This document shows positions 1 to 64,000 of a stretch of DNA of 64,000 nt, one piece after another (the first letter of the stretch is position 1; the number at the start of each line of letters is the position of its first letter). Location: assembly GCA_965531145.1 (NCBI GenBank), contig CBESOE010000004.1, positions 24,912 to 88,911 on the forward strand, read 5' to 3'. Source of the stretch: an uncultured bacterium. GTDB lineage: Bacteria > Acidobacteriota > JAQAZP01. The notes beneath the pieces are model-generated. The model was not told where the DNA came from. It did no database searches and saw nothing but the letters and a program-made list of their open reading frames with translations. A program made the position numbers and the translations under genes.

Positions 1-1456
1 CGAACTCGCCGTCCATGATCCGCACGCGCATCCGGGTGGCTCCCGGCGTGGCCCCGGCGGGAGGCGTGACGGTAACCGTGTAGGGTCCAACGCCGATCCA
101 GCTGGTGGTGATGGTCTCGCCGGCATCGTCAAAGTCCTCGTCCTGGTTCCAGTCGATCCACATTCCGCCGATGTCGGTGGCGTAGGTCGTGTTGAGGGTG
201 ATGGTGGTCAGATAGCCGCTGCCGATATTCATGTCGGTGGACTGGCCGGTGTAGTCACTGTAGCCGGAGGCGCCGCTGCTGTTATCGATGGTGCCCATTT
301 GCACCCGTTCGATGTACTCGTAGTCGGAGCTGTTGGAATTGGCCGAACAGTACCCGCCGCCGCCCCCGCCGCAGAGCGAATCACGGGCCGCCTCGAAGGC
401 CGAGAGGTCTATCCTGGTGGCGTAATTCTCGCAGGAGAAGGAACAGTGGGTGATGATGCCGATGATCTCGTCGTTCTTCAGCAGCGCCGAGCCGGAGTTG
501 CCGTAGGTCATGTCAAGGTCGAAGGCGTAATAGGTGCTGGTGCGGGAAAGGATGTCGCCGCTGTGGGTCTGCTGCACCTGGCTGCGGGTGGGGTCGCTGT
601 TGTCCACGCCGTAGCCCCAGTTGTCGCAGGGGTCGCCCGAGCCGGCCAGGGCGGTGGCGATGGGCCGCATTTCGCCATAGCGCTCATAGGGCGTCTGGCC
701 GAGATTGTTGGTGCCCACCGTCATCACCGCCCAGTCGGCGCCCACGCCGCCGTTGACGAACTGGTGCGCGGTGACCGGGAACTGGTCGGCCACCGGCGGG
801 TTGTAGGTGTAGCAGCTGGAAGACGAGGCGGGCACGTTGAACTGCAGCGTGTCGTCGTAGCTGCCGTCGGCGCAGTGGCCGGCGGAGACGACACAGCTGT
901 CGGTGGAAACGATGGATCCGGTACAGCCCACCGGCACGATCCGCGCGCACCACAACTCGCTGGAGAGCGTGCGGTTGTCGGCGCCGCAGATGCCGCAGTC
1001 GTCATCGGCGCAGGGACCGCGGGTCACATCGGGGATGTGCACCGACACCCGGTCGATCACCACCCGGTTGCGCGCGGTCCCGGGCCAGACGAGCAGCTCG
1101 AGATAGACCTGGTCGCCGTTGAAGTAGGCCGAGGTGTTGTTCCACATGGCCAGGGCGTCGGCGTCCAGTTCCTGCACCTCGCCGTCGAACAGCGAGGTCA
1201 TCCGGATCAGGCTGCCCTCTTCCAGCTTGACCTTGCCGAAGTAGATCCGCATCCAGGCAGCATCCTTCACCGTGACCAGTTCCTCGTAGGCGATCTCCGG
1301 CTGGAGGCCCCGGTTGGCCAGCACACCGCTGTCCAGTTCGGACGCGCGGAACTCGCCGGTGGGCCAGTCCAGGGTTGACTGGGCCGCGGCCAGAGCGGGG
1401 AAGCCGACACAGAGCAGACCGACCAGCAATAGCTTCACCAATACTCGGTGTTTCAT
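1..1456 (-). CDS. Secreted trypsin-like (S1 family) serine peptidase with a C-terminal extension; 3' end runs off the window. Not in the ORF track because no in-window stop.
   Basis: Reverse-strand frame is open from ATG (rc of cat at 1454-1456) to position 1. N-terminus MKHRVLVKLLLVGLLCVGFPALAAAQS is a signal peptide. His motif VVSAGHC, Asp region GADWAVM, Ser motif YGNSGSALL (GDSGG-like, as in glutamyl endopeptidases). A Gly-rich linker (GGGGGGY) precedes ~130 aa of unknown C-terminal domain. The + ORF 299..1378 is its antisense artefact. Confidence 0.7.
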   Translation of the reverse strand, partial: MKHRVLVKLLLVGLLCVGFPALAAAQSTLDWPTGEFRASELDSGVLANRGLQPEIAYEELVTVKDAAWMRIYFGKVKLEEGSLIRMTSLFDGEVQELDADALAMWNNTSAYFNGDQVYLELLVWPGTARNRVVIDRVSVHIPDVTRGPCADDDCGICGADNRTLSSELWCARIVPVGCTGSIVSTDSCVVSAGHCADGSYDDTLQFNVPASSSSCYTYNPPVADQFPVTAHQFVNGGVGADWAVMTVGTNNLGQTPYERYGEMRPIATALAGSGDPCDNWGYGVDNSDPTRSQVQQTHSGDILSRTSTYYAFDLDMTYGNSGSALLKNDEIIGIITHCSFSCENYATRIDLSAFEAARDSLCGGGGGGYCSANSNSSDYEYIERVQMGTIDNSSGASGYSDYTGQSTDMNIGSGYLTTITLNTTYATDIGGMWIDWNQDEDFDDAGETITTSWIGVGPYTVTVTPPAGATPGATRMRVRIMDGEF

Positions 1457-1829
1457 CAGGTCCATGGATCTCGAGACCTCCTAGAATTGTGATGATTAAA
1501 ACGTGCGATCGTGCAACGGGGCCCGCCGTCCCACTGTGTCCGGAAAGCGATGGCTTTGACGAGAAACAGGGATAGCTGGCAGCAAGCTGAGGGATATGGC
1601 CGGATTACCCGGAAACCATTCCCCCCTTACCTGACATAAATATAGGGATACCGGTGCCGTGCCGTCAAGAGGAGTGTTGTTTGGACAGGGGAAAAGGGTG
1701 ACCGTTGCAGTCCTGAGTATGAAGTGGTTTCAGAACCCCATCTGTGGTTCGAGAGCGAGGCGCCGGCTGACGAGGACACGCAAAATACTCCGCTGGTATG
1801 CGAGCATTCCGAGGAAGCCGGCAACGACG

Positions 1830-2945
1830 CTATCGGTCCTCAGATGAAGTTGTGGAACCGCTTCCCGGCATTTCCTTGAGATAGAGATCGAGCTTGCTGT
1901 AGGGGATTTCGATACCGGCCTCATTGAACGCCTTGTAGACCCGAGTGTTCAGCGCGTCAAGCACCCGGCCCCGAAACACCGGCTCCTCGATCCAGGCCAG
2001 CAACTCGAAACGCAGCCCGGAATCACCGAATTCACGGAAACGGACCCGGGGCTCGGGCTTCGCAACCAGGTGCTCCACATCGTTCACGCAGGAGAGCAGC
2101 ACCTCCCGCACCTGGTCGGTATCGCTGCCGTAGGCGACGCTGACGCTGACCCGCACCCGCATCTTCTGGTCCCGGCCGCCGGCCTCGTTGATGATCTGGG
2201 CGTTGGCGATCAAGGCGTTGGGTACCGTGACCTCGATGTCGTCACGGGTCAGCACCCGGGTGGAGCGCACCCCGATGTCAGTGACCCGGCCGCGGACCTG
2301 GTTGTCGAGGTTAACGAAATCACCAATTTTGTACGGCGTGTCGGCGAGGATGAACACCCCGGCAAAGAGGTTGGCCAGGGTGTCCTTGGCCGCAAAACCC
2401 ACCGCGATACCCACCACCCCGGCCGAAGCGACCCAGGAGGTGACGTCGATGTTCCAGGAGACGAGGAAGAGGTAGAACGCACTGCCGATGATGATGACCT
2501 TTGAGCTGATCTCGAACAGGGGCAGTGTTTTGGGCTGGATCCAGGAGAAGCGTTTCATCGATCGGCTCAATCCGCCGAGAACGATACTGACCACCCGCGA
2601 GGCACCGAAATACCAGATCAGCAGGGCCATGGTCTTGATCGCGCCGAGGATGAAGTATTCCGCGGTGGGTTCCAGATCGAGGTCGAGCACCACCAGGGCC
2701 AGGCCGGCAAGAATAAAGGAGTAAAAGACCGGCCCGCGAACCACCAGGGCTACCCGATCGTCAATATCGGTATTCGTCTTGCTGACCAGGGCCAGTACGA
2801 CACGCAGAAATACGTAACGGGAGAGCAGAGCCGCCAGCACCGCCCCGGCCATGATCAGCCCCGACTTCACCCCTGGCAGTTGCAGCACGGGCTGCAGATC
2901 GGCCACCAGCTGCTCCATGGTCCCCTCCCCCTTCAGCAACGCCAT
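1830..2945 (-). CDS. Small-conductance mechanosensitive channel (MscS family)
   Basis: 371 aa with N-terminal TM helices followed by the conserved MscS beta-domain (...AAKDTLANLFAGVFILADTPYKIGDFV...TRVLTRDDIEVTVPN...). Confidence 0.85.
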   Translation of the reverse strand: MALLKGEGTMEQLVADLQPVLQLPGVKSGLIMAGAVLAALLSRYVFLRVVLALVSKTNTDIDDRVALVVRGPVFYSFILAGLALVVLDLDLEPTAEYFILGAIKTMALLIWYFGASRVVSIVLGGLSRSMKRFSWIQPKTLPLFEISSKVIIIGSAFYLFLVSWNIDVTSWVASAGVVGIAVGFAAKDTLANLFAGVFILADTPYKIGDFVNLDNQVRGRVTDIGVRSTRVLTRDDIEVTVPNALIANAQIINEAGGRDQKMRVRVSVSVAYGSDTDQVREVLLSCVNDVEHLVAKPEPRVRFREFGDSGLRFELLAWIEEPVFRGRVLDALNTRVYKAFNEAGIEIPYSKLDLYLKEMPGSGSTTSSEDR

Positions 2946-2999
2946 TCGTTCCAGTGAACAACCATAGCGTAGAACTATACCGTAAAACCGGTATCCGAT

Positions 3000-3692
3000 T
3001 CAGGGTTTCCTGCCAAAGGTGTAGTTGACTCCCACCATCAGCCGCGGCACAAACTCCGGCTGGTTGATCGCCGCGTTGGCATCGGCATAGGTGTATCCCC
3101 CTCGGGGGTTCACATCGGACCCGTGGGGATTGTACGTGGTGTCGTGGCCGCTGAGCCCCGAAGGGAAGTAGTAGTCGAGCATGGCCGAGAGCACCAGGTC
3201 CACCTTCCGCTTGCTGGACAGGCGGTAGTGCCCCTCCAGCCCCGCCCCGATCCCCCACTGCCTGGAGGTAACGTCGAACTGCTCGTTGCCGCCCACATAG
3301 TGGAAACTGCCGGTGAACTTCGAGTAGCGGGGACCGAGAAAGACGTAAGTCTCGCTGTTCATGAAGAGTTCCAGATCATAGAGCAGGTCGCAGCGCAAAT
3401 CCCAGGCCTCGCCGTCCTCGGTGGGCGTCCCGTTGGTGCCGTCATTGATAAATATCCGGCGGGCCGCCAGCGGGTCTCCGGGATCCCGCTCGGTCCAGGA
3501 GAAGCCGAAGCGGACATCCAGCGGAAAACCTTTGGCAAAATCGGAGAGCGTGGTGTTGAGCATGAAGCCGAAACCCTGGCCATAACCCACCGAGCCGCCC
3601 ACGGCCTTCTCGGTGGCGAACAGGGAGGGGGAAATGAGCAATAAGCATACAATTGTGTAACAAAGCGGGTTCAGGATCGTAATTCTCTTCAT
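3000..3692 (-). CDS. Outer-membrane beta-barrel protein (hypothetical)
   Basis: Signal peptide MKRITILNPLCYTIVCLLLISPSLFA; alternating hydrophobic/aromatic beta-strand pattern with Gly/Tyr-rich segments; AT-rich divergent promoter region 3693-3875. Confidence 0.55.
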   Translation of the reverse strand: MKRITILNPLCYTIVCLLLISPSLFATEKAVGGSVGYGQGFGFMLNTTLSDFAKGFPLDVRFGFSWTERDPGDPLAARRIFINDGTNGTPTEDGEAWDLRCDLLYDLELFMNSETYVFLGPRYSKFTGSFHYVGGNEQFDVTSRQWGIGAGLEGHYRLSSKRKVDLVLSAMLDYYFPSGLSGHDTTYNPHGSDVNPRGGYTYADANAAINQPEFVPRLMVGVNYTFGRKP

Positions 3693-3875
3693 TGTTTTCC
3701 TCTGTAATTTTGGCGCATCAGCCTGATTTTGAATTAATTACAGTTCATAAAGAGCAAACTGGATGCCAGTCTGGTCAGTAACCGGGAACTTTCCCGGGAC
3801 CCGGGCGTTGTGTCAGGTGAATCGGGAATTGAATCGCGGCCCTGGAAGCCGACAGCAACTAACAGATGGAGGAAC

Positions 3876-4763
3876 ATGACGATGCGGATCAAGACACTGA
3901 CCACCCTCTTCTCCCTGACCCTGGTGGCCCTGCTCTCCTGGAGCGCCGGTGCGGCGGTGCTGGCCGACGACGAGGTTCTGGAGCCGGTGCAGGTAGAGCA
4001 GACGATCTGGGTCACCAGCGGTGACGCGGGTGACGAGGACGTGAAAACCTGGACCACCGACAACGGCGAAGTGATCGTGATCAAGGGTGACTGCAAGCTG
4101 GAAACCATCGGCGAAGATGGTGAAAACGTGATGGTCCAGGTCCACGGCTGTGGCGACGGGGACATCCACAAAGTGATCCATATGGGCGGCATGGGCGGCG
4201 AGCCTGTGCAGCGGACCTTTCTCGGCGTGGGGCTGAGCAGCCTGACCCCGGAGCTGCGGGTGCACTTCGGCTCCTCCGAAGGTACAGGCATCATGGTCTC
4301 CAGCGTGGTGGAGGGGAGCCCGGCCGAGGCGGCAGGCCTCCAGGTGGGTGACGTGATCACGGCCATCGGCGGCATCGAGGCCACTTCAGCCTCGGCGGTG
4401 CAGGAAGCGGTGCGCGAGTTGAGCGAAGGCGACACCGCCCTGGTGGAAGTGCTGCGCAACAGTTCACCGATGAGTTTCGAGGCGGTGCTGACCACCAAGG
4501 AACTCCCCGGGTTCGACTTCAACTTCGATTTCGACCATGTGCTGGAAGGTGTGGAAGGCGCGCACCAGTGCATCATCAAGATGAAGAACGGCGACAACGA
4601 GTTCTACTACGACACCGAAAACCTCGACGAGGCCCTGGAGAAGCTCAACGTCTATCTGGAGGGGCCGGAGTTTGAAGAGATGATCGAAAAGCACCAGGCC
4701 AGCGGTGAGGACATCGAAAAGCGCCTCGAGATTATCGAGAAGAAAGTTGAGGAGATCGAATAG
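3876..4763 (+). CDS. Secreted PDZ-domain protein (no protease domain) with an acidic coiled-coil C-terminus; paralog of 5920..6828
   Basis: Start chosen at MTMRIKTLTTLFSLTLVALLSWSAGAAVLA (signal peptide) inside track ORF 3810..4763. PDZ core FLGVGLSSLTPELRVHFGSSEGTGIMVSSVVEGSPAEAAGLQVGDVITAIGG. C-terminal E/K-rich helix. Confidence 0.7.
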   Translation: MTMRIKTLTTLFSLTLVALLSWSAGAAVLADDEVLEPVQVEQTIWVTSGDAGDEDVKTWTTDNGEVIVIKGDCKLETIGEDGENVMVQVHGCGDGDIHKVIHMGGMGGEPVQRTFLGVGLSSLTPELRVHFGSSEGTGIMVSSVVEGSPAEAAGLQVGDVITAIGGIEATSASAVQEAVRELSEGDTALVEVLRNSSPMSFEAVLTTKELPGFDFNFDFDHVLEGVEGAHQCIIKMKNGDNEFYYDTENLDEALEKLNVYLEGPEFEEMIEKHQASGEDIEKRLEIIEKKVEEIE

Positions 4764-4848
4764 AATAGGACCGGTGGATTCCGACCCGGGTCCCGTTGCG
4801 GGGCCCGGGTTCACCTGATCGACCCGGCGCCATAACCGGTGGAGTGAA

Positions 4849-5415
4849 ATGGTGGAGGCAAGTGAAGCAGAACTGATGGCCCGCACCAGGCAGGGGGACG
4901 AAGAGGCCTTTGCCTTGATCGTGGACCGCTTCAAGGACCGGGTGGTCAACTACCTCTGCCGGCTTACCGGGGACCGCGACCGCGCCGAGGACACGGCCCA
5001 GGAAACCTTCCTCCGCCTCTTCCGCACATCATCCGGCTACCGCGAGGAAGGACACCTGGCCGCTTTAATCTTCCGGATCGCCACCAACCTGGTGCGGTCG
5101 GAGGAGCGGCGTAACCGGCGCTGGCGGCTGTTCCGGGCCACGGTGCCCGCAGGGGGGAACGGCAACGGCGGACCGCCCAATCCCCAGACCCGGCTGCTGC
5201 AGCGGGAAGCCGCGGAGCAGCTCGGCGCCGCCATCGGCGAGCTGCCGCTGAAGTTCCGGGCGCCGCTGATGCTGCGGGAGATCGAGGGCCTGTCCTACCA
5301 GGCCATTGCCGAGGCCATCGGCTGCCGGGAGGGAACGGTGAAGTCGAGAATCAACAGGGGCCGGCAACAGCTGCGGGAGCGGCTGGAGCCATACTGGATC
5401 GGAGGGATGGGATGA
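4849..5415 (+). CDS. ECF (sigma-70 family, group IV) RNA polymerase sigma factor
   Basis: Region 2 (DEEAFALIVDRFKDRVVNYLCRLTGDRDRAEDTAQETFLRLFR) and region 4 HTH (REIEGLSYQAIAEAIGCREGTVKSRINRGRQQLRE); 188 aa. Confidence 0.9.
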   Translation: MVEASEAELMARTRQGDEEAFALIVDRFKDRVVNYLCRLTGDRDRAEDTAQETFLRLFRTSSGYREEGHLAALIFRIATNLVRSEERRNRRWRLFRATVPAGGNGNGGPPNPQTRLLQREAAEQLGAAIGELPLKFRAPLMLREIEGLSYQAIAEAIGCREGTVKSRINRGRQQLRERLEPYWIGGMG

Positions 5416-5828
5416 GCGACGAGCGTATCAGCAAAGAGCTCAAAGCGCTGCCCAGGGAGAAGGCGTCGGAGAAGTTCACCCGCCGCGTTCTCGCCAACCT
5501 CCCGCGCACCGAGAAGCGACGGATTCCGGCCTGGGGCTACCGCCTGGCGGCCGCGGCCACGGTGATCATCCTGCTGGTGATCCCGATGAGCCTGCGCCGC
5601 TGGTCCATGTCCATCGATACCGGAAACGAAGCGGTGCTTGCCGAAATCGAGGCGGTCCGCTCGGAAAAGGCGCTGATCGAGAGGGAATTGCGTGACCTGA
5701 GGGAGAAGGCAGCCGAAGAAAGCCCGGTGGTCTACCTCGGCGGCAACGAAGAGGTAAACCTGGTGCTCGACGTGGGCGCCCTGCTCAATCGGAGCACCGA
5801 GGCGAACGAGGGCACATCGGCCTTTTGA
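5412..5828 (+). CDS. Putative membrane-anchored anti-sigma factor
   Basis: ATGA start/stop overlap with the sigma gene; 138 aa; single TM (AAAATVIILLVIPM); cytoplasmic N-terminus, short coiled-coil C-terminus. No zinc-finger anti-sigma motif, so assigned by context only. Confidence 0.55.
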   Translation: MSDERISKELKALPREKASEKFTRRVLANLPRTEKRRIPAWGYRLAAAATVIILLVIPMSLRRWSMSIDTGNEAVLAEIEAVRSEKALIERELRDLREKAAEESPVVYLGGNEEVNLVLDVGALLNRSTEANEGTSAF

Positions 5829-5919
5829 GCGACAGTGAGACGAGAAACGAGAGCACCGGACAACGGTGCCGGAACAGCACGATGCACAACGATCCGAGGA
5901 TCGACGGAGGAACTGAACG

Positions 5920-6828
5920 ATGAAGTGGAACACGTGGAAACTGATCGTCACCGGCTGCACCCTGGCCGGTCTGGCCCTGTTTACGTCCGTGGCGCCGGCC
6001 GCGGTGCTCCCCGACGACGAGACAGGCACCGCCGGCGAGCAGGAGAAGGCGGTGGTCAAGGTGAAGGAGATCCGCGCTGACGGCGCGACCAAGATCAACG
6101 TCAAGGTCGTGGGGGACCATGATGGTGAGCATGTGGTCCACTGGGTGGGCTCGCCGGCCAATCGGGGTTTTCTCGGCGTGGCGTTGAACTCGCTGAGCCA
6201 TGATCTGCAGAAGCACTTCGGCGCGGCCGAAGGCAGCGGAGTGATGGTGGGCTCGGTGGTGGAGGGCAGCCCGGCCGAGGCCGCCGGCATCAGGGTGGGC
6301 GACGTGATCACCGCCATCGACGGCGCTGACGTGGCGTCGCCCTCCGACGTCCAGCGGATCATCCGCGAGAAGGAGGAGGGAGAGGCCGCCACCATCGCGC
6401 TGGTGCGGAGCGGCGCCCCGCTGACCGTCACGGCCACGGTGGGCGTGAAGGAGATGCAGGAATTCGACATCGGCATGCTGGGCGATATCGGGGACCTGAA
6501 AAAGAAGGCGTTCTTCATTTCCAGCGGCATGGAAGGCGGGAACATGGTCTTCGAAACCGTGGACGGCAATGTCACGGTGGACCTGACCGAGGAGATGGAT
6601 AAACTGGAGAATATTTTCATCGAAAAACTCGGCGATTCCGACGACCTGATCTACTTCGACACCGAGACCTTCAACGATTCGATGAAGGAAGTGCACGAAT
6701 ACCTGGCCAGCCCCGAGTTCCAGGAAAAGCTGAATGGTCTGCAGGAGCGTGAACTGGAGCTGCAGCAGCGGCTGGAGGCCCTGGAACTGAAACTGGAGAA
6801 ACTGGAAGAAGTGCACGAAGAGCAGTAG
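5920..6828 (+). CDS. Secreted PDZ-domain protein with coiled-coil C-terminus; paralog of 3876..4763
   Basis: Signal peptide MKWNTWKLIVTGCTLAGLALFTSVAPAAV. PDZ core FLGVALNSLSHDLQKHFGAAEGSGVMVGSVVEGSPAEAAGIRVGDVITAIDG, collinear with the first paralog. C-terminus ELELQQRLEALELKLEKLEE. Confidence 0.7.
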   Translation: MKWNTWKLIVTGCTLAGLALFTSVAPAAVLPDDETGTAGEQEKAVVKVKEIRADGATKINVKVVGDHDGEHVVHWVGSPANRGFLGVALNSLSHDLQKHFGAAEGSGVMVGSVVEGSPAEAAGIRVGDVITAIDGADVASPSDVQRIIREKEEGEAATIALVRSGAPLTVTATVGVKEMQEFDIGMLGDIGDLKKKAFFISSGMEGGNMVFETVDGNVTVDLTEEMDKLENIFIEKLGDSDDLIYFDTETFNDSMKEVHEYLASPEFQEKLNGLQERELELQQRLEALELKLEKLEEVHEEQ

Positions 6829-6980
6829 CTCCGCCACTCCGTCGATATGCTGAAAGCCTCCCGACCCCCACGGGCCGGGAGGCTTCTCTTTGTACGGCCG
6901 GTAATTGACAGTGCGGGAATATCCACTATGCTGATCCTTGGGAATCGAAGATTCGAAAAACATATTTCTCTGGTGGTGTA

Positions 6981-9266
6981 ATGATGAACTCCCGTCCTTT
7001 CATGTTGTTCCTGCTTCCGACCCTGCTCGTCCTGGCTGCGCTCCTCACTGCCGGTCCGGCCGTGGCCGAACCCTACGACGCCAGCGGGATCGAGCCCCTG
7101 CGCTGGACCGGCCCGGAGCCGCCCACTTCGTATACCGAGTGGTCAGCCGGCCAGATCAGGGAGCCGTTCAGCATCCACCCGCTGGAATGGATGACGGCGG
7201 AAAGCAACGGCAGCGACAACGGTGCCGGCAGCAACGTCCTGGTGATGGTCAACGAGGGACTGCGGCCGGCCATCGAAGCCAACCTCAACCGCTATGTGGG
7301 AGACATCGCCAGTGGCGGGTGGAGCCCGCAGGTCTACGAGACCGCCGGCGGCACGCCGGAGATCCTCAAGTCGTTCATCATCGACCACTCCGCAGACCTG
7401 GCGGCAGTGGTCTTCTTCGGCCGGATGCCCACACCGTGGTACGAGTCGGACGAGGAGTTCCCCTTCGACTATTTCTACATGGAACTGGACGGGGAATGGA
7501 TCGACGCCGACGAGGACGGCATCTACGACGGGCTGGAGGATGGCGCGGGCGACCAGGGGCCCGAGATCTTTGTCGCCCACATCGATTCATCGATGATGAC
7601 CTGGTGGGATGAGGCGGAGTCGGTGAACCGCTACCTGGACAAGGACCACGAATTCTGGAGCGGCGGGATCACTTGCACCGACTACGGCCTGACCTACACC
7701 GAGGACGACTGGGCCAGCGGGGACGACATCTGCACGGCCATGCGCTACGCCTACCCGTCATACCACGAGATCCGCGCGCCGGAAACCCACCGCGACGACT
7801 ACGTGCTGAACCGGCTCCCCGAACCGGCCTACGAGTTCATCCAACTGGCCTGTCACTCCTGGTCCGGCGGCCACGGGTTCACCCGCGGCGGTGACGCCAG
7901 CAGCTGGCGGGTGGCCAGCACCGAACCGGAGGCCCTGTTCTACAACCTTTTCTGCTGCAGCGCCCTGCGCTGGGTCGAGGAAAACCACCTGGGCGGGGCC
8001 TACATCTTCAATCCCGGCACCACCTGCCTGGCCACACTGGGAAGCACCAAGAGCGGCTCGATGCTCAACTTCAGCTGGTTCTACGAACCGTACGGCTCCG
8101 GCGCCTCCCTGGGTGAGTCGCTGCGGATCTGGTTCGACGAAGTGGCCCCGTTCGAGCAGTGGGAGATCGACTGGCACATGGGGATGTCGATCACCGGCGA
8201 CCCCTTTCTCAACCGGACCAACAGTTCGCCGGTGAAACCGCAGATCATCACCGGGCCCGGTCCGCTGGCCGGCCAGGACCCCTTTGTCCGGGGCTACGGC
8301 GTTGACGGCGTACCCCGCCCCTGCACCGAGTTCGACCCCTATGTCTGGCTCAACGGATACGGTACGCGGGTGGCTGTGGGCGACCTGGATGCCGACGGTC
8401 TGATCGACATCGTCACCGGCACCGGCCCCGGGCCCGAACTGGCGCCGGTGGTCCGGGCCTACGACCTGGGCGGGACCCATCATGCCGGTTCGAACTTCCG
8501 CCCCTACGGCACCAGCGGCTGGGGCGTGGAGGTGGCCTGCGGCGACCTTGACGGCGACGGCCGCGACGAGATCGTCACCGGGCCCGGGCCCGGGCCGGTG
8601 GCCGGGCCCCATGTCCGGGCGTTCACCTGGGACGGTGAAACCGTGGCGCCGCTGGCGGGAACGAACTTCCAGGCCTACGGCACACCGCGCTATGGTGTGG
8701 AGGTGGCCTGCGGCGACCTGGACGGTGACGGCTTCGACGAGATCGTCACCGGCGCCGGGGCCGGAGCGGTCTTCGGGCCCCACGTCAGGGGCTGGAACGT
8801 GGACGGCGGGCCGGCCACGGCCATCCCGGGAGTCAGCTTCTTTGCCTACAACACGCTCCGCTGGGGCGTCAACGTGGCCTGCGGCGACCTCGATGGGGAC
8901 GGCATCGATGAGATCGTCACCGGACCCGGCCCGGGGCAGATCTTCGGGGCCCACATCCGGGCCTGGCGAGTCAGCGGCGGCAGTTGCAGCCCCCTGCCCG
9001 GGGCCAGCCTGCTGGCCTACCCAGGGGGCATGCGCTACGGCGCACGGGTCGCCTGCGCCGACATCGACGGTGACGGCCGCGACGAAATCATCACCGCCCC
9101 GGGGCCCGGCCCGGAGAACAGCGCCCACATCCGCGGGTTCGAATATGCCGGCGGCACCCTGGCCCCCCTGACCACGCCGGACTTCATCGCCTGGTCAGCT
9201 GAGGAGTACCGCGGTGGTTCGCTGCTGGCAGCGGTGGACCTGGAGAGCGTGATCAGGCTTCGCTGA
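6981..9266 (+). CDS. Secreted protein: N-terminal caspase-fold (clan CD; C25/gingipain-like) cysteine-peptidase-like domain plus C-terminal seven-blade FG-GAP beta-propeller
   Basis: Signal peptide MMNSRPFMLFLLPTLLVLAALLTAGPAVA. Candidate His-Gly / Cys dyad spacing ...ACHSWSGGHGF...(26 aa)...NLFCCSAL. C-terminal 7 repeats of ~65 aa, e.g. YGVEVACGDLDGDGRDEIVTGPGPGPVAGPHVRAF. Protease assignment is by motif only. Confidence 0.7.
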   Translation: MMNSRPFMLFLLPTLLVLAALLTAGPAVAEPYDASGIEPLRWTGPEPPTSYTEWSAGQIREPFSIHPLEWMTAESNGSDNGAGSNVLVMVNEGLRPAIEANLNRYVGDIASGGWSPQVYETAGGTPEILKSFIIDHSADLAAVVFFGRMPTPWYESDEEFPFDYFYMELDGEWIDADEDGIYDGLEDGAGDQGPEIFVAHIDSSMMTWWDEAESVNRYLDKDHEFWSGGITCTDYGLTYTEDDWASGDDICTAMRYAYPSYHEIRAPETHRDDYVLNRLPEPAYEFIQLACHSWSGGHGFTRGGDASSWRVASTEPEALFYNLFCCSALRWVEENHLGGAYIFNPGTTCLATLGSTKSGSMLNFSWFYEPYGSGASLGESLRIWFDEVAPFEQWEIDWHMGMSITGDPFLNRTNSSPVKPQIITGPGPLAGQDPFVRGYGVDGVPRPCTEFDPYVWLNGYGTRVAVGDLDADGLIDIVTGTGPGPELAPVVRAYDLGGTHHAGSNFRPYGTSGWGVEVACGDLDGDGRDEIVTGPGPGPVAGPHVRAFTWDGETVAPLAGTNFQAYGTPRYGVEVACGDLDGDGFDEIVTGAGAGAVFGPHVRGWNVDGGPATAIPGVSFFAYNTLRWGVNVACGDLDGDGIDEIVTGPGPGQIFGAHIRAWRVSGGSCSPLPGASLLAYPGGMRYGARVACADIDGDGRDEIITAPGPGPENSAHIRGFEYAGGTLAPLTTPDFIAWSAEEYRGGSLLAAVDLESVIRLR
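8229..9266 (+). repeat. Coding tandem repeat: 7 x FG-GAP blades (C-terminal propeller module, copy 1 of 3 in the window)
   Basis: Repeating GDxDGDGxDEI[VI]TG[PA]GPG...GPHVR[AG][FW] units; homologous modules at 9941..~11030 (-) and 57161..~58230 (-). Confidence 0.75.
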
Positions 9267-9303
9267 CCATTCCTGACCGTAGCGGGCAATGCCGCTGGCG
9301 CGA

Positions 9304-9831
9304 CTAGAACCCCACCCCCACTCCCACACGGTAAACCCACGGTGAGTTGTAGGAACTGTAAGGATCACCACTGTCATAAAGGAAATCGTAGAGCACCGAG
9401 AAATTGATCGCCGCGTGATCGCCCAGGGGCTGGGAGAACCCGCCGCCGCCCAGCAGACCGTTGTGGTTGGTGCGCTCGGTGCTGCCGTTCAGGGTGTAGT
9501 ATTCGTAGTTCAGGTAGTCGTACTCACCCTGGACGAAGATGTGCGGTATCACGTGGTAGCGGAGAAAAAGCCCACCGCCGTAATCGCTGGTGGAGAGGCT
9601 TGGCGAATACCGGCTGTCCTTGCGGTAACGGTAGGTCAGCCGCAAACCGGTGGCCAGCTTATCCACCGGGTAAAATCCCACCGTGGGTGAAAACTCGACA
9701 AAATCCACCGTGCCGAAGCCGGCCCCGAACCAGCCGCCCCAGAACATGTTCTTGTCCCCCCGCTCCCCGGCACCGGCCACGGTACTCAGGGTGAGAACCA
9801 CGAGCACGATCAAAACAATTCTGCATTTCAT
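9304..9831 (-). CDS. Small outer-membrane beta-barrel protein (OmpW/opacity-like, hypothetical)
   Basis: Signal peptide MKCRIVLIVLVVLTLSTVAGA; Gly/Tyr/Phe-rich strand pattern; C-terminal ...RVGVGVGF (terminal Phe typical of OMPs). Confidence 0.6.
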   Translation of the reverse strand: MKCRIVLIVLVVLTLSTVAGAGERGDKNMFWGGWFGAGFGTVDFVEFSPTVGFYPVDKLATGLRLTYRYRKDSRYSPSLSTSDYGGGLFLRYHVIPHIFVQGEYDYLNYEYYTLNGSTERTNHNGLLGGGGFSQPLGDHAAINFSVLYDFLYDSGDPYSSYNSPWVYRVGVGVGF

Positions 9832-9940
9832 TTTTCGGGCCTCCTGATCTCATGACCGGTTCACGGGGCGAACCGTTGCCGGATTCGCATCTGCCCACAG
9901 GTTAGTGAATTGACCCATGGGCGTCAAGATGCGCCCCCGG

Positions 9941-11030
9941 TCAGAAGCGGCCAGCGGCCACGGTGGCCCCGTGACTCATACCGGAGAAGCTCTCCAGGGT
10001 GGCCCAGGAGGTAACCTGGCTGCCGTCATAGCTGAAGACCGACACCGTGCTGCCCACCAGCGGGTCGGGGCCCAGACCGGCCACGATCTCGTCCCGACCG
10101 TCGCCGTCCAGGTCGGCCCGGGCGCTGACGTTCGCACCGAAGCGGTTCTCCGGCCAGGAGAAGGCGAAGAAGCTGAGACCGGGCAAGGGACTGATCCCGC
10201 TGCCGTCGTGGTTCCAGCCGCGGACGTGGGCGCCGAACACCGCCCCCGGCCCGGGTCCGGTGACGATCTCGTCGATGCCGTCGCCGTCCACGTCACCGCA
10301 GGTCACGTTCACCCCGAACTGGTTGGTGGAGTATGCGAAGTAGCTCACGCCGGGGATCGACGCTGCTGCCCCACCATCCACGTTCCAGCCCCGCACGTGG
10401 GGGCCGTAGACCGTGCCCGGGCCGGCGCCGGTGACGATCTCGTCGTAGCCGTCGCCGTCGATATCGCCGGTGCAAACGTTGACTCCCCACTTGGGCGTGC
10501 CGTAGGCAAAGTAGTTCACCCCGGACAGTGCGGTCACCCCTGAAGTGCCGTCATAGTCCCAGGCGCGCACATGGGGCCCGAACACCGCGCCGGGGCCGGC
10601 GCCGGTGATGATCTCGTCGAACCCGTCACCGTCGATGTCGCCGGCAGCAGCGTTCACCCCGTATTTGTTGGTGCCGTAAGCGAGGAAGCTCAGGCCGGGA
10701 AGCGGCGTGCCGTCGATGTCGAAACCCCGCACGTGGGGCCCGTAGATCGCCCCCGGTCCGGCACCGGTGAGGATCTCGTCCAGGTCGTCGCCGTCCAGGT
10801 CGCCGGCGCCCACGTTCACCCCGAAGCCGTCAGCGCCATAGGCCGCAAACTCGTAGAGGTGCACCGCCCCGCTCTGCGGGGGAAAGACTCGCACGTCGGG
10901 CGGGTTGGTTTCGGACGGGCCGGGGCCGGTGATGATCCGCGGCGCACTGAGGTCGCCACCCGGCTCATAGAGCGGCCGCTCGAAAATGCCGTTGCCATGG
11001 GTCGCCGCGCGGAGCAGCCGGTCCGGGGCG
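9941..11030 (-). repeat. Coding tandem repeat: FG-GAP blades (C-terminal propeller module, copy 2 of 3)
   Basis: Same repeat family as 8229..9266, in opposite orientation on the other side of the small OMP gene. Confidence 0.75.
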
Positions 11031-13255
11031 TAGACCTTGAGGTCGTTGATCATGGCCGGACCCATCCCTTCCTGGAAGCTGTACCAGGTCTGGCCGCTGT
11101 CCGGCGAAAGATAGACCCCCAGATCGCCGCCCACATAGACCACCTGCGGGTGGAGCGGATCCACCATCACCGCCGAGGTGGGGACGTCGGGCAACCCCTG
11201 GCCGATGTCGGACCAGCTGTCACCGCCGTTGACACTGCGGAAGACGTGGCTGGTGCCGTAGCCCATGATGGTGGCGTAGACCACGCTGCTGTCGCTGGGA
11301 TCCACGGTGAGATCGGTGATGTAGCGGTCGGGCAGGCTGCCGGTGACTTCCTCGAAGGTGTCACCATTGGTGGTGCGGTAGACCCGCGCCCGGTCGGTGT
11401 TCGCGGCAGTGGCGACGTAAACCACATTTTCGTCGGTGGCCGAGATGGCCATGCACATGGCCGCGTTGATGCCGTTCAACGTGCTGCCGCCATGGATGGA
11501 GTCCCAGTCAAAGCCGCTATTGGTGCTTTTATAGACCCGGGAGCGGCCAGCGTAAACCACATCCGGGTTGGAGGGACTGAGCACGAAGGGCGCGATGAAG
11601 GCGGTGTTCTCGCCGCCGGTTTCCGGGGGGGCGATATAGTTCCAGTAGGCACCGTCGTTGGAGGTGCGTTGCAGGTAGAGGAACTGCGCCGAACCGTAGA
11701 GGATGTCGTCATCCTGAGGATTCACCGCGGTCCAGGATCCGTCGCCGCCGATCACCCGCTCCCAGGCCGGGCCGCCGCGGTAGATGGCGGTGGCGGTGTC
11801 CTGCATCCCGCCGATCAGCTTGTCCCGGCTGGTGGCCGACAGGCCCATGCCGTTGTAGAACTGGGTGGTGATATAGCCGCCGATCAGGCTGGCAAAGCTG
11901 TCGCCGCCGTCGGTGCTCTTGAACACCCCGCCGTCGGAGCAGAAGAAGATGGTGTTGGGGTCGGTGGGGTGCCAGAAGGCGTTGTGGTGGTCGGCGTGAG
12001 CGTAGTCGGAACCACCGATGGGGCCTTCCGGGGGTGGTGTACCGTAATACATGCTGGTCCAGTCCGACCGCCGGGAGAAGGAACTCCCGCCGTTGGTGGA
12101 GCGATGGATCTCGATGCCGGCCACGAAGACCAGGTTCACGTCAAAGGGGCTGGGCAGCACGTAGTGCGAGTAGAAGCCCTGGTATTGCTGGTAGTCGCCG
12201 CCGTAGGCCTGCACCCAGGTGTCGCCGGTGTCGGTGGAAAGGTAGAGCCCGCGGCCCGACTCGGTGTTGCCGATACTGGCGTAAATCCGGTTTGGCTGAG
12301 GGAGGGCAATGGCCAGCTGGGTCTTGCCGCTCCAGGAGGCGGGCAGGCCGTCGGTCAGTTTGGTCCAGCTGTCGCCGCCGTCGGTGGTGCGGTAGATCCC
12401 GTGGTTTTCCGAGCTGAAGTTGCCGTGGGCGCTGAACACGGTCTCCGGGGTGGTGGGGTGGATCCGGATGTCGGTGCCCATGATCACGTCGTGCACCAGG
12501 GTCCAGTCACCGCCGGCATTGGTCGACTTGTAAATCCCCTCGGTGGTGGCGGCATAGACGATATTGGAATCGGTGGGGTGGACGGCGATCATCCAGACCC
12601 CGCGGTTCTGGTCATAGCTCCAGTCGAGGCTCTGGGTCCAGCTGGCCCCACCGTCAGTGCTCTTGAGGATGCCGATGCCGTAGCTGCCGCGGGTCAGGCG
12701 GTTCAACTCGCCGCCGTCGGAAGCCTGGTAGCGGTAAACCTCGCCGGTGCCGATATAGATCACGCTGCTGTCGGCGGGATCGAGGGTGACAGTGCTCACC
12801 GCCAGGATGGGGTAGCCGGTCTCAACCCGGTCCCAGGCGTCGGCCCCCACCCCGCCCACGGTGGTCTTCCACAGCCCGCCGCTGGCGCTGCCGGCAAACA
12901 TGGTCTGAGGGTTGTCGGGATCGATGGCCAGGGTGAGGGTGCGGCCGCCGATGTTGTACGGCCCGAGCACGCTCCAGGAATCGGCACCCCGGTCGCCGGT
13001 GGCGGCGTCCTCCACCCGGGGGATCAGCTTCGACTGCTCCCACGCCCGGCCAAATCCGCCGGCCGGGATCAGGTTCCCGGGATAGGCCCGCTGAGCGGCC
13101 CAGAGATCGAGCGCCTGGAGGGCGCCGCTGTATTTCAGTTGCGGCTGATCCTGCTCCACGCCGGCCGGCGGCAGCAGGAAAACCAGGGCCACAACGGTCA
13201 ACACCGCCGTGGCCGTCCACAAACGCCCGTCACTGATACTGCGTATCATCGTCAC
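9941..13255 (-). CDS. Secreted BNR/Asp-box (sialidase/GH74/sortilin-like double beta-propeller) protein fused to a C-terminal FG-GAP beta-propeller
   Basis: N-terminal TM/signal region, then >10 Asp-box motifs (STDGGASW, STNAGGDW, TTDGGDSW, STDTGDTW, STNGGSSF, STDGGDSF, STNSGFDW, SVNGGDSW, SPDSGQTW). C-terminal FG-GAP blades (GVNVGAGDLDGDDLDEILTGAGPGAIYGPHVRGF...) ending ...HGATVAAGRF. Confidence 0.8.
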   Translation of the reverse strand: MTMIRSISDGRLWTATAVLTVVALVFLLPPAGVEQDQPQLKYSGALQALDLWAAQRAYPGNLIPAGGFGRAWEQSKLIPRVEDAATGDRGADSWSVLGPYNIGGRTLTLAIDPDNPQTMFAGSASGGLWKTTVGGVGADAWDRVETGYPILAVSTVTLDPADSSVIYIGTGEVYRYQASDGGELNRLTRGSYGIGILKSTDGGASWTQSLDWSYDQNRGVWMIAVHPTDSNIVYAATTEGIYKSTNAGGDWTLVHDVIMGTDIRIHPTTPETVFSAHGNFSSENHGIYRTTDGGDSWTKLTDGLPASWSGKTQLAIALPQPNRIYASIGNTESGRGLYLSTDTGDTWVQAYGGDYQQYQGFYSHYVLPSPFDVNLVFVAGIEIHRSTNGGSSFSRRSDWTSMYYGTPPPEGPIGGSDYAHADHHNAFWHPTDPNTIFFCSDGGVFKSTDGGDSFASLIGGYITTQFYNGMGLSATSRDKLIGGMQDTATAIYRGGPAWERVIGGDGSWTAVNPQDDDILYGSAQFLYLQRTSNDGAYWNYIAPPETGGENTAFIAPFVLSPSNPDVVYAGRSRVYKSTNSGFDWDSIHGGSTLNGINAAMCMAISATDENVVYVATAANTDRARVYRTTNGDTFEEVTGSLPDRYITDLTVDPSDSSVVYATIMGYGTSHVFRSVNGGDSWSDIGQGLPDVPTSAVMVDPLHPQVVYVGGDLGVYLSPDSGQTWYSFQEGMGPAMINDLKVYAPDRLLRAATHGNGIFERPLYEPGGDLSAPRIITGPGPSETNPPDVRVFPPQSGAVHLYEFAAYGADGFGVNVGAGDLDGDDLDEILTGAGPGAIYGPHVRGFDIDGTPLPGLSFLAYGTNKYGVNAAAGDIDGDGFDEIITGAGPGAVFGPHVRAWDYDGTSGVTALSGVNYFAYGTPKWGVNVCTGDIDGDGYDEIVTGAGPGTVYGPHVRGWNVDGGAAASIPGVSYFAYSTNQFGVNVTCGDVDGDGIDEIVTGPGPGAVFGAHVRGWNHDGSGISPLPGLSFFAFSWPENRFGANVSARADLDGDGRDEIVAGLGPDPLVGSTVSVFSYDGSQVTSWATLESFSGMSHGATVAAGRF

Positions 13256-13485
13256 CCCTCCGTTGGTGGTTTCAAAACAAGGCTGTTCCTATTGTAGCCC
13301 AAGATTGCCGGGCCGCACTTCCACTTGCTGAAAGCCGTCTGCACTATTACAACTGAGCGTGGAAATAGTTCGGTGGATTGCCGGACGGCGGTCAACATCT
13401 GCGGGATAGGCCACGTATATCATTGTGAGGCCCGATGGAAATCCCTTTGGCCGCGGTTTCAGCCCCGGCTTCGGGTGTGCACAAC

Positions 13486-14535
13486 ATGATCGCATACAGG
13501 ACCCTTGCCGTCCATATACTTGTTGCCCTTCTGTTCTTCCCGGGCATGGCCGCCCCGGTCGACGCCGGAGCGTCGCGGTGGTCGTTTGACGGGGTGAAAC
13601 TCTATGGAATCAACGACTTCAGCAGTCTCCACTTTCACGGCGAGAAGCTGGTGGCCTTCCTCGATGACGTGAAACACTTCGGCAACTGCACCCTCATCGT
13701 CCTGGAACGCTCGGAGCGGGCCTGTGTCGGTGGGTGGTGGGGTCAGGTGAGGGACGGGGGGTATGTGCCCCAGTTCGGCGGCTACCTCCGTTTCCCCGCG
13801 GAGGACGGTGGATTCAATCCGGAGGCGCTGGCCAAACTGGAGTGGTACTGGTCCGAGGCCCGGGTCCGCGGGCTGTGGGTGATCACCACCCTGTGGAACC
13901 CCTGGGACACGAAGAAGTTCGGTGTCTGGCCGGCAATGCACGGCGCGGAATGCGGCGAGGAGAAGCAGCTGTTCCGGATCCCGGGAAACGGGAAAGCGCT
14001 GCAGCGGCAACTGGCCTTCACCCGCCTGGTGGCCGCGGCGGCGGCGAAGCACCCCAACGTGATCCTCAGCGACAACTGGGAGGAGGGATCCCCGAGGGTG
14101 GGAGTGAACCTCGCCTGGAAACAGAAAATCTACGCATCCGTGCGAGCGGCCGGGTTCACCGGCCCGTATCTGGTCTACGTGGGTGACCGGCACGGCTTCG
14201 ACGACCGGGAGGCGACCCTGCGCTGGGTGAAGAGTGAATCGGGCATCAACGGCATCCAGGTACACTACGAATATCCGTCCCCCGGCTCCCTGGGCCTGCG
14301 GCAGGACCAGCGGGTGGTGAACACCGAAGACGTGCAGCTGCTCCTCGGCCCCACCAAGGACCAGCCGGAGAATCGCTGGATCCACCAGATCTACCGTCAC
14401 GCCCGTGAGAGGGGCGCGGAGTGCTGTTACTGTATCTGTGACTGGCGCGACTTCATGCGCACCGACAAAGGGCCAGATCCGCTGAGCGGGATGCGGGAGG
14501 AGGCCCGCCGGCGGCTGGAGAAAGCTCAGCCCTGA
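13486..14535 (+). CDS. Hypothetical secreted protein (possibly a TIM-barrel glycosidase-like fold)
   Basis: Start taken at MIAYRTLAVHILVALLFFPGMAAPVDA (signal peptide) within track ORF 13435..14535. No confident family motif; convergent 10-bp overlap with the next gene. Confidence 0.5.
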   Translation: MIAYRTLAVHILVALLFFPGMAAPVDAGASRWSFDGVKLYGINDFSSLHFHGEKLVAFLDDVKHFGNCTLIVLERSERACVGGWWGQVRDGGYVPQFGGYLRFPAEDGGFNPEALAKLEWYWSEARVRGLWVITTLWNPWDTKKFGVWPAMHGAECGEEKQLFRIPGNGKALQRQLAFTRLVAAAAAKHPNVILSDNWEEGSPRVGVNLAWKQKIYASVRAAGFTGPYLVYVGDRHGFDDREATLRWVKSESGINGIQVHYEYPSPGSLGLRQDQRVVNTEDVQLLLGPTKDQPENRWIHQIYRHARERGAECCYCICDWRDFMRTDKGPDPLSGMREEARRRLEKAQP

Positions 14536-15875
14536 TCTGCCGCGTCCCCGGCCGGCTCCAGAAGTTCCAACAGCCGATCCCGGGTCTCCACATATTCCGG
14601 GTGCTCGCCCTTGTCCAGCTCAACCGCTTTTTCGGCGTACCCCAGGTCCGCTTCGGTGGGCTTGCCGCTGGACAGGGCGTGAGACGCCAGGGCGTGGTGG
14701 GCCACCGCCGTGGGGCAGAGTTCAAGCAGCTTCTCGGCGATGACCAGGGCGTCGGTGGTCTTGCCCAGCCCGCGTGTGATCTCGTAGTCCTCGGCCACTC
14801 GCCGTATCGTCCGATCTTCCATTGAGGCGAGATGCGCGGCCTTTTCCTCCGCGCTCATCTTCCCATAGCGCTCCCTCGCCTTATCCTGGGCGCCCGCAGG
14901 GCGACCGTCGGAAACGCCGGCGGCCAGTTCGCACTGCCGGCGCAGCAGATCGATGCGATTGAGGGTACCGACCAGGCTCCACCGGCAAAGAGCGCTCAGC
15001 GCCTCGTAATCCCGCCGCTCCAGCAGGGCCTGCCGGCAGACCGTGCAGAACCCGGCGAGCACCTCAGCCGGGACATCGCCATCCTCCTTCAGCCGGTCGT
15101 AGAGCGCGAGTGTCTTCTCCTTCTGGTTCAGACCAAGATCGATGTCGATGATCTGCTCCAGGTCCTCGCGGTCGCCCTGACCGCTCTCCAGCCTTGCGGC
15201 CAGCTTCTCCCGCTCCACGGCCACCGCTTCCCGCGCCGGTGGGTAGTCCCCGGCCATGCCGCAAATGTCATTGACCAGCCGAGGCCTGTACCTCTGCGAC
15301 ATCAAATCGGTACCCAGACTGTCCAGCGCCTTCAGATACTCGGCCAGGGCTTCGTCCTTCTCGCCGGCCATCAAAAGGGCGGTGCCCAGCCTGTGCCGGG
15401 CCATGGCCTCGGGCCAGTAACCGGAGGCCAGTTCTTCCCGCGCCCGGGCCACGGCATCCTTCTCCGGGTGTTCCACCACTCTCCCGGCTGTTTTGAGGAA
15501 CTTGTCGCTGTCCTGGTAGCCCTGGACCCGCTCCAGCTCGGTCCCGTCGGCACGGAGAAAGACGAGGGTCGGCATGGCCTTGACCAGAAAGCGCTTGCTA
15601 ATGTCCTTCTGCTGATCCACATCGATCTTCAGCGACACAGCGTGTTTGTCGAGCCAAGCGATCACCTTTTCGTCGGCGAAGGTGGTGCTGTCCAGCTGCT
15701 TGCAGGGACCGCACCAGGTGGCGAAGAAATCGATGAAGACCACCTTCTCCTCAGCCCTGGCCCGGGCCAGTGCCTCGTCGATGGTCAGGTCGAGGAACGG
15801 GCCGCCGGCCGGGGCGGCAACCGTTACCAGCATGAACAGTGCCGGCAGAATCAGGTATGGACGCAGGTTGTTCAT
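14526..15875 (-). CDS. Secreted thioredoxin-fold protein (WCGPC active site) with a helical TPR-like C-terminal region
   Basis: Signal peptide MNNLRPYLILPALFMLVTVAAPAGG; thioredoxin motif VVFIDFFATWCGPCKQLD; ~300-aa helical repeat tail. Confidence 0.8.
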   Translation of the reverse strand: MNNLRPYLILPALFMLVTVAAPAGGPFLDLTIDEALARARAEEKVVFIDFFATWCGPCKQLDSTTFADEKVIAWLDKHAVSLKIDVDQQKDISKRFLVKAMPTLVFLRADGTELERVQGYQDSDKFLKTAGRVVEHPEKDAVARAREELASGYWPEAMARHRLGTALLMAGEKDEALAEYLKALDSLGTDLMSQRYRPRLVNDICGMAGDYPPAREAVAVEREKLAARLESGQGDREDLEQIIDIDLGLNQKEKTLALYDRLKEDGDVPAEVLAGFCTVCRQALLERRDYEALSALCRWSLVGTLNRIDLLRRQCELAAGVSDGRPAGAQDKARERYGKMSAEEKAAHLASMEDRTIRRVAEDYEITRGLGKTTDALVIAEKLLELCPTAVAHHALASHALSSGKPTEADLGYAEKAVELDKGEHPEYVETRDRLLELLEPAGDAADQG

Positions 15876-16007
15876 GGGACCTCCTCGGTTCAGACTACTT
15901 TACTCTGCCACATATTTACCAAAGAATAGAAAATCATTCCTCTCCGGTCAAGGTGAACGGGGAGAACCGCATTGACCGGTGATCGAATTGACGATAGGTT
16001 CGGTGGG

Positions 16008-16469
16008 ATGGACAACAAGCCGATCATTTTCACCGTGGGCCACTCGTCACTTGAGGAGGAGGCCCTGCTGCGTCTGCTCTCGGCCCACGGGGTGAAGGCC
16101 GTGGCCGACGTGCGCAGCGTCCCCGCATCCGGCCGGCACCCGCAGTTCAACCGGCGGGGGTTCGAGCCGTTTCTCGAGAAGGCCGGATTCCGCTACCTCT
16201 GGCTGGGGCGAGAACTGGGCGGGCTGCGAAAAGGGATGACCTACCAGGAGCACATGTCGACGGAACTCTTTTCCACCGGCCTCGAGGTCCTGGAATGCAT
16301 GGGCCGGGTGCGCCGCACCGCCATCCTCTGCGCCGAGCGGCACCACACCGACTGCCACCGCAAGCACATCGCCGACGCCCTGGTCCGCAGGGGGTGGCGG
16401 GTGGTGCACATCACCGAAGAAAATCGGGCGGAAGACCACCAGCTGCAGCAAACGCTGTTCGACAGCTAG
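16008..16469 (+). CDS. DUF488 family protein
   Basis: MDNKPIIFTVGHS... start motif and ...ILCAERHHTDCHRKHIAD motif typical of DUF488; track ORF begins at 15972, so start uncertain. Confidence 0.65.
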   Translation: MDNKPIIFTVGHSSLEEEALLRLLSAHGVKAVADVRSVPASGRHPQFNRRGFEPFLEKAGFRYLWLGRELGGLRKGMTYQEHMSTELFSTGLEVLECMGRVRRTAILCAERHHTDCHRKHIADALVRRGWRVVHITEENRAEDHQLQQTLFDS

Positions 16470-17806
16470 TCCGGATTCCCCACCACCACCAGGACGTAGC
16501 GGCCGGCGTCGAGGAAACGGCGACCTGTCTCCAGAGCCGCGGCGGCATCCACATCCTTCAGAGTCTCGATGTGGTCGAGGACGTATCGATCGCCCAGGCC
16601 GAGCATCCGTGCTGAAATCATCATCCCGGCCAGCCCGTCCGGTGTGGCCGAGGCCAGCTCGTAGCTGCCGATCAGGTATTCCCGTGCCTCGGCCAGTTCC
16701 TGCAGGGTGATCCCGTCTTTCAGCAGTCGTTCCAGCTCACGGAGGATCAGGGCGGTGGCGGCATCGGTGCCGGCGCTGGCCGTGGCGGTGGCGATGGTGA
16801 TCGGGCCGGCAGTGAGCCCGGCGCTGGCCGAGGAGTTGATCCCATAGGTCCGGCCCTCCTCCACCCGCACCGCCTGCATCAGCCGCGAGGAGAACCCGCC
16901 ACCACCCAGCACGTAATTGAAGACCTGGAAGCGCTCCCAGTCCGGATCGGTGCGCCGGATTCCGGGCCAGCCGAGAGTGATGCTCGACTGGGTCAGGCCC
17001 TTCATCGAGACTCGGACCACCCGCGGCTTTTCCAGCGTCACCCGTGGCGCCGGGACGGGCGGGAGGAGTTCTCCCGGTTCCCACTTCCCTGCCGTCTCAT
17101 TGACCGCGGCGATAAAACGATCGGACTTGATGTTTCCCACCACCACCAGCTGCGCTCCATCAGTACCGTAATAGCGGGCAAGTCGCTCCCCCGCATCCTT
17201 CAGGCCCGTGCGGCCCAGGGTGCGCCAGGTGGCGTTGCGACCCAGGGGGTGGTCTTCCCCGTACAGTTCGATCATCAACCGGCGACGGGCCACCGCACCG
17301 GGCCTGCTCTCATCCAGTTTCAGCTCCCCGCGCAGGCGATCCCGGGCGCGGGTAAGGTCAGCCTTGTCTATCCGTGGGTCGGCCACGGTCTGCACCAGCA
17401 GTTCCAGAAGCCGTTCGAAATCGGCGGCCAGTCCGCGGATCCAGAAGACCGTGTAATCGTTGGTGACGTAAGCGCCCGTCTGGCCACCCAATGCCTCCAC
17501 CTGGCCCGCACGAACGTCGCTGAGGGTACGGGCCAGCAGCTCGGCCATCCCCTCCTTACCCTGGGGGTCGTGCAGGCGGCCCACCGGCAGGCCCAACCGG
17601 AGGGTCACCAGGGGCAGTTCATCGTATCCGGCAAGTTGGCCGTGCAGCCCGTTCTCCAGATTCACCACGGCGATGATCCCTGACTCGACCATCAGGGCTG
17701 CCGCCGGCACGTCGCTGAACAGGGCCACGCAGACGGGGATGAGGCAGAGCAGCAGACTGCCCACCACCAACCGGCCAGCGTGACTGTTTGACAGGTGCCT
17801 CACCAC
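16466..17806 (-). CDS. M16 family (pitrilysin-like) peptidase, likely non-catalytic partner subunit
   Basis: 446 aa with M16 N/C domain architecture but no HxxEH motif; adjacent to the HxxEH-containing M16 gene; signal/TM at N-terminus. Confidence 0.75.
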   Translation of the reverse strand: MVRHLSNSHAGRLVVGSLLLCLIPVCVALFSDVPAAALMVESGIIAVVNLENGLHGQLAGYDELPLVTLRLGLPVGRLHDPQGKEGMAELLARTLSDVRAGQVEALGGQTGAYVTNDYTVFWIRGLAADFERLLELLVQTVADPRIDKADLTRARDRLRGELKLDESRPGAVARRRLMIELYGEDHPLGRNATWRTLGRTGLKDAGERLARYYGTDGAQLVVVGNIKSDRFIAAVNETAGKWEPGELLPPVPAPRVTLEKPRVVRVSMKGLTQSSITLGWPGIRRTDPDWERFQVFNYVLGGGGFSSRLMQAVRVEEGRTYGINSSASAGLTAGPITIATATASAGTDAATALILRELERLLKDGITLQELAEAREYLIGSYELASATPDGLAGMMISARMLGLGDRYVLDHIETLKDVDAAAALETGRRFLDAGRYVLVVVGNPD

Positions 17807-17807
17807 C

Positions 17808-19247
17808 CTACCTCCCCAGCAGGCTCTTCAGAATCCCGAAGATCCAGTAAGTGAACCGGAACTCATCTGGTTTGATCCAGCCCACCACCGCGTTCTCCTC
17901 CGCCAGGTAGATCGCGGCCACCCGCCGCACGTCCCCGGCGGTCACCGCCTCGATGCGGGCCACGTGGTCCGCGAACCGTTCCGCATCCCCCTCGATCACC
18001 GTTGCCCACCCCAGGGCGCTGGCCGCCCCCTCCGGGCCGGAGAGGCCGAAGAGCCGGCGGACCAGCAACCGGCGGCGGGCCTGCCCAAGCTCGTCTTCCG
18101 GAACATCCTCTTCGCGCAGCCGGCGGACCTCCTCCCACATGGCCCGCTCCACAGTCTTTGATCGCACCGAGGGGAGGAAGACGGCAAAGGCCACCAGGCC
18201 GGAGGGGTCGATGGTGCGCTCGAAAATGGTGTCGACGTAGACCGCCAACCGCTGCTCGCGGACCAGGCTGTTGGTCAGCCGCGCCCGGCTGCCACCGGTG
18301 AGCAGTTCGCGGACAACCTCCAGGGCGGGGTAGTCCGGGTGTGAGGCCTCGGGTGTATGAAAACCGAGGCCCACCACCGGTACCTCCACCGGCAGTTCCA
18401 GGGTGTGGCGGGCCAGTTCCTCACCATAGGGCTCCGGTGTTGGCGACGGGCGCTCCAGTGCCGCGCCCACCGGCACCGGCCCGAAGTGGCGGCGAACCAG
18501 TTGCTCGACTTCGAGCTTGTCCACACTCCCGGCCACCACCAGCACCGCATTGCCCGGCTGGTAGTAGCGGTGGTAGAAGTCGCGGCACTGCTCCACGGTG
18601 AAGCTGTTCAGCTGCTCGGCATCACCCAGCACATCGTGGCGGTAGGAGTGGACGGTGAAGAAGAGTTTCTTGTACCAGGAATAGGCAGCGCCCAGCTGGT
18701 CGTTCTCCATCCGCAGCCGCAGTTCCTCCAGCACCACTTGGCGCTCGGTATCCAGCATCCCGGCGTCCAGGGCCAAATTGGCCATGCGATCCGCTTCCAG
18801 CTCCAGGGCCAGTTCCAGGCGCTGCGCCGGCAGGGTCTCGTGGTAAACGGTGACGTCCTCGCTGGTCCAGGCGTTGCTCCGCCCCCCCACCGCCTGGATC
18901 CGGCGGATGAACTCCTCGGGGCCCACCGTGTCGGTCCCGCGAAACATCATGTGTTCGAAGAGGTGGGCCAGGCCGTGCTCACCCTCCCCCTCGTCCCGGC
19001 CGCCCACGCGGTACCAGACCTGCACCGCCACCGCCCCGGAAGATTCGTCGGGAAGCACGAGGACTTCGAGGCCGTTATCCAGAGTGAAGGTATGGAGGGG
19101 ATCGCAGAACGCTGGTGGGACAACAGCACAGGCAAGAAGGAGGGAGAGAAGAAGAAAAAATCGGGGACAGGCACCGCTGCCCTTCGGGAATCGTTGCCAG
19201 TCCCCATTTTTTCCAGTCCCCATTTTTGACAACGAAAAGGCCGTCAT
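17808..19247 (-). CDS. M16 family zinc metallopeptidase (insulinase-like), catalytic subunit
   Basis: Inverted zinc motif HLFEHMMFRG (HxxEH); signal peptide ...PRFFLLLSLLLACAVVPPAF; GAGG-type RBS before ATG at 19247. Confidence 0.85.
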   Translation of the reverse strand: MTAFSLSKMGTGKNGDWQRFPKGSGACPRFFLLLSLLLACAVVPPAFCDPLHTFTLDNGLEVLVLPDESSGAVAVQVWYRVGGRDEGEGEHGLAHLFEHMMFRGTDTVGPEEFIRRIQAVGGRSNAWTSEDVTVYHETLPAQRLELALELEADRMANLALDAGMLDTERQVVLEELRLRMENDQLGAAYSWYKKLFFTVHSYRHDVLGDAEQLNSFTVEQCRDFYHRYYQPGNAVLVVAGSVDKLEVEQLVRRHFGPVPVGAALERPSPTPEPYGEELARHTLELPVEVPVVGLGFHTPEASHPDYPALEVVRELLTGGSRARLTNSLVREQRLAVYVDTIFERTIDPSGLVAFAVFLPSVRSKTVERAMWEEVRRLREEDVPEDELGQARRRLLVRRLFGLSGPEGAASALGWATVIEGDAERFADHVARIEAVTAGDVRRVAAIYLAEENAVVGWIKPDEFRFTYWIFGILKSLLGR

Positions 19248-19275
19248 TGGGCCTCAGATCCAGGTTTAACCGCTT

Positions 19276-19719
19276 CTATGCGATCTCCACCAGCTCGATA
19301 TCGAAGGTCAGATCCTTGCCGGCCAGCGGGTGGTTGGCATCAAGGGTCACCTCGTCGTCGGTGATCCCGGTGATGGTGAAGTTCACCCGGTGCGCATCAC
19401 CCTCGCCCTCGGCTTCGGACCGGCCCTCCAGCTGGCGACCCAGTTTCAGCTCCAGGCCCTCGGGCATCTCCGAACGTTTGGCCTTGATCACCATCTCGTC
19501 ACGGTGCGGGCCGTAGGCCTGGTCCGAGGTGATTTCCACGGTGCGGGTGTCGCCCACGGCAAGGCCTTCCACCGCTTTCTCGAACCCGGGGATGACCTCG
19601 CTCTTGCCCAGGGTGAAGGAGAGCGGATCGCTCCCCTTGCTGGTATCGAACTCCTTGCCGTCGGCCATTCTCCCGGTATAGTGGATCTTGACCGCGTCGC
19701 CGCTCTTTGCTTTGCTCAT
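19276..19719 (-). CDS. FKBP-type peptidyl-prolyl cis-trans isomerase (SlyD/FkpB-like)
   Basis: Start at MSKAKSGDAVKIHYTGRMADGKEFDTSKGSDPLSFTLGKSEVIPGFEKAVEGLAVGD (FKBP signature) inside track ORF 19276..19839; C-terminal insert-in-flap-like region. Confidence 0.85.
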   Translation of the reverse strand: MSKAKSGDAVKIHYTGRMADGKEFDTSKGSDPLSFTLGKSEVIPGFEKAVEGLAVGDTRTVEITSDQAYGPHRDEMVIKAKRSEMPEGLELKLGRQLEGRSEAEGEGDAHRVNFTITGITDDEVTLDANHPLAGKDLTFDIELVEIA

Positions 19720-19828
19720 ACACTTGTTTTCCGGCCGGGTCCTTCGCCCGGCAGCGGAACACTCCTCATGGTTATGTGAGTACACCTTCAGATCTTGTCC
19801 GAGCCCCGAATCGGGCCCGTAACCGGTG

Positions 19829-20623
19829 TTACTTGACAAATATTTCGACTTTCTCCATCACGTCGCCCTGGCCCCGCTGGGTCCGGGGGTCGACGATCAT
19901 CAGGGTGTCCACCACGCTCAACCCGCGGACGATCACGCCGAAGGCAGTGTGCTTGCCGTTGAGCCCCTTGAACGCCTGTTTGCCGGTAACCAGGAAAAAC
20001 TGGCTGGTGTTGGTGTTGGGGCCGGCGTTGGCCATGGCGATCACGCCCCGCTCCACCTTCAGGGAGGGCAGCGAGTTGTCGAACTTGTAGCCCAGCGCGG
20101 TGTAGAACTCCTCCACCGAGCGGTCGCCAAAAGTCTGCAGCTGTTCCCGGTTGGGAGGCGGAATGATGAAATTGGCCTTCTTCACCGTAATCTTGTCCAG
20201 CCCCAGGGCGGTGGCGCTGATCTCGTTGGGATAGTGGTAGGGGCCGTTGCTGATCCCGGGCAGGATGCCACCCTGGGCCATGAAGCCCTCGATCACCCGG
20301 TGGAACTTGCTGCCGTCGTAAAGGCCGTTGCGCGCCAGGTTGATGAAGCTGGTCACGGTGTACGGCGCGGCCGCCACGTCAAACTTGATGGTGATCGGGC
20401 CCTTGGTGGTGGTGATCACCGCAAAGTATTCTTTGGCCGGATCCACTTCGGGGCCGGCGGGCTTGGAGATCATGCTCCCCGACTTGGCCAGTTTCTCCGC
20501 CCCCTCGGGCACACCCGGTGCCGGGCCTTCGCCTGCCGGCGCCGCGCAGCAGACCAGCAGGGCCAGGATGGCGGTCAGGGCGATACGATTGACATGACTG
20601 TTGGTATTCATCCTCTGGAACAT
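19829..20623 (-). CDS. Secreted cyclophilin-type peptidyl-prolyl cis-trans isomerase
   Basis: Signal peptide MFQRMNTNSHVNRIALTAILALLVCCAAPA; cyclophilin motifs ...FHRVIEGFMAQGG...GVIAMANAGPNTNTSQFFLV...HTAFGVIVRG. The + ORF 19826..22243 (805 aa) is antisense artefact. Confidence 0.85.
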   Translation of the reverse strand: MFQRMNTNSHVNRIALTAILALLVCCAAPAGEGPAPGVPEGAEKLAKSGSMISKPAGPEVDPAKEYFAVITTTKGPITIKFDVAAAPYTVTSFINLARNGLYDGSKFHRVIEGFMAQGGILPGISNGPYHYPNEISATALGLDKITVKKANFIIPPPNREQLQTFGDRSVEEFYTALGYKFDNSLPSLKVERGVIAMANAGPNTNTSQFFLVTGKQAFKGLNGKHTAFGVIVRGLSVVDTLMIVDPRTQRGQGDVMEKVEIFVK

Positions 20624-20695
20624 TCTTCGAAAACTCCTTTTGCTCGAATCACCGCACCCCCGGGTCGTCCGGGGATCGGGTTTGCAATAGCGAAA

Positions 20696-20715
20696 GACCG
20701 GCCCCGGGGCCGGTC
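20696..20715 (-). terminator. Candidate intrinsic terminator after the repeat/PEGA/VCBS gene
   Basis: Perfect 20-bp GC palindrome GACCGGCCCCGGGGCCGGTC; on the minus strand it is followed by TTTCGCTATT. A second hairpin CCCCGGgtcgtCCGGGG lies at 20656-20672. Confidence 0.45.
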
Positions 20716-20728
20716 CGGACTTTATGCC

Positions 20729-23548
20729 TCACTCCGCGCCCTGCTTTCCGGCGGGCGTCTCGGGTACCATACCCGGCACGAACCATACCTCACCATCGGC
20801 GTTGCCCGCCAGCAAATCCGGCAGGCCGTCATGGTTGAAATCCACCACGCAGGGCACCGGGTCCGGGCCCAGGTAGAGCGTGCCCCGCTCGTAGGTCACC
20901 GGCTCGGCGGCCCCGAAGTTGCCCTCACCGGACTGCTGCCCCCTCTGGTTGAGGAAGAGGTAGAGACTGCCCTGGGCCGTCCCCAGCATGATATCCGGCA
21001 GAGCGTCCCCGTTCCAGTCGGAAACGGCAAACGGCGCCGCGCCGCCGTCCACCCGGCCGGGGTCGGGAGAGGCGTCGAAAACCACCCGCGCCGGCTCCAG
21101 CACGGGGTTGCTGTCCTCGCCCCGGTTGCGGTAGAGCAGTACCTGGCCCGACGCGCTGCCGCAGAGCAGATCCTTGCGCCCGTCTCCGTCCCAGTCCACC
21201 ACCACCGGGCAGGCATCCTCGCCAAGATCGATCTCCCGCGACCCGCAAGAGAGGTAGTGTCCCTCGTCGTATGCCGGCACAGTGCCGGAGCCCAGGTTGC
21301 GGAACAGGGTGAGGTAGCCGATGCCGTCCCCCACCAGCAGGTCCTCCCGGCCGTCGTTGTCCCAGTCCACCGGGAAGGGCGAGGAGAAGCTCTCCACCGC
21401 GTTCTCCAGCCGAAGACCGGGCTCGAAGCGCTGCCCCTCCGCTGCCGGATCACGGCGGAAAAGGGTCAGAAAGCCGAAGCGGTCCCCGCAGATGATGTCG
21501 TAGAAACCGTCGCCGTCGTAGTCCACTACCCGGGGCACACAGGCCCGGTCCACCACCAGCGGCCGGCCGGTGGTGTCGGTGAGCAACTCGGGGATGCCGA
21601 GGGAGAACGGCTCAAAGGGTGTCAGGGAGACCGAAAGGCTGCCGATCGAGCCCTCGGGCACCACCACGGTCTGGATCCGCTCGGCATAGCCGGGCGCGAT
21701 CACCCGCAGGCGGTGCACCCCGGCAGGAAGATCCTCCAGCTCCAGGGGCGTGGCGCCAAGGTAGCGTCCGCGGTAGGTCAGGCTTCCGTCGATGTAGACG
21801 TGGGCCCCGTCCGGGTTGGTGGTCACCGAAAGCGACCCGCCGTTGAGGCCGAACCGCTCGGCGGTTTCCGCCGGAGACTCCTCCACCAGCGAGCCCACCC
21901 GGCCGCCCACAATGTTGGAGAGCATACGGTCCATGGCCGAGGCGGGCATGCTCACCCTGCCGCCGCCCACGGCCTGGCCTTCCAGGGTTTTCATCGGCTC
22001 ACCGGCATCGCCGGCAGCCGGCAGTTCGGGTTGCTCTGCGGGCGGTGGCTCCGGCGTGTCCGGAACCTGGCGGGACTCGATCTCGCAGCTGACACCCTGG
22101 ACTCCCCACCAGTAGCGGTTGGGCGGGTTGAAGGCCGCGGAGAATGTCAGTGTGTTCAGCCCCTGGTCCGCCACCACGGTGTCGTCCACCCGGAGCACCT
22201 GCTCGCGGCTCCACTCCTGGTCGCCGGTGAGCGGCCCGTATGACCGGAGCAGGGTGCCGTTGAGCAGCACCTCCAGTTCGCCGGCGGTATCGATATCCCA
22301 CAGTTGGAAACGGAGCACCGCGTCCCCGGGAGCGCCGGGGAAAGTGAAGGAGGCCCGCTGTTCGTGCTCCATGTCACCGCCGCCGTCCATCCGGCCCAGC
22401 GGCCCGGACCAGGGAAGCGGACGGGCGGGCAGCACGCTGCGCACGCCCCAGATGTAGCGGTGCGGAGGGTTGTAGGTGTTGCGGAAGACCAGCCGGTTGG
22501 GCTGGCCGGGCTGCAGCAGGCCACGGGGCAGGACAAGATGCTGGGTCCGGCTCCAGGCGTCGTCGGAAACGCCGGGCCCCAGCGTCCGCACCACAGAGCC
22601 GTTGAGGCTGATCTCCAGCTCGCCGGGGGAATCGATGTCATAGGCCTGAAAGGTGATCACCTGATCGGCGGAACCCTCGGGGGTGAACTGGTAGGCCACA
22701 CTGGAGACGTTGCCCGCGGGCAGGCCCCGGGCGTTGCCGTAGGCCCGGAGGCTGGGCAACGGGATGGCCTGGCCCACCGCCACCCGGTTCACCCCCCAGA
22801 GGAGGTTCTGCCGCGGTTCCTCGGGATTCCAGAAACAGACCGTATTGGGCCGCCCGGCCAGCAGCAATTCTGCCGGAATGGTCCGGGACCGCAGGGAACT
22901 CCAGTTGTTGTTTCCCGGCACGGGGTCGGCCTGGGCCATTCGCCTGCCGTTGACCAGGATTTCCACCTCGCCCCGATAGTCCACGTCGAAAAGCCGGTAG
23001 GTCAGCACCGTGTCGGTTAAACCGGGCTCGGGGGTGAAGCGGAAGACCGCGGCCGGGATCTCCGGCGCGCCCACCTCCAGGTCGCCGGCCACCATCTCGC
23101 CGGCGGGGAGCGGCAGGGCATCGGCGGCGAGGATATCCACACCCCAGGGGTAGCGCTGGCCCGGTGGAGCGTTGTTGCGAAACACCAGCACGCCCCGACG
23201 GCCGGCCAACCGCTCCGCCGAAATCGGCGCTGAAAGAACCTCACCCCACTGCTCGTTACCGGTGGGCGGGATGGTGATCAGTGGTTTTCCATCCAGCAGC
23301 AGATCCAGTTCACCGGGGTAGTCCACGTCCCAGACGCGGAAGGTGATCACCCGTTCACGCCCCGGCTCCGCCGGCCCCACCGGGAAAGCCAGCATGGGCG
23401 ACCAGGAGTCGAAAGCCCGGGTGAACCGTACCTGCAGCTGTTCGGGAAATCCCCGTTCCGGCGAGGCCGGCACGGCCATGGCTGAGGGGCAGGTATAGGC
23501 CAGGCAGAGCAGCGCGGCGATCACCGCCAAGCCGGGCAGCCGCTCCAT
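20729..23548 (-). CDS. Large secreted protein: 4 x ~115-aa novel N-terminal repeats, a PEGA domain, and C-terminal VCBS/FG-GAP-like repeats
   Basis: Start at MERLPGLAVIAALLCLAYTCPSAMA (signal peptide) inside track ORF 20729..23770. Repeats ITFRVWDVDYPGELDLLLDG / LTYRLFDVDYRGEVEILVNG / ITFQAYDIDSPGELEISLNG / LRFQLWDIDTAGELEVLLNG. PEGA-like segment VTTNPDGAHVYIDGSLTYRGRYLGATPLELEDLPAGVHRLRVIAPGY. VCBS-like VVDYDGDGFYDIICG, PVDWDNDGREDLLVGD, VVDWDGDGRKDLLCGS, VVDFNHDGLPDLLAGN. Confidence 0.75.
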   Translation of the reverse strand: MERLPGLAVIAALLCLAYTCPSAMAVPASPERGFPEQLQVRFTRAFDSWSPMLAFPVGPAEPGRERVITFRVWDVDYPGELDLLLDGKPLITIPPTGNEQWGEVLSAPISAERLAGRRGVLVFRNNAPPGQRYPWGVDILAADALPLPAGEMVAGDLEVGAPEIPAAVFRFTPEPGLTDTVLTYRLFDVDYRGEVEILVNGRRMAQADPVPGNNNWSSLRSRTIPAELLLAGRPNTVCFWNPEEPRQNLLWGVNRVAVGQAIPLPSLRAYGNARGLPAGNVSSVAYQFTPEGSADQVITFQAYDIDSPGELEISLNGSVVRTLGPGVSDDAWSRTQHLVLPRGLLQPGQPNRLVFRNTYNPPHRYIWGVRSVLPARPLPWSGPLGRMDGGGDMEHEQRASFTFPGAPGDAVLRFQLWDIDTAGELEVLLNGTLLRSYGPLTGDQEWSREQVLRVDDTVVADQGLNTLTFSAAFNPPNRYWWGVQGVSCEIESRQVPDTPEPPPAEQPELPAAGDAGEPMKTLEGQAVGGGRVSMPASAMDRMLSNIVGGRVGSLVEESPAETAERFGLNGGSLSVTTNPDGAHVYIDGSLTYRGRYLGATPLELEDLPAGVHRLRVIAPGYAERIQTVVVPEGSIGSLSVSLTPFEPFSLGIPELLTDTTGRPLVVDRACVPRVVDYDGDGFYDIICGDRFGFLTLFRRDPAAEGQRFEPGLRLENAVESFSSPFPVDWDNDGREDLLVGDGIGYLTLFRNLGSGTVPAYDEGHYLSCGSREIDLGEDACPVVVDWDGDGRKDLLCGSASGQVLLYRNRGEDSNPVLEPARVVFDASPDPGRVDGGAAPFAVSDWNGDALPDIMLGTAQGSLYLFLNQRGQQSGEGNFGAAEPVTYERGTLYLGPDPVPCVVDFNHDGLPDLLAGNADGEVWFVPGMVPETPAGKQGAE

Positions 23549-23911
23549 ACCGCGACCCCGCTTCACGCGCTGCGGGCGGTGCCTGTGGTACACGATTTTC
23601 ACGTCAGCCATGCTCTCATACTCGAACAGCGTTCCGACGCTGTCACCCGGTGAAACCACCAATTCTTCCTGACGATGAGTAAGTACAAAGTCAAGTTTGC
23701 CCCGATTCGGCATCCGGTGCAAGCCGCAGCGCCACCAGGACCGTGACAAAACCATGACAAAATCAGTCAATTATTCCTGGCGAACCGGCTACAATAAACC
23801 TATATATGAAAACAGCCGCACCAAATGCCTTGCCAGAAAACCGAGTACTGATTCACGCGGGGTGGTAAGCTTTTTATAAGCCTTGCCTGCCGCCCAGGAT
23901 GGGGGCCACCC

Positions 23912-26900
23912 ATGAACAGGCATCCTGCACCACCGACCGGAATTTCTCGCAACAGACTCATCATCGTCGCGGCAACGGTCTGCCTGCTGCTCACCGCACC
24001 GGCCCTTGCCGGCAGTGACATTCCACTGATGGAAGTCCCGGGCGGAATGGGCTCGGTGAGCCGATTGCTGGGTCATGCCACGGAAACAACGGACGGCTTT
24101 GCCCGCAGCGTCAACCGTATCCTCCTCGAGGTGGTCCGGCCGGACAACGACTGGCAGGAGCACGAGGAGCGTGCCCTGCTCTCCGCCTACATCACCACCG
24201 TCCGCGAACTGGAGGCGAGCTACGGGCCGCGTATCGAACTCTCACCCGCCACCGGCCAGGGCCGGCGCGAGTTCACCCGGCTGGCCGCCCTCTGCGGTTA
24301 TGCGGTACATCGCAAACGGGGCCGGCTGGTCTGTACCCAGCGCGGCGGCCCCAACCCGCTGCACCGTCGCCGCACCGCACTGGCCCTGGGCTGGGACCTG
24401 GCCGGCGAAGCGGAAAAACTGGACGCCGGCGAGACGGTGGTGCTGGAGTTTAAAAATGATCAGGCCAAAGCGCCTCTCGACTTCACCACCTGGGCCTCGA
24501 TCACCGGACGGCCGGTGGACAGCAGCACGGCGTTCCTGGAACTGGCCCGTGACCAGCGGCTGGGACTGGTGATCGAGGGGCTGCACCAGGTGACCGACGA
24601 GACCGGGGACTTCTTCCGCAACGGGCAGCTTACCTGGGTCTATGACGATGCCCCCGCCCCCTTCTACCGCTACTCCGCCCAGCTGGAGTTGCGGCAGGGG
24701 TCGCTGGTGGTGCCCGGCGGCAGCGGCGCCGAGTCAGGCTGGTCCGAACTGCTGGGGGTTCCGGTATCCGATACCGTCCCCTTCATCCGCGCCCTGCTCT
24801 GCACGGAAGACGCCCGGGGAGCCTACCTCTGGCAGCTGCTCTCCACGGTTCCCCCCGAGGTGCTGGACGAACTGGCCTCCACCGGTCTGGACCAGGCACC
24901 GTCCTGGACGGTGCGGCTGGAGAAGATGTACCAGCGGCTGGGTGAGGAATCGGACCGGTTGGCCTTTGCCCGGCCGCGGGCCCCCGGCTTTGGTATCGGC
25001 GACTGGGAGGTGCTGGGGCTGGTCTTCCCTGAAGGGCCCGGAGAGGAGTGGGACGGTGAGGAGCCCATCGCCAGGATCGTTCGCGCCTCGGGTTTTGCCG
25101 CCGGCTGCTCCGGCCAGGGGCTGCTCACCGACACCCGGGCTGATCTGCCGCTGCTGCTGCAGGCTGAAGACCGGACACCAATGGCCCTCCACACCCTGGA
25201 GAGCCTCTGCATCTCCGACCCGCTGCTGCTGCGCGATTACCTGGAGCTGGTGGACCAGATGGACCGCCGCACCTCGGCCCGCGGCAAGCCGTGGCCGGCG
25301 GAGAACTTCCAGGGCGGAGTGGTGCTGCTGCGGATCCTCGCCGAAGCCGGCTGGGTGGGACATGCCTTCATCGAAGACCGGTTGCGGGACTGGGTCGACA
25401 TCCACCGCCAGGCGGCACGGCCGGAGGAGGTCGGCTCGGCCCAGCTGCAGTGGCTGGCCGGTCTGCTCACCGATCTCCCTGCCATCAGCGACGATGCACC
25501 GGGCCGCGGTGAACGGGAACGGGCCTTCATCGCCTCGCTGATCAGACGTCGCGACCCCCAGGCCTTCCACTGGCGTGGCCTCGACTACCGGGGTGAGCGG
25601 GGCCGGGACCTGGCGGCTACCATGGCCCGCAGGATGGTGGACCAGCGGATTCCCTGCCCCGACCAGGTGGTGGAGATCGCCGCCCAGCTGTCCCGGTTGT
25701 CCGAGGCCTGCCGCACGGGAGATCTGGAGCGATCCCGGCGCATCGCCACGACCCTGGGCAGCCGCATCTCCGCCCTGCCCTACCCCCATTCTGAACCGCT
25801 GCCGGGACAGCCGAACACCGACGCCAGTCTGCTGCCCCTGGAGCGGAAAAAAATACTCAAACGGCTCACCGCCATCCGTGAAAACCGCGACCCCGGACGT
25901 CTGAGAGCCATGGCCCGGGCGGCGGAAGCGGCGGCGCGAATGATGGGCCCGGAGATCCGGCCGCTGTTCATCTGTCCGGCCTACCTCGAGGCCATGGGCG
26001 AGAAGGACCACTTCCTCTTTGCCGACCGGAACCTGATCCGGCGGCACGCGGTCAGTTCCGCCTGGGGGACCAAAGACCACCCGGTGACCCCGTGGCGCGC
26101 GGCCACGGTGATCCCGGCGGCGCACTCCGATCACGGAACCCACATTGCCGGCCACCTCACCGGCGTTCCGGCGGCCATGGCCGCGGTGCTCTCGGTGGGC
26201 AGCGATTCGGCGGCCGGGACCAGCAGGGCGTTCGCCCGTCTGGAACCGGCGTGGTACGAGAACGCGGTGACCACACCCTGGCACCGGATCACGCCCGAGC
26301 TGTCGCGCTTTGTCTCCGCGGCCCTGGTGGCCGGGGACCAGCTGATCAACAACGCCCTGGCCGATGGCGGGGCCAGCCAGGCGCTGAACCCGGTGCGCCT
26401 CTTCGTCCCCCCGGCCCGCCTGCAGCAGGAGGCCCGGCGGCTTCGCGAGGGCGACAACGGAACATCGCTGATCTCCACCAGCGAGCGCTTCATGGCCGGC
26501 CTGGCCGTGGCGGAGAACGGCCCGCTCACCGCGGCGGTCTGGGGCATCCCCACCGGCCTCTGCCAGGAACTGGAAACTTCACGCGTGCTGCTGGGCAGCG
26601 ACTGGCGGCGGCTGGTGGACGAGGCCGGCGCCCCCACCCCGGCGATCAACGGCCGGGGCCGGGCCTGGGTGGGCTACTGGCCGTCGTATGAATCCCTGGT
26701 GCGCAACGGCCCGGTGGAGCGGCTCCGGGAGCGACAGCTGATCGACCTTCGACTATTGGTGATCGACTACCTGGGCCGCAACCACCTGCCCGGCGAGGTG
26801 GGTGCCGACCTGTTCACCGATCTCCTCTTTGCCGTGCCGCGGGAACTGCTGATGGAAACGGCCCGTGACTGGGAAGGATTCCTCGCCTGGACCGCCATGC

Positions 26901-26971
26901 AGGATGAAAAGAGCTTCGACGAAAGGATGAGAAAATGTTTCGCCTCCGGACGTTATTTTGCGCAGCTCTAG
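23912..26971 (+). CDS. Hypothetical large secreted protein (1019 aa), no recognisable domain
   Basis: Signal peptide MNRHPAPPTGISRNRLIIVAATVCLLLTAPALAGS; uninterrupted protein-like ORF; 3' end overlaps the VWA gene by 37 bp. Confidence 0.55.
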   Translation: MNRHPAPPTGISRNRLIIVAATVCLLLTAPALAGSDIPLMEVPGGMGSVSRLLGHATETTDGFARSVNRILLEVVRPDNDWQEHEERALLSAYITTVRELEASYGPRIELSPATGQGRREFTRLAALCGYAVHRKRGRLVCTQRGGPNPLHRRRTALALGWDLAGEAEKLDAGETVVLEFKNDQAKAPLDFTTWASITGRPVDSSTAFLELARDQRLGLVIEGLHQVTDETGDFFRNGQLTWVYDDAPAPFYRYSAQLELRQGSLVVPGGSGAESGWSELLGVPVSDTVPFIRALLCTEDARGAYLWQLLSTVPPEVLDELASTGLDQAPSWTVRLEKMYQRLGEESDRLAFARPRAPGFGIGDWEVLGLVFPEGPGEEWDGEEPIARIVRASGFAAGCSGQGLLTDTRADLPLLLQAEDRTPMALHTLESLCISDPLLLRDYLELVDQMDRRTSARGKPWPAENFQGGVVLLRILAEAGWVGHAFIEDRLRDWVDIHRQAARPEEVGSAQLQWLAGLLTDLPAISDDAPGRGERERAFIASLIRRRDPQAFHWRGLDYRGERGRDLAATMARRMVDQRIPCPDQVVEIAAQLSRLSEACRTGDLERSRRIATTLGSRISALPYPHSEPLPGQPNTDASLLPLERKKILKRLTAIRENRDPGRLRAMARAAEAAARMMGPEIRPLFICPAYLEAMGEKDHFLFADRNLIRRHAVSSAWGTKDHPVTPWRAATVIPAAHSDHGTHIAGHLTGVPAAMAAVLSVGSDSAAGTSRAFARLEPAWYENAVTTPWHRITPELSRFVSAALVAGDQLINNALADGGASQALNPVRLFVPPARLQQEARRLREGDNGTSLISTSERFMAGLAVAENGPLTAAVWGIPTGLCQELETSRVLLGSDWRRLVDEAGAPTPAINGRGRAWVGYWPSYESLVRNGPVERLRERQLIDLRLLVIDYLGRNHLPGEVGADLFTDLLFAVPRELLMETARDWEGFLAWTAMQDEKSFDERMRKCFASGRYFAQL

Positions 26972-28071
26972 CCATCGCCGCCCTGTCCATTCCGGTCGGT
27001 GCCGGCAACCTGGTGCAGTTCATCTCACCGCAACCCGGTGATCTGGTCACCGGAATGACCCAGATCCAGCTGGCGGTGATCAACGGCACTCGGCACATCG
27101 AACGGGTGGACCTCTATGTACGGGGCCGGCTGATCGGCACCGCCTTCCCCCCCGAGTGGTCCCTGACCTGGGATGCACCCACCAACGTTTCGGCCGACGG
27201 CATCGACGCCGTTGTCTACGAGGACGGGTCGATGGTGGGCAAGGTGCGTCTGGACACCCGCGAGTTCTACTTCGGCGAGTCGATCAACATCTCGGCGGTG
27301 CAACTCTACCCGGTGGTGGTGGATCGCCGGGGCCGCTACATCAAAAACCTCTCGGCCGACGACTTTCGCATCTACGACCAGGGGCAGCCGGTGGAGATAG
27401 AACATTTCGCCACCGAGGCCACCAGCCTGAGCATCGCCGTGGTGCTGGACAAGAGCAACAGCATGTCAAAGAAAATCGGCGTGGTGCAGAACGCCTCCTG
27501 CGGCTTCGTGGACAAGCTGGGCGAGGAGGACGAAGTGTCGGTCTACGCCTTCAACCAGCAGCTGGAGCGGATCATCTCCCCCACCCGGCTCCGCGGTCCG
27601 GTGAAACGCGGGATCCGCACCCTGGAGGCCGGCGGGGGCACCGCTCTCTTCGATGCCCTGATCCGGGTGCTGGACGATATGGAGGGGGTTACCGGCCGCA
27701 AGGCGATCTTCCTCTTCTCCGACGGCCTGGACGAATTGAGCCTGGCCGGCCTGGAGATGGTGATCGACGCCGCCCGTGACCACCGGGCGATCATCTACAC
27801 CGTGGGCGCGGGACAGGACGAGCGCAGCGCGCGGGCGCGCATGGACCTGCGCATGCTGGCCGAGGAGACCGGCGGCGAAGTCCACTTCATCGAGCGTTTC
27901 GAGGAACTGCCCACCGTCTTTGACGCCATCCTCGACCACCTGCGCTCGCAGTATGTGCTCAGCTACCGGCCCAGCCCGGGCCCTCCCGGGACCCGCTCGC
28001 TGGAGATCCGCTGCGACAAGCGCTCCTATCGCGTGCGCTGCCGCAAAAGCTACTACCACCAGGGGTCGTGA
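26935..28071 (+). CDS. Secreted von Willebrand factor type A (VWA) domain protein (VWFA-related Acidobacterial-domain-like architecture)
   Basis: Signal peptide MFRLRTLFCAALAIAALSIPVGAG; N-terminal beta domain; MIDAS-type VWA motifs VVLDKSNSM ... GGGTALFDAL ... IFLFSDG. Confidence 0.8.
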   Translation: MFRLRTLFCAALAIAALSIPVGAGNLVQFISPQPGDLVTGMTQIQLAVINGTRHIERVDLYVRGRLIGTAFPPEWSLTWDAPTNVSADGIDAVVYEDGSMVGKVRLDTREFYFGESINISAVQLYPVVVDRRGRYIKNLSADDFRIYDQGQPVEIEHFATEATSLSIAVVLDKSNSMSKKIGVVQNASCGFVDKLGEEDEVSVYAFNQQLERIISPTRLRGPVKRGIRTLEAGGGTALFDALIRVLDDMEGVTGRKAIFLFSDGLDELSLAGLEMVIDAARDHRAIIYTVGAGQDERSARARMDLRMLAEETGGEVHFIERFEELPTVFDAILDHLRSQYVLSYRPSPGPPGTRSLEIRCDKRSYRVRCRKSYYHQGS

Positions 28072-28074
28072 GGC

Positions 28075-30489
28075 TCAAAATTCCCAGTTCACGCCGAACG
28101 AGGGGATGATGCCCAGCCAGTTTTCTGTCTCGAACACCACATCCACCGTGCCGTCGGCCTGCTCGATGTACTCCGGGTCGGTGATGTTGATCCCGCGGGG
28201 GTTCTCCCGGTTGTAAATGTTCATGATATCGATGAAGAAGATCAACCGGCCGATGCGGATCGGGGTGGCCCGGCTGATCCGGACATCCAGCCGGTGGTAA
28301 TCGTCCAGGCGTTCCCCGTAGAAGGGGCCCACGGTGTAGGCCAACTCCCCGGAACCATCGAGAGTGTCCACCAGCTCAGCCGACACCACGGTGGTGGGCC
28401 AGCCACTGTGCCAGGTCCAGAGCCCGGTGAGGGTCCACTTCTCGTTGGGCCGCCAGCTGCCGCTGACGGTGAAGGCGTGGGGCTGGTCGATGTATCGCGG
28501 CACGAACTCGCCGTCCAGCTCGTCCTCGATGGAGGAAATGGTGTAACTCAGCCACCAGCTGAACGGCCCGGCCCCGCGGCTGCCCAGGAAGAGTTCAACG
28601 CCCCGGGCCTTGACGCTTTCCGGCTCCAGACGCACCAGGCCGGTGGCCACCTCGGGCGCCGGGTGAAATGGGTCGAAGATGGTTTCGTAGCGGGGGCGGG
28701 GATCGGCCACCTGGCGCCAGTAGGCGTCGATCCGCAGATGTATCTTGTGCAGGAGGTCGGCGTCATATCCCGCGGTCCACTGCTCGGCCAGCTGCGAGCG
28801 GTAGAATTCGAAATCGCCAAAAGGCACGTTCAGTTCGTGGGGCCGCATGGTCTGGTAGTAGTGGCCATAGCCGGCGCGCACCAGGCCCCCGGCGCCCAGA
28901 TCGTAGACCAGGTTGACCCGCGGGCTGAGATCGCTGTCCTCGGTGAGGGACTGGGCATCGTAGCGCACCCCCAGTTCGGCGGTGAAGCTGCGGCCCAGAC
29001 GGAAACGGTCGGCCAGGTAGACAGCGTATTGTTCGGCGGTGTAGTCCTCGTTGAATGACGTGACCCCGGTCCCGGGCTCGAATCGGGGGTCGTCGATGGG
29101 ATCCTGCACCTGGAAGGTGTTGAGGTAGTCGTAAGTCGCATCATAGCGCCTGGCCTCGAAACCCCAGCGGAGATACTGCCGCCCGGACAGTTCGAACTGC
29201 CAGCCCTGGCGCAGGCTGAGCAGGTTCAGGTCCCGGTCGTCGTTGAGGTCGATCCCCTCTTCCGGGTCGACATAGAGGATGTAGCGGTCGGTGGTTACCT
29301 GGCCCAGGGAGAGCGTGGTGTCGACAAAGGTCCGAGCCCCGACGATCCACTGGTGGTCCAGCCAGACATAGCGGCTACCGTACCCGGTCTCCGCCTCGCT
29401 GTATTCCTCAGCGCTGTCCTCCTCCTCGAAGACTAGGCTGTCATCCGCAGCCAGCACGTTCAGCGCCAGCCGGTGCTCCTGGTTGAGGTTGTAGGCCAGC
29501 TTGAAGAACCCGTCCCAGTATTTCGGGTCGGGTGGATCGTCGTCATCGCCGTCCGAGGCCATACCGAGAATCACATCGAGATACCCGCGGCGCAGCGAGC
29601 CGAGCCAGCTCCCCTTTCCCTCGCCCCAGGTCCCGGAGGTGAACCCCCAGGCATTGGTGAAGCTGATGCCGATGCTGTGCAGGTTCTCCACCGGTTCCGT
29701 CGAATTCATCTCCAGCAGCGCGGTCATCCGGTCGCCGAAATCGGCCGGGAATCCGCCGGGGGTGAGGTCCACGCCGCCGATCACCTGGGGGTCGAGGATG
29801 CTGAACACCCCCTGGAAGTCCTTGAGGTGGAACGGCTCGAAGAGTTCCTGCCCGTCCAGCAGGACCAGGATCTCGTCGTGCAGGCCACCGCGCACGCTGA
29901 AGCGGGAGGAGATGTCCCCGGAAGCGGCACCGGGCAGTGCCGTGATCGCCCGGTAGAGATCGTCACCGAAGTGGGGCATGGTCATGATCTCCTCCCGGTC
30001 CAATGACACCGCCGAGACCGGGTCCTCACGGAGGATGGAGGCGGTGGAGGTGACCACGATCTCCTTCAGCGGCACCTCCACCCGGCCCAACTGGATGGTA
30101 ATCTCCGCCGTGCTTCCAACGGTCACGATCACGCCTTCCGCAACACCCACCGAAAACCCCGAGAGGTGGGCTTCCACCCGCCACTCACCCGCCGGCACGT
30201 CGCTTATCTCAAAGCGCCCGTCCCGGCCGGTGACGGATTCGTGCCCCGACTGGGGTATGTGAACCCGCACACCGCCCACCGGCTGGCCGTCTTCGTCGAT
30301 GACCGATCCGCCGATGGTGCCGGTGAAGGATGGAGGGGGAGGGTCGTCCGCGGCCAGCGCATCGCTGCCCGGGGCAAAACAGAGCCCGGTGAGCAGGAGA
30401 AGCAGGACAGGAAGAAATCGCAATGACGTGAGCCGGAGGCCGAAGAGTTGTATGCCTGAGCGGGACCTGTTCCTCTCATGCTGCAGCAT
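28075..30489 (-). CDS. TonB-dependent outer-membrane receptor with N-terminal carboxypeptidase-regulatory-like domain
   Basis: Signal peptide; CarboxypepD_reg-like segment GSVIDEDGQPVGGVRVHIPQSGHESVTGRDGRFEISDVPAGEWRVEA; plug then 22-strand-type barrel; C-terminal ...FGVNWEF. Confidence 0.85.
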   Translation of the reverse strand: MLQHERNRSRSGIQLFGLRLTSLRFLPVLLLLLTGLCFAPGSDALAADDPPPPSFTGTIGGSVIDEDGQPVGGVRVHIPQSGHESVTGRDGRFEISDVPAGEWRVEAHLSGFSVGVAEGVIVTVGSTAEITIQLGRVEVPLKEIVVTSTASILREDPVSAVSLDREEIMTMPHFGDDLYRAITALPGAASGDISSRFSVRGGLHDEILVLLDGQELFEPFHLKDFQGVFSILDPQVIGGVDLTPGGFPADFGDRMTALLEMNSTEPVENLHSIGISFTNAWGFTSGTWGEGKGSWLGSLRRGYLDVILGMASDGDDDDPPDPKYWDGFFKLAYNLNQEHRLALNVLAADDSLVFEEEDSAEEYSEAETGYGSRYVWLDHQWIVGARTFVDTTLSLGQVTTDRYILYVDPEEGIDLNDDRDLNLLSLRQGWQFELSGRQYLRWGFEARRYDATYDYLNTFQVQDPIDDPRFEPGTGVTSFNEDYTAEQYAVYLADRFRLGRSFTAELGVRYDAQSLTEDSDLSPRVNLVYDLGAGGLVRAGYGHYYQTMRPHELNVPFGDFEFYRSQLAEQWTAGYDADLLHKIHLRIDAYWRQVADPRPRYETIFDPFHPAPEVATGLVRLEPESVKARGVELFLGSRGAGPFSWWLSYTISSIEDELDGEFVPRYIDQPHAFTVSGSWRPNEKWTLTGLWTWHSGWPTTVVSAELVDTLDGSGELAYTVGPFYGERLDDYHRLDVRISRATPIRIGRLIFFIDIMNIYNRENPRGINITDPEYIEQADGTVDVVFETENWLGIIPSFGVNWEF

Positions 30490-30661
30490 CGGTCGGCTCC
30501 TTTTTCCTGAAAAGGGCTTGGACGGTATATGACCCTATTCGCTGTACAAGGAGAATTCAGTTGCGTATTTGAATACTACATTACTTGACATTCATTGATT
30601 ATAGAAACGGATGTAGAAACAGATTCGTTCGAATATGAATTGTCATTCTGATCGACTGCGC

Positions 30662-30699
30662 AAAAAATCGGCCCCGCCATCCTGGTGGATGACGGGGCC
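30662..30699 (-). terminator. Rho-independent terminator downstream of the FadL-family gene
   Basis: On the minus strand: GGCCCCGTCATC-cacca-GATGGCGGGGCC followed by GATTTTTTG; sits between the fadL stop (30727) and the TBDR promoter region. Confidence 0.6.
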
Positions 30700-30726
30700 T
30701 CAAAGCTCTTCAGCACTCGAACCTGG

Positions 30727-32091
30727 CTAGAAGGTCCAGCTCAGCTGGACACTGAGAATATCGACATAGGCCTTATATTCGCCGTGAATAGCCCCGCGGG
30801 TCACTTCCTCGGGCACAGTGCCTTCCTTGTGGATCCCCGCATTGGAGACAAAGATGTGGGCGTAGCCGCCACTCAGGGCAAAGGCATCGTTGATGGTGTA
30901 GGTCGTGCCGAGGGTCAGCCACCAGCGGTCGTTGCCCGGCACCCGCACCGTGCGCAGGGCCGCGTTGGGGATGGGTGACTGGTCATAGGCGCCGCCGAAA
31001 CGGAAGAGCCACTTTTCGCTGGGGTCGTAGTTGAACCCCATGGCCATGCGCCAGGCGTCGTTCCAGTCGAGGGTGGTCACGTTGTCGCTGGCCCCACTCT
31101 CGAACTGGATGCGCAGTTCCTCGACACAGCTCCAGCCGGTCCAGGTCGCATCCGCCATAATCGCCCATTCGTCGGTGAGTTCGTGGAAGATGCTGGCCGA
31201 GGCATTCTGGGGCACCGTGATCTCAGCCGCGGCCGGACCGTCCACCAGGCCGGCCAGACCGGCGAGGATGTCGGTATAGGCATTGGGAGAGCTGAAGTCG
31301 GCGTCCCCCTCCAGGTCGTAGTCGATCTCCGAACGATAGGAAAGACCGTAGCGGGTCCCCTCGGTCTGCTCGAAGAGGAAACCGAGGTTCCAACCGTACC
31401 CGTAGTCATCGGCCTCAATTGTGACAAACCCGTCATCACCCTGGGGGGTCAGCGGCAGGCCGGCGCCCAGGATGGCGTTGATCGTGCCGTAGTCGATGGC
31501 GTTGCTGAAGGTCCCATCCATACTCTGGACGTTTATGCCCAGCCCCATGGAAAACTTGTCGGTGAACTTCCAGGCCACGGTGGGATTGATGTTGAGCGTC
31601 ATCACCTCGGAGTCCACACCGTGGTAGCGACCCTTCCAGTCTTCCTCGTACTTGGTGGCCAGACCGAAGGGCACGCTCACACCGAGACCGAGAAAGAGCT
31701 TCTCGTTTATCTGCCCGGCCCACCAGATATTGGGAACGAGCGTGAGGTCGCCGGCATTTCCCCCGTCACTGCCGGTGAGCGGGATCTCCGCACCCAGCAG
31801 GGGGGTGAGGGTGGAGCCGTGATCCTCGAATTTTGTTGACGGAATGATGGCGTGGAGGCCCACCTCAATGTTCTGCCCCTTGAGCCGGGTCAGGCCCGCC
31901 GGGTTGAAGAAGATGGTGGTGGCGTCCTCGGCCACCGCCGCACCGCCGGCAAAGGCGTTGCCCAACCCCCTCACGCCCTGCTCGATCAGCGCGAAACCGG
32001 AAGCGCGGGCATCCAGCGCGCTGCCCCCCGCCATCAGGGCCGTAATGGTGACGATCAGAGCCAATTTGCAGGTAAACGTTCCTCTCGACAT
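30727..32091 (-). CDS. FadL/OmpP1/TodX family outer-membrane transporter of hydrophobic compounds
   Basis: Start at MSRGTFTCKLALIVTITALMAGGSALDA (signal peptide) inside track ORF 30727..32178. FadL N-terminal hatch motif ...FALIEQGVRGLGNAFAGGAAVAEDATTIFFNPAGL; ends ...QLSWTF. Confidence 0.85.
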   Translation of the reverse strand: MSRGTFTCKLALIVTITALMAGGSALDARASGFALIEQGVRGLGNAFAGGAAVAEDATTIFFNPAGLTRLKGQNIEVGLHAIIPSTKFEDHGSTLTPLLGAEIPLTGSDGGNAGDLTLVPNIWWAGQINEKLFLGLGVSVPFGLATKYEEDWKGRYHGVDSEVMTLNINPTVAWKFTDKFSMGLGINVQSMDGTFSNAIDYGTINAILGAGLPLTPQGDDGFVTIEADDYGYGWNLGFLFEQTEGTRYGLSYRSEIDYDLEGDADFSSPNAYTDILAGLAGLVDGPAAAEITVPQNASASIFHELTDEWAIMADATWTGWSCVEELRIQFESGASDNVTTLDWNDAWRMAMGFNYDPSEKWLFRFGGAYDQSPIPNAALRTVRVPGNDRWWLTLGTTYTINDAFALSGGYAHIFVSNAGIHKEGTVPEEVTRGAIHGEYKAYVDILSVQLSWTF

Positions 32092-32340
32092 TGTTCCCCC
32101 CTTAATTGTTAAGTTATTAATGATTACCTCACAATACCACCGCATCGTGCATTCTTCTGTAATCGCACGATACGGCATTCCGGGTCGCCGTCGATAAAAA
32201 TAGACTGAAAACTGGGACTACTTAAACCAGAATTGCTCTGAAATTTAGATGAAACGGGCATTTATGTCAAGCGGGCGGGCCTCCCCGGCGGCACGGATTA
32301 CCGTGGCGACACCGGGGAACGTGGGATACCGTCTCCGGGG

Positions 32341-33000
32341 CTACTTCTGCTTCCACTCCCCGTTGGGCATCTGGATCCAGTCGCCGGGCCTGGCATCCCC
32401 CCGCAGAGTGACGGCGTAGGTCTCCTTGATTCGCGGCACTTGGGAAAGATCCACGTTTTTCGCGGCGGCGATCTCCTTGAACAGCTGCTCCCGGTCCCGG
32501 TTCTCGTCCTTGATCAACCGCTGGACCTCGGCCCGCTGCTTGAGATCATTGATCGACTGCAAATTGCGGGGGACCAGCAGTGCGTCCTTGCCCTCGCCGA
32601 TCACACCCATGCCCTTGAACTTCCTCAGATCGGGCAGGCGGGCAGCGCGGGAGTCGATGATCCGCCGGATCGCCGGGTTGGTGATCTCGGGCCGCGACAC
32701 CTCGTCGGCATAGGCCGGGGTCACACCCAACAGGAGGTCGAAGAGACCGGCGGAGCTGGGGGCGGCCTCGCCTTCCCCGGCCGCCGGCACCGCGTCCGGC
32801 TCGCCCTCGCCCTGCTCCGCCGTGGCCGCCTCGGCGGCCTTCAGTGCCACCTCCTCCTCGATCTGCTCCGAGATGTCCTTGATCGCCGCTTCCGGAAAGT
32901 ACACGTTGATGGTGACACAGGCGATGACGAACAGAGCGGCCAGGCCGGTGAACGTCATGAGGGTCATTCTGGTTCTCATGGGATGTCTCCTTCTCATCAA
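32341..33000 (-). CDS. YnbE-like lipoprotein segment fused to a DUF1318 (YdbL-like) domain
   Basis: N-terminal lipobox-like LFVIAC followed by VTINVYFPEAAIKDISEQIEEEV (resembles the YnbE INMNVKIEHE core); C-terminal ...NPAIRRIIDSRAARLPDLRKFKGMGVIGEGKDALLVPR...KDENRDREQLFKEIA matches the DUF1318 pattern. Assigned from memory of family motifs. Confidence 0.6.
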   Translation of the reverse strand: MMRRRHPMRTRMTLMTFTGLAALFVIACVTINVYFPEAAIKDISEQIEEEVALKAAEAATAEQGEGEPDAVPAAGEGEAAPSSAGLFDLLLGVTPAYADEVSRPEITNPAIRRIIDSRAARLPDLRKFKGMGVIGEGKDALLVPRNLQSINDLKQRAEVQRLIKDENRDREQLFKEIAAAKNVDLSQVPRIKETYAVTLRGDARPGDWIQMPNGEWKQK

Positions 33001-33043
33001 GTGGAATATGGTGAGTATACCCGATTCTTCTGCAAATGGTGTC

Positions 33044-36000
33044 TCAGCGTTCCCTGCCGTCCCCGCCGGTGCTGGTCACCGATTCCGAGAAATCGATGGA
33101 CTGGAACCGGGCCAGCATGGTGCTGAAGGAGACCGTCTTGCCCGGCTCGGCATTGACCACGTCGATACGGAACGGCAGCCGGCCTTTGAGGAACAGTTCC
33201 TTGTCGCCACGGCTCTCGGTGCCGCGGAGATAGAACATGTCCTTTTCCAGACGCATCTTCACACCCAGTTGCTCGTAAGTGTAGCGGTCGAGCAGGGAGT
33301 GGAGCCCGCGGTCAAAGACCGTGATCCGGCCGCCGGTGCCGACGATGGCGATATTGTTTATCGCCTTGACATTTATGGTCTGGGCCACTCCCTTGCGCGG
33401 CACGGTGCGCATCTCCGCCCGGAACCCCACCGGCGTGCCGGCAAAGAGCCGGCAGTTGCTGACCCGCCCCTCGAGAATACCGCTGATCGCCCCGAAGTCG
33501 AATGTCCGGGTGACCTGGACCAGGTCGATCTCGCTGAACTCGGCGGAAAAGGAGAGGCGGGGATAGCGGGAGAGCACCTCCTCGCCGGAGATATCGCTGA
33601 TGATCACCTTCCCGCCAAACAGTGCCATCTCACCGCCACCGTCCACCCGCAAACGGGTGGGCGAAAGCTCCACCCGAGGCAGGTGCCCGTCCAGTTCGCC
33701 CTCGAACAGGGGCCAGTCCATCGCCCGGCTCAGTTCTCCCAGCTGCAGCCCGTCGATGGTCAACCCGGTCTCCAGGTAGCGGCTGTGGCCCAGCAGCCCG
33801 GCCAGGGTCAGCCGCTGGAAGGTGACCGTGCCGCCCAGCAGCGGCAAACTCTGCGAGGCCTCGAGGCTCACCGTGTCCCCCTGGACCACCAGGTCGGAGT
33901 CGGTCCGCTGAACGGTGACGGCGTCGAGCTTCAGCTCGTCAAAACCCATCCGCCCGTGCCGGGCAGCGCCGTCCACCGGCCTCACCCCGTCTTCCCCGGG
34001 CGGCCCCCAGACCAGGTCCAGCGGCAACTCCAGGTCCAGACCCCGCACCGCCATGGTCCGTTCCTCGCCGGTGAGGTCCAGGCCGTCCAGACGCACCCGG
34101 CCCTGGAGCGCGGCGCCCTCACCGTCCAGGTGTCCCTCGGCAAACACGTTGATGCGGCCGCCGGCGTCCAGACGCACCAGCAGCGGCAGCGAATCCCCCA
34201 GCGGCCGCCGGACGCAGCTCTCATAGGCCGAGGCCAGGTCATCCACCCCCAGGCTGGCCGAGAACCGGCGGTCAGGCTCTTCGCTGCCGGAGAAGGATGC
34301 CCGGAGGCGAAGTCCGGGGACCGGCTGCAGGTCGCCCTCGGCCCACCAGTGGCCGGCGCGATCCCCCTCTCCTTCCAGACCGGCGGCCAGACTGACCTGC
34401 GGCTCCAGCTCCCCGAAGTCGCCAAAGAGTGAGTCCCAGAGCAGCTGGAAGCCGCCGGCGGTAGTGGAAGCCTCCACCCGCAGGGAGCTGTCGGCACCGG
34501 CTTCCGCCTGCACCTGCCAGCTGGAGGCCAGGCCCTGAACCGCCCGGGCACCATCTTCCGAGGCGAACCAGGCCTGACCCATCTCCATGGTCCCGGCAGC
34601 TGTCCAGCCGTCCTTCTCGGAGTAGGCGGCATCTCCCCTGCCGCTGAGGGTGGCCTCCAGTTCGTATCCCGGCAGCAGTTCCCCGGTGAGGGGCACCAGT
34701 GCCCGGCGGATGGCCGGCAGATCAGCCTGGTCGAGACGCAGCGCCGCAGTGACCTGGGGCTCCTCGTCCGGGTTCCAGCGGCCATCGCCGGAGATCGTGA
34801 CCAGATCGCCCCATGTTGCCGTCCCGATTTCGAACCGGCCCTGGAGCGATACGGGATCGATCCAGCCCGAACCTGACAGGATCAGGGGCAACACTGACAA
34901 TGGCTTCGGTTGGAGATCGCCGCCGAGGCGCACACCGGGGAAGCGCAGGTTGTTCCGTTCTTCGAAGCGGAAGTCCGCAGCCAGCGTCCCCCCGTTCAAC
35001 GTCAGCGGGCAGGCCTGCCCACGGGCCGATTCGAGGCAGAAGTCCACGCCGTCCACATCCACCGTCCCCTCCACCAGCGGCTCGTCCAGGGTTCCGCTGA
35101 TCCGGCCGGCCGCCCGTGGCAGGCCGTCAAGCCGATACCGTTTCGATATGTTGAAACCAAAACCGGTTGCCGCCAGCCGGCGGAGGTCCGGGATGGACGG
35201 CCCGGTCCAGTTCCACTCCGCTGCCAGCCGGTTCTCCGAGGCACCGCCCAGCATCAACGATCCATCGGCGTGCAGGTCACCGGCCGATGCCGAGGTGAGC
35301 AGGGCCCGACCGGCGGTGAGCCAGTCGCCCGATTCCGTAACCTGCTCCAGAGTGCCCTGGTAGGTCAGGTCCAGCGGGCAGAGGCTGTCCAGTTGCCATT
35401 TGTCTCCGTCCGGCCTGTTCTGGCCACCCCGGAGCAGCGTCAGTGCTTCGGCCCGTGCCTCAAGACGGCAGAGCGGAGCCCCTCCGGTCGGCGCCCGCTC
35501 GAGGGTCAGCTCGGCCCGGCCCCCGCCCGTCACCCCTTCGGGCGCCAGGCCCAGGGCGAACAACAGCCGGACCGGGTCGCCGGTTTCCACGGTAGCGTTT
35601 TCAATCCGCATGTCCCTGCCGTCAGCCGCCATGCCCCCTTCGATGACCAGAGAGGCCAGTCCGGGCGCATCCGCATCAACGGTGTAGAGCCACGCCCCGT
35701 CCGAACCCTCCAGAAGGCGCAGGCTGAAGCCGGGAAATGCCAGCGGCTGGCGGTCCGGGTCACGGAATCCGATTTCGCCCCCGGCCCTGGCCTGGAGCGT
35801 GGCCGCAGCATCCGGAGGGTCGAACCGCACATCGATCTCCACGTCCGCCACCGGGCGGTGGAGATCGAGGGGCGTGTCTTCGACAAACCCGGCCACGTCC
35901 TCGGCCCCGGCCAGAAAGGAGAGCAGCGGGACCAGGGCCAGCTGCCCAGCCCGCAGTCGCACCTCACCACCAAGCCCCTGCCCCAGACCGGTGACCTCGC

Positions 36001-36454
36001 CGCTCACCTCGAACCGGCTCTCGCCCTCCCCGCCCAGCACAACGAGACGGCCGCCGGAGATCCCCAGCCGCCCCACCTCCACACTGGCCGGTTCCTCTCG
36101 GTCCGGCGGCGGCTCTTCACTCCCCCGCACCACGGCCACGACACCCTCCAGGACAAGCTCCTCGAAGCGGTTGTCGAGAATATCCCCAAGGCTGCCGGTG
36201 ACGATGAGCCGCTCCACTTCCAGCGATTCGAGCCAGGTGTATGAGTGTGCCCGACGCAGGTGGAGATCGTGGAGGATAAAGGTCCGCCGGTCATGCAGTT
36301 CCAGCCGGCCCAGATCGACATTGGCGTCCAGGGCCCGGGCCAGTGCCGACCGGACCTGGCGGCGGGGCCAGTCGCGGGCCAGCCAGACGGTGAGGGCCGC
36401 CGCCAGCACCATGGCCAGGACGATCCAGATCAGGATGCGGTACCGCTTTTTCAT
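33044..36454 (-). CDS. AsmA-family, YdbH-like large inner-membrane-anchored protein (candidate intermembrane lipid-transfer protein)
   Basis: 1136 aa; N-terminal TM anchor MKKRYRILIWIVLAMVLAAALTVWLA; long beta-rich periplasmic region; located immediately upstream of the YnbE/YdbL-like gene (ydbH-ynbE-ydbL synteny). Confidence 0.6.
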   Translation of the reverse strand: MKKRYRILIWIVLAMVLAAALTVWLARDWPRRQVRSALARALDANVDLGRLELHDRRTFILHDLHLRRAHSYTWLESLEVERLIVTGSLGDILDNRFEELVLEGVVAVVRGSEEPPPDREEPASVEVGRLGISGGRLVVLGGEGESRFEVSGEVTGLGQGLGGEVRLRAGQLALVPLLSFLAGAEDVAGFVEDTPLDLHRPVADVEIDVRFDPPDAAATLQARAGGEIGFRDPDRQPLAFPGFSLRLLEGSDGAWLYTVDADAPGLASLVIEGGMAADGRDMRIENATVETGDPVRLLFALGLAPEGVTGGGRAELTLERAPTGGAPLCRLEARAEALTLLRGGQNRPDGDKWQLDSLCPLDLTYQGTLEQVTESGDWLTAGRALLTSASAGDLHADGSLMLGGASENRLAAEWNWTGPSIPDLRRLAATGFGFNISKRYRLDGLPRAAGRISGTLDEPLVEGTVDVDGVDFCLESARGQACPLTLNGGTLAADFRFEERNNLRFPGVRLGGDLQPKPLSVLPLILSGSGWIDPVSLQGRFEIGTATWGDLVTISGDGRWNPDEEPQVTAALRLDQADLPAIRRALVPLTGELLPGYELEATLSGRGDAAYSEKDGWTAAGTMEMGQAWFASEDGARAVQGLASSWQVQAEAGADSSLRVEASTTAGGFQLLWDSLFGDFGELEPQVSLAAGLEGEGDRAGHWWAEGDLQPVPGLRLRASFSGSEEPDRRFSASLGVDDLASAYESCVRRPLGDSLPLLVRLDAGGRINVFAEGHLDGEGAALQGRVRLDGLDLTGEERTMAVRGLDLELPLDLVWGPPGEDGVRPVDGAARHGRMGFDELKLDAVTVQRTDSDLVVQGDTVSLEASQSLPLLGGTVTFQRLTLAGLLGHSRYLETGLTIDGLQLGELSRAMDWPLFEGELDGHLPRVELSPTRLRVDGGGEMALFGGKVIISDISGEEVLSRYPRLSFSAEFSEIDLVQVTRTFDFGAISGILEGRVSNCRLFAGTPVGFRAEMRTVPRKGVAQTINVKAINNIAIVGTGGRITVFDRGLHSLLDRYTYEQLGVKMRLEKDMFYLRGTESRGDKELFLKGRLPFRIDVVNAEPGKTVSFSTMLARFQSIDFSESVTSTGGDGRER

Positions 36455-36473
36455 CGGACGATTCCGATTGGTG

Positions 36474-36563
36474 GTGAAAAAAATGGGGTCAGGTACTTTT
36501 CATTTTCATTGCCGCGCTATCCTGAAGAGATGAAAATGAAAAGTACCTGACCCCATTTTTTTC
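36474..36563. terminator. Perfect 35-bp inverted repeat, 20-bp spacer, AT-rich, flanked by A7/T7: bidirectional intrinsic terminator or MITE/REP-like element
   Basis: TGAAAAAAATGGGGTCAGGTACTTTTCATTTTCAT (36474-36508) ... ATGAAAATGAAAAGTACCTGACCCCATTTTTTTCA (36529-36563); GC-rich core stem GGGGTCAGGTAC/GTACCTGACCCC. Lies between the nth stop and the ydbH-like start. Confidence 0.6.
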
Positions 36564-36564
36564 A

Positions 36565-37236
36565 TCATTGCTCCGCCGAGGGGCAGATATCGGCAAGAGT
36601 ACACTGGCCGCATTTCGGTTTGCGTGAGGGGCAGACAGCGCGGCCATGGTCGATGAGCAGGTGGCTGAGCAGGGTCCAGTCCTTGCGGGGAAACAGGGGC
36701 ATCAGGTCCTGTTCGATCTTCTCCGGGCTGCTCTGGCTGCTGAACCCCAGGCGGCCGCTGAGCCGCTTGACGTGGGTGTCCACCACCACACCAATGTTCT
36801 TGCCGAAGGCGTTGCCCAGCACCACGTTGGCGGTCTTTCTCGCCACCCCCCGGAAAGCGGTGAGTTCCTCCATGGTCCGGGGTACCTCGCCACCGTGCTG
36901 CTCGACGATGGCCCGGCTGCAGGCGATCAGCGAAGCCGCCTTGTTGCGGTAGAAACCGGTGGGACGGATCAGTGCCTCCAGTTTTTCCTGATCGGCCCGG
37001 GCCATGGCCGGCGCGTCGGGGTAGGCCGCAAAGAGGGCCGGGGTCACCTTGTTCACCATCACGTCGGTGCACTGGGCGGAGAGGATGGTGGCCGCCAGCA
37101 GACGGAAGGGGCCGTCGTGGACCAGACCGCAGGCGGAATCGGGATAGGCCTTTTTCAACCGCCGCAGGGCCAGGCTGGCGCGGCGGTCTGCCGGGGAACC
37201 GCTGTGGGTCTTCGGTTTACGTGCGGCCATGCTCAC
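36565..37236 (-). CDS. nth: Endonuclease III (DNA glycosylase/AP lyase)
   Basis: HhH-GPD motif ...LVHDGPFRLLAATILSAQCTDVMVNKVTPALF... and C-terminal [4Fe-4S] cluster CPSRKPKCGQCTLADIC. Confidence 0.9.
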   Translation of the reverse strand: MSMAARKPKTHSGSPADRRASLALRRLKKAYPDSACGLVHDGPFRLLAATILSAQCTDVMVNKVTPALFAAYPDAPAMARADQEKLEALIRPTGFYRNKAASLIACSRAIVEQHGGEVPRTMEELTAFRGVARKTANVVLGNAFGKNIGVVVDTHVKRLSGRLGFSSQSSPEKIEQDLMPLFPRKDWTLLSHLLIDHGRAVCPSRKPKCGQCTLADICPSAEQ

Positions 37237-38057
37237 CCGAGGATCGAATAGCCGCCGTCCACGATAATGGTCTGGCCCACGATCTGGTCGGTGCAGCGGT
37301 TGCAGAGAAAGAGGATCACGTCGGCCACGTCATCGGGGGTGGTGAGCCGGCCGGACGGAGTTCGCTCCTTGGCACTCCCGATCAGCTCGTCCCGGTTGGG
37401 GAAATGCTTCAGCGCATCGGTGTCCACCACACCGGCGGAGACGCAGTTGACCCGCACGCCCCTGGGGGCCAGTTCCACGGCCAGGTGGCGGACCAGCGAC
37501 TCCAGTGCGGCCTTGGAAGCACCCACCGCCGTGTAGTTGGGCAGGGCGCGGATGGCACCGAGGGAGGAGACGGCAATGATGTGGCCCCGGCGGCCTTCCA
37601 TCAGCGGCACGGCATGACGGGCCAGGGGGATCATGGTGCCGGCGTTGATATCCATGGTCCAGTGCCAGTGGCGCTCGGTGAGTTCCAGGGCCGGTTTGAG
37701 CACCCCCGAAGCGGCGTTGGAGACCAGGATGTCCAGCTGGCCGAACTCCTCCCTGATCTGCCGGAACATGTCGGCCACGGCCTTCTCGTTGGCCACGTTG
37801 GCCTTGACGATCAGGGCCTTCATCCCGGCCGCCCTGACTTCCTCGGCCACTTCCTCGGCGGCCTTGCGCTGACGAAAGTAATTGACCACGATATGGCAAT
37901 TGGCCTTGGCCAACCGCACGGCGATGGCGCGGCCGATCCCCCGGCTGCCGCCGGTGATCAGGGCCACCCGGCCGTGCTGGTGCAGCCCGCACCCCCCGCT
38001 TTCGCAATCCCTGGATACTGATTTCACCTGCCACCCCCTTGAGATCACCCGGACCAC
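37233..38057 (-). CDS. SDR family NAD(P)-dependent oxidoreductase (FabG/FabL-like)
   Basis: Cofactor motif ALITGGSRGIGRAIA; NAASG; catalytic YTAVGASKAAL (YxxxK). 4-bp overlap with nth. True start may lie downstream of the track ATG. Confidence 0.8.
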   Translation of the reverse strand: MVRVISRGWQVKSVSRDCESGGCGLHQHGRVALITGGSRGIGRAIAVRLAKANCHIVVNYFRQRKAAEEVAEEVRAAGMKALIVKANVANEKAVADMFRQIREEFGQLDILVSNAASGVLKPALELTERHWHWTMDINAGTMIPLARHAVPLMEGRRGHIIAVSSLGAIRALPNYTAVGASKAALESLVRHLAVELAPRGVRVNCVSAGVVDTDALKHFPNRDELIGSAKERTPSGRLTTPDDVADVILFLCNRCTDQIVGQTIIVDGGYSILG

Positions 38058-38183
38058 CGCTGCCGATATCCGTCCGGTATTCTGTTCTATATGTAACGTA
38101 CGTATGGATTGGCACCCCTATTGTAGCCGATTTACCGCTGGATGCCAGCCTGCCGGAGGGAAGAAACCAGGGCTCAAAATCTC

Positions 38184-38224
38184 TTGACAGGGGCAGGACC
38201 CTTCAGTATTCTTAGCCGTCTAAA
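38184..38224 (+). promoter_or_regulatory. feoA promoter (TTGACA...TATTCT) with an overlapping TTAG-N5-CTAA iron-box-like operator
   Basis: TTGACA at 38184-38189, -10-like TATTCT ~17 bp downstream, then TTCTTAGCCGTCTAAAATAATG (38210-38231). Near-identical motif context at the dtxR-family promoter (42222-42243). Confidence 0.4.
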
Positions 38225-38306
38225 ATAATGTTTGGGGGGTCTAAGTCGGGGACAATCCGGCCGATAAGTAAAGAGAGTCGGATATGTCACCAACGGAGGA
38301 GCCGGG

Positions 38307-38597
38307 ATGAAAGGGCGTCGTCAAAAGCACCAGCGCGGCGGCTGCGGCAAGGGGCTGAAAGGTCCCGATATCCCGCTCGATACGATCCGGGTTTCCCAGG
38401 AAGCGGTGATCACCTCTTTCGACGCCCTCAACGGCGAGGCCGCACGGCTTCGCGACCTGGGGATTCGGGAGGGAAGCCGGGTGCGCATCATCCTCAGCAG
38501 CCCTAACCAGATGATCGTGGCCGTTGACCAGGCGCGTGTCGGGCTGCCCAAGAAGGTGGCCAGCCTGGTGCTGGTGCGCCAGGTCACACCGGCCTGA
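38307..38597 (+). CDS. feoA: Ferrous iron transport protein A (FeoA family)
   Basis: SH3-like FeoA pattern ...LDALNGEAARLRDLGIREGSRVRIILSSPNQMIVAVDQARVGL...; GGAGGAG RBS; directly upstream of feoB. Confidence 0.75.
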   Translation: MKGRRQKHQRGGCGKGLKGPDIPLDTIRVSQEAVITSFDALNGEAARLRDLGIREGSRVRIILSSPNQMIVAVDQARVGLPKKVASLVLVRQVTPA

Positions 38598-38642
38598 TCC
38601 CCCGCCCGCCTGTATAGACCGGTTTCACCACGAAACAGGAAG

Positions 38643-40922
38643 ATGTTCGACAAACCCAACCGGCCCAGGGACCAGCACACCGGCAGCGACGTGCCGCCCG
38701 GTACCGATACCGCCCGGGAGGGGGGCGCCTTTCTGGTGGCCATCGCCGGGAACCCCAACGTGGGCAAGACCACGGTCTTCAACCAGCTCACCGGTATGCG
38801 GCAGAAGGTGGGCAATTACCCTGGAATTACCGTCGAACGAAAGACCGGTTACCTCACCGCCCCGGACGGCCGGCGGATCGAGGTGGTTGACGTGCCCGGC
38901 ACGTACAACCTCCACCCCAAGGCGCTGGACGAAGAGGTGGCCTACCGGGTGCTCATCGGGGCCATCGAAGGGGGCCGGGCGCCCGATCTGGCGGTCTGTG
39001 TCGTGGACGCGGCCAACCTGGAGCGAAACCTCTACCTCGTCTGCCAGATCCTCGACCTCGGGTTGCCCACCGTGGTGGCGCTGAACATGATGGACGCGGC
39101 CGAAGGGGCCGGGCTGAAGATCAACGTGGAGCGGTTGAGCCGTGAACTGCGGGTTCCGGTGATTCCCATGGTGGCCTCCAGGGGAACCGGTATTGCCGAG
39201 TTGAAAGATGCGGTGACCGGGTCGCCGCCGGCCTGCCCGCCACGGCGGTGGCACCTGGAACCGCAGGTGCAGCAGGAGGTCGATGCCCTGGCCGACCGCC
39301 TGGGCCGCGAGCTGCCCGATCTGACCGAACCCCAGCGTTTTGTCGACGCGTTGCGCGCGGTGGCCCACGAGGGGGCCGCCTTCTTCGAGACCCACCACGA
39401 CCAGGCCTTCTGGGAAGAGGTGAAGCGGGCCCGCGCCCGGCTGGAACAGGCCGGGGTGGCCTTTGAGCAGGCCGGGGTCAGCGGCCGCTACGCCTGGCTG
39501 TCACCGCTGGTCAGCAAGGTGGTCCGTCACCGCCGCGCCCCACGGCTCACCGGCAGCGACCGGGTGGACGCGGTGGTGACCCACCCGGTGGCGGGGCCGC
39601 TGATCTTCCTCCTGCTGCTGATGCTGATCTTCCAGTCGGTGTTCACCGCCGCCGTGCCGTTGATGGACGGCATCGATTTCGGGGTGAGCGCCATCAGCGA
39701 GTGGCTGGAACGGGTCCTCCCCGCCGGCATGCTGACCAGTCTGCTGGTGGACGGGGTGGTGGCCGGATTCGGAGCGGTGGTGATCTTCCTGCCCCAGATT
39801 CTGATCCTCTTCTTCTTCCTCGGACTGATGGAGGACAGCGGCTACATGGCCCGGGCCGCCTTTATCATGGATCGGCTGATGCGGCGGTTCGGGATGAGCG
39901 GCCGCTCGGTGGTCCCCCTGGTCAGCTCCTTTGCCTGCGCCGTGCCGGGGATCATGGCCACCCGGAACATCGAAAACCACCGCGACCGGCTGGTGACCAT
40001 CCTGGTGGCGCCGCTGCTCACCTGCTCGGCTCGCCTGCCGGTCTACACGCTGCTCATCGGCGCCTTTGTCCCCCAGGCCTACTTCCTCGGCATCTTCGGC
40101 TACCAGGGCTCGGTACTGCTGAGCCTCTACCTGATGGGGATATTCTTCGCCGTGCTGGCCGGCGCCATCCTGCGCCGCTTCGTGCTCCGCGGCGAGCACA
40201 CGCCCTTCATCATCGAGTTGCCCCCCTACCGGGCGCCCCGGCTCCGCGACGTCCTGTTCCAGATGATGGAACGGGCCTGGCTCTTTGTCACCCGCGCCGG
40301 TGCCATCATCGTCTCCATCAGTATCGTCCTCTGGTTCCTGGCCAGCTTCCCCGACCCGGGGAGCAAGCCGGGCCTGGAAGCGGCACGGGAGCAGTTGCTC
40401 TCGGCCCGCCAGGCGCAGAACGGGCCGGTCACCGATGCTGAAGCGACGGAGCTGGCGGCAGCGCTGGCCGGCCTTGACGGTGAGGAAGCTCGCTACCGGG
40501 TGGCCCACAGTTACATCGGCCGCATGGGGCGGCTGATCGAACCGGTGATCGCACCGCTGGGATTCGACTGGAAAATCGGCGTGGCCCTGATCTCCAGCTT
40601 CGCCGCCCGGGAGGTGGCGGTGAGCGCCCTGGGCACCATCTACAGCATCCAGGACGCGGACGAGGGGAGCGAGAGCCTGCGCGAACGGATCCGCAACGAC
40701 GTCAACCCGCGCACCGGCAAACCGGTGTTCACCCCGCTGGTGGCCTTCAGCCTGATGATCTTCTACGTTCTGGCCTGCCTCTGCATGAGCACCCTGGCCA
40801 TCGTCAAACGCGAGACCAACAGCTGGCGCTGGCCGCTGTTCATGCTCGGCTACATGACCGTGCTGGCCTACGTCGCCTCACTGGTCACCTTCCAGGGCGG
40901 CCGGCTGCTGGGATGGGGATAG
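38643..40922 (+). CDS. feoB: Ferrous iron transporter FeoB (G-protein domain plus polytopic membrane domain)
   Basis: G1 motif VAIAGNPNVGKTTVFNQLTG; G2/G3 ...DVPGTYNL...; gate motifs and 8+ TM helices in the C-terminal region; 759 aa. Confidence 0.95.
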   Translation: MFDKPNRPRDQHTGSDVPPGTDTAREGGAFLVAIAGNPNVGKTTVFNQLTGMRQKVGNYPGITVERKTGYLTAPDGRRIEVVDVPGTYNLHPKALDEEVAYRVLIGAIEGGRAPDLAVCVVDAANLERNLYLVCQILDLGLPTVVALNMMDAAEGAGLKINVERLSRELRVPVIPMVASRGTGIAELKDAVTGSPPACPPRRWHLEPQVQQEVDALADRLGRELPDLTEPQRFVDALRAVAHEGAAFFETHHDQAFWEEVKRARARLEQAGVAFEQAGVSGRYAWLSPLVSKVVRHRRAPRLTGSDRVDAVVTHPVAGPLIFLLLLMLIFQSVFTAAVPLMDGIDFGVSAISEWLERVLPAGMLTSLLVDGVVAGFGAVVIFLPQILILFFFLGLMEDSGYMARAAFIMDRLMRRFGMSGRSVVPLVSSFACAVPGIMATRNIENHRDRLVTILVAPLLTCSARLPVYTLLIGAFVPQAYFLGIFGYQGSVLLSLYLMGIFFAVLAGAILRRFVLRGEHTPFIIELPPYRAPRLRDVLFQMMERAWLFVTRAGAIIVSISIVLWFLASFPDPGSKPGLEAAREQLLSARQAQNGPVTDAEATELAAALAGLDGEEARYRVAHSYIGRMGRLIEPVIAPLGFDWKIGVALISSFAAREVAVSALGTIYSIQDADEGSESLRERIRNDVNPRTGKPVFTPLVAFSLMIFYVLACLCMSTLAIVKRETNSWRWPLFMLGYMTVLAYVASLVTFQGGRLLGWG

Positions 40923-41143
40923 GTGTAACAATGGACCTGCAGTTTCTTGCCGTGCTGGTCATCGTGGCCCTGGCCGCTCTCTACGCCGGCTGGCGTTTCC
41001 TGCGGCAGTTCTTCCGGGCGGACGACGAAGCGGCGGCCTGCGCCAAATGCCCTGCAGCCCAGCCCGATTTCTTCAGCGCTACCGGCGGTGAAGCACCAGC
41101 ACCGTCGAGTGACGAGCCACCGTCAGACGAGCCCCGGCCGTGA
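40913..41143 (+). CDS. FeoB-associated Cys-rich small membrane protein
   Basis: Overlaps the feoB stop; single TM LAVLVIVALAALYAGW followed by the Cys motif CAKCPAA; the likely true start is MDLQF at 40931. Confidence 0.55.
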   Translation: MGIGVTMDLQFLAVLVIVALAALYAGWRFLRQFFRADDEAAACAKCPAAQPDFFSATGGEAPAPSSDEPPSDEPRP

Positions 41144-42096
41144 ATCCCGCATCGCCCAGCCAGCCGAGCACCTCTTCCTCACTGTAGGACCGGCCATCTT
41201 CGGTGCCCACCAGCATGTTGATGCTGAACACCGCCGGCCAGAGCGGGCCGGTGCGGTCCTTCTCCACGAAAAAGTCCTTGAGGATCAGCCGCCCCTCCGG
41301 CTCCAGCGACCGGTGGATCCGGCCAAACAGGCCCTTGTTCTCTTCCGGCCCCAGAGAGTGGATGATGTTGGAGAGCAGCGCCAGCTGGTTGCCGCCCGGC
41401 AGCTCGTCGCCCAGGTAATCCCCACCCACGGCACTGACCCGCTCCCCGAGGCCGCGGGCCGCAATCTGTTCCCCGGCGATGGGCACCACCTCGGGCAGGT
41501 CGAAGACCACGGCGTGGAGTTCCGGATTGTACTCGGCGAACTGCAGGGCATAGGTACCCGGACCGCCACCCACATCGAGCATGGTCATGGGTCCCCGGGG
41601 GTCGAGGGCCCGCACCAGTTCCCGGGCACCCTGGGCGCCGATGTTGGCCATACCGAGGATGAAGTCCCGCCGCGCCCCCTCATCCTCACGGGCACCGGGC
41701 ACGTCCACCCGTGGCACCGGCCGGCCGCTGATCACCACGTCGGTGAGCTTTGACCAGCGGTGCCACAGCCGCTCGTGGTGGCCGAGGATATCCCCCACAT
41801 AGTAAGGGCCGCCGGGAACCAGGTAGTCTTCACGGCCGGGTGAGACACGGTAGCGCCCCCCCTCCTTGGCCACGAACCCCATGGCGCAGAGGGCATCGAG
41901 CAGCATGGCACAGGCCCGCGGGTCGGCACCCGCCGCCCCGGCCACTTCTCCGGCCTCCACCGGTCCCTGCTCTCCGAGAATGCCGAACAGGCCGAGACGG
42001 ATCGCGGTGAGCAGAATACGGGATTCCATATACTTCGAGCCGACGGAGGTGATGGCCTCGATGTCGAGACGTGCTTTGTGACTGGTCATATCCATC
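41079..42096 (-). CDS. Class I SAM-dependent O-methyltransferase (COMT/CrtF-like)
   Basis: Start at MDMTSHK inside track ORF 41079..42233. SAM motif MLDVGGGPGTYALQFAEYNPELHAVVFDLPEV; dimerisation-type N-terminal winged helix. Confidence 0.8.
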
Positions 42097-42195
42097 TCCC
42101 ATCCTGAATGTCGTTTTGAACGAGACAACTGACAGTACCCGCTCCGGATTTCAAAGGCAATACCAGCCGGCCATCCTCCCCCGGACCTTCCGTTC

Positions 42196-42240
42196 TTGAC
42201 AATTATCGTGATGGATGTATATTTCTTAGGCAAGCCTTAA
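42196..42240 (+). promoter_or_regulatory. DtxR-family gene promoter (TTGACA-N16-TATATT) with an overlapping imperfect palindrome TTAGGCAAGCCTTAA (candidate autoregulatory iron-box)
   Basis: TTGACA 42196-42201; TATATT 42218-42223; TTAGGC/GCCTTAA inverted repeat 42226-42240, resembling the TTAGGTTAGCCTAACCTAA DtxR/IdeR box. Confidence 0.45.
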
Positions 42241-42270
42241 AATGTTGGGGAGATTTGCCGGAGGATCGCC

Positions 42271-42774
42271 ATGGCCAGGGAAGAATCACTCAGTGCCAGC
42301 CTCGAAGACTACCTGGAGGCCATCTTCCTCATCATTGCCGAAAAAAAGGTGGCCCGGTCCAAGGACATCACCAAAAAACTGGGGGTGAGCGGGGCCTCGG
42401 TCACCGGTGCTCTGCGGGCCCTGGGCGAACGCGGCCTGATCAACTACGCCCCCTACGACGTGATCACCCTCACCGACCACGGCGAGGAACTGGCCCGGAA
42501 CATCGTCCTGCGCCACGATACGTTGAAGAACTTCTTCCACAAGATCCTCTTCATCGACGAGGCCGAAGCGGAACGCTCCGCCTGCGAAATGGAGCACTCC
42601 CTCTCCCGCCCCATCCTGCACCGCATGGTTTCCTTCATCGAGTTCATGGAGAACTGCCCGCTGGCCGGCGTGGAGTGGGCCGAGGGCATCGGCTTCCGCT
42701 GCTCCCACGGCGAGAGGATCGAAAACTGCCAGCGCTGTCAGGAAGAGTGGAAGGAAAAGGAACCGGACGCCTGA
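42271..42774 (+). CDS. DtxR/IdeR/MntR family metal-dependent transcriptional repressor
   Basis: N-terminal HTH (LEDYLEAIFLIIAEKKVARSKDITKKLGVSGASVTGALRALGERGLI); metal-binding and dimerisation region (...DEAEAERSACEMEHSL...); 167 aa; divergent from the OMT gene, next to feoAB. Confidence 0.85.
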   Translation: MAREESLSASLEDYLEAIFLIIAEKKVARSKDITKKLGVSGASVTGALRALGERGLINYAPYDVITLTDHGEELARNIVLRHDTLKNFFHKILFIDEAEAERSACEMEHSLSRPILHRMVSFIEFMENCPLAGVEWAEGIGFRCSHGERIENCQRCQEEWKEKEPDA

Positions 42775-43158
42775 GTGTACTGCCCCCTCCCTGACCTGCT
42801 CAATCCATCACAGTTTGCTATGGATCAGTGCCCGATTCCGCGTGGACGATGCAGTTCCCGATTGCCGTGCTGCCGGTGATGGTGAATCCCCGAACCAGGA
42901 CCCCGCCGGTGGTCCAGTAAATTCCCGGCTGGCTGCCGCCCTGGCAGTCGATGGTGCAGGCGGACGGGCCATCCTTCAACCGGAGGGTGATGCGGCGGAG
43001 AGCAACAGGCAGAGGGCGGACAAGAAAATCACGAACCGGATCATGGTGGCTGTCTCCTCTGATGAATACGGATGAGAGCACACCGGTAGAGCACGGCGTA
43101 TCGATATCATTGACTTCAATATAGGTGGATTTTCAGGATTCGGCAACCAGAGCCCGGC

Positions 43159-46056
43159 TCACGTCTCCCACCGCCAGCTGCCCAGGGCCAGCCCCGCCAC
43201 GATGTACGCCATGAGGTTCAGCGAGAACCAGTAGAGCCCGTCGAAGAGCAGCATGCTCAGCGAGAGGCCGGCCAGGCCGTAGATCATCGCCGTGGCCAGC
43301 TGGCGCCCCTCCTCGTCGGGGCAGGAGGACCGGCGGGTGAGGAGCGAGCGGAAAAGGAACCAGAGGAAGAGCAGGAAGAGGAGCGCCCCGGTGACCCCGG
43401 TCTCGGCGGCGATGCGGATCATCATGTTGTCCGGGGTGTTGTATTGCTCGTGGAGGAACTCCTTGCCCTTGTGGCCGCCAAAGTTCAACGCCTCCCGGGA
43501 GTAGTTGCCCGGCCCCACACCCAGCAGGGGGTTGGCGGCAGTCATGGCCAGACCGCTCTGCCAGCCGGCCAGCCGCTGGACCACCGCCGCCGACCGTGAG
43601 ATGGAGCCGAGGTCGACAAAGCGGTCCCGCAACTGGTCGCGGGCCGTGCCGGAAACCAGGGCCAGCCCGCCCAGGGACAGGACCAGGAGGACGGCACCCG
43701 CGACCAGCAGCAGCAGCTTGCGCCGGCCGAGGAAAACAGCGGCAAAGAGGGCGAGGATGACCAGCGCCCCGCGGGAGAAGGTGAGCACCAGGGCCGCCAG
43801 GATCACCAGCGACCAGGCGCTCCAGAAAATGCGGGACAGATAACAGGCGCCCTTGCGCCAGCCGAGCCACACCCCCAGGGGCAGAACCAGCAGAAGAAAG
43901 GTGGCCAGGGCGATGGGCACCACAAAGGTGGAGGCCGCGCGGAAGATCGGCACCTCGAAGTAGAACGGGGCATAGACCTTGAGAATGTTGTGCAGCAGCG
44001 GGTTGTAGCCCAGGGCATACTCGGCGACGGCCAGCAGCGAAACGGCCGTGGCCGAGAGGACCAGCGCCCGCAGCAGCAGCCCTGTTCCACGCCATGTTCC
44101 CGAGGAGGCGAGAATCAGCAGCAGGACCAGTGCGGGGAGGACAAAGAAGAGAATCGTCTGCAGGCTGGGCAGGGACCAGGCGGAGAAGAGGCTGCCGGCA
44201 AGGGCCACGAGGAGAAAAAGACCGAAAGAGATCAGGGCCCGCCGGGCCTGGACACCACCGGGCTCTTCTTCCGCGGGGAACCAGAGCCGGCGGCCCAGGA
44301 GCAGACGGAAAGGCACCAGCAGAAGCAGCAGCAGGTGCAGCGGGGTGAAGCTGATCCCGCCAACCCAGGTGCGCATGCCGCTGTAGTGTTCGAAGGGGAA
44401 GCAGGCGGCCAGGGCCACGAGCAGGATCAGCAGCAGCCGGTACGGGGTAACGGTCAGGGCGGAACCGGGAACGGTGCCTCCCTGACGGCGCAACCTGCCG
44501 ATGAGCGGCAGGATCAGCAACAGGGCCACGGCCGTCTGGAGCCACTGGCCCCAGTCCAGGCCCAGGGGCCGGGCGCGGCAGAGCTGCAGCACCGGTGCCT
44601 TGACCAGCCGGACCCGCTGAACACCGGTCCGCACAGGGTGGTTGGCCGGTTCCAGGCGCAGCCGGGTGATCTCCCCCTCCCACAGCGGGTGGGATCCGAC
44701 ATCGAGGTAGTAGATCTCGTCTCCGCCGTAACGGTTGAGGCGGAACTGGATGGAGCGGCGGCGGCTGAACCTCGGGTCGCTGCCGGTGGCCCAGTAGAAG
44801 CGCCCCTCCCCCACCCCGCTGTTCACCCGGCCCATGACTTCGATCAAGTCCACATCCCCGGCCCGGATCTTCTGCTGCTTCGCGGTGATCAGTCCGTCTC
44901 CGGGCAAGGCCAGGTCAAGCAGGGCAAATCCGCTCTCCAGCACCGGCGGCGGCTGGTTCTTCCGCGGCTGCCAGCCCTGCCAGCCCCGCTCCTCGGTGAA
45001 CACCCATTCCGCGGCAAAGGGGCCGATGAACTCCTCGTCGCCGGCCCGCGCCCTGGCAGCGTTCCTCTTGGTCTCCAGTACCCAGTCGGTCTGCAGGGCC
45101 ATGGCGTCGAGGTGCAGGCTGAGCCTCCCCTGGTTGACCGGCAACTCCAGTAACTCCACCCGCACGGCCCGCGGTGCGACGACCTCCGGCAGCCGGCGGC
45201 GGCTGTAGAAAGAACGACCGAGGCAAATGATGCCGGGGATCGTCTTCCACAATCCGGGGAGGGAGATATCGGCACAATCGAGGCCGTTGACCAGTTGGAT
45301 CTCGGTCTCCCCGCCCTCGGCATCCTCGATCACCAGCCGGGCCACGGCCTGACCGAACTCGATGCCAAAGGTATCGTTGAGCGATGACGAGATCTCGATG
45401 GCCCGGCAGGGGGGGAACCCGGGGGTGGGGATCCTGGTGGCCGGCTGCCCGGCGGTCAGGGTGATCAGCTGGTTCTGGGGCACCGGCTTGAAGTGCATGA
45501 ACGCTTCCCGCCGGTCGTCCGACTCCTCCGCACCGGTGACCCGGATCGACTCCAGGGCCAGGGTTCCCTGCTCCATAATTGGATCGAAACGGAGCTGGTC
45601 GATGGTCCCCCGCCACCAGGGCGAGCGGCCCACCTCGACGCGGCAGGTCTGCTGGACACCATCCAGCACCACCCGGAAGTAAGCACTTTTCCTGCTGCTC
45701 CAGCCCTGGTCACCCGGGTTCATCCAGAAGAGCTGGCCCACGGTGGCATCCCGCCCCAGCCGGCCCCTGGCGGCCAGTCGCATCAGTACCAGCGAGGCCT
45801 GGTCGGCGTCGAGGGCGAGGCCGGGCCGGGTGATCAGGTAGGGATCTTCCCCGGGCACTGTGTAGACCGGCATTCCCCCGATCTCACCCGCTGCGGAGGG
45901 TTCCAGTTGCTGGACATACTCGAACCGGCTGAAAGAGGGATCCTCCGCGGCTGACCAGGACCAGAATGGTGCCGGCCCGGGTTCATTCTGCGCCAGAGCG
46001 GGAATGGAGAGAGAGGTCAATACGGCGCACAGGGCCATGAGCAGCAGTCTTCTCAT
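43159..46056 (-). CDS. O-antigen ligase/Wzy-like polytopic membrane protein with a ~500-aa N-terminal extracytoplasmic domain
   Basis: Signal peptide MRRLLLMALCAVLTSLSIPALA; a 500-aa soluble domain; then ~12 TM helices with a Wzy_C/O-antigen-ligase-like periplasmic loop (...LTFSRGALVILALFAAVFLG...). 4-bp overlap with the downstream GT2 gene. Confidence 0.7.
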   Translation of the reverse strand: MRRLLLMALCAVLTSLSIPALAQNEPGPAPFWSWSAAEDPSFSRFEYVQQLEPSAAGEIGGMPVYTVPGEDPYLITRPGLALDADQASLVLMRLAARGRLGRDATVGQLFWMNPGDQGWSSRKSAYFRVVLDGVQQTCRVEVGRSPWWRGTIDQLRFDPIMEQGTLALESIRVTGAEESDDRREAFMHFKPVPQNQLITLTAGQPATRIPTPGFPPCRAIEISSSLNDTFGIEFGQAVARLVIEDAEGGETEIQLVNGLDCADISLPGLWKTIPGIICLGRSFYSRRRLPEVVAPRAVRVELLELPVNQGRLSLHLDAMALQTDWVLETKRNAARARAGDEEFIGPFAAEWVFTEERGWQGWQPRKNQPPPVLESGFALLDLALPGDGLITAKQQKIRAGDVDLIEVMGRVNSGVGEGRFYWATGSDPRFSRRRSIQFRLNRYGGDEIYYLDVGSHPLWEGEITRLRLEPANHPVRTGVQRVRLVKAPVLQLCRARPLGLDWGQWLQTAVALLLILPLIGRLRRQGGTVPGSALTVTPYRLLLILLVALAACFPFEHYSGMRTWVGGISFTPLHLLLLLLVPFRLLLGRRLWFPAEEEPGGVQARRALISFGLFLLVALAGSLFSAWSLPSLQTILFFVLPALVLLLILASSGTWRGTGLLLRALVLSATAVSLLAVAEYALGYNPLLHNILKVYAPFYFEVPIFRAASTFVVPIALATFLLLVLPLGVWLGWRKGACYLSRIFWSAWSLVILAALVLTFSRGALVILALFAAVFLGRRKLLLLVAGAVLLVLSLGGLALVSGTARDQLRDRFVDLGSISRSAAVVQRLAGWQSGLAMTAANPLLGVGPGNYSREALNFGGHKGKEFLHEQYNTPDNMMIRIAAETGVTGALLFLLFLWFLFRSLLTRRSSCPDEEGRQLATAMIYGLAGLSLSMLLFDGLYWFSLNLMAYIVAGLALGSWRWET

Positions 46057-47090
46057 CGACCACCTCCACCAAGGAAAGGCCGGAAGCGAAAGAACCCGGC
46101 AGCCATGCCGGCCAGCAGCGCCAGGGCGCGCAGTCCCAGCAGGAACGGCGAGGCCAGGGCCAGCAGCGGGTCCCGGCGCAGCGTGGCCGCGGCAAAGGGG
46201 ACCGTGGCCGCTATAAAAATCACCAGGAAGAGCAGTGACAGCAAAGCTGCCGGCGGGTAGACCAGGGCGGCGGCCAGCGTGGCCAGAGCCCCGGCCGCGG
46301 CGGCCAGCTGGGCCTTCAATGTCCGCGGGGTGTAGCTGTCCCCGGCAGCCTTGCCCGGGTAACGGCGGTAGACCTTCATCCGCCAGTAGCCACGGCTCAC
46401 CTTCAACCTGACATACCCGGCCAGCGAGGCCCGGTGCCGGTGCTCCACCACCGCCGCCGGGGCAAAGACCATCCGGTGACCGGCAGCGGCAATGCGGTAG
46501 GAGAGATCAACGTCCTCGTTGTTGGGCACCGGGAAGCTGGTGTCGAACCCGCCCACCTCTTCCAGCACCAGCCGGCGAAACGCCGCGGCATAGGTGTCGA
46601 CAAAGTCGATGGAGTCGAGGCGGGCCATCAGGCGATACCGTTCCTCGAATTCAGCCTGGGCAAACCTGGCGGCCAGCGAGCGCTGGGCCGTACGGTAGGT
46701 GCCTTTCACCCCGCCCACCTCCGGGTCCTCCAGCAGGGGGCGGCAGATCTCGGCCACCCAGCGCTGGTCGGGAATGCAGTCGGCATCGGTGAAGAGCACC
46801 AGATCTCCCCGGGCCGCCTCGATACCGGCGTTGCGGGCCACGGCCGGACCACCCCGGGTGCCCAGGCCGATTACCCGCAGCGCCTCGCCCCCGGCCTCCC
46901 GGGCCGCACGGGCCGTGCCGTCGGTGGAGCCATCGTCCACCACCAGCAGTTCCACCCGGCCGGGCAGATCCTGCTGGCCGGCCAGGGCGCGGACACAGAG
47001 CGGCAGCCGGTCCGCGGCATTGAACACCGGCACCACCACCGAGATCAGCGGTGCGGAAGTATCCTGCTGTTCGGCTGTGCTGGTCATCAT
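46053..47090 (-). CDS. Family 2 glycosyltransferase with C-terminal TM helices
   Basis: Start at MMTSTAEQ (47090) inside track ORF 46053..47228. GT2 motifs ISVVVPVFNAADRL ... VDDGSTDGT ... FTDADC. 4-bp overlap with the radical SAM gene. Confidence 0.85.
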   Translation of the reverse strand: MMTSTAEQQDTSAPLISVVVPVFNAADRLPLCVRALAGQQDLPGRVELLVVDDGSTDGTARAAREAGGEALRVIGLGTRGGPAVARNAGIEAARGDLVLFTDADCIPDQRWVAEICRPLLEDPEVGGVKGTYRTAQRSLAARFAQAEFEERYRLMARLDSIDFVDTYAAAFRRLVLEEVGGFDTSFPVPNNEDVDLSYRIAAAGHRMVFAPAAVVEHRHRASLAGYVRLKVSRGYWRMKVYRRYPGKAAGDSYTPRTLKAQLAAAAGALATLAAALVYPPAALLSLLFLVIFIAATVPFAAATLRRDPLLALASPFLLGLRALALLAGMAAGFFRFRPFLGGGGR

Positions 47091-48532
47091 CCCCTGAACA
47101 GGTATTTGATAAATGTCTTCAGCGCCTTGACATTGCGCACCGCTTCCCCGGGATCGGTCACCGTCTGCCAGGCCTTGTAGAGCAGGTACCGCGGCCGGAG
47201 GTAGAACCGCCTCCGGGCGCGGTTGCAAAAGGCCACCAGTTGGGCGCCGTCAACGCTGCCGGTGGAAATCACGCAATTGTGCTGGCCGGTCTCATCCAGC
47301 CATTGGGTGTAGTCCTCGGTCTCCAGCAGCCCTTCCGAGCGGTAGAACTCGTAGGCCGTGGTGCCGGGGTAGACCATCACCGGGTAGAACTGAGCCGTGT
47401 CGGGCCGCAGGGCGGCGGCCAGCCGGTAGGTCCGCTCCAGGTCGTCGGCGGTCTCCCCCGGGAACCCGACGATGAAGCAGCCGTGGACCAGGATGCCGGC
47501 CTGGCGGGCGTCCCGGACAAACTGGTGCATCCGCATGGTGTCCAGCTTCTTCTCGATAAAGGCCAGCGAGGCCGGGGCGCCGCTTTCGAAGCCGACGCAC
47601 ACCTGCCGGCAGCCGGCCCGTTTCATCAGCTGCAGCAGCTCCACCGGGACATCGGCCCGGGCATTGGCCGTCCAGGGGATATCGATGCCGGCGGCGAGGA
47701 TCGCCTCGCAGAGCGCCGCCACCCGCTTCGACCCCAGGGTAAAAGTGTCGTCCTCGAAAAAGAGCCCGCGGACCTCGGGGAAATGTTGCTTGATGTAGTG
47801 CAGTTCCTCAACCACGTTCTCCGGCGAGCGGGTGCGCAGCCGCCGGCCCATGGTGGTCTGGGGGTAGAGACAGAAGCTGCAGCTGTGGGGGCAACCGCGG
47901 CTGGTGACCAGGGTCAGCATGGGGTAGAGCGAATTGGGGTTGAAGTAGTGAGCCGGCACCAGGTGGCGGCGGTAGAAGGCGGAGACAAAGGGCAGCTGGT
48001 CAAGGTCGGCGATGGGTTGACGGGGCGCGGTGACCACCGTCCCGTCCCCCTCGCCGCGCAGCACCAGGCCCGGAACTCCGGACAGCTCCAGGCCCTGCTC
48101 CAGGGCCGCGGCGAGATCACGAACGGTTTCGTCGTATTCACCCACCACCACCGCGTCCAGCGCCGGGCACTGGTCCAGTGCCTCTTCCGGCAGGGAGGTT
48201 ACATGGGTCCCGGTGGCCACCGTAAAGCAGTTGGGCAACCGCTCCCTGATCCGCTCCGTAAAGCGGAGGTCATTGTTGATGCTCGGGGTAGAGGTGTCGA
48301 TCACCGCCAGTGCCGGGTCACCGGCAACGGCCTCGTCCAGGGCGGCCGTTTCGTCCAGGCCCCGGGCCGGTGCATCCACCATGGTCACCAGGAACCCCGA
48401 CGCCTCCAGCAGCGCGCCGGCGTGGGCCAGCCAGAGGGGATAGTAGAGCGTCCCGCTGCGGGTCACCGCCGGGCTCCGCTGAGCCCTGGAATAGAGCGGC
48501 AGGTAGGGCGGGTTGATCAGGCTGACCTTCAC
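47087..48532 (-). CDS. B12-binding domain radical SAM protein (class B radical SAM)
   Basis: Likely GTG start at 48532 (VKVSLINPPY...) preceded by GGAAGGAG RBS and overlapping the GT9 TGA stop (GTGA). N-terminal B12-binding Rossmann-like region, then radical SAM core SRGCPHSCSFCLYP (CxxxCxxC). Confidence 0.85.
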   Translation of the reverse strand: MKVSLINPPYLPLYSRAQRSPAVTRSGTLYYPLWLAHAGALLEASGFLVTMVDAPARGLDETAALDEAVAGDPALAVIDTSTPSINNDLRFTERIRERLPNCFTVATGTHVTSLPEEALDQCPALDAVVVGEYDETVRDLAAALEQGLELSGVPGLVLRGEGDGTVVTAPRQPIADLDQLPFVSAFYRRHLVPAHYFNPNSLYPMLTLVTSRGCPHSCSFCLYPQTTMGRRLRTRSPENVVEELHYIKQHFPEVRGLFFEDDTFTLGSKRVAALCEAILAAGIDIPWTANARADVPVELLQLMKRAGCRQVCVGFESGAPASLAFIEKKLDTMRMHQFVRDARQAGILVHGCFIVGFPGETADDLERTYRLAAALRPDTAQFYPVMVYPGTTAYEFYRSEGLLETEDYTQWLDETGQHNCVISTGSVDGAQLVAFCNRARRRFYLRPRYLLYKAWQTVTDPGEAVRNVKALKTFIKYLFRG

Positions 48533-49752
48533 CGGGTCTCTCCTTCCACTGTGGGTCCGGCGGACAGGATCTCCATACAGCAATTATAAACCGCTTCGAG
48601 GTCGATCTGCTCCATGCAGGGGGTCGATCGTGTGCAGCCGGGAAAGGGCTCGTTGTTGTAACAGGGGCTGCAGTCCTGCCGGGCCTCGATCACCCGCACC
48701 CCCGGCTGGTCCAGGGGCAGGAGCGCCGCCGCCCTGGTGGGGCCGAAAAGGCCCACCAGGGGAACACCGAGGGCCAGGGCCATGTGCATCGGCGCCGAGT
48801 CCACCGTGACCAGCAGGGCCACCCGGCGAATCAGTCCGGCCAGCGATCTGAGGCTGGTGGACCCGGAAAAATCGACGGCCGGGCGGTTCATTCTTCCGGC
48901 CACCTCCCGGACCAGCTCCGCTTCCCCAGGTGAGCCGAAAAGCCAGACCGGCCGCCCGGTCTGCTCGTTGATCCGGTCGGCCAGGGCGGCAAACCGATCG
49001 GCCGGCCACCGTTTCTCCGGCACGCGATCACGCGGATTGACCCCGCCGCCCGGGACCAGGCCCACCGGCCCGCCGTTGCCGGCATCGGCACCCAACGCCT
49101 TGATCAGCCGCTCCGCCTCCCGGTCCGCCTCCTCCCCCGGATGGAACTCCAGCGACCGGCCGCCCGGGCCAGACTCCGGCACACCGCCGCCGCAGGCCGC
49201 CGCGGCCAGCCGGAGATAGTCGTCCAGCACGTAGTGCAGGTCATTGGGCCCGCGCCAGGGCACAGACGAGGTGAGGGAGAACCCCGATCCGCCGGCATCG
49301 AAACCGATGCGGTTGGGCACACCGGCCAGGCGGGCCAGCAGGTGAACCGGCCAGGCCGGGTGGAAGATCACCGCCGTCTCGCATCCCAGCCGGCCGATCA
49401 ATCGCACCGTCTCCCGCACCGCAGCGGGACGGCGGGCCAGCAACCGCTGCTCGGGTACAGCCACCACCCGGTGAAGATGGGGATTCCCCTCGAGGAGCGG
49501 CAGGGCGCTGTCTCCGGTGAGAAAGATCAGCTCCGCCTCGGGAAGCTGCCGGCGGAGCAGGCGGATCGCCGGCGTGACCATCAGGATGTCGCCGAGGGCG
49601 TGGGTCTTGACCAGCAGCACCCGGCCCGGTCGGGTCCGGTCGGGCCGGCGGTCCAGGCCCCGGGAAAGGGCCCGGCCCAGACCCTGGACGGTCTGCCTCC
49701 AGAACTGGCTGCCGCTGACGGTCATCCCGTCACCCTGGTCCTGCGGCTGCAC
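48529..49752 (-). CDS. Family 9 glycosyltransferase (LPS heptosyltransferase-like)
   Basis: GT9 pattern VLLVKTHALGDILMVTPAIRLLRRQLPEAELIFLTG ... GSPGEAE ... VTVDSAPMHMALALGVPLVGLFGPT. Start may be M at 49725. Confidence 0.8.
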   Translation of the reverse strand: MQPQDQGDGMTVSGSQFWRQTVQGLGRALSRGLDRRPDRTRPGRVLLVKTHALGDILMVTPAIRLLRRQLPEAELIFLTGDSALPLLEGNPHLHRVVAVPEQRLLARRPAAVRETVRLIGRLGCETAVIFHPAWPVHLLARLAGVPNRIGFDAGGSGFSLTSSVPWRGPNDLHYVLDDYLRLAAAACGGGVPESGPGGRSLEFHPGEEADREAERLIKALGADAGNGGPVGLVPGGGVNPRDRVPEKRWPADRFAALADRINEQTGRPVWLFGSPGEAELVREVAGRMNRPAVDFSGSTSLRSLAGLIRRVALLVTVDSAPMHMALALGVPLVGLFGPTRAAALLPLDQPGVRVIEARQDCSPCYNNEPFPGCTRSTPCMEQIDLEAVYNCCMEILSAGPTVEGETR

Positions 49753-49753
49753 C

Positions 49754-51193
49754 TCAGGTGAGCCGGAATTCCTCCCGCTGGCCCGCGGGCCAGATCACCC
49801 CGGCGTGCTCGTGCTGGGGGCAGAGGGCTGACGGTCCGGGCCCGGCCAGGGCTTCGGCCAGGTCCAGGCCGGCCTCGATGGAGTCGTCCATGTTGTTGTA
49901 CCAGAAGGTCCCGCAACGCCCGAGACAGAGGAGGTTGGCAAAGGGTGACAGCTGGTGGACGAAGCTGGCCAGCTGCTGCGGGTATTCCATGCGGTAGACC
50001 GGGTACGCTCCCCTGACCACTTCGCTGTGCACCCGCTCCACCCGGCTGCGCTCCACCAGCCTCACCGCTTCCAACTCGCCCACCACCTGCTCCTGGATCC
50101 GGGCCAGTTCCTCTGCCGCCGGCGGCTCGCCGGGCCAGGTCACTTCAACGCAGAGCCCGTCCTTGCCTGCGGGCACCAGGCCGGGGTGGAAGTTGCGCGG
50201 GAAGGAGATCCGCGAGATGGCCAGGTCGCTGTCCGAAAAGTATGTCCACTGATTCGGCGTCTCCACCTGCCCCGACACCTCCACATTGAAGATCAGCAGG
50301 CTGAGAAAGTCCAGACGGGGCAGGTCCACCCCCAGGCCGGCGGCCAGGTCGGCCGGAGGCGCGGTCCAGACCATCCAGGACGGCTCCACCCGCTGGCCCT
50401 GGAAACGAACCGCGGTGACCCGTTCCCCGTCACTCTCCAGGGCCAGGTCCTCCACGCCGGTGACCAGGCGGCCGCCGTCCCCGAGAAAGGCGTCGCGCAC
50501 CCGCTCCGCATAGAGGTCGATTCCCCCTTCGGGGTAGATGAACTTGGTCACCTTGGGCTTGGGCAGCAGAGCGATCCGCAGCACGTCGAACAGCGACCCC
50601 TGCTGGTAGCGGCGGTCGATGGTGGCCCGGTGGATCGACTGGCTGGCCCAGCTGTAATGCAACCGGTCGGGTGTGCAGTGGGCAAACTTGGTGGTGTAGC
50701 CCTTGAAGAAAACATCGTAGAGCGTCGGTCCGTAGCGGCTGACGATGTACTCTTCGAAACTCTGGTCGCCGCCGGCATCGTCATCCCTGTCCCCGCCCCG
50801 GCGCCCGGTCAGCAGGTCCCGCAGGCAGCGCAGAAGGACCGATGGCGGGAGGCGGAAGATGGAGGAGGTCCCCAGGGGCCAGGTGTGGTAGCGGCGGAAG
50901 AGGTAGACGCTGCTGCAGCGGTCGATGAGTACATACTGCTCCCCCAACGCTTCCCGGATCAGCGCCAGCGCCCGTTCGCTGTATGTATGGAAGCGGTGCG
51001 GCCCGATGTCGAAGGTGAAATCACCGTAGCGAAAACAGCGGGCCAGGCCGCCCACTTCGGGCAGACGCTCGATGAGCAGCACCGGCAGGCCGCGGCGGGT
51101 GAGCTCCCGCGCGGCGGTGAGACCGGCGATGCCGGCACCCACCACCACCACCGGCCGGCTGGTGTCGATCTGCCCGTTGTTGGTGCTCTCCAT
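49754..51193 (-). CDS. FAD-dependent oxidoreductase, UDP-galactopyranose-mutase-like / amine-oxidase superfamily
   Basis: Start at MESTNNGQIDTSRPVVVVGAGIAGLTAAREL (GxGxxG dinucleotide motif) inside track ORF 49754..51349; UGM-like ...GGLARCFRYGDFTFDIGPHRFHT. Confidence 0.7.
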   Translation of the reverse strand: MESTNNGQIDTSRPVVVVGAGIAGLTAARELTRRGLPVLLIERLPEVGGLARCFRYGDFTFDIGPHRFHTYSERALALIREALGEQYVLIDRCSSVYLFRRYHTWPLGTSSIFRLPPSVLLRCLRDLLTGRRGGDRDDDAGGDQSFEEYIVSRYGPTLYDVFFKGYTTKFAHCTPDRLHYSWASQSIHRATIDRRYQQGSLFDVLRIALLPKPKVTKFIYPEGGIDLYAERVRDAFLGDGGRLVTGVEDLALESDGERVTAVRFQGQRVEPSWMVWTAPPADLAAGLGVDLPRLDFLSLLIFNVEVSGQVETPNQWTYFSDSDLAISRISFPRNFHPGLVPAGKDGLCVEVTWPGEPPAAEELARIQEQVVGELEAVRLVERSRVERVHSEVVRGAYPVYRMEYPQQLASFVHQLSPFANLLCLGRCGTFWYNNMDDSIEAGLDLAEALAGPGPSALCPQHEHAGVIWPAGQREEFRLT

Positions 51194-51460
51194 CGTCCTC
51201 GCCTCTGCCCCGCACATCAACCCCGGCGGGCCTGCATTCATCTCTGACGGGAATTGGTTCTGGATCAGGGATGTGTCCTTCGACGAACAGCCAGTGTATC
51301 GGGCATTTCCGGCCCGCGTCAACCCGGGAGGAGCAAGCTGTCCCGGCAATTGGACTTGCCCGCTGATCTGATCCTAAGTAGAGTAACCACAGGTTATAAA
51401 CCATCACCCCCGGAAAGCCGATGAGAGAGAAGTGACTTCGGGGGAGCAGGGACCAGCAGC

Positions 51461-52603
51461 ATGCAGCGAGCAGCATTTTCCAGAACGGCAGCAGCGCAGA
51501 GATACGGGATACTCATCCTTCTGGTCGTTTTCTATCTCATTACCGGAGCGGTGGCAACAACGGCATCTGCCGATGAGACCACCTGCTCTGCCTGTGGCAA
51601 GACCATCCGCGGGGAGTACCTGGTTCTCGATGGTCACCCCTATTGCAGCCAGAACTGTATCGACGCGGTGCTCCCGGCCTGTGCGGTCTGTGGCGAGGCG
51701 ATCAGGGGCCCCTACCTGACCTTTGACGGCAGGCGGTACTGCAGCCAGGCCTGCCTGGACCGGAATCTGCCGGCCTGCGACATGTGCGGGCGTCCGGTGC
51801 AGGGTCAGTATTTTGAGAGCAAGGGGAAAACATACTGCAGCGATGACTGCTACCAGCTCTCGCTTCCCCGCTGCGAGGCCTGCGGCGAAGGGATGAAGGA
51901 GTGGCTGGAAATCGAGGGTCGGCTCTACTGCCACCCCTGCGCGGCCAGACAGCGTTGTGACGTCTGCGGCCACCCCGGGCAGACGTACGGCCTGGGCGAC
52001 GGACGGCGGATCTGCTCCCTCTGCCGGGAGACGGCGGTGATGGATCAGGCCGACGCCGAACAGCTCTTCCAGATGGTGCGCAAACGGATGGACCGCTCGC
52101 TTGACCTCGCCACCGACCACGAGATCGAGTTCCACCTGGTGAGCCGCGACGACCTGGACCGGATCAGCAACGGCTCTTCCAGCGGCCGGGAACTGGGCTA
52201 CTACCAGTACCAGGCCGAAACCACCACCACCTACCTCACCACCCGCGACCGCTACGGTCGGGAAGACAAACGGGTGGCCGGCGAGAAGACCGACAAGAAG
52301 TTCCGCATCTATGTTCTCTACGGGCTGCCGGAAAAACGACTGATGGAGGTGACGGCCCACGAACTGGCCCACGACTGGATGTATGCCAACCTGCCGCGGA
52401 TCAAGGCCCCGATCTTTGAAGAGGGATTTGCCGAATACGTGGCCTGGCTGGTCAATGACCGCTTTGGCCACGAAAAGCTGAAGATACGGATCGAAGAGAA
52501 CAGTGACCCGATCTATGGCGACGGCTTCCAGATGATGAAGGGCCTGGCTGACCGGTATGGCGGCCTCGACGGTCTGATCGGGTATCTCGACGAACTTCCC
52601 TGA
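51461..52603 (+). CDS. Membrane-anchored DA1-like protein: five tandem LIM-type single zinc fingers plus a C-terminal HExxH metallopeptidase domain
   Basis: TM anchor ILILLVVFYLITGAVATTASA. Five C-x2-C-x(13-15)-[HC]-x2-C units (CSACGKTIRGEYLVLDGHPYCSQNC; CAVCGEAIRGPYLTFDGRRYCSQAC; CDMCGRPVQGQYFESKGKTYCSDDC; CEACGEGMKEWLEIEGRLYCHPC; CDVCGHPGQTYGLGDGRRICSLC). HELAHDWMY close to the DA1-family HEMMHAW motif. Confidence 0.7.
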   Translation: MQRAAFSRTAAAQRYGILILLVVFYLITGAVATTASADETTCSACGKTIRGEYLVLDGHPYCSQNCIDAVLPACAVCGEAIRGPYLTFDGRRYCSQACLDRNLPACDMCGRPVQGQYFESKGKTYCSDDCYQLSLPRCEACGEGMKEWLEIEGRLYCHPCAARQRCDVCGHPGQTYGLGDGRRICSLCRETAVMDQADAEQLFQMVRKRMDRSLDLATDHEIEFHLVSRDDLDRISNGSSSGRELGYYQYQAETTTTYLTTRDRYGREDKRVAGEKTDKKFRIYVLYGLPEKRLMEVTAHELAHDWMYANLPRIKAPIFEEGFAEYVAWLVNDRFGHEKLKIRIEENSDPIYGDGFQMMKGLADRYGGLDGLIGYLDELP

Positions 52604-52841
52604 ACACCACCACTCGCCGGCAAAACCTCCGCGCGGCCATCATCACGGCACACCCTCGAATTTCCAGTAGTCCACTTTTTTTATCCTCCATACACGAAAA
52701 ACTCAACGACGAATTCGTCATCGAATTTCAATTTCGAAAGTGATCCTGAACCACATGCCAACAGAATGACATTTCACTCGCTAACAAAATGAAATCAATA
52801 AGCTTAACTCGTTAATAGACCGTCACTTACTTGGAACGGTT

Positions 52842-52879
52842 CCGTGCCGGAGCCTTCACCGGCAATGGCACGGTTTTTG
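52842..52879 (+). terminator. Candidate intrinsic terminator / leader hairpin between the DA1-like gene and the cytochrome promoter
   Basis: CCGTGCCGG...CCGGCAATGGCACGG imperfect hairpin followed by TTTTTGT; ~240 nt downstream of the stop at 52603 and just upstream of TTGATAG / TATATG promoter-like hexamers. Confidence 0.35.
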
Positions 52880-52946
52880 TATCCTATTTGATAGATATTC
52901 ACTGTGGTATATGTAGGCATTAATTAGTATTCAATGATGTGAACCA

Positions 52947-55502
52947 GTGAAGGAGGATATCTTGTCATTCTATCCCGGCCGCAGCCTTCCGGAGAACGAC
53001 CCTCAACGGCCGTCCAGGACAGCCGGACGGGATAGTACGCTGCTTGATAATCCGTGGCTCCGATCAGCCCTGTTCCTGATCCTCTTCGCCGCCCTCTTCT
53101 TCTTCACCACCGGGATGAACGGCGAGGACGATTATCCCCACGGCGAGTTCGACGAAGACTGCACACTCTGTCACGGTGATGAAGATTGGCTGCCGGTGGT
53201 GATTTCGCCGGAGTTCGACCACGACGAGGTATCCGGCTTCACCCGGCGCGGAGCGCACCTCGACCTGGGCTGCCCCGCCTGTCACAAGAGCCTCAACTTC
53301 GCCGAGGCGCCCCGGGAGTGCGCCGGCTGCCACCTCGACGTGCACATGGGCGAGCTGGGCTCGGACTGCGGACGCTGCCATGAGATTTACAGTTTCATCG
53401 ACAACGCAAGCTGGCTGCGCCGGCACAGTTCCACCCGGTTTCCGCTCACCGGCAGGCACCTCACCGCCGACTGCGAGGAGTGCCACCCGCCCCAGCCCCA
53501 GGGCCGGCTGATCTGGGTCAACCGGCCGGTGGACTGTTTCGCCTGCCATAGGGAAGAATATGAAGGGACGGGCAATCCCGACCACCGCGCTGCCGGATTC
53601 CCCACTGGTTGCGAGCAGTGCCACTCCACCAGCAGTTGGACCACGGGCAGTAGCAGCAGCGGTCACAGCGGGTTCCCGCTCACCGGCGGGCACACCGGTC
53701 TCGATTGCGACCTCTGCCACATCGACGGTGTGTACGAAGGCACACCCACCCACTGCTTCGGTTGCCACCAGGACGACTACAACCGGGAGCACGCCGGCAG
53801 CGGCTTTCCCACCGACTGCACCCAGTGCCACTCCACCAGCGACTGGGACGCAGAGGAGACGGGGCACACCAGCTTCCCGCTCACCGGGGCCCACGCCCCG
53901 CTGGACTGTGACGCCTGCCACGCCAACGGGGTCTACGAAGGGACACCCAGCGACTGCTACGCCTGCCACCAGGACGACTACGACCAGACCGACGACCCGG
54001 ACCACCAGGCCGCCGGCTATCCCACCGACTGCGACCAGTGCCACTCCACCAGCAACTGGGATGCCGAGGACGCGCACACCAGCTTCCCGCTCACCGGCGG
54101 GCACGGCGGTCTCGACTGCAACGACTGCCACGCCAACGGTATCTACCAGGGAACGCCCACGAACTGCGTGGCCTGCCACCAGGACGACTACAACCGAGAG
54201 CACACCGGCAGCGGCTTTCCCACCGACTGCACCCAGTGCCACACAACGGCAACCTGGGAGGGAGCCACCGATCACTCGTCGTTCCCGCTCACCGGGGCCC
54301 ACGGCACACTGGACTGCGACGCCTGCCACGGCAATGGGGTCTATGAGGGGACACCCACCGACTGCTACGACTGCCACCGCAGCGACTACGACCAGGAGCA
54401 CGCCGGCAGTGGCTTCTCCACTGACTGCACCGAGTGCCACACCACCAGCAACTGGGATGCCGACATCGATCACACCGGCTGGCCGCTCACCGGCGCCCAC
54501 GCTGCTGTGGACTGCAGCCTCTGCCACATCAACGGGGTCTACGAGGGGACACCCACCGACTGCTGGTCCTGTCACAGCAGCGAGTACAACGAGGAGCACA
54601 GCGGCAGCGGCTTCCCCCATGACTGCACTGAATGCCACACCACATCCAGCTGGGACTCGGAGGATGCGCACACCGACTTCCCGCTCACCGGCGGGCATGG
54701 CGGCCTGGACTGCAACCTCTGCCATCCCGGCGGGTCCTACCAGGGGACACCCACCGACTGCTGGTCCTGTCACCAGGAGGACTACGAAGACGAGCATGCC
54801 GGCAGCGGCTTCCCCCACGACTGCACCGAGTGCCACACGATCAACGACTGGGACGCCGATTTCGCCCACACCACCTGGGCCCTCAATGGCGCCCATGCTT
54901 CGGTGGCCTGCAACGACTGTCATGAAAACGGCGTCTACGAAGGAACGCCCACCGACTGTTTCGATTGCCACCAGCAGGACTTCAGCGGTGAACATGGCGG
55001 GGAGGGATACCCCCACGACTGCCTGCTCTGTCACGACGAGAACAACTGGGACTCCGATTACGACCACGACTCGGTCTGGCCGCTCACCGGCGAGCACCGC
55101 TTTGCCAACTGCACCGAGTGCCATATCAACGATGTGTACCAGGGGACACCCACACTCTGCTACGACTGTCACCGGGAAGATTACGAGGACGAGCACTCCA
55201 GCAGCACGCCCCACCAGTGCGAGGAGTGTCACAACACCAGTGACTGGGATGATGCCAACAGCCGGGCCGCCATGCCGAACCACGACGCGCTGTTCCCCAT
55301 CCACTCCGGCCGGCACCGCAACCTCTGGTTCTCCTGCAAGGACTGTCATCCGAACAAGAAGAACCCGTCCGTGTTCACCTGCGCCGGCTGTCACTCCCCC
55401 GGTGACCACCCGGCCTCCGGCCTGAAAAAAGCGGGCCCGGCCCCCTCTGTTTTCAGAAGCGTGGACCGGGACTGCCTGGTCTGCCATCCGAGGGGGGACT
55501 GA
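52947..55502 (+). CDS. Multihaem c-type cytochrome with 34 CxxCH motifs, N-terminal membrane/signal anchor
   Basis: 34 CxxCH motifs counted in 851 aa (CTLCH, CPACH, CAGCH, CGRCH ... CAGCH, CLVCH), many as paired CXXCH ~10 aa apart with abundant extra His for bis-His ligation. Hydrophobic N-terminal segment SALFLILFAALFFFTTG. Likely real start is TTG at 52962, 5 nt after a strong GAAGGAGGA SD; the track used GTG at 52947. Confidence 0.8.
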   Translation: MKEDILSFYPGRSLPENDPQRPSRTAGRDSTLLDNPWLRSALFLILFAALFFFTTGMNGEDDYPHGEFDEDCTLCHGDEDWLPVVISPEFDHDEVSGFTRRGAHLDLGCPACHKSLNFAEAPRECAGCHLDVHMGELGSDCGRCHEIYSFIDNASWLRRHSSTRFPLTGRHLTADCEECHPPQPQGRLIWVNRPVDCFACHREEYEGTGNPDHRAAGFPTGCEQCHSTSSWTTGSSSSGHSGFPLTGGHTGLDCDLCHIDGVYEGTPTHCFGCHQDDYNREHAGSGFPTDCTQCHSTSDWDAEETGHTSFPLTGAHAPLDCDACHANGVYEGTPSDCYACHQDDYDQTDDPDHQAAGYPTDCDQCHSTSNWDAEDAHTSFPLTGGHGGLDCNDCHANGIYQGTPTNCVACHQDDYNREHTGSGFPTDCTQCHTTATWEGATDHSSFPLTGAHGTLDCDACHGNGVYEGTPTDCYDCHRSDYDQEHAGSGFSTDCTECHTTSNWDADIDHTGWPLTGAHAAVDCSLCHINGVYEGTPTDCWSCHSSEYNEEHSGSGFPHDCTECHTTSSWDSEDAHTDFPLTGGHGGLDCNLCHPGGSYQGTPTDCWSCHQEDYEDEHAGSGFPHDCTECHTINDWDADFAHTTWALNGAHASVACNDCHENGVYEGTPTDCFDCHQQDFSGEHGGEGYPHDCLLCHDENNWDSDYDHDSVWPLTGEHRFANCTECHINDVYQGTPTLCYDCHREDYEDEHSSSTPHQCEECHNTSDWDDANSRAAMPNHDALFPIHSGRHRNLWFSCKDCHPNKKNPSVFTCAGCHSPGDHPASGLKKAGPAPSVFRSVDRDCLVCHPRGD
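53547..55227 (+). repeat. Coding tandem repeat: ~9 copies of a ~60-aa three-haem module
   Basis: Recurring unit GFPTDCTQCHSTSDWDAEETGHTSFPLTGAHAPLDCDACHANGVYEGTPSDCYACHQDDY with conserved F-P-L-T-G-[GA]-H and G-T-P-[TS]-D-C spacing. Confidence 0.75.
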
Positions 55503-57154
55503 TGATGAACAGCAGAACCCTCTTCACCGTGGCAATACTCCTGGCCCTCACTACCCTGATCACAGCTCGGCCACTGGCCGCCGCGGAAGCCGAACAGGCC
55601 ACCTGCCAGGTGACCTATCTCACCGGCAGTTCGGTCTACATCGACGCCGGCAGCGAGGACGGCCTGCGTCCCGGCGACCTGGTGGAACTGCTCAGCGGTG
55701 AGCAGGTGGTCATGGTGCTCCGGGTGCGCGACGTCTCCAGCCGCAAGGCGGCCTGCGTCCCCCAGGACCAGGAACTGGCCCTGGCCGGCCTGGTCAATGC
55801 CGGCGATACCGTGCGCTATGTCAAACACACCGCCGAGGCCTCAGCAGACCCGGCCGCTGCCGCGGGAGCGGTGGCCGGACAATCGGCCGGCGGCGCGGAG
55901 ACCGAAGAGCACAACGTGCCGGCGGATTCATCCGACGCCACCATCTTCGGCGGCCTGCGCGGGCGGGTGGGCCTGGCCTACCTGATGGTCAACGACAATG
56001 AGAACGACAGCGGCGGGTTCAGCCGGCCGGCGGTCACCCTGCGTCTCGACGGTGAGCACCTGGGTGACTCACCGTTCAGCATCCACATCGACACCCGGAT
56101 GCGGCGCACCACCAGCAACGTCGACGACGAAGCGGTGAACCGCGCCCGGGTCTACCGCTTCTCCGCCGAATACCAGCGACAGGGGTCGCCATACCGCTTC
56201 TCCCTGGGCCGGCAGTACTCGCCGGGGCTCTCCGGACTGACCCTCTTTGACGGCCTGCTGGCCGAGCGGCGCACCGACAAATGGGCCTTCGGCCTTTTCG
56301 GCGGCACCCAGCCCGACTACGAGGACTACACCTTTTCCTCGGACACTACCCAGTACGGCCTCTACGCCCAGCGGACCAGTCTTCCCGGCGCGGAGAAGCA
56401 GTGGGATCTGACCGCCGGTCTGGCCGCCACCTACGGCAAGGGCGAGGACTTCCGCGAGTTTCTCTTTCTCCAGGCCAACTACTTCACCCGGCGGCTGACC
56501 CTCTCCTTCAACCAGGAGGTGGACTTCAACCGCGACTGGAAATCGGACGCCGGGGAGAGCACGGTCCAGCCCACCAGCACCTTTGCCATCGCACGCTACC
56601 GGGTGGGCGACAACGTGACGCTGAACATCGGCTATGACGACCGGCGCCAGGTGATGCTCTACCGCGAGTTCGAGAACCCGGAGACCGAGTTCGACGACGA
56701 CAACCGGCAGGGGCTGTGGGGCGGGGTCGACGTGAGCTTCCTCAGGCGCTACCGCGCCGGGGTGCAGTATCGCGGTAACAGCGGTGGCGATGCCGGCAGT
56801 TCCAACTCCTACACCCTGACCCTGGGGGCGGCGGACCTCTTCCCCTTCCACCTCGACATCGGGGCACGTTCCACCCGTTTCGAGAACGACCGCTCGGAGG
56901 GCTGGCTCAACTCGCTGAACCTCTACCTGCCGGTGGGCCGGCGCACCCAGTTCTCGCTCTACGGGGGGCTGCGCCAGGATGAATACCCCAACGCGCTCAG
57001 CTCGGACCTGACCAGCCAGGACCTGGTCTGGTATGGCGCGGAGATGAACCTCCGCCTGGGCCGGTCGTGGTTCTTCCTCATCTCACTGGAACGGAATTCC
57101 GGAGACACCGAGGACTTCGACCAGCTCTACACCATGATCAGCTACCGGTTTTGA
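55502..57154 (+). CDS. Outer-membrane beta-barrel protein co-transcribed with the multihaem cytochrome (candidate porin partner)
   Basis: ATG overlaps the cytochrome TGA (ATGATGA). Signal peptide MMNSRTLFTVAILLALTTLITARPLAAAEA; ~120-aa N-terminal soluble segment; then alternating-pattern strands rich in Y/G/R/D; C-terminal ...YTMISYRF. Confidence 0.7.
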   Translation: MMNSRTLFTVAILLALTTLITARPLAAAEAEQATCQVTYLTGSSVYIDAGSEDGLRPGDLVELLSGEQVVMVLRVRDVSSRKAACVPQDQELALAGLVNAGDTVRYVKHTAEASADPAAAAGAVAGQSAGGAETEEHNVPADSSDATIFGGLRGRVGLAYLMVNDNENDSGGFSRPAVTLRLDGEHLGDSPFSIHIDTRMRRTTSNVDDEAVNRARVYRFSAEYQRQGSPYRFSLGRQYSPGLSGLTLFDGLLAERRTDKWAFGLFGGTQPDYEDYTFSSDTTQYGLYAQRTSLPGAEKQWDLTAGLAATYGKGEDFREFLFLQANYFTRRLTLSFNQEVDFNRDWKSDAGESTVQPTSTFAIARYRVGDNVTLNIGYDDRRQVMLYREFENPETEFDDDNRQGLWGGVDVSFLRRYRAGVQYRGNSGGDAGSSNSYTLTLGAADLFPFHLDIGARSTRFENDRSEGWLNSLNLYLPVGRRTQFSLYGGLRQDEYPNALSSDLTSQDLVWYGAEMNLRLGRSWFFLISLERNSGDTEDFDQLYTMISYRF

Positions 57155-57160
57155 GGCTGG

Positions 57161-58230
57161 TTAAAATCCACCGGCAGCCACAGTCGCTCCATATTTCCAA
57201 TCGGCGGGAAAGGCCTGCAATGAAAACTGCAGGTGCATCCGGGACCCGTCATAACTGTACACATTGACCGGTGATCCGGTTGACGGGTCCGGCCCGGGGC
57301 CCACCACCACTTCATTCCGCCAGTCACCGTCCAGATCGGCGGTGGCACAGACCTTCGCCCCGTACCGCACCTGGCTCGGCAACCAGGCAAAGAAGTTGAA
57401 CCCCGGCAGTTCGGTCACCGCTGTCCCGTCGTAGTTCCAGCCCCGGACATGGGCCCCGAAGGCCGCACCCGGGCCCGCACCGGTGACCAGCTCGTCCAGC
57501 CCGTCACCGTCCACGTCACCACAGGTGACATTCACGCCGTATTCGTTGGTCCCGTATGCGAAGAAACTCACCGCCGGAATGGCCTCGGCCGGACCGCCGT
57601 CCACATTCCACCCCCTGACGTGGGGACCGAATATCGTACCGGGCCCGGCGCCGGTGACGATCTCGTCATACCCGTCGCCGTCGATGTCCCCGGCGGCCAC
57701 GTTCACCCCCCACTGGATGGTACCGTAGGCAAAAAAGTTGACCCACGGGGATGGGGCCGCACTGCCGCCGCCGCCGTACTGGACCAGGTCGAACGCGCGG
57801 ACGTGCGGGCCAAAAACCCGCCCCGGTCCGGCGCCGGTGATCACCTCCCACGCCTCGTCATCGTCGATATCACCGGCACAGACGTTCACCCCGTATCGGG
57901 GTGTGCCGTAGGCAAAGAAGTTGAGCCCGGGCACCGGCACCCCATCCACCGTGAATCCCCGAACGTGGGGGCCGTAGATCTCACCAGGCCCGGCGCCGGT
58001 GAGCACTTCATCCACCTGGTTGCCGTCCACATCGCCGCAGCTCACATTTACTCCGTGGCTGGGGGCGCCATAAGCGGTGAACTCGCTGGTGTGGGTTGCG
58101 TCCTGCTGTGGCGGGAAGGTGCGCACCAGGGGCGGATTGGTGAGGCCCGGGCCAGGGCCGGCGACCAGGCCGGGGGTGGTGATCGGCGATGATTCACCCT
58201 TGTACAGCGCACTGTAATGCCGGGTCAGGT
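57161..58230 (-). repeat. Coding tandem repeat: FG-GAP blades (C-terminal propeller module, copy 3 of 3)
   Basis: Same family as 8229..9266 and 9941..11030; produces the antisense ORF 57449..58192 (+) in the track. Confidence 0.75.
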
Positions 58231-59549
58231 TGATGAACTGGTCGTTGTACTCGGCGGAGTCGCAGACATCAGTCCCCTCGTAGAACTCGTTCCAAGTCTC
58301 GATGGCGATCATCGGTACCCCCGAGGCGATGGCCGCTTCCCAGCTCTGCCGGTAATAGCGTCCGCCCTCCCGGTCGCGGTAAGAAGGCGGGTAGCGCACC
58401 GATGAATCATCGTACCCCGGACCCACGGCAGCGGTCTCCAGCAGTCGGGGCCCGTTCAGCGCCGCCCCCCACTGGTAACGGCTGTCGGTATCCACATTCC
58501 AACTGGCCTCCCGTACGATATACGGGGCCACACCGAATTGAAGCTGGAACTGCTCCTCCAGCTGATCGATGGACCACTGGTTGTAGTTGCCGGCAAAGTG
58601 GCTGGCGTACAACTGGATCAGCGGGCGGCCGTCCACCGTGGCCCGCAGCTCGTCCGGCACCATGTCGAAAAAGTCTCGTACCGTCCGCCAGAAAAATCCG
58701 TGCGGTTCCGCGGCGGTGATGTCCAGACCGGGGTTGAGGCTGGCCTCGTACGATTCATCGACGAACTGCAGCATTGCGTCTCGCGAGCCGCCCCCGGTGA
58801 GAAAGTCGAGCCAGTAGAGATATCCCGTGCTGTCCGGTTCCCGGCCGAGGATCAGCTCGAAGGTGTCGTTGACGAATTCGGTGTCGCTGACGATCAGTGC
58901 GCCGTAAGCCGGGGAGTCGAGAATGCCGCCGATGAACTCCCGTCTGGTAATCCCCCCCCAGCCCAGGGCCAGCACCCCCTCCTCCAGTTCGAACAGATCG
59001 GGCGTGCGGTTGAGCAGCACCGTGTAGCAGCGGATAACAAAGTGGCTGTCCGACAGGAACTGCACCGCCCGGTAGCTGCAGCGCACGTAACGGTGCTGGT
59101 CGTAGTCGTAGGTCACCGGGTTCATGGTCAGGGTGACCGTGTCGTAAAACATGCCGATCTTCGGCGGAGTCTCCCCCGCGGCCGCCATCTGCTGCGCGGC
59201 CTGCACCAGCAGTTCCAGGCCTTCATTGCTCCAGTAGTTGTAGCGGGCGGCGCTGTGCGGAAAGCCCCAGTAGACCGGCAGCACCACGTCAATGCCGGCC
59301 TCGCTCATCCGGCGGAGATTGAAGGTGTACCAGGGCAGGGATCTCCACCAGAGGGGGGTCCCGGCAGGGAGCCAGGGGTGGTCGGACATCTCCCCCGGAT
59401 TCTCGTGATACCAGTAGAAGAAGTAGGTGGTGACCAGCTTCTCGTCCACCGGCACCGTGTCCGGCTCCGCCGAGAGAGGCACCGTAACCAGGACAAAACA
59501 GACCAGACAGAAACCTGCAATGTGCAACGATCTGGTCAGGCCGGCCATG
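57161..59549 (-). CDS. Secreted protein: N-terminal glycosidase-like domain with a DUF4214 insert plus C-terminal FG-GAP beta-propeller
   Basis: Start at MAGLTRSLHIAGFCLVCFVLVTVPLSA (signal peptide) inside track ORF 57161..59719. DUF4214-like LGREPDSTGYLYWLDFLTGGGSRDAMLQFVDESYEA. C-terminal blades GVNVSCGDVDGNQVDEVLTGAGPGEIYGPHVRGF ... ending KYGATVAAGGF. Confidence 0.75.
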
Positions 59550-59559
59550 TCGACATTCT

Positions 59560-60441
59560 TCAAGGGACGCTCCCCGTCACAGTGCAGCTGTCCGTATCGG
59601 TAACTCCCGACGGGAGGTAGGGTGGCTGGTTGTAAGGGGCGGGTGTGACGTCTTCGGCAACCAGGGTGAACACGTTTGGGCCCTTCAGTGGCCCGAGCAG
59701 AGGAAGATACTGATTCCATTCCTCGGTGAACTGCCGTCCGGCGTGCAGGTTCATAAACCCCGAGCGCCAGTTGGAGAACACGTATCCACCGGCCAGCTCC
59801 ACATCGATCCGTGCGGAGTATCGCCTGACCTGACCGCCGTAAAGGTTCTTCAGGTTGGCGTTCATGTGGACGTTCAGGGGCAGCGATCCCACGGGCGGGT
59901 CACATTGGAGAGTGGCCTGCAGAAACTCGTCGCAGGAGACCCAGGTGTGAAAGTTGAAATCACCGGCGTAATAATTGCCATCCCGGTAGCCGTGACCCGC
60001 CCCATAGCAGCCGCTGGAGACGGCCGTCCAGGCAAGATTGTGTGTCTCGGAGATGACCTCGATCACATATGTGCTCCCCGGTGTGAGGGGGATGGGCAAA
60101 TTGAAAGCACAGGGAACCCACTCGGTGTACACACCGGACCGCGGAATGAAGGTGACCGAACTGCCAGCCACAATAGGCCCGTCGATTACATTTTCATGGA
60201 GCAAAACGGTCACGGGGAGGTGATTACCAGGATTCGAGGAAGACAGCCGCAGATCGAGGCCAACATGCTCGGATTCGCTGGGCACGAAAGATTGTCCCAT
60301 GGGCATGGAGTTGACGATGGGCCATGCGGAATTCCATGGATCCGTGCACTCCTGATCCACGCAGCCGGCGAAGAGCGGCGAACATGAAAGAAGGGCGAGT
60401 GAGAGAATGAGAACCATGCGAATTGACGACTTCAATTTCAT
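59560..60441 (-). CDS. Hypothetical secreted lipoprotein-like protein
   Basis: Signal peptide MKLKSSIRMVLILSLALLSCSPLFAGC (lipobox-like LFAGC); 293 aa; no family motif recognised. Confidence 0.5.
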   Translation of the reverse strand: MKLKSSIRMVLILSLALLSCSPLFAGCVDQECTDPWNSAWPIVNSMPMGQSFVPSESEHVGLDLRLSSSNPGNHLPVTVLLHENVIDGPIVAGSSVTFIPRSGVYTEWVPCAFNLPIPLTPGSTYVIEVISETHNLAWTAVSSGCYGAGHGYRDGNYYAGDFNFHTWVSCDEFLQATLQCDPPVGSLPLNVHMNANLKNLYGGQVRRYSARIDVELAGGYVFSNWRSGFMNLHAGRQFTEEWNQYLPLLGPLKGPNVFTLVAEDVTPAPYNQPPYLPSGVTDTDSCTVTGSVP

Positions 60442-60728
60442 CCTCCTTTGTCACACCCCTGCCGTGGTGCGCCTTGTGGAAGTGACTGTAAAACAGATCC
60501 CATGATCGGTTTCTGTTTTTCAAGACCGTACACATCATCTCAGTTGCCTGGTACTAGCCTGAGAAACCCGGAATAGGCCAACAGACATCGGCTTGATCTA
60601 AAAGTAAATATAGGTTTCGTGTGCGTGAAGGGCAAGGAAGTAAGTGCAATATCAAAAAGATACAAACGTGAGAATGGGATTGAACCGCCGGAACCAGCCA
60701 AATATTCCCTAAAGTTCTAGACACTTTG

Positions 60729-60741
60729 CACCGATTCGGTG
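60729..60741 (+). promoter_or_regulatory. Candidate GntR/YtrA-type operator (6-1-6 palindrome CACCGA-T-TCGGTG) with adjacent ACAGT-N3-ACAGT direct repeat
   Basis: Located ~65 bp upstream of the GntR start in a 360-bp AT-rich intergenic region. Confidence 0.3.
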
Positions 60742-60804
60742 TATTACTACAGTGATACAGTAAATCGAAGTCGGCGGACTGAGCGAAAGAAGAGGGGCCA
60801 GGAG

Positions 60805-61215
60805 ATGAGACGGTTACTGCATGTCAATCCCGGTGATGCTGTTCCCATCTGGCGACAGATCGAGGAAGGAATGAGACAACTGGTGGCGGCCAAAACCTTG
60901 AAGCCGGGCGACCCGGTGCCTTCGGTTCGCGAGCTGGCCCGACAGCTTCAGGTCAATCCGGCCACCGTGGCCAAGGGCTACCAGCGGCTGACCGCTGACG
61001 GGCTGCTGATGATCCGCCGGGGGGAAGGCACTTTTGTCGCTGAACGGCCACCGGCACTGGCGAAGGGCAAACAGCGCGAACTTCTCCAGCAGGGGGCCCG
61101 GCGCTATGCCAGCCTGGCCATTACCAGCGGGACGGCAAAGAAGACGGCCTTCACTGTGCTGGATACCGCCTGGGATGAACTGGAAACAGCAGCGGAGGGA
61201 ACGGAAGATGAGTGA
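60805..61215 (+). CDS. GntR family transcriptional regulator, short YtrA-like subfamily
   Basis: Start at MRRLLHVNPGDAVPIWRQIEEGMRQLV inside track ORF 60739..61215. wHTH ...PSVRELARQLQVNPATVAKGYQRLTADGLLMIRRGEGTFVA. Stop overlaps the ABC ATPase start (ATGAGTGA). Confidence 0.75.
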   Translation: MRRLLHVNPGDAVPIWRQIEEGMRQLVAAKTLKPGDPVPSVRELARQLQVNPATVAKGYQRLTADGLLMIRRGEGTFVAERPPALAKGKQRELLQQGARRYASLAITSGTAKKTAFTVLDTAWDELETAAEGTEDE

Positions 61216-62137
61216 ACAGAAATCAAACACCGCCCCCGTGATCCAGGTTGGTGATCTCACCGTCCGCTATGGACGGCAGACAGCTCTCGATGCCGTCTCC
61301 CTCGATGTGGAGCAGGGAGAGGTCTACGCGTTGCTGGGACGCAACGGGGCCGGAAAGACATCACTGGTCAGTTGCCTGCTCGGCCACCGCAAAGGGCAGG
61401 CCAGCAGGATCGCACTGTTCGGGGATGAGATCTGGCGCCACCACCGGAAATTACTTCGGCGGGTGGGCGTGGTACCCGAGGAGCCGGATGCTCCGCCTGA
61501 TTGGACCGCGGCGGAACTCAGCCGCTTCTACTCCACCCTCTACCCCCGCTGGGATGAGAGTGTGACCACCGAACGGCTGAAGAGGTTCCGCATTTCGCCG
61601 GATCAGCGCTTCGGTCACCTCTCCAAGGGCCAGAAAGGCCAGTTGATGCTCACCCTGGCCCTGGCCGGACAGCCGGACCTGCTGGTGCTGGACGATCCGA
61701 CCCTGGGTCTCGACGCGGTGGCCCGCAGCCAGCTCTTTGATGAACTGATCGGTGAGCTGGCGGATCGGGGAACCAGCGTGCTGATCTCCACCCACGACCT
61801 GGCCGGCGTGGAGGGGATCGCCGACCGAGTGGGGATCCTCCGTGAAGGAAAGCTCGTTCTCGACGAATCCCTGGAGTCGGTCAAGAGCCGGCACCGCCGC
61901 ATTCGCGCCATGGCTGACCCGGATCAAACCGCGGTGCCGGCACTGCTCGAGCCGCTGGGTGTGATCAGCTTTACGGCCCATGAGCTGGGCCGGGAGTGGG
62001 TGGTGGACCGCTACCGGAATGACGCTTTCACTGCACATCAAGACTCCGGCAAGGCGATGTCACTGTCCGCCGATCCCATGTCGCTGGAGGAGATCTTCAT
62101 CACCCTCACCGGGGAAGCCGTGGAGGAAAGACGATGA
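61209..62137 (+). CDS. ABC transporter ATP-binding protein
   Basis: Start at MSEQKSNTAPVIQVGDLTVRYG inside track ORF 61034..62137. Walker A GRNGAGKTSL; signature LSKGQKGQ; Walker B LLVLDDPT; 4-bp overlap with the downstream permease gene. Confidence 0.85.
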
Positions 62138-64000
62138 AAGGCCTGACCCAACTGATCCTCAGGGAGGTGGGCACCCGCCGCCGGGTGTTTCTCCTGGCCG
62201 CCCTGATCGCCCTCCTGCCCTTCCTGCTCCCCTACTTGCCGGGGATGAAACCCTATGATCCGGCAACCCTCCGACCCACCTCGGCCCTCGCGCTGGCCGC
62301 CGGATTCTCGGTGGCCCTCTCCCTGATTCTCGGGGGTACGGTGATCGGCCGCGATTTGTCAGAGAGGCGGTTCGGGTTCTACTTTTCCCGGCCGCTGTCC
62401 GGTCTGACGGTGTGGGCCGGCAAGATGACCGGCACCCTGATTCTGATTATAGCGGTGGCGTTGATCGTGCTCATTCCGGCCTTCCTCGTCACCCTGCTGC
62501 CCGGGGCTGATGCCGTCCGCGGCCGAACGGTTTTCATGGAAGTGTTCAAGATGCCTTCCGTGGGCTTATTCCTGTTCTCTGTTTTCCTGCTCCTCGGGCT
62601 GGCACATGCCGTGAGCATTCTGGCCCGGGCCCAGTCAGCCTGGATCATGGCGCCCATCGCCGCGGGTGTGGCCGCGGCGTCGGTGGTCTGGCATTCCGCC
62701 ATCCCCCTGATCACGCTGGGCGGCGCATACGTCATCTCATCCCTGCTGCTGATGAGCGGCCTGCTGGTATCGCTCTTCCTGGCCGGCCTGCTCCAGGTGC
62801 TGCTGGGACGAGCTGATTTGAAACGGGGGGCCCGGGTGCTGGCCCTGGTGCTCACCGGAGGCCTGCTGATCAGCAGTTCGATTCATGCCGGGTATTCCTC
62901 GTGGATCATGGCCACGGAACCGCAGGACCTGGCGTATATCAATGGAGCCATGGCCGGTGGTGAGGGGAGCTGGGTCTATCTCACTGGCCCCGTGGAACGC
63001 GGGGGTACGAAATACCACCAGTCCTTCCTGTTTGAAACAACCAGCGGGCGCTGGCTGCGCACAGGAAAGCCGTGGCACGGATCGTCCAGTGTCGACTTCA
63101 CTCCCGATGGCCGACGCGCAATCTGGATTCTGCATGAATCTGACCCGCTTGGCGGAAACCTGACAAACCAGATCTGGACCGTCGATCTGGAAGAGCCGGA
63201 CAGCCAGCCGGAACAGGTGTTGGAACTCGACGAATGGATTCGGACGGTGGCGCTGTCAGCAACCGGCAACCGCCTCGCCCTGGTCACCGGCAACGACTTG
63301 CAGGTATACGATCTGGATTCGGGGCGGCTGCTAGCCGCCGCCCGCACCTGCCAGGAGTTGAGATACCACCGGATCATCTTCTCCAACCCGGACCTGGTCC
63401 GGTTCTACCGCACCGCAACCCGTGGAGAAGTGGCAAAGCTCGATCCCGGCTTGCCCGAGGAGCAGACGGCTCATGGTGCCCTGGTGATTGCTGAACTGGA
63501 CGTGGCACAGGGAGAGTTCCATCACCTGGGGATCATCCCGAGCGGAGCCTACGGGCTGTACGGAGTCTCCTGGTCACGGGATGCGGAGCGGATGACGATT
63601 CAGGTGAGGGATGGGGACACCAGTTCGATTTACCTGCACAACGGCAGGACCGGCGAACGCATTATGCAACTGGGGCAGAGAGACCGGTCTCGCTCGGATT
63701 CGGCACACCTGCTCTTCGATGGAAGGATTGTCACCCTGCAAGAGTTGGAAGACTCGACCAATCTAATTCTTTATTCCTCCGAAGGCACCGAAATACGCAC
63801 GATCAGGATTGCTGATGGCTTGAGGGAGATTGAGGGGGAAGTTGCACCCGGCCTGCTGGCGCTGCGGATAATCTCGTTCCTGCGGGAATCGGGCATCCGA
63901 GTACAGTCCGAATGCTATCTTGTTGACCTCGATACCGGTCTCTGCCGGCAACTCGGCCGGGATATCCTTCCGGTGATGGGCAGCTTGCGAGGTGTCGCCG
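62134..64000 (+). CDS. ABC-2-type membrane permease with a large C-terminal extracytoplasmic beta-propeller/TolB-like domain; 3' end runs off the window
   Basis: Open frame from ATG 62134 with no stop to position 64000 (read manually; absent from the track because no in-window stop). ~6 TM helices (aa 15-290), then a soluble region with repeated beta-rich segments (...IWILHESDPLGGNLTNQIWTVDLEEP...RLALVTGNDLQVYDLDSGRLL...). Confidence 0.6.
   Translation, partial: MKGLTQLILREVGTRRRVFLLAALIALLPFLLPYLPGMKPYDPATLRPTSALALAAGFSVALSLILGGTVIGRDLSERRFGFYFSRPLSGLTVWAGKMTGTLILIIAVALIVLIPAFLVTLLPGADAVRGRTVFMEVFKMPSVGLFLFSVFLLLGLAHAVSILARAQSAWIMAPIAAGVAAASVVWHSAIPLITLGGAYVISSLLLMSGLLVSLFLAGLLQVLLGRADLKRGARVLALVLTGGLLISSSIHAGYSSWIMATEPQDLAYINGAMAGGEGSWVYLTGPVERGGTKYHQSFLFETTSGRWLRTGKPWHGSSSVDFTPDGRRAIWILHESDPLGGNLTNQIWTVDLEEPDSQPEQVLELDEWIRTVALSATGNRLALVTGNDLQVYDLDSGRLLAAARTCQELRYHRIIFSNPDLVRFYRTATRGEVAKLDPGLPEEQTAHGALVIAELDVAQGEFHHLGIIPSGAYGLYGVSWSRDAERMTIQVRDGDTSSIYLHNGRTGERIMQLGQRDRSRSDSAHLLFDGRIVTLQELEDSTNLILYSSEGTEIRTIRIADGLREIEGEVAPGLLALRIISFLRESGIRVQSECYLVDLDTGLCRQLGRDILPVMGSLRGVA

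Follow-up and report, generated by a model that had tools for sequence, protein, structure and literature searches.

A giant cytochrome of repeated three-haem modules beside a predicted outer-membrane barrel gene in an uncultured bacterium

Extracellular electron transfer influences the cycling of iron, humic matter and carbon in soils and sediments, and giant multihaem cytochromes are presumed to serve as its wires. One described layout is that of the PCC3 porin-cytochrome clusters, in which the inner-membrane protein carries a signature given for PCC3 and PCC4 (two W-x3-H-x13-H motifs and SGxxG) and the cytochromes, which have internal repeats, carry a median of 21 haems in the periplasmic and 34 in the extracellular protein; the description of PCC3 covers Alpha-, Beta- and Gammaproteobacteria only (He et al. 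2017, PMC5566968), and it is also found in the Gallionellaceae pangenome (PMC9900912/PMC10734462). In Geobacter sulfurreducens, a role as capacitors has been proposed for the 12-haem GSU1996, which has four domains with one His/Met haem each, and for the 27-haem GSU2210 (PMC10138318); the supposed origin of tandem trihaem cytochromes is the duplication of c7 modules and their joining end to end (PMC10138318; PMC11492766). According to the 'grafting and pruning' model of Soares et al. 2022, as relayed in PMC11492766, haem number changes by whole haem-binding modules.

Here we describe a cytochrome gene from an uncultured bacterium, lying in a 64-kb window (the whole stretch of DNA analysed). 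Its product is a real but ordinary giant 'molecular wire' cytochrome of repeated three-haem modules, unsurprising to specialists, and with this locus the PCC3-type layout reaches beyond Proteobacteria into Acidobacteriota-like and Bacteroidota genomes, where the barrel is smaller.

The cytochrome gene and its protein

The gene and the parts of its product, which comprises one N-terminal haem followed by 11 trihaem units (eight clear and three divergent), are arranged as follows:

52604..52946, no strand: AT-rich intergenic region 5' of the cytochrome gene
52962..55502, + strand: multihaem c-type cytochrome gene with 34 CxxCH motifs (open reading frame and motif count)
53052..53111, + strand: N-terminal hydrophobic helix (LRSALFLILFAALFFFTTG), from the sequence and an AF2 helix at residues 36-55
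53160..53174, + strand: extra N-terminal haem motif C72TLCH from the motif map, the '+1' of a 3n+1 haem count
53229..53663, + strand: two divergent N-terminal trihaem units, aa 95-161 and 162-239
53664..55292, + strand: core array of eight tandem trihaem modules of 66-75 aa, aa 240-782
55293..55499, + strand: C-terminal divergent trihaem unit, aa 783-851, conserved in all orthologues

The open reading frame encodes 846 aa from a TTG at 52962 or 851 aa from a GTG at 52947; an AAGGAGG Shine-Dalgarno sequence at 52950-52956 precedes the TTG, at which the database protein P0001 also begins. All 68 Cys of this single plus-strand frame fall inside the 34 CxxCH motifs, there are about 25 aa per haem, and the 74 His amount to about 2.2 per haem, so that the protein has what is expected of a c-type multihaem cytochrome: many CxxCH motifs, sufficient further His to ligate the haems in bis-His fashion and a short chain for its number of haems. 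A database protein search with this frame returned more than 6000 homologues. The Pfam matches are to PF14522 (Cytochrome_C7, E 3e-34, five stretches), PF14537, PF02085 and PF22113; those to PF14522, PF14537 and PF02085 exceed the Pfam cut-offs. The NCBIfam models gave nothing usable for the cytochrome and a PDB search with its full sequence found no match, while a profile of eight module segments overlapping by two haems reached only chance-level scores against the PDB (reaction-centre cytochrome, E 0.02, was the best, followed by HMC at 0.12, c3 at 0.44 and PpcA at about 1). Taken jointly with the explanation set out in the last section, we consider it likely that this is a 34-haem c-type protein of an uncultured Acidobacteriota-like bacterium, with units related to class III (c3/c7) cytochromes.

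The intergenic region upstream probably carries the promoter of the cytochrome gene. It is 67% identical to the spacer 5' of the 37-haem orthologue in two related loci (L001 and L073), and GC content is down to 0.547 in the 52-53 kb bin from about 0.65 elsewhere. Scans of the 64-kb window for tRNAs and Rfam families found nothing.

At the N terminus, the hydrophobic helix is conserved among orthologues, as is the hydrophilic tail of about 33 aa that precedes it. This helix could be cleaved as a signal peptide or stay uncleaved as a signal anchor; in a Bacteroidota homologue (L016) the corresponding position is occupied by an ordinary signal peptide. Amino-acid identity of the two divergent units that follow is 30-50% to the core modules and 71-82% to the L001 units in the same positions, and the C-terminal divergent unit is 81-93% identical to its positional orthologues.

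The trihaem modules and their history

The eight core modules begin at nucleotides 53664, 53865, 54075, 54273, 54471, 54669, 54867 and 55068. Each contains a CxxCH-x11-CxxCH pair and one single CxxCH, with Cys-to-Cys spacings of 29/16/21, which bears out the paired-plus-single arrangement proposed by the sequence-only reading, and the module alignment shows six conserved His in each. Judging from this pattern, bis-His ligation of all the haems is probable; the whole protein has four Met, none of them in the core modules. Conservation outside CxxCH comprises FPLTG, GVYEGTP, DDY, GSGFPTDC and a W. At 53673-54958 Tandem Repeats Finder (TRF) detected 5.9 copies of a 198-bp period with 73% matches and 3.2 copies of a 396-bp period with 76% matches. 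Identity among the clear modules is 44-70% for amino acids (mean 58%) and 56-80% for nucleotides (mean 69%), with a mean of 62% at third codon positions. The repeat that had been read as about nine near-identical tandem modules is real, but these values refute near-identity and the number becomes eight clear and three divergent trihaem units plus the extra N-terminal haem. The span first assigned to it, 53547-55227, cuts into the first and last units, the clear modules occupying 53664-55292. Its proposed signature, FPLTG[AG]H...GVYEGTPTDC, is present but rarer than claimed: the exact forms occur five and three times, and the relaxed motifs [FW][PA]L[TN]GxH and GxYxGTPxxC nine and seven times, respectively.

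The longest exact repeat within the gene has two copies:

53794..53831, + strand: 38-bp exact repeat encoding GSGFPTDCTQCH, copy 1
54205..54242, + strand: the same 38-bp repeat, copy 2, located 411 bp (two modules) 3' of copy 1

Crossing-over between these copies would drop or gain six haems in frame. Substrates for recombination remain in the window gene in the form of exact, in-register repeats of 20-38 bp that lie 198, 210, 396, 408, 411 and 594 bp apart; across the window gene and its orthologues together such repeats measure 20-61 bp.

Comparison of haem counts among orthologues gave 34 for the window and 37, in 12 units, for L001, L002 and L073. The window cytochrome lacks the unit corresponding to L001 module 3; the gap of one module in the L003 orthologue is independent and concerns another unit. 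At the DNA level the second half of the third window unit is 93% identical to L001 module 4, and its first half fits L001 modules 3 and 4 about equally (64% and 72%). By parsimony over five sequences, the window lineage would have lost one unit from a 12-unit, 37-haem ancestor. More widely, 120 homologues have 31 to 60 haems, with 83 of them following 3n+1, and barrel-linked loci have 25-46. The idea that the array can expand or contract by recombination, changing haem number, is thus upheld by orthologues that differ by one trihaem unit and by the range of 31-60 haems. The array itself is old, since each window module is closer to its positional orthologue in L001 (71-91% identity) than to the other window modules (at most about 70%); for the same reason we rejected a recent amplification of the modules.

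We propose that the units arose by old tandem duplication, partly of a two-module block of about 400 bp, and then diverged, and that in-register unequal recombination between modules would occasionally delete or insert whole units. Gain or loss of units in this way implies that wire length shifts in quanta of three haems. As far as the 'grafting and pruning' model is relayed in PMC11492766, close orthologues that differ by one module are a clean example of it, with the difference that the changes here are in-register indels in a homogeneous tandem array, which indicates unequal recombination, and not fusions of unlike modules. The 34- and 37-haem orthologues form a clean natural series within a family of about 25-60 haems, which could serve to study the effect of wire length on function.

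Two long alternate-frame open reading frames overlap the gene:

53064..55487, - strand: antisense shadow open reading frame of 807 aa, not a gene
53560..55425, + strand: +1-frame shadow open reading frame of 621 aa, not a gene

Three other explanations of these patterns were weighed. Haem-dense cytochromes are compositionally biased, with D, G, H, T, C and S making up 53% of this one, and the periodicity might reflect convergent CxxCH spacing in a low-complexity protein, without common descent. We give this practically no credence, because TRF sees the repeat in the DNA, identity covers residues outside CxxCH as well as third codon positions, and in-register exact repeats reach 38 bp; self-comparison by TRF, module alignment and identity matrices identifies the modules as true homologues rather than motif look-alikes, and motif-only similarity was rejected. 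That the two alternate frames are real overlapping genes is almost inconceivable in our view, even though their stop-free runs (637 codons for the plus-strand and 812 for the antisense frame) exceed those of synonymous-codon shuffles (305±99 and 527±127 codons; p about 0.002 and 0.01). The main frame holds the 34 haem motifs and the thousands of homologues, the shuffled controls themselves reach 300-530 stop-free codons at the GC3 of 0.84 of this gene, codon-aligned antisense frames of neighbouring genes are likewise long (337-432 codons), and the shadow translations are of low complexity, rich in P, A, T, R and G; the overlapping-gene interpretation was therefore rejected. Since shuffles still give long stop-free runs, the length of the alternate frames is mostly an effect of composition, and since the observed runs exceed the shuffles the shared codon pattern of the modules contributes. 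The sequence-only reading, which ascribed these frames to the similarity of the module DNA, was thus right about their existence and about a contribution of that pattern, but their length is largely compositional. It had also warned that the array is prone to assembly collapse or expansion, and 34 haems could be the product of such a short-read error, the true gene having more or fewer modules. The additional module in L001, L002 and L073 would fit this, as would the MAG JAQAZP01, in which the contigs break within the array and leave the orthologous gene on two contig ends, and several further loci that terminate within the cytochrome. Nevertheless, collapse is improbable here, since the longest exact repeat is shorter than usual assembly k-mers and the same 34-haem gene is obtained in a separate assembly, the SPAdes NODE contig L072, which is identical at 8533 of 8541 nt (8 mismatches). 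The nucleotide divergence of the modules, the intact reading frame and haem motifs across the junction, and the independent gap of L003 elsewhere in the array also argue against an artefact, to which we assign a very low probability. The warning holds for the related MAG, which does fragment inside the array: short-read MAG assemblies break at such genes, so haem counts from fragmented assemblies need care.

The adjacent barrel gene and the orthologous loci

A second gene follows the cytochrome directly:

55502..57154, + strand: partner barrel gene, 550 aa, whose start overlaps the cytochrome stop codon

The two genes appear to be translationally coupled. In the second product a signal peptide is followed by a small N-terminal beta domain (aa 32-107), a disordered linker (aa 112-145) and about 22 beta strands at aa 152-549 (AF2 model, pLDDT 83), and the C terminus reads ...SYRF. 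Pfam and NCBIfam gave no match to it, and Foldseek with the model returned matches that were all outer-membrane barrels (PapC/FimD pore, Occ porins, AlgE), MtrB being absent from the top 50; the model thus predicts an outer-membrane barrel of about 22 strands. The barrel gene lies directly 3' of the big cytochrome gene in at least 25 related loci, and this adjacency is seen in Acidobacteriota, Thermoanaerobaculia, Bacteroidota and Krumholzibacteriia. Neither the barrel gene nor the PCC3-like context had been mentioned in the sequence-only reading.

A multihaem cytochrome gene also adjoins an outer-membrane barrel gene in MtrCAB/MtoAB and in the Geobacter OmaB-OmbB-OmcB system, and this likeness implies electron transfer across the outer membrane. 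The porins of those systems have 20-26 strands. They differ from the present pair in that their porins are of unrelated sequence and their cytochromes have 8-12 haems. The window cytochrome has a weak Pfam match to domains II/IV of MtrC/MtrF, stays below the cut-offs of the NCBIfam decahaem models and does not match TIGR03508, whereas MtrAB/OmaB-OmbB complexes are marked by a deca- or octahaem periplasmic cytochrome of the DmsE/MtrA or OmaB family; the 20-haem protein of L001 scores 58 bits with TIGR03508 against a cut-off of 192. The EET clusters of peat Acidobacteriota (bioRxiv 10.64898/2026.05.27.727921) and the porin-MHC loci of Verrucomicrobia (PMC5615132) were considered and set aside as other systems, with cytochromes of 8-13 haems.

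The closest resemblance is to PCC3, judged from its published layout, motifs and haem counts. In L001, L002 and L073 the genes are ordered Fe-S flavoprotein, inner-membrane protein, 20-haem cytochrome, large cytochrome and barrel, and, leaving aside the flavoprotein gene, which sets this operon apart, the succession of a membrane protein of about 290 aa, a cytochrome of about 20 haems, a large cytochrome and an outer-membrane barrel is that of PCC3. The membrane protein (288 aa in L001) bears the published two W-x3-H-x13-H motifs and SGxxG in all three loci, and about 58 of 68 related loci encode a homologue; no NCBIfam model was of use for it, and it is a putative five-helix dihaem-b-type protein. 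The 20-haem cytochrome, encoded by a separate gene in the orthologous loci and having an ordinary signal peptide, also occurs in Bacteroidota loci. The window cytochrome itself, with its 34 haems, equals the published extracellular median, is similarly repeat-rich at its haem density, and belongs to a family in which haem number differs between genomes, as in PCC3.

Other features depart from PCC3. The window locus is apparently from Acidobacteriota, and its barrel is of about 550 aa and 22 strands, whereas the Gammaproteobacterial loci retrieved with the same query, which have the classic PCC3 layout, encode outer-membrane proteins of about 850 aa; hhalign of the barrel family against these PCC3-like proteins detected no significant similarity, with probabilities of 5% and 1.6%. 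Of the PCC3 components, the window has the barrel gene and the large repeat-rich cytochrome, but neither the periplasmic cytochrome of about 21 haems nor the inner-membrane protein of about 300 aa; no inner-membrane protein, flavoprotein or 20-haem cytochrome gene was found anywhere in its 64 kb. The conduit may be incomplete here, or fed by genes elsewhere in the genome.

Proposed role of the cytochrome-barrel pair

We propose that the cytochrome is a single-chain haem wire, made of the N-terminal hydrophobic helix, the leading haem and the 11 tandem trihaem units, and that the pair corresponds to the distal end of the PCC3-like cluster of the orthologous loci, of which the window locus would keep only these two genes. 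Electrons would hop between successive haems of the wire, which would lead as far as the barrel or through it, and would be exchanged in either direction with an extracellular partner. We infer both the localisation and the electron-transfer role of the protein, and hold with reasonable confidence the explanation as a whole: a 34-haem wire with a repeat core made by old duplications, length changes in module steps, and a role in a barrel-linked conduit.

The pair could instead encode, in its cytochrome, a periplasmic electron store comparable to GSU1996 and GSU2210, that is, a soluble polymer of c7-type units that neither crosses nor docks to the outer membrane. The Cytochrome_C7 match and the trihaem periodicity recall those proposed capacitors (PMC10138318): like GSU1996, GSU0592 (12 haems) and GSU2210, single polypeptides of tandem trihaem units of about 70-80 aa, the window cytochrome consists of one chain with 11 such units, and it has no lipoprotein Cys and no signs of secretion. 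However, the His/Met haem of each GSU1996 domain has no counterpart in core modules that contain six conserved His and lack Met, the 29/16/21 Cys spacing is unlike that of c7, and neither the NCBIfam nanowire_3heme domain (TIGR04257, no match at E <= 0.001) nor the GSU1996 structure (3OV0) shows a detectable relation to the sequence, PpcA being found in the PDB only at chance level; TIGR04257 is also sub-threshold for the L001 20-haem protein (19.5 bits, cut-off 40). Furthermore, the gene stands in close and widespread association with one for an outer-membrane barrel, a linkage that distinguishes it from the GSU1996 type, and in the orthologous loci the 20-haem cytochrome fills the 'periplasmic' slot. 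The window cytochrome is probably not a free periplasmic protein, and we regard a capacitor role as unlikely compared with the barrel-linked wire. A bolder version of the wire, which we offer as speculation and think improbable, is that the Acidobacteriota/Bacteroidota pair (a 3n+1-haem cytochrome with a barrel of about 540 aa, 22 strands and an N-terminal beta domain) forms an undescribed PCC3-like branch, in which the cytochrome, held in the inner membrane by its N-terminal helix, reaches the barrel alone as a one-protein bridge of about 30 nm across the periplasm, adjustable in three-haem steps. If true, such a stand-alone bridge would explain how the window lineage, and independently that of L003, came to be without an adjacent membrane protein and 20-haem cytochrome.

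Trihaem units of the 34-haem cytochrome

The repeat region lies within a single long ORF, 52947..55502 (+), for which the TTG at 52962 is the likely start, since an AAGGAGG Shine-Dalgarno sequence (52950-52956) stands a few bases upstream and the database protein P0001 (846 aa), identical to the window product from this codon, begins there too. The product carries 34 CxxCH motifs, inside which all of its cysteines (68/68) fall. With module boundaries set at the first Cys of every CxxCH-x11-CxxCH pair, the haems sum to 1 + 11 x 3 = 34:

aa 240-782, nt 53664-55292 (+): eight clear core modules of 66-75 aa each, Cys spacing 29/16/21
aa 95-161, 162-239 and 783-851 (+): divergent trihaem units flanking the core
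C72 (+): extra single haem

Beyond CxxCH, the modules can be aligned at FPLTGxH, GxYxGTP, DDY, GSGFPTDC and one conserved Trp, which establishes homology and led us to reject motif coincidence as the source of the periodicity. The sequence-only reading was therefore right to see one repeated unit, but not to call the modules 'near-identical': pairwise identity among core modules is 44-70% for amino acids (mean 58%) and 56-80% for nucleotides (mean 69%), and the longest exact DNA repeat within the gene is 38 bp (copies at 53794 and 54205). Its count of about nine compares with eight clear modules and three divergent flanking units, and its two signatures recur nine and seven times when relaxed, but only five (FPLTG[AG]H) and three (GVYEGTPTDC) times exactly. 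For 53673-54958, Tandem Repeats Finder scored a period of 396 bp (3.2 copies, 76% matches) above one of 198 bp (5.9 copies, 73%). Together with the fact that the most similar module pairs are those starting at aa 240 and 377 and at aa 307 and 443 (79-80% nt), this leaves a trace suggesting that the array grew partly by a two-module block.

In Pfam the protein falls among the class III multihaem cytochromes (Cytochrome_C7 PF14522 matches five stretches at E 3e-34), with further matches to Cytochrom_c3_2 and Cytochrom_CIII and a weak one to MtrC/MtrF domain II/IV; searches of the PDB with the full protein and a module profile found no solved structure related by sequence. The haem density (~25 residues per haem), the 2.2 His per haem with six conserved per module, and the scarcity of Met (four in the whole protein, none in the core modules) lead us to infer that all haems are bis-His ligated. 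A conserved ~33-aa tail precedes the N-terminal hydrophobic helix, which may serve as a signal anchor or else be a signal peptide that is cleaved off; where this helix stands, a Bacteroidota homologue carries a plain signal peptide.

Module gain and loss among homologues

Among 8000 scored candidates, more than 6233 proteins matched the big cytochrome at E <= 1e-10. In the best 120 matches the haem counts ranged from 31 to 60, with peaks at 34, 37, 40, 43, 46, 49, 55 and 58, and 83 of the 120 had 3n+1 haems (chance expectation 40); spare Cys in many of the others suggests a degenerate motif. Four orthologues from related loci were compared closely with the window protein.

Orthologues of the big cytochrome (locus, protein; identity to window; length; haems; trihaem units)
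Window, P0001; reference; 846 aa; 34; 11
L001, P0002; 82% aa; 916 aa; 37; 12
L073 orthologue; no value; 918 aa; 37; 12
L002, P0011; 67% aa; 903 aa; 37; 12
L003, P0004; 75% aa; 837 aa; 34; 11

The units of the window and L001 proteins map one to one (window 1-2 to L001 1-2, window 3-11 to L001 4-12), with positional identities of 71-91%, while other modules of the window protein reach at most ~70%. As each unit is closer to its positional orthologue than to its paralogues, the array is, by these comparisons, old. The window lacks a counterpart of L001 unit 3 (a 70-aa 'long' type) and L003 lacks another, the equivalent of L001 unit 5. With two different single-module gaps, parsimony favours an ancestor of 12 units and 37 haems and two independent in-frame single-module losses, although the breakpoint of the missing module could not be placed between the window and L001 because its flanks are themselves repeats. 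Exact in-register repeats of 20-38 bp remain in the window gene (spacings 198, 210, 396, 408, 411 and 594 bp), and reach 61 bp in the orthologues; at 20-61 bp they come close to the shortest length on which RecA-dependent recombination can act, and are persisting putative substrates for further module changes.

The expectation of the sequence-only reading that haem number changes in the array is thus borne out by these 34- and 37-haem orthologues with their whole-module gaps, and by the wider range in the best 120 homologues. Its warning about assembly applies elsewhere rather than here. Repeat collapse in the window gene is unlikely, as no repeat exceeds 38 bp and a second, separately assembled contig of the locus (L072), differing at 8 of 8541 positions, gives the same 34-haem gene. 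In the MAG JAQAZP01, however, the orthologue is split over two contigs (end of L006, start of L075), broken within its run of modules, and several further loci likewise stop within the gene. The long alternate-frame ORFs also exist, but module similarity, to which they had been attributed, only contributes: stop-free runs of 637 codons (+1 frame) and 812 codons (antisense) exceed those of synonymous-codon shuffles (305±99 and 527±127; p ~0.002 and ~0.01), so that a shared codon pattern adds to a mainly compositional effect (GC3 0.84 and amino-acid composition). We regard neither ORF as coding. Neighbouring genes likewise show antisense shadow ORFs of 337-432 codons, a general consequence of this genome's high GC3; those over window neighbours (260-430 aa) lie at 49955..51247 (+), 51404..52471 (-) and 56069..56851 (-).

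The barrel gene and the neighbourhood

The start of the next gene overlaps the cytochrome stop codon, and the two are apparently translationally coupled. Its product had no match in Pfam or NCBIfam; the AF2 model (pLDDT 83) comprises the following:

55502..57154 (+): barrel gene, 550 aa
signal peptide, then aa 32-107: small beta domain
aa 112-145: disordered linker
aa 152-549: ~22 beta strands, C-terminal end ...SYRF

All fold matches of the model were outer-membrane barrels (PapC/FimD pores, Occ porins, AlgE; TM-scores 0.3-0.4). The confidently modelled N-terminal domain, with an invariant Cys (C85) and followed by the ~35-aa linker, may act in the periplasm as a docking domain or a plug. Using a profile built from 35 homologues, we located the barrel gene directly 3' of the cytochrome in no fewer than 25 related loci, whose hosts include Acidobacteriota, Thermoanaerobaculia, Bacteroidota and Krumholzibacteriia; the cytochromes there have 25, 28, 31, 34, 37 or 46 haems. 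In the Bacteroidota form of the cluster, a further cytochrome of 10 haems (L009 9803..10618) separates the 34-haem one from the barrel gene.

Upstream of the pair, a 343-bp AT-rich spacer (52604..52946; genome ~65% GC) is 67% alignable to that 5' of the 37-haem gene in L001 and L073, which suggests that the pair has its own promoter; the spacer probably holds a conserved promoter or other regulatory element. On its other side, 51461..52603 (+) encodes 380 aa that combine a DA1-like HExxH peptidase domain with several CxxC zinc-finger pairs of LIM-like type (PF12315, PF00412), a domain arrangement known mainly from plants; the gene is syntenic beside the cluster in L001, L002, L003 and L073. 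Immediately 3' of the barrel gene and convergent with it, 57161..59719 (-) encodes 852 aa with DUF4214, DUF5010/GH99-like and FG-GAP repeats, and is syntenic in L001.

In L001, L002 and L073 three more genes stand 5' of the pair (L001 3771..7685): one for a flavoprotein (Fer4 + Pyr_redox_2), one for a dihaem-b-type membrane protein of 288 aa that bears two W-x3-H-x13-H motifs and SGxxG, and one for a 20-haem cytochrome whose signal peptide is of the ordinary kind. None of the three is at the locus in the window or L003, nor did tblastn find them in the whole 64-kb window.

Comparison with PCC3 and proposed function

A haem-dense modular cytochrome is thus encoded beside an outer-membrane barrel, and the two are widely conserved as a pair. 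We propose that the bis-His haems of the cytochrome would stand close together in a line and carry electrons between periplasm and cell surface, through or at the barrel, whether to reduce Fe(III) or humics or to oxidise Fe(II). GSU1996, a Geobacter polymer of four c7-type trihaem domains, is ~12 nm long; by analogy, a chain of 11 units might span some 30 nm. A cytochrome that by itself bridges inner membrane and barrel seems improbable. As to function, the chief alternative is a GSU1996-type store of electrons in the periplasm; the NCBIfam domain for such 'nanowire' trihaem units did not match the big cytochrome.

Porin-cytochrome clusters of type PCC3 comprise a porin, a repeat-rich 'extracellular' cytochrome (median 34 haems), a 'periplasmic' one (median 21 haems) and an inner-membrane protein, and were reported in Proteobacteria alone (PMC5566968); the periplasmic cytochromes of Gallionellaceae PCC3 have 21, 24 or 27 haems (PMC9900912/PMC10734462). 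In its position, its haem number and its repeats, the big cytochrome corresponds to the large cytochrome at the distal end of a PCC3-like cluster, and the 288-aa protein of L001, L002 and L073 bears exactly the signature of the PCC3/PCC4 inner-membrane component, two W-x3-H-x13-H and SGxxG (He et al. 2017, PMC5566968). The same query also recovered gammaproteobacterial loci in the classic order, in which the membrane protein is followed by a 21-haem cytochrome, one of 19-21 haems and an 850-870-aa protein ending in Phe. In contrast to PCC3, the host here lies outside Proteobacteria (nearest relatives are uncultured Acidobacteriota MAGs), the window and L003 loci are without the membrane protein and 20-haem cytochrome, and the 550-aa barrel is much smaller than the proteobacterial outer-membrane proteins, against which hhalign gave probabilities of 5% and 1.6%, with a GRQ...FDG motif aligning. 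This small-barrel, non-proteobacterial branch is possibly undescribed so far. Polymers of c7 domains are already known (PMC10138318), repeat-rich PCC3 cytochromes of variable haem number have been described (PMC5566968; PMC9900912/PMC10734462), and it is an accepted idea that multihaem cytochromes grow and are pruned by modules (PMC11492766); to these the window locus adds a tidy 34- versus 37-haem orthologue series.

The ~290-aa membrane protein (L001 5077..5943) has homologues in ~58 of 68 related loci, beside c7-repeat cytochromes (24-haem partners and no barrel in Nitrospira). Its hosts are Acidobacteriota, Bacteroidota, Nitrospira, Myxococcota, Chloroflexota and Gammaproteobacteria, so that this module reaches well beyond the Proteobacteria from which PCC3 was reported.
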